Shown here piece by piece: positions 1 to 38,580 of a stretch of 38,580 nt of DNA. The stretch spans positions 1 to 38,580 of the forward strand of contig NIVC01004667.1 in NCBI GenBank assembly GCA_002269645.1, given 5' to 3'. Made by a program: the position numbers and the translations under genes. The DNA comes from Macrostomum lignano. Its lineage: Eukaryota. Numbering within the stretch: position 1 is the stretch's first letter; each line of letters starts with the position of its first letter. The notes below the pieces were generated by a model that was not told the DNA's origin, ran no database searches, and was given only the letters and a program-made list of their open reading frames with translations.

Positions 1-89
1 CTCGACAGTGAGCGACCCGCAGCGCCTGCAGCTGCTGGAGCTGGCCAAGACAGACTTCGAGAATCTGCACTTTCATCGACGAGGCCTCG

Positions 90-3000
90 ATGGAGTGCGG
101 CGAGTCGCTGGACTTGGACAGCATCGACGTGCTCGGATTGGTCCGCATGAACGTCAGCGGCACCCGGTTCGAGGTGCTGCGCTCGACTCTGCTGAAGCAG
201 CGGCACATCTACGATAAGCTTCTGCACGACGGCATCTACAGGGCAGCTCAGCAGGAGTACTACTTCGACAGGGACCCGGCCATCTTCAAGATCGTGCTGT
301 GGTACTGCCGCTACGGTGAGCGATGAGATGTTGACAGCTTCACAGTCTCGGGCTGTAAACTTATCCGAATAGCGTGGCAGATAAATAAGTTAAGCTTCTT
401 CAAGTCATTGCGACAGTTGTACCTATGAGACAAGTAGTTATTCATATTTTGCTGACCTTGGGGGAAGCATACATGTATACGAGCGTACGAAGAGAGTACA
501 GAGGTCCTGACCTTTGCATCTACTGGCATGTACACACCTCTGTGAGGTCTGGCCCGAGCCCTTGCATCGTGAATGGCAAGTTCGTAATATCGATCCTAAA
601 CCCAGGGGCAGGTGATACAGGTATACAGCACTTCAGGCATTATACAGTTGTCTAGACCAGTTGTTGGCCAGTTTTATCAGGTCAGGCGCTAACTATAAAA
701 ACCCAAAAAACCTATAAAAACCGATAAAAAAATAAAATCCAAACCTTCAAGGTGAACTGCACGTACCGCATCACTATTGCGGCCCGCTGCTGGAGCGCGA
801 GCTGGCCCTGTGGGGTGTCCAATCCGTGATCGAGATCCAGAACTGCTGCGTGAGCCACCTCATGGATACTAAAAGTCGTCTGGTCAGCTTGAAGAAGTTT
901 GAAAATTTCTTCAAAGAAGAGATGGAAAGCGAGCCGCTGCTGCTGCCTGAGGGGTGGAGTTTGACGATCCGCTGGACCTTGACCCGGCCAAGGCGCATGG
1001 TTCGTAAATAATGGAGTGATCCTTGGGACTTCCAGATGCTTGATATTCCTTGTTTAGTCTCTAAGTCTCTAGTATGGGACTCCCATATCTTGCTGAACTG
1101 ATTCTAGGAAGGGATCTTCTGTTGGATCGAATTGAAAACTAAAAGAGGCGGATAACCTTGGCCAGAGAATCGGGTGCATGAGTGCGAGCCAGAGGAGGGT
1201 AGAGAGGAGAGAGAAGAGAGAGGAGAGGAGAGAGGGGAATAGATGGGAGAGAAGGAAGAGAAGACGAGAGAAGAGGTAAGAGAGAAGATTGGAGAGAAGA
1301 GACACAAACCTTGAGCGGGCCGGATTGCTATTGTGAAGTTTCAAAGGACCCGAAGGCCAGATAGAGAGGCTTCGCGTGCCGCATGTGGCCCCCGGGCTGG
1401 GGTTTGCCGACACCTGAAGTAAAGTGACAATCTAACTCAAGCAAAATCGAATCGAGAATTTCAGTCTATCTTCCTTCCGAAGCAAGCGATAAAACAGCTT
1501 CCTATATAGGAAAATCCCACTAGATCTGTCGTAGTATTTCTGGACGAAAATAGCTTACGAGCTCGCATAATCCTTGTTTTCCAACGACACCAAATCTTGT
1601 CTCAAAAGCGCTTCACCAGTTTTGAAATCTTCTTTAATTCCAACTCGCCGCAGGATGGCGCCGGCGCGTGAAAGACGCCCTGGCCGCTCTGCGCCGTCGC
1701 TGCTGGAAGATTCTGGACCATCCGTCGTCCAGCTTCCCGGCGGCCGTGTACGCCGTCATCCTGAGCGTCACGGTGCTTTACACGGTGTTCAGCTTCGTGG
1801 CCAGCACCTCGGATCGATTTCAGCGGCCGATGTCGCCAGGCGAGATTGCATTCTACTCGGCCAAGCATCCGGCCTGGTACGGAAACCACACGAACGCCAA
1901 CCCGCAGATCAAGGTGGACTGGCTCACCTTCCCAGACTGGATTGCTTTCGGCGTGCTCACGTTCGACTTTTTCGTCCGCCTGCTCTTCTGCAAGAACAAG
2001 CTGGCCTACTTTAAAAACAATTACACTATCATCGACATGCTGTCTATTTTGCCATTCTACGTGAACGAGCTGCTGAAGTTCTTCTTTGGCATTATCGAGT
2101 TCTCGGACAGTAACGATTTCGGCCTGGCTGAGTACATCTCCTTCCTGAAGATCGCGCTGTTCATGCGGCTGCTTCGAATCGGCCGGCACTACAGAGGCCT
2201 GCAGGTGCTCATTTATACTCTGCGCACCTCATTCCGAGACCTCATGCTCATGGGAGTATTTGTTGCCCTGGGCACCCTGCTGTTCAGCACGTTGATCTTC
2301 TTCTGCGAGAAATCCCGCAACGAGCCGACCAGCGGAGGCGGCGGTGGCAAGGGAGGTGCCGTTGACTGTTCAAAGTGCCCGGGCGGTGGCGGCGGGGGCA
2401 ACGGAGGTGGCAGACAGGGCACCGACTCGCGTTTCACCTCCATGTTCGACGGCTTCTGGTGGTCGCTGGTTACCATGACAACAGTAGGCTACGGAGACCT
2501 GGTACCGCAGACCAACGCTGGTAAGTTGTTACGAAAATGCTGCTATGCTGGGAGTCAGACAAAGCCAGACGGTTGGGGTCTCTGGGCATGTTCCTGACCG
2601 ATTGGTTGGGTTCTCTGGGCATGTTCCTGACCGATTGGTGGGGGTGTCTGGGCATGTTCCGGACCGATTGGTTGGGGTGTCTGGGCATGTTCCTGACCGA
2701 TTGGTTGGGTTCTCTGGGCATGTTCCTGACCGATTGGTTGGGTTCTCTGGGCATGTTCCGGACCGATTGGTTGGGGTGTCTGAGCATGTTCCTGACCGAT
2801 TGGTTGGGTTCTCTGGGCATGTTCCTGACCGATTGGTTGGGGTGCCTGGGCCTTTTCCTGACCTATCGGTTTGGGACCCCTGGTCGGCAGCTTTCTCAAT
2901 ATCCAGCCCACTCCGCCCAAACGGCAGCATTTGACTGAAGTTTTCTTGAAGCTTTGATTTTCAGTCCCGATCATCGCCATCAGAGATTGGAGCATTGGAG

Positions 3001-5640
3001 AATGGAGAGCACCTGGAGCCAGAATAAATTGATTAATTTCCAAATGGCCGGCTTCACTCCCCCTCTTCGCATGGTATTCTTTTCCTTCTATCAAAATTTT
3101 ACAATCACTTCTACTGCAGTTGCTTTTGTTTCCTATATTTCCACGCGTGCAGCCCTGAAAGCACTGGCCCCTGCCCTACCATTGGGTTTCAAGATGCAGA
3201 TTCAGATGCAGTAACTTCAAGGGTTTGCTGCATTTTATGCCGGTTTTACTCTTTAAAAAAGAAGAATGTTTAGCCCAGCAACAGACAGGCTTTAAGGACG
3301 CTGCGCACTCAGCTTGCCATCGACATCAAAGTCAGAAGCAGTCTGTCAGTCAGTCAGTCAGTCAGAGTTGCCCAGTTTTTAATTCTGATTAAAGGGGCAA
3401 AATCTGGAGAAAATTACAACCGAAATTTAACGCACATTCGCTCACCCATTCCCCAGTTCCCCAGTTGCGCCCACTTGGATGCTTACAAGTAATACGGGCA
3501 ATTCTGCTTGTATTTGGTGCAGAAATCCAATGCACTTTTAATTTTATAGCGTAAAAAAGTCTAGTAGGAGATAAAAATAGATTCGAATGCAGTTCAAGGC
3601 CTGCAGTTCATCCCTGACTGCATGGCACCACGGTCGGTCCGTCACGCTTGGCCGAATGGTTTACGTTTCAAAATTTCGTGTCCGATTTGACAGACGACCA
3701 ATTTGCCGCTCGAATACTACATCGATCAACTGCGGACCATGGTAGCGACCCCCTTCAGCTCCCACTTGAAGCCAGAGTCTATAGTTAGGTTATGAAATTC
3801 GTCAACTGTTTCCACTCCAGGCACTAAAGTTTTCAGAGTCCTCCACGACCGCAATGGAAGGCTGTTTTCCACTCCAGTTACTTAGTCCTTCGGATTCCAT
3901 GACTGATGCAATGAAAAACGCTTAGCTACTTGTTGGCTGAATCAACAAGTCCGCTTATGGAACCAAGACTATCGTCGTCCTTTGTTCATCCAGCAGTTCA
4001 AATTCACGACTGCTACGAGTATCTACAGCTGATAGAAATTCGTTCATTTAGAACATTTTGGCGTCTAGCGCACGCCAGCTACATACACTGGCTCTTAGGA
4101 ATTAATGAATTAAGATAGGGGATTGCATAAATAATCTACTGTAGCCATTGGCCCGGCAAAAATAACCCAATATTCCTGAGGGATGGGGTGTAGTCCAGGA
4201 AGCAGTACCAACGATGAGCATCAGTTGCCTGACACTATTGATTGACTGGTATTGTAGTGGCTTAATCCAGGGAATAAAACAGAATTAATCCGAATCGGGA
4301 AGCGGACGGAGGAACCACGAGCTATATTGGGATGGGCAGAAAGGGAGATTCACTGGTCGCGGCAGGGAAAATTACGAAGCTAAAACATCTTTAAAAGCAG
4401 TAGCTATTGCGAAGATTATTGCTCTAATCCACCATTTTTTCGCTGCTTTGAAGGGGCAGACAAAAGGACAGTCTTCGAGTTTGTACTACACAGGATATAA
4501 AATCGAGTGGCGGAAAAATTCATTCTATGATTTCGTCAGTTTCGGGAGCTGCGCATTTCTTAAAGTTCTACTAGAAGTAGCAACCTTTGATCGTGTTAAG
4601 AATACTTTACTGAATATTGGGTACTGGAATTGGTGTACTGAATATTGTACAGGATCTTATGTACTGAATATATTACAAGATCTTGTGTACTGAATATTGC
4701 ACAGGATCTCGTGAACTAAGTATTGTACAGGATCTTATGTACTGAAATATATTACAGGATCTTGTGTACTGAATATTGCACAGGATCTAGTGAACTAAGT
4801 ATTGTACAGGATCTTATGTACTGAAATATATTACAGGATCTTGTGTACTGAATATTGCACAGGATCTCGTGAACTAAGTATTGTACAGGATCTTATGTAC
4901 TGAAATATATTACAGGATCTTGTGTACTGAATATTGTACAGGATCTTTTGTACTGAATATTGTACAGGATCTTGTGTACTGAATATTGTACAGGATCTTG
5001 TGTACTGAATATTGTACAGGATCTTGTGTACTGAATATTGTACAAGATCTTGTGTACTGAATATTGTACAGGTTCGTATACGATTTGTGCACCAACACGC
5101 GTACTTCTTCTTGCACAAAATGCTGTACAGAAACAAACAGGCTTTTTAACCAGTTAAATCTAACAGTCCACAGAGTACAAAATCATTGAACTCCACAATA
5201 AAGCTGCTCCCTCTGCACTCCTAAACGCAGGTCGCATCGTCGGATCCGCCTGCGCCCTGAGCGGCCTCCTGCTGATCGCCTTCACCGTGCCCATCCTGGT
5301 GAACCACTTCATGCTCTACTATTCGCACTCTCAAATTGTGCACGTGTCCAAGAGCTCCGTGCAGGAGTACGCCACCAAGGCGCTGCTGGCTAAGGTGAAC
5401 AGTTTTGCTGGCGGCAAAGTCAAGCAGATGCGCAAACTGGTGGTGGAGAGCGCCAGCCACGCCCAGCACTCGCAGAAGCTGGGCCGGGCCTACTGGAAGA
5501 AGCGGCTGCGGCTGCGGACCAAGGAGCAACGGCCCGGCTCCCGGCGCTGCTCCCGCCACTCGGAGCCGCTGTTGGAGCAGCCGCTGGTGCCCGGCGGGTG
5601 CAACGCCGGCGGCGGTAGCCCGCCGGCCACCGATCTTTGA
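90..5640 (+). CDS. Shaw: Voltage-gated K+ channel alpha subunit, Shaw/Kv3-like; 4 exons: 90(or upstream)-315, 752-999 (or 1003), 1654-2520, 5231-5640
   Basis: T1/BTB domain (VRMNVSGTRFEV...YYFDRDPAIF...YGELHVPHHYCGPLLERELALWG...NCC) with an HX5C..CC zinc-site pattern, which Shaker lacks. S1-S6 are present, with pore WWSLVTMTTVGYGD and a post-S6 FMLYYSH matching the Shaw/Kv3 FxxYYSH signature. Phase-1 joins at 315/752 and 2520/5231 rebuild YGELH and NAGRIVG. The exon 2 end needs either a +1 G at 951-954 or a weak donor at 1004. The N-terminus may extend upstream of 90. Confidence 0.9.
1199..1305. repeat. GA-rich low-complexity tract (Kv intron 2)
   Basis: Almost purely purine on the + strand (gagagaagag...). 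Confidence 0.8.
2570..2865. repeat. 33-bp minisatellite (CTGGGCATGTTCCTGACCGATTGGTTGGGTTCT)n, ~9 copies
   Basis: Tandem units read directly; starts ~50 nt after the donor at 2521. Confidence 0.95.
4607..5072. repeat. 26-bp minisatellite (TACTGAATATTGTACAGGATCTTGTG)n
   Basis: Tandem units, with higher-order variants in the 5' half. Confidence 0.95.
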
Positions 5641-5914
5641 ACTTGGAGAAACGATGAACTTGAACTGGCGCCAAAGCAGAGTTTCCGTAGTAAATCGTGA
5701 TGTCTAATTTGAAGGTTCTAAGTGATCTTTTATTACGCCGAAGCTCTGCTAAACAATTTGAAACAATGGTAGGACTATCTACTATAGCCGAATGTAATGT
5801 AATGTCCGAAATACGAGGGCAGGTTTCCAGCCATTGCTCAACAAAGCTACACACTAAACATTAAGCAAGTGCATTTTATATGCACTTTTCCCAGTACAGA
5901 TGCCATTGTCCGGA

Positions 5915-6203
5915 TACATACTTTCACCCAGACGCAATAGCTAGCTATTAACTTTGGCCATTATTGCACAGTTGCTCCCCAATGTACATTTACCCCATGT
6001 ACAAATTTCATCACGTGACTGCTTTTCCGCGGCATTATTTCTCACTAAGTTCACGCAAAAGCATGGATAAGGCGGCACGGATAGATAATAAACGTGGAAA
6101 AACCAGTCACGTAATGAAAAGTGTATATGGGGTGAATGTACATTAAGGAGCAACTGTTAAATAATCGCCAAAGCTAATTGCCATTGTGTCTGGATGAAGT
6201 GTA
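5915..6203. mobile_element. MITE-like element with ~110-bp imperfect terminal inverted repeats
   Basis: Left arm ctttcacccagac...acagttgctccccaatgtacatttaccccat...cacgtgactg pairs with right arm cagtcacgt...atggggtgaatgtacattaaggagcaactgt...gtctggatgaag. TA occurs at both ends and there is no ORF. Confidence 0.65.
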
Positions 6204-7411
6204 CTCGATGTAAAGTTAGACACGTCGCTCTGAGTTGAATACAGATTGCTCACCAAGGTTTCGGGAATACATTCCGACTGGTGACTGCAAAATAGAAATG
6301 GTTCTCCGAACGCTAATTGCTGTTAAACATTTAAGTTGAAATTTTAATATTTTTATTTTCTTATGATAAGCCCTAGACTAAAATACGTTTAAATAAATGG
6401 AGTTTGACTGCGTGTCATTTGCCGCATCGTTGGTTTTTGTCATCAAACGCATTCTGAAAAGTCAGCCAGCCTAATTGTGAAGTTCCTAACTGTTCTTAAC
6501 TTTCTAGTTTATTCTCAGCGCAACAAACTCTTACAATCTTTTTGGGTCAATTTTTGTTTTTAATTGACTTTTGCAGCTGCTTAGCACCCTCGCTGTCTGT
6601 CTGTCTGCTTGTTCTGCTTGTATTTTTCTGTCCATCAATTGCAGTGTCATAATAAACTACTCTTATCATTGTGAAATTCTCGCATCCCTTGATAAATTTT
6701 ATTTTTTGTTTAGTTCTGCAAAAGGCTAGATATTGATGTAAATCGTCTAAAATTACTCGAGAAATTCACTGCTCTCATACCTTTATGATCTGTTAAAGCA
6801 TTGAGTCATTTGAAATTAAGTAGTGTAATTTTAGAATCCCAACAAAATGCTCAAATTAATCCCATCTGCTACATCAGAGTTGTCATCTAAATGCATTATT
6901 TGTCCATTTTTTGAAGAGCAGTTCAATGCCCAGCTCCTGCGTCTGACATTCATCCATTTGCACTTTTGAGTCTGAATCAACCCGACCTTCCCCATACACC
7001 TTTATTTTGTTTTCGTTGTCCTAATTGACTGTTTAAAGGCGATAAAAGTGGCATTCGGTTTTTTCACGTCACATCAAGTCTCAGTTTTAAAATACACAGT
7101 TTTGTGGATTGTGAGAAAAATAGACAAATAATTAACAACTGAGAGCCTCCCATGCCGCTTTGCGCTCTTTCTGCCTTGCTTCCTCATGACTTTGCAACTG
7201 GGATAGCCCCCCCCCCCCAGTGATCTTCACTGGCTGCCCGCGTCTCTAGTGTACGAGTACACTGACCCCACACCCACCACCCAACACTCCGCTGCTGCAG
7301 AGGTACGCAGAGTCCATTAAATTTCAGACCTATACCTTGCTTCTCTTCATCATTATAATCATCATACTTCCCAGCATCGTCAGTCTCCAACAGCTGACAA
7401 TAAGCAGTCAG

Positions 7412-8733
7412 ATGCAGCTGGCAAATTTCATTGCAGCAGTGGCGGGCGCAGCGGCCGTTCTTGCTGTGCAACCAGCGACTGCCGATAATGAAATTTTCAT
7501 CCTGGACTCGAGTGACAGGCTCGCCCACGCCGACTCTCAGCACGTTAAGTAAGAGAGCTTCGACTACTAGTTGATTATGTGGTAGCTGTTTTGCGTGTGC
7601 GTGTGTAACCATCGCCCAGTTCGCCGAGTCGCCGTGGCGGAGGAATTCGGCGACCTCCACGCGCCGCCGCCAGAGATCGGCAACTTCAAGATCAGATGGA
7701 TTAACTGAGGAGCAGAACAGATGCGCGGCGGCCTCACAGGCCGAGCAAATGTCCTGGATCGAAGGGTCCAGACGGTGTCGGTAGCTGGCGAGAAGCATAG
7801 AATAACCGCTCCTCAGCTGAGCAAGCCGCGTGCACACACGTCTGGGGAGCTTGAATTCATTCGTTCTCACTGATGTCCGGTCAGACTCCAACCCCTTTGT
7901 TGGGTCGAAACACGCTTTTTGTGTTAAAACACGCTGCGGAGACAAGAGACTTCATAAACCTTCCTTAGCAACACCTCACCGCGACGTCGCAAAAGTGACC
8001 AATCGAACAAAGGTTCATGATGGAGCTGCAGTATCGCTTGGTTCCATAGTACGCTTGTACCAGAAAATCAGGACTCGATTTCCTAAGTAACGACCAGGGA
8101 AGCTCAGTACTCGGAAGTACCCACATCAGTTTGGGGCTTTTGCACGAAAATTAACCCCGAGGCTTGTCGTGCTTTTCACCACCTCCATGAAGGCCAACCC
8201 CTAAGGCCCAGAGTGTGTGCATGTGAGAAAGTTGTGCGTGTTCCGGTGTCAGTAAAAATGTGTAGCTGCTTGCCTCCTAGCGTGCTGTGAGTTGACTGTC
8301 GAACTGACCCATCAAACTAACCAACTAACGATTGTGAGAGCCAATCTCGACATTCGTCTGTGATGTATCTGCGAGCCTTTGTGATTGCTGTGGAACGGTG
8401 TCACGAAAGGCCTTGAGCCAGAGTATCCAACGCTCTGCCACTACACATATCATACATTACATGTAAGATAAACTCTGCCTTCAACACGCGCATCCCCGCA
8501 GGCGGCAGATGCAGCTGCAGTACCTGAACCTTAACTGTCAGTCGGATATCGAGTGCGGCAGCTACCTCTATTGCAACCAGAGGAGAAAGCGGTGCTGCGC
8601 CCCGCACGGTGTCAACTGCGTGAGCCACCTGGACTGCTGCCAGGCAGCCAGGCACACCTGTCGCCCGGTTGACGACGTCACGGTGAACCGGCTGTGCGTG
8701 CTGGGCAGGCACGTGGGTCGGAGGCATCCTTAG
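7412..8733 (+). CDS. Secreted cysteine-rich prepropeptide (122 aa; signal peptide, acidic pro-region, KR, 10-Cys mature domain); exons 7412-7548, 8502-8733
   Basis: The phase-2 join AA|gtaaga...ccgcag|G gives MQLANFIAAVAGAAAVLAVQPATA-DNEIFILDSSDRLAHADSQHVKR-QMQLQYLNLNCQSDIECGSYLYCNQRRKRCCAPHGVNCVSHLDCCQAARHTCRPVDDVTVNRLCVLGRHVGRRHP*. A possible 5'UTR intron runs 7303-7411, and AATAAA is at 8841. Confidence 0.8.
7620..7945 (-). mobile_element. 3' fragment of a non-LTR retrotransposon (LINE) ORF2, degenerate, inside the peptide gene intron
   Basis: The minus strand reads RLAQLRSGYSMLLASYRHRLDPSIQDICSACEAAAHLFC...DLWRRRVEVAEFL. This is typical of the post-RT C-terminal region with a C-x2-C..H..C knuckle. 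No RT core is visible. Confidence 0.7.
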
Positions 8734-8829
8734 GGCGAATGTCTACGATAGACTGACAAAATGATAAAATTAAATAGACAAAAGGAGACATCCGAAAAAA
8801 ATGGTCAGAGACTAATAGTCCATGGCTTA

Positions 8830-8846
8830 TTTATTAAACAAATAAA
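8830..8846. terminator. Back-to-back polyadenylation signals (AATAAA on - at 8830-8835; ATTAAA/AATAAA on + at 8833-8846)
   Basis: Motifs read directly, ~100 nt after the peptide stop and ~210 nt after the minus-strand ORF stop. Confidence 0.4.
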
Positions 8847-9044
8847 ATATTTACTTTTTCTGCCCATTCAATCGTCAACTAAAATGACGAGATTAACTTA
8901 TGACTGTGGACCGGGATAGTGTAACTAATAAAACAGAAGCAGATTGACCCACCCAGAGTCGATGCAGGGTTGAGACAACAAGACGCCGCGGCACCCGATG
9001 TGCAGAAGAAGTGCAGAGTCAATGTCACAGATGAGCTTTGCTGT

Positions 9045-10085
9045 CTAGCCCTCAAGGGTGGAGTTGAGTTCAAGCTCGACCGCATCGGAACTAGAAGCTT
9101 GAATACCGACTCTCGCCCAGAGCACGATCAAGGCGATCAGGAGTCCTGCCGTGACCGCCACTGCCGCCAACGTGGCCACTCTCACAGCCCCGCTGTCCTC
9201 GAGTAGGTGCTCGGCATGGTGCTCCATACAACAGTTGTTGATTGCGACAGAAATCTTCCTCCAGTGACAGCAGTGGCTGCGGCGTCGGCGACAGGCCTCA
9301 AGCGTTGGTCTGATTCGAAAGCAGACCTTGCTCTCAGGGGAAGCTGGCAGAGAGGTTGCAGATGTTAGCCGTGCTGGTGTTTCTGATGGTGGCGTTGGTG
9401 CCGCCTTACGCTGAGAAGCTGGCTCAGAAATCTCTGTCTTTTTTCGCTTTGCGTCCGCCATTGATGTCACTTCTGTACCAAAAGATATTGTCACTTCAGA
9501 TTGAGATACAACTTTAGTAGCCTGATGACGTGCCATCAAAGTAGGTTGAGGCAATATCGGTTTAGGTTGAGCTACAGTCGGTACAGGTTGAGACACTGTC
9601 GGTACAGGTTGAGACACTGTCGGTACAGGTTGAGACACTATCGGTACAGGTTGAGACACTATCGGTACAGGTTGAGACACTGTCGGTACAGGTTGAGACA
9701 CTGTCGGTACAGGTTGAGACACTGTCGGTACAGGTTGAGACACTGTCGGTACCGGTTGAGACACTGTCGGTACCGGTTGAGACACTGTCTGTACAGGTTG
9801 AGACACTGTCGGTACAGGTTGAGACACTATCGGTACAGGTTGAGACACTGTCGGTACAGGTTGAGACACTATCGGTACAGGTTGAGAATCAACAATTTTA
9901 TGCTTAGATTGTACCTGTGATGATTTATATTCCATGGTTTCAGGCTGAGGCACTGCTCCTACAGTCATGGATTCCTTTGAATTTAGTTGAACTATTGTTG
10001 CTACCGGAGTCTCTGGACGGTCATACAGAGGCTGGACGCTGGGCCGACGGAACAGCGACCGCCGAATATGAAGCACCTGCCTCAT
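9045..10085 (-). CDS. Possible S/T/P-rich single-pass membrane protein (3' part); candidate intron 9914-9522
   Basis: Open frame with an S/T/P-rich stalk, a Cys cluster and a hydrophobic stretch AVRVATLAAVAVTAGLLIALIVLW near the C-terminus. A phase-0 GT..AG pair removes the 21-bp array cleanly. The 5' end is unresolved and no family is recognised. Confidence 0.3.
   Translation of the reverse strand: MRQVLHIRRSLFRRPSVQPLYDRPETPVATIVQLNSKESMTVGAVPQPETMEYKSSQVQSKHKIVDSQPVPIVSQPVPTVSQPVPIVSQPVPTVSQPVQTVSQPVPTVSQPVPTVSQPVPTVSQPVPTVSQPVPTVSQPVPIVSQPVPIVSQPVPTVSQPVPTVSQPVPTVAQPKPILPQPTLMARHQATKVVSQSEVTISFGTEVTSMADAKRKKTEISEPASQRKAAPTPPSETPARLTSATSLPASPESKVCFRIRPTLEACRRRRSHCCHWRKISVAINNCCMEHHAEHLLEDSGAVRVATLAAVAVTAGLLIALIVLWARVGIQASSSDAVELELNSTLEG
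9577..9886. repeat. 21-bp minisatellite (CGGTACAGGTTGAGACACTGT)n, ~15 copies
   Basis: Tandem units read directly. Confidence 0.95.
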
Positions 10086-10571
10086 TGTCGATTAGGATGA
10101 GCACCAAGTTCATTAGTGCCTAAATATGAGTACAATACTCAGACATAGTGGTTTTATAGGCTGAACAGTGAGATGCCCCATCGCTCCATCGCTTTGGAGA
10201 CCAGGCCGCGGGGTCAATAAATTTTATTATTTATATTATATTTATTTTATTATTACATGCGATGGTGGCATGTAAAAGGCGTGAAAGCTGCGCGTTGACT
10301 GCCGCTGGTCACGCAAGATCAACTATAGATCAGTGTGCTTATTGAGTAGGCTAAGCCTTACTATGGAACATGATTTTTAGTATGATAATTTAGACAGCGA
10401 CTCAATCACTAGCTACTTCAATGATCAGAAAGTAATTTCGTATAGAAAGTCCGCTGAACTCATAAAATCATTTCTGACCAGCAAGTGCTGTTGAACATTT
10501 TGGATAATAAAAAATCTGTGTAATACGATTGTATACATATAAAAACGAAAGTAGAATTCCTATTTTTATTA

Positions 10572-11173
10572 TACTTTTTTGCGATTGAATTCGTCCAAAC
10601 TCCAAAACCTTTCGTCCACTAACGCTTTCTTAATGGGAGCTAAATTTAGATCATACCAAAGACAACTGTGTTCACGCAAAACGGTTCATCCAGTTTGTAA
10701 AACATTTCGTCTAAACCCTTCGTCCAAACAGCTGGAAGCTTCTCAATGCGCCCGGTTTGAACGTAGGTGTCGACAATCGTTTTGGCTGTCTTTCTCTTGA
10801 TCCCAAGGATATCGGCCAGTTGTTTCCAATCGCGGCCTTCTTCAACAGCCAAGGCTAATCGCCTGCGGTCTTCGTTTGACACTGGATGGTAGGGGCCTCG
10901 GTTCATCTTCGACTGTTTTGCCGGGTTCAGAATGGAAGATATGCGTTGCTGTAGCTGTAGTGGTAGCAAAAGCGAACTGTCAATTGGGTGTTAACTATGG
11001 TAGGAACAGTACACTCGGTCTCTAGTCTAGGGGACGAAATGTTTTACAAACTGGATGAACCTTTTTGCGTGAACACAGTTGTCTTTGGTATGATCTAAAT
11101 TTAGCTTCCATTAAGAAAGCATTTGTGGACGAAAGGTTTTGCAGTTTGGACGAATTCAATCGCAAAAAAAGTA
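10572..11173 (-). mobile_element. Internally deleted Tc1/mariner (IS630-Tc1-mariner) DNA transposon, ~600 bp
   Basis: ~140-bp TIRs (10572-10711 and 11033-11173), flanked by TA at 10570-10571 and 11174-11175. The interior encodes only an N-terminal HTH (EDRRRLALAVEEGRDWKQLADILGIKRKTAKTIVDTY..TGR), with no DDE domain. Confidence 0.85.
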
Positions 11174-11380
11174 TATTTAAGCTTCATCAGCCACTACCAC
11201 TAACGTCCCACGCAGAAATGACATTTCTGCTCGCCCTCAAAAAATGGTGGGAATTTATCCCATAGACCTTGTGAGGGTATAAAGAAGGAAAGGCATATAG
11301 TTTTCATCCACTTCCGCAGTTGAGCAATTGATAATAAATTTTAGCCGACTGAAGTCAGAAACCGCTGAAACAGGTAAAAA

Positions 11381-13455
11381 ATGGCAGCTGTGGCAGCAGC
11401 AGCAACAGCGGCTGCAGACAGCAGCGACGAATCTCCCAGCAACTACAGTTCAAACATTGTAAAGCAATTGCCGTACAACCGATTGCCGGATGGAACTGTG
11501 CTCACACTGGACAAGAAAAGAGCCTCATTAGGAGATGAGGACACTGCTTTGGTTGCTGCCGTGTTCGCAGTCTTGCTGGTTGTCCTCATTCTGATCTACT
11601 TTGCCCTGTTCCTCTACCAGCGGATTCGGTATCCACTGAATACACCGCAAGAGGAGCTGGAATATGGCGGCATGGAGACCAGATGTGAGTTTTTTACGCC
11701 TACTCTAACTCTGTATTCTCTAGATTTATAGATATTCATTTGTGTAATGAATTACATCGTCTATTGATAGCCTAAAGTATTTGCTACCACTTTTCTTGAA
11801 AGAGTCGACACCTCCTCTAGAACCTGTAGAACCTTCAATGACCTCAACTGGTACGAGGGAAAAATCTTTGATATAGAAATCATAGGAGAGTGGTGCGATT
11901 CATTGAAACTAATGAATACTCGCAAAACAAGCCTGCCATGCAATTGGCGCGTGATTCAAGGTCACTCGCCTCAATAGTTTGTACATGCACGGGGACCTAT
12001 CTGTGCTAAAAATAGCATCGAACTGCGTGAGTCACCGTTTACAAGTACACTCACGGGGCAGAGTACATATTCGGAGCGCGGGAAAGTGAGTGATGAGTCA
12101 TCCTGCTTTATCCTCCTGTTTTAGTCCCCCAATGTTCCGCGGGCGAAGGAGTGAGTTTAAGTCCTTGCGCAGTGTAGATCTCACCATAAGATTAAGCTGC
12201 AAAAGTAGCACCACACACTACCTCAAGTAGGAACGCAAGAATGCAAGCATATGGATCCAATAACTCTCCAGATAAACCGCCTGAGAGTGTGAACCAAGTC
12301 ATCACCAAGGATGAACTGTTGGGCAAGAGCAGTCTCATGGATGCCACGAACGAGAAAACTGAAACCGGCCAGATTTATCAGAAGGCTGAACTCGATCGGG
12401 CCGAACCTAGACGGGAGGTTCCGTCAGATGCGCCATCGGACGCTGTGAGATGGTGTTTTCTTTACGCATGGTGCAGGCAAAGGCTAACTAGCCTCTTCAC
12501 ACTCTGGGAATATGGGGCCCTGCTTAGCGAAAATAAATTCAGTCTTGACAGGTCAATCACGATCACTTCACAGCCTGGATGGAGTAAATGTTCGTAGGAG
12601 GGCTGTGGGGCACCCTGGCGCAACGCCTTCGGCGACATTCGCAGACACGAACTCATACACACGCTCACACAGGGTGAACAGCAGCTCTGACTAACCGTCA
12701 GGCATGTACACTCTCTGTGCCTTGGGGGCTGGCCCTCATGGGTTGGCACGACAACCCCCGGCCAATTTTTGTGTAGATGAATGCGAATTTTTTCCAGTCC
12801 GAAGAGACAAGCGAGAGTGTCCGAGCGAGGCCTGAATTCTCGACTAGAGAAGATGTCAATGAAGTCGAAGACGTGCCTGAGTAAGTAGAGCCCCTGAAAA
12901 TCAAAAATTGTTTTGTTAACTTTTGTTTTAAAAAGCATATCAATCCGATATTACACAGAAAAACTAAATTGTGTGCTTAACTATTCGAATTCTAACTTTC
13001 ACGAAAGATATTTTCGAATGCATTTCAAAACAAACTTTCGCCTTACGAATCCAACCACTGACCCGACAGAATCTTCAGGAAAATAAGCATGCCATCGTCT
13101 GACCGCGGGCGCGTCCGACTCAGCACCGATGCACCGCGAGCGGCATTCGACGACCCCAACGTGAGTTTGAGCACAGTTTATTCCTGTCGATTCTTAGAAA
13201 GAAAGCAACTTAAAAAAATGAAGTAGTCCTTCTACCGGAGGTCATTGTGTGGCAAAGCAAAAAAGCCACATTGAAAATGAAAATTTGCAGAGCAAAGGGT
13301 TGCACCGGCCGAGACGACAAGACGACAAGAAGCGGACTCAATACCTGACCGAGTACGCCGAAGCCTACCGGCTCAGCATCAGGCGCGAGGGCCGGGTGAC
13401 CGGGCAGCAGAAGATGGCCCCTCTGACCGATTATAACAAATATTTCTGGAAATAA
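11381..13455 (+). CDS. Uncharacterised single-pass membrane protein, ~291 aa; exons 11381-11684, 11805(or 11778)-11850, 12231-12417, 12798-12880, 13070-13160, 13291-13455
   Basis: ATG with an in-frame stop just upstream, TM segment ALVAAVFAVLLVVLILIYFALFLY, and no signal peptide. The six exons join in consistent phase (1,2,0,2,0) and total 876 nt. The last three exons have strong sites; exons 2-3 are less certain. Confidence 0.6.
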
Positions 13456-13879
13456 ATAACCGATGAAGAACATTATTTGTAACTATTTTTGTCATTTAAA
13501 TGTCTAATATTTTGTTTACTAAATGTACAGCAGATATGTAAGACCCTGTATCAACAAAATTACAGTACAATTACCGGTACTGCAATGCACGTACAAATTT
13601 AACTTTGCGGTGATGCATTGGCTTTGCGGTTGTTTCTTTTTTAAACAACAGCAGCAACAACGACACTTCAGGTTCAGTAAAGATATGGCAGCAAAGGGTG
13701 CGCCCACAGAATACACAGAATACAGTATATTCTGTGGGTGCGCCTCTGACAGAAATCGTGGTGCAAAGTCTGGGTAAACTCGTATCTGCCAGAGTGTAGT
13801 TCAGTATGAGCATATTTCAGAGCACACGTACTCCAAGCAGAATATGTATAAGCAAGCTAAGCAATTAATTGTCTGCTCC

Positions 13880-14130
13880 TCAGCTCCGGTCCTCAGCTGA
13901 TGCTGTCATCCGCCCCCCACTCCCCAGCTCCGGTCCTCAGCTGATGCTGTCATCCGCCCCCTACTCCCCAGCTCCGGTCCTCAGCTGATGCTGTCATCCG
14001 CCCCCTACTCCCCAGCTCCAGTCCTCAGCTGATGCTGTCATCCGCCCCCTACTCCCCAGCTCCGGTCCTCAGCTGATGCTGTCATCCGCCCCCTACTCCC
14101 CAGCTCCGGTCCTCAGCTGTCATCCGCCTG
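13880..14130. repeat. 44-bp minisatellite (CTCCGGTCCTCAGCTGATGCTGTCATCCGCCCCCTACTCCCCAG)n, ~6 copies
   Basis: Tandem units read directly. Confidence 0.95.
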
Positions 14131-14899
14131 CTACTTCCCAATTTCATTCCTTCAACCCTCTGCAATTATTTCTACGAGGATCGAGTCGCATAAGTCTATC
14201 TGGCAAAAGTCAGCTGAAGTCTCAGAGGACAGTGCATTGATAGAACGCCAGCTTCGCCGCAACGCATGGGCAAAGCCCCAACTGCGGGGAGATGGGATAA
14301 GAATTTTGGCCCGAAGGCGGGGAGCGGACGAATGGGGAACAAGAGCTAGTGAAGAGAGATGGGGTGGGAACAAGTGATGGAGATTTGAGAGCTGGGGATG
14401 CTGGGAAAATATTCTCCCATTGCTAGCCAACCCTAAACCTCCTTCGGGAGCCTCTTCTAAGGCTGATTTATTCATACTTTCGGCATTGAGTGGGGGATTT
14501 TCTCGCAGCACTCAGCCGCATTCTCAGATTTCCCGGCCAAACTCTTCTTCTAGCGCCACTTTCCGCTCCTCTTTTCTTTTCTCGATTCTCTCTTATCCGC
14601 CTCCCAGGCAGCGGCGACTGCGGGCTGGCCAATTAAAACTCCATTAACCCTCTGGGGCCTTCATCTCCCGGACCGCTCGGACCCGGCACCTTGGCTGCCG
14701 AGCGGCGGGCGAATCGCGAATTCCCATACGCTAAGCTGCATCCTCGCTTAGCCCCTCTCCCCCGGCCTCTCTCTCTCTTTCTCTCACTATCGCGGTCTGG
14801 TGACCGATAAAATTTCCCAACTCCCAGCTTGCATCCCGGACGTAGACCAAGGCAGCTTGAAAGTTCCCAATCTGTCTGGCATCCCCCACTGCTGTAGCC

Positions 14900-37238
<22,339 letters not shown>

Positions 37239-37544
37239 CAGTCAGATAGGATACTACAGTTTATAATTTTGCTAAATTATTTTAACTACTACACGCTACT
37301 AACAGTACTTATTCAAACAAATTCTATGCGGGAAATTTTAAACTACTAACTAATACAATAAAATAAACCGTGTTTTGAGCTTGTTAAAAAATAAGGCTTT
37401 TTATTAAAGTCCATCAAACTGTCGGTCCTATAATTAACTTTCAGCTTGGTGTACTTTAGCCGCATGTACGAGTACACAAGTGTTTCAGCTTGAGCAACTC
37501 GCCTTCAGACTAAATATGTTTTGGTTTGGTAATGAAGAGTGTGC

Positions 37545-37798
37545 AGAGGAGTGAGGTGGGTGTGTGAGTGTGGTGAGTGCAGGAGTGAGGTGGGTGTGGG
37601 AGTGAGGTGGGTGCGGGAGTGAGGTGGGTGTGGGAGTGAGGTTGGGTACGGGAGTGAGATGGGTGAAGGAGTGAGGTGGGTGTGGGAGTGAGGTGGGTGC
37701 AGGAGTGAGGTGGGTGCAGGAGTGAGGTGGGTGTGGGAGTCAGGTGGGTGTGGGAGTGAGGTGGGTGAAGGAGTGAGGTGGGTCTAGGAGTGAGGTGA
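37545..37798. repeat. 17-bp G-rich minisatellite (GGAGTGAGGTGGGTGTG)n
   Basis: Tandem units downstream of the THSD7 stop. Confidence 0.92.
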
Positions 37799-38454
37799 AT
37801 TTCGTGTGTTCTTGCTGACGAATTTGTTCATTACTGAAAAAGAATAGGACAGACTATACATGCCTTGTTTGCTTGGATAGACAAAAAATAGTTATACGAA
37901 AACATCGGGGCCTACTGACAATAGGCAATTACAAGACATTTACTTTTATTTAGGGAGTTTGCGCGGAAAAAATAACTTTTCTCTTTTCGCTGTTCGTACA
38001 AATAACAAGCTAGCTATTGAATTTTTTTACGTTATAAAATCAGTACGTCATAAATTGCAGATGCCACAGAGCGATCATAAATCACTTTGATTTTTCACGC
38101 AATTATCTGGGTGTTAAAATTCTAAAATTTTTGGCTGAAGCAACAGTTCACCAGACGACACCAGACAAGACAAAGTGAGTTGAAACAAATACGAACTTGA
38201 AACTAATTCTATGAAATTAACTTAGTCAAACATATCTGAAAATTTCCTTGTTGCCCTAATCAGAAAAACATTACAATAATTCAATGCAAAATACAAAATC
38301 TAAACAGATCACGTTAGTGCACAAAACATAATTTTAAAATATATTTGACTTGGATAGCTCTGAGTTTGTGCAGTAACCGCGAATTATTTTTATTGTTCTG
38401 CATGTCTTGCTTTTAGTTTACTGCGTTCAACTGCGACACGGTAAGGTTTCGGGG

Positions 38455-38580
38455 AGTAGGGACATATGGGGATGAGTGGAGACAGGTAGGGACAGGTGGG
38501 GACAGGTAGGGACAGATGGGGACAGCTGGGGACAGCTGGGGATGAGTGGGGACAGGTAGGGACAGGTGGGGACAGTGGGG
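38455..38580. repeat. 10-bp G-rich repeat (GGGGACAGGT)n, running off the window end
   Basis: Tandem units read directly. Confidence 0.9.

Follow-up and report, generated by a model that had tools for sequence, protein, structure and literature searches.

A gene with two exons in the flatworm Macrostomum lignano proved to be real; its product is a secreted knottin-like peptide, small and rich in disulfides. Sequence comparison places the gene in a small family, so far uncharacterised, with members in both Platyhelminthes and Nemertea. These results indicated that the gene and its relatives form an uncharacterised spiralian family of secreted knottin-type peptides that are probably processed by convertases. 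The reading in full, in which the product is a 122-aa, convertase-processed knottin prepropeptide of this flatworm/nemertean family and acts as an extracellular ligand, was given an even chance of being correct. An earlier note on this DNA had described the gene as hidden, but an identical protein was already present in UniProt as A0A1I8HBI9, under a doubtful automatic name, and its nemertean relatives are uncharacterised.

The gene lies in a 38.6-kb stretch of DNA (the window); its features are listed in Table 1. Joining of the two coding segments yielded a protein of 122 aa. The donor at 7549 reads TAA|GTAAGAG, and the acceptor consists of a pyrimidine-rich tract (...CATCCCCGCAG|G) with 8501 as the last intron base. 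The phase-2 splice joins AA|G to give Lys46 (codon 7547-7548 + 8502), which is followed by CGG for Arg47. The proposal of the earlier note that splicing itself creates the K|R site, with exon borders at these positions, was thus borne out. The order of the product is MQLANFIAAVAGAAAVLAVQPATA/DNEIFILDSSDRLAHADSQHV/KR/QMQLQYLNLNC...VGRRHP. The ATG at 7412 encodes the first Met; neither a stop codon nor another Met was present among the 50 in-frame codons examined upstream. The spliced product showed 100% identity over 100% of its length to A0A1I8HBI9 (UniRef A0A1I8HBI9_9PLAT), a separately made gene model that gives independent support for the two-exon structure. Two copies of ATTAAA, at 8769 and 8833, likewise follow the coding region. 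On the opposite strand, a long ORF without a Pfam match (7184-7945) overlaps exon 1.

Table 1. Features of the M. lignano gene, by position in the window
Feature	Position	Strand	Details
Exon 1, coding part	7412..7548	+	137 nt; Met1 to first 2 bases of Lys46 codon
Signal-peptide-like segment, residues 1-24 (MQLANFIAAVAGAAAVLAVQPATA)	7412..7483	+	predicted cut after A-T-A; by inspection
Acidic pro-region, residues 25-45 (DNEIFILDSSDRLAHADSQHV)	7484..7546	+	pI 4.3, net charge -4
Intron	7549..8501	+	953 nt, phase 2, GT..AG; GTAAGA ... CCCCGCAG
Exon 2, coding part	8502..8733	+	last Lys46 base, Arg47, mature peptide, stop
Arg47, P1 of putative convertase site	8503..8505	+	invariant in 4/4 family members
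Predicted mature peptide, residues 48-122	8506..8730	+	75 aa, pI 8.8, net charge +5
Ten-Cys core, Cys58 to Cys111	8536..8697	+	C-x5-C-x5-C-x6-CC-x6-C-x5-CC-x6-C-x11-C; contains CCAPHG
RRKR, furin-type motif, residues 72-75	8578..8589	+	basic Cys3-Cys4 loop; read from sequence
Gly117-Arg118-Arg119, possible amidation and dibasic signal	8713..8721	+	read from sequence; not conserved
TAG stop	8731-8733	+	
AATAAA, candidate polyadenylation signal	8841..8846	+	108 nt past stop; pattern match only

The sequence of the precursor is consistent with the previously suggested layout of signal peptide, acidic pro-region and basic mature peptide, with a hydrophobic N-terminus followed by an acidic and then a basic segment (Table 1). 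The h-region of the N-terminus comprises 17 residues with a GRAVY of 2.24, and small residues occupy positions -3 and -1 (A-x-A); the relative P0008 has an equivalent signal-like start (MYTLVVMVMLSVSCNCARA|EEE). A loose alignment could be made between the pro-region and those of P0007 and P0008, which are likewise acidic. A convertase-type context precedes the Cys domain in three of the four family members (KR, RRSR and KKYR), whereas the corresponding VRQR of P0008 fits the convertase rules poorly, and in the AlphaFold model of the Lineus protein the basic site lies within an unbroken helix. Residues 1-24 would route the protein into the secretory pathway as a signal peptide, a subtilisin-like proprotein convertase would remove the acidic pro-region (25-45) at Lys46-Arg47, and the product released would be a basic peptide of approximately 8.6 kDa with five disulfides. 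These signal-peptide, convertase and secretion steps are proposed for the flatworm precursor from its amino acid sequence.

An exhaustive HMMER search over 1.84 billion proteins retrieved three true relatives, with E-values from 4e-6 to 2e-4 against that number of proteins: LOC135494651 of Lineus longissimus, a metagenome contig (P0005, JGI 3300040954) and an mRNA-like SRA contig (P0008, SRR3581107), none of which has been characterised. Over the domain, the flatworm protein shares 32-40% identity with these relatives, which retain 9-10 Cys residues and their spacing as well as the non-Cys positions P80, H81, G82, L54 and R47. Common to P0001, P0005, P0007 and P0008 are the Cys framework, CC[AS]PHG, and an Arg and a Leu before Cys1. 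In both genomic relatives (Lineus, L001; metagenome, L003) a phase-2 intron lies just 5' of the Cys domain, 17 codons from Cys1 as compared with 11 in the flatworm gene. P0008 has the same precursor layout in a single uninterrupted ORF. The Cys9-Cys10 loop differs in length, with 11 residues in the flatworm protein and 7 in the relatives.

A word-indexed search with the single flatworm protein retrieved no sequence other than its own query, and one with the family profile retrieved the four known members and no others. The 90% cluster of the flatworm protein has a single member, and paralogues were found neither in the window nor in the 25-kb Lineus locus. A metagenome scan for [RK][KG][KRQ]CC[AS]PHG gave 291 pattern matches, none of which was confirmed. 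Four large repetitive proteins that scored well in the exhaustive search (P0002-P0004 and P0006; E 1e-14 to 1e-4) were rejected as spurious, their scores being sums of many repeat-level matches, none above 6.5 bits and most of them to the signal and pro-region. A literature search yielded no paper with the motif CCAPHG or CCSPHG or the accession SRR3581107, and none that paired Dickkopf with Macrostomum. An orthologue in a characterised family, which the earlier note had named as evidence against its reading, was not found.

The spacing of the ten Cys residues in the flatworm protein (5,5,6,0,6,5,0,6,11) is exactly that given in the earlier note. Its last six members, Cys78, 85, 91, 92, 99 and 111, form the C-C-CC-C-C framework of inhibitor-cystine-knot (ICK) peptides (C-x6-C-x5-CC-x6-C-x11-C). 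Structure prediction is consistent with this reading. The AlphaFold model of the flatworm protein had a mean pLDDT of 76; in a Foldseek search against the PDB, ICK peptides accounted for 25 of its 31 matches, and the model fitted Hm1a, hanatoxin and Pn3a with an RMSD of 0.7-1.2 A over 25-27 residues. In the Lineus model the pLDDT of the domain was 85-92 and 20 of 21 Foldseek matches were ICK peptides, headed by psalmotoxin-1 (TM 0.69, normalised to the target; probability 0.75). The best TM normalised to the target among the ICK matches of the two models was 0.72. The alignments behind both models comprised four sequences only. For both models every E-value exceeded 0.2, so that it is the agreement among the hits as a whole, and no single match, that supports the fold assignment. 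The knottin interpretation put forward in the earlier note is thus met by fold matches that agree with each other but are statistically weak.

In the proposed structure, the last six Cys would constitute an ICK module, the kind of fold that is defined by the disulfide pairing I-IV, II-V and III-VI, and the first four Cys would pack against it as a small extra subdomain. The flatworm peptide shares the arrangement C-x6-C-x5-CC-x6-C-xn-C with psalmotoxin-1, hanatoxin, Hm1a and the double-knot toxins, and the predicted folds can be superimposed on ICK toxins at roughly 1-2 A across 25-39 residues. ICK toxin precursors, too, combine a signal peptide with an acidic pro-region and a basic site. Unlike these toxins, however, the flatworm peptide is about 75 aa long with ten Cys and the additional N-terminal four-Cys subdomain, its host is not known to be venomous, and its gene is apparently single-copy and kept across phyla. 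No significant sequence match to toxin families was obtained; the best, to Conotoxin_I2 (E 0.045), involved one family member only. Neither the flatworm protein nor the family profile found a meaningful match in PDB sequence searches.

Several other interpretations of the protein were weighed. That the locus is non-functional, either a chance pair of ORFs or a pseudogene taken up by an automatic annotator, was judged highly improbable. No transcript-derived M. lignano copy of the protein was on record in an exact look-up, the base at -3 of the ATG is a C, and the long antisense ORF overlaps exon 1. Against this stand an intact frame, canonical splice sites, retention of all ten Cys and of non-Cys motifs common with relatives in another phylum, a conserved phase of the pre-domain intron in both genomic relatives, and the occurrence of one relative as an mRNA-like contig. 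Scarcely credible is the somatomedin-B (SMB) identity implied by the automatic UniProt name and UniRef label, "SMB domain-containing protein". The segment C-x5-CC-x6-C does match the final four Cys of the vitronectin SMB domain in spacing, but it is the only element in common: the SMB domain has eight Cys including a C-x-C element, which the flatworm protein lacks. Pfam Somatomedin_B gave no match even at E up to 10, SMB chains were absent from the PDB sequence searches and from the fold matches of both models, and a BLASTP comparison with the SMB domain of vitronectin (its sequence checked against 1oc0) reached E 0.15 over 17 residues. The name is unsupported by Pfam, PDB-sequence or fold matches.

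The likeness to the first Cys-rich domain (CRD1) of Dickkopf, to which the earlier note had drawn attention, was confined to the spacing and the opening motif. Nothing in the analysis supported the other likeness named in that note, to arthropod prohormone-3/ITG-like peptides. Were the peptide a diverged, stand-alone module of the Dickkopf-CRD1/draxin type, it would act on Wnt co-receptors or DCC-type receptors; this was considered very unlikely. As read from DKK1 sequences, CRD1 has the spacing C-x5-C-x5-C-xn-C-x2-C-x6-C-x5-CC-x4-C-x4-C, which that of the flatworm peptide parallels except for adjacent Cys4 and Cys5 (two residues apart in DKK) and longer last two loops, although spacing alone does not amount to homology. 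The opening motif C-x-[SD]-D-x-E-C-G-x3-[FY]-C is common with DKK1 CRD1, and the looser form C-x-x-D-x-[DE]-C-x4-[FY]-C resembles the first motif of the Dickkopf-CRD1/draxin type of domain. A basic loop rich in R/K is shared as well, located between Cys3 and Cys4 in the flatworm peptide and between Cys5 and Cys6 in DKK1. Dickkopf_N (PF04706) was the sole Pfam match of the flatworm protein, but at 10.3 bits (E 0.94) against a cut-off of 25, and it was matched by none of the three relatives. In hhalign comparisons with a DKK1 CRD1 profile, the probability was 12.5% over 19 columns and 9.8% over 45 columns, the register being lost after Cys3. The top Foldseek match of the flatworm model was the Cys-rich domain of draxin (5z5k_B, 65 columns), with an RMSD of 8.2 A, a TM of 0.31-0.35 and an E-value of 0.26; the solved CRD1 of DKK4 (5o57, 9x64) was missing from the Foldseek lists of both models. 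Moreover, the flatworm protein ends 11 residues past Cys10 and has no CRD2/colipase domain. The DKK1 CRD1 profile itself reaches an ICK toxin at E 0.31, so that the Dickkopf and ICK descriptions of the fold need not conflict.

On the knottin-type reading preferred here, the mature peptide most probably functions extracellularly, as a stable ligand of an ion channel, a receptor or, in general terms, a membrane protein of either kind. Endogenous signalling, whether neuro/endocrine or paracrine, was judged more likely than a venom role. A single copy in each organism turned up in the data searched, and the sequence is conserved between the two phyla. That the peptide is instead secreted by glands for defence, predation or antimicrobial action, and leaves the body in a mucus, rhabdite or proboscis-type secretion without serving as an internal signal, was regarded as doubtful. 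Nearly all fold matches of both models are venom ICK toxins, toxin precursors typically have such a prepro layout, with a pro-region that is acidic, the mature peptides are cationic across the family (pI 7.6-9.1), and one relative comes from L. longissimus, a nemertean known for its ICK mucus toxins (nemertides). However, apparent single copy and conservation in two phyla differ from the expanded, fast-evolving families typical of toxins, and the supplementary sequence files of two nemertean toxin surveys did not contain the family motif. M. lignano is not known to be venomous.

A more far-reaching form of the signalling interpretation, in which the peptide is an ancient spiralian hormone or paracrine ligand, an endogenous knottin retained in flatworms and ribbon worms that may be a stand-alone descendant of the module from which Dickkopf CRD1 and the Cys-rich domain of draxin arose, appeared distinctly unlikely. 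If it is true, flatworms would possess an extracellular regulator, acting on a receptor or an ion channel, that had so far gone unrecognised. Should a Wnt/axon-guidance receptor or an ion channel prove to be its target, the peptide would serve as a useful probe and would exemplify an endogenous knottin outside venoms. At present, the family is one more orphan family of secreted peptides, of which invertebrate genomes hold many. Its recognition provides a defined candidate ligand in a flatworm model amenable to RNAi and transgenesis; the family combines a prohormone-like precursor with a core of the knottin type. Small, intron-split genes for Cys-rich secreted peptides are readily overlooked or misnamed, as illustrated here by the misleading "SMB domain" name.

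Some candidate processing signals differ between the flatworm peptide and its relatives. The suggestion that the mature peptide may carry an N-terminal pyroglutamate and a C-terminal amide agrees with the presence of Gln48 and GRR in the flatworm sequence, but among the four family members these occur in that sequence only: in the three relatives the first residue of the mature peptide is A, D or N, and the C-termini read ...NPTPARG, ...NPPPPN or ...CRAP. The basic tail VLGRHVGRRHP is also unique to the flatworm protein. Within the domain, RRKR constitutes a stronger furin motif than the Lys46-Arg47 site and might represent either a second processing site or a binding loop; the relatives likewise have a basic Cys3-Cys4 loop (SRRGK, EAKGK and LKRKQ).

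In the window, the flagged gene was read from the sequence as two coding exons on the forward strand (see table), joined in phase 2: the Lys46 codon is split as AA/G, and exon 2 has Arg47 as its first complete codon. Upstream of the ATG, 50 in-frame codons were examined, and they included no stop and no further Met. The spliced product (122 aa; Cys spacing 5,5,6,0,6,5,0,6,11) matched UniRef100 entry A0A1I8HBI9 along the whole sequence at 100% identity. This protein of the free-living flatworm Macrostomum lignano is listed as unreviewed, under the name "SMB domain-containing protein"; the window accordingly belongs to that species. Since this entry matches the spliced product in full, the two-exon model had been reached independently. 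An earlier note had proposed the same Cys spacing and a phase-2 splice that itself creates the Lys-Arg site, both of which agreed with these data; its description of the gene as hidden did not hold, the identical protein having already been predicted. An exact-product look-up in the assembly collection did not retrieve a contig with the flatworm product.

Features of the flagged gene, its predicted precursor and the surrounding sequence
Feature	Position	Strand	Remarks
Exon 1, coding	7412 (ATG) to 7548	+	137 nt; read from sequence
Splice donor	7549	+	TAA/GTAAGAG; canonical
Intron	7549-8501	+	953 nt; acceptor a pyrimidine-rich tract, then CCCCGCAG/G at 8501
Exon 2, coding	8502 to 8733 (TAG, 8731-8733)	+	frame carries on after splice
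AATAAA and ATTAAA motifs	36-110 nt 3' of stop	+	pattern match only
Signal-peptide-like start	residues 1-24		17-residue core LANFIAAVAGAAAVLAV, GRAVY 2.24, then QPATA; small residues at -3/-1
Pro-region	residues 25-45		acidic; pI 4.3; net charge -4
Basic site	residues 46-47		Lys-Arg
Predicted mature peptide	residues 48-122		basic; pI 8.8; net charge +5
Pyrimidine-rich tract	7334-7375	+	ends CTTCCCAG, 37 nt 5' of ATG; resembles 3' splice acceptor
TATAA	7354		within the pyrimidine-rich tract
Antisense ORF	7184-7945	-	253 aa; spans exon 1 and first 400 nt of intron; no Pfam match
K+ channel exon	1668-2597	+	large exon; voltage-gated channel; Ion_trans E 2e-29; pore signature TVGYGD
Thrombospondin type-1 ORF pieces	22889-27342	+	TSP1_spondin, TSP1_ADAMTS; WSxWS; minisatellite-interrupted
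HTH_23 ORF	10646-10969	-	107 aa; homeodomain-like; E 1e-5
Heptad-repeat ORF	9045-10085	-	346 aa; ~16 copies of PVPTVSQ (21-nt array 9543-9887)
Example minisatellite arrays	20262-21695, 31734-33586, 30508-31401, 16117-16697, 18760-19394, 17047-17767		

Eight proteins came out of an exhaustive phmmer search (E up to 0.001) that covered 1.84 billion representative proteins: the query, four large repetitive proteins and three small proteins with the same domain. The large proteins were rejected as spurious because their scores add up from many weak hits to single repeats, none above 6.5 bits and most of them against the signal and pro-region. The small relatives were P0005 (133 aa, E 4e-6), an ORF from a JGI metagenome contig 2.6 kb long; P0007 (100 aa, E 2e-4), encoded by LOC135494651 of the nemertean Lineus longissimus; and P0008 (112 aa, E 2e-4), from a 1390-nt Logan contig of run SRR3581107. 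This contig was mRNA-like, with a long 3' tail and one uninterrupted ORF that included the complete predicted signal peptide and pro-region; a literature search found no mention of the run. A profile search of a 5.8-billion-protein collection returned the same four proteins. All four shared the framework C-x5-C-x5-C-x6-CC-x6-C-x5-CC-x5/6-C-x7/11-C, except for a four-residue Cys2-Cys3 loop in P0008, as well as the motif CC[AS]PHG, a Leu four residues N-terminal of Cys1 and an Arg at the position of the Arg in the flatworm Lys-Arg site. The family is uncharacterised and without a Pfam entry.

Gene structure was also shared. In both the Lineus chromosome locus and the metagenome contig, 17 codons separated Cys1 from an upstream phase-2 intron; in the flatworm gene, where the intron is also in phase 2, the distance was 11 codons. 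Identical phase, nearly identical position and the same domain layout argue for common descent and for a genuine flatworm splice. The NCBI model of LOC135494651, spliced after MQKVVV (6001-6080 of our extract of OU343001.1), has no signal peptide. Reading beyond this first donor gave MQKVVVVSSFIILVSLLFLFSSSEFV, up to a phase-0 GT; because this stretch would provide a normal signal peptide, the annotated donor is probably wrong.

Precursor segments were read from composition and motifs in the flatworm protein. P0008 likewise showed a predicted signal peptide (MYTLVVMVMLSVSCNCARA), together with a pro-region of very acidic composition. Subtilisin-like proprotein convertases follow the established rule [KR]-X(0,2)-[KR], which fitted three of the four basic-site contexts (KR, RRSR, KKYR, VRQR); the P1 Arg was invariant. 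Pyroglutamate, suggested in the earlier note from the flatworm Gln, is no family feature, as the residue at the predicted mature N-terminus varies between Q, A, D and N. The amidation signal that the note proposed fared no better, the GRR tail occurring in the flatworm protein alone. Within the domain, a furin motif (RRKR) stronger than the pro-site lay in the Cys3-Cys4 loop, which was basic in all members. Cleavage at this putative site would give a two-chain disulfide-linked peptide; otherwise the loop may serve in binding.

The name of the UniProt entry was not supported. Pfam Somatomedin_B did not match the flatworm protein at E up to 10, and no SMB chains appeared in PDB sequence searches or in fold searches with either model. 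BLASTP against the vitronectin SMB domain, whose sequence was confirmed against 1oc0, aligned 17 residues of the C-x5-CC-x6-C segment only (E 0.15). The flatworm gene had been predicted before but misnamed.

Likeness to Dickkopf (DKK) cysteine-rich domain 1 (CRD1), also noted earlier, stood as regards Cys spacing (C-x5-C-x5-C-xn-C-x2-C-x6-C-x5-CC-x4-C-x4-C in fetched DKK1 sequences) and the opening motif, which in DKK1 is close to flatworm CQSDIECGSYLYC. However, Pfam Dickkopf_N scored 10.3 bits (cut-off 25; E 0.94) against the flatworm protein and matched none of the three relatives, and hhalign of the family with DKK1 CRD1 profiles gave probabilities of 12.5% and 9.8%, with Cys register lost beyond Cys3. 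The Foldseek lists of both models lacked the solved DKK4 CRD1 chains 5o57 and 9x64 (E 1e-14 in a search with the CRD1 profile), and the flatworm protein lacks a CRD2 domain. The resemblance is real for spacing and falls short of demonstrable homology. Since the CRD1 profile itself weakly matched one inhibitor-cystine-knot (ICK) toxin (E 0.31), "knottin-like" and "CRD1-like" may describe overlapping fold space.

The flatworm mature peptide was modelled with AlphaFold2 from the four-sequence alignment (mean pLDDT 76). Searched with Foldseek (E up to 10), this model had 31 PDB matches, 25 of which were ICK peptides (spider toxins, squash trypsin inhibitors and double-knot toxins). RMSD to Hm1a, hanatoxin and Pn3a was 0.7-1.2 Å over 25-27 residues; the first-ranked match was the draxin Cys-rich domain (5z5k_B, 65 columns, RMSD 8.2 Å, E 0.26). 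The Lineus protein was modelled independently (pLDDT 85-92 within the domain), and 20 of the 21 matches to this second model were ICK peptides, with psalmotoxin-1 best (target-normalised TM 0.69, RMSD 1.9 Å, probability 0.75). Neither model had a match with E below 0.2; higher values are usual for domains this small. The knottin reading of the earlier note was consistent with two ICK-dominated lists, but statistically weak in every individual E-value. Because these lists agree, there is moderate support for an ICK-type predicted fold of the C-terminal module, with putative knotted connectivity.

Secreted, disulfide-rich peptides built on an ICK core are a well-known kind of molecule. We propose, with moderate-to-low confidence, that the flatworm product would be secreted, released by convertase processing and act as a knottin-type ligand on a membrane receptor or channel, internal signalling being somewhat likelier than an external role. 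External release as a toxin or in defence would fit the fold neighbours, which are nearly all venom peptides, the toxin-like precursor layout and the origin of one relative from the toxic L. longissimus; against it, the family motif was not found in the sequence supplements to two nemertean toxin surveys. Paralogue searches, as the earlier note had suggested, found no second copy in the window or the Lineus locus, and the 90% cluster had one member. This apparent single copy, together with retention in two phyla with a conserved intron, favours an endogenous extracellular ligand. Importance would be modest, unless expression or target shows a hormone or a Dickkopf/draxin-type regulator.

Many M. 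lignano mRNAs are trans-spliced, and the acceptor-like tract upstream of the ATG could receive a spliced leader or an upstream non-coding exon. The middle of the antisense ORF (~7630-7860, CTRLAQLRSGYSMLLASYRHRLDPSIQDICSACE) resembles, in decayed form, the C-terminal tail of ORF2 from a non-LTR retrotransposon. The surrounding eukaryotic DNA was rich in minisatellites, with more than 20 arrays (periods 14-96 nt, up to 103 copies); owing to these, several frames show long but spurious ORFs, and the GC skew is locally strong. The thrombospondin-repeat pieces are probably one large multi-exon gene for an extracellular protein, and the HTH_23 ORF is probably a DNA-transposon transposase fragment. 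The heptad-repeat ORF turns hydrophobic for a stretch close to the C-terminal end and, as it had no Pfam match, may be an exon of a repeat-containing membrane protein or a repeat artefact. In the K+ channel exon, the loop preceding the pore helix contains a Gly-rich insert (GGGGGKGG...GGGGGGNGGG), which is unusual.
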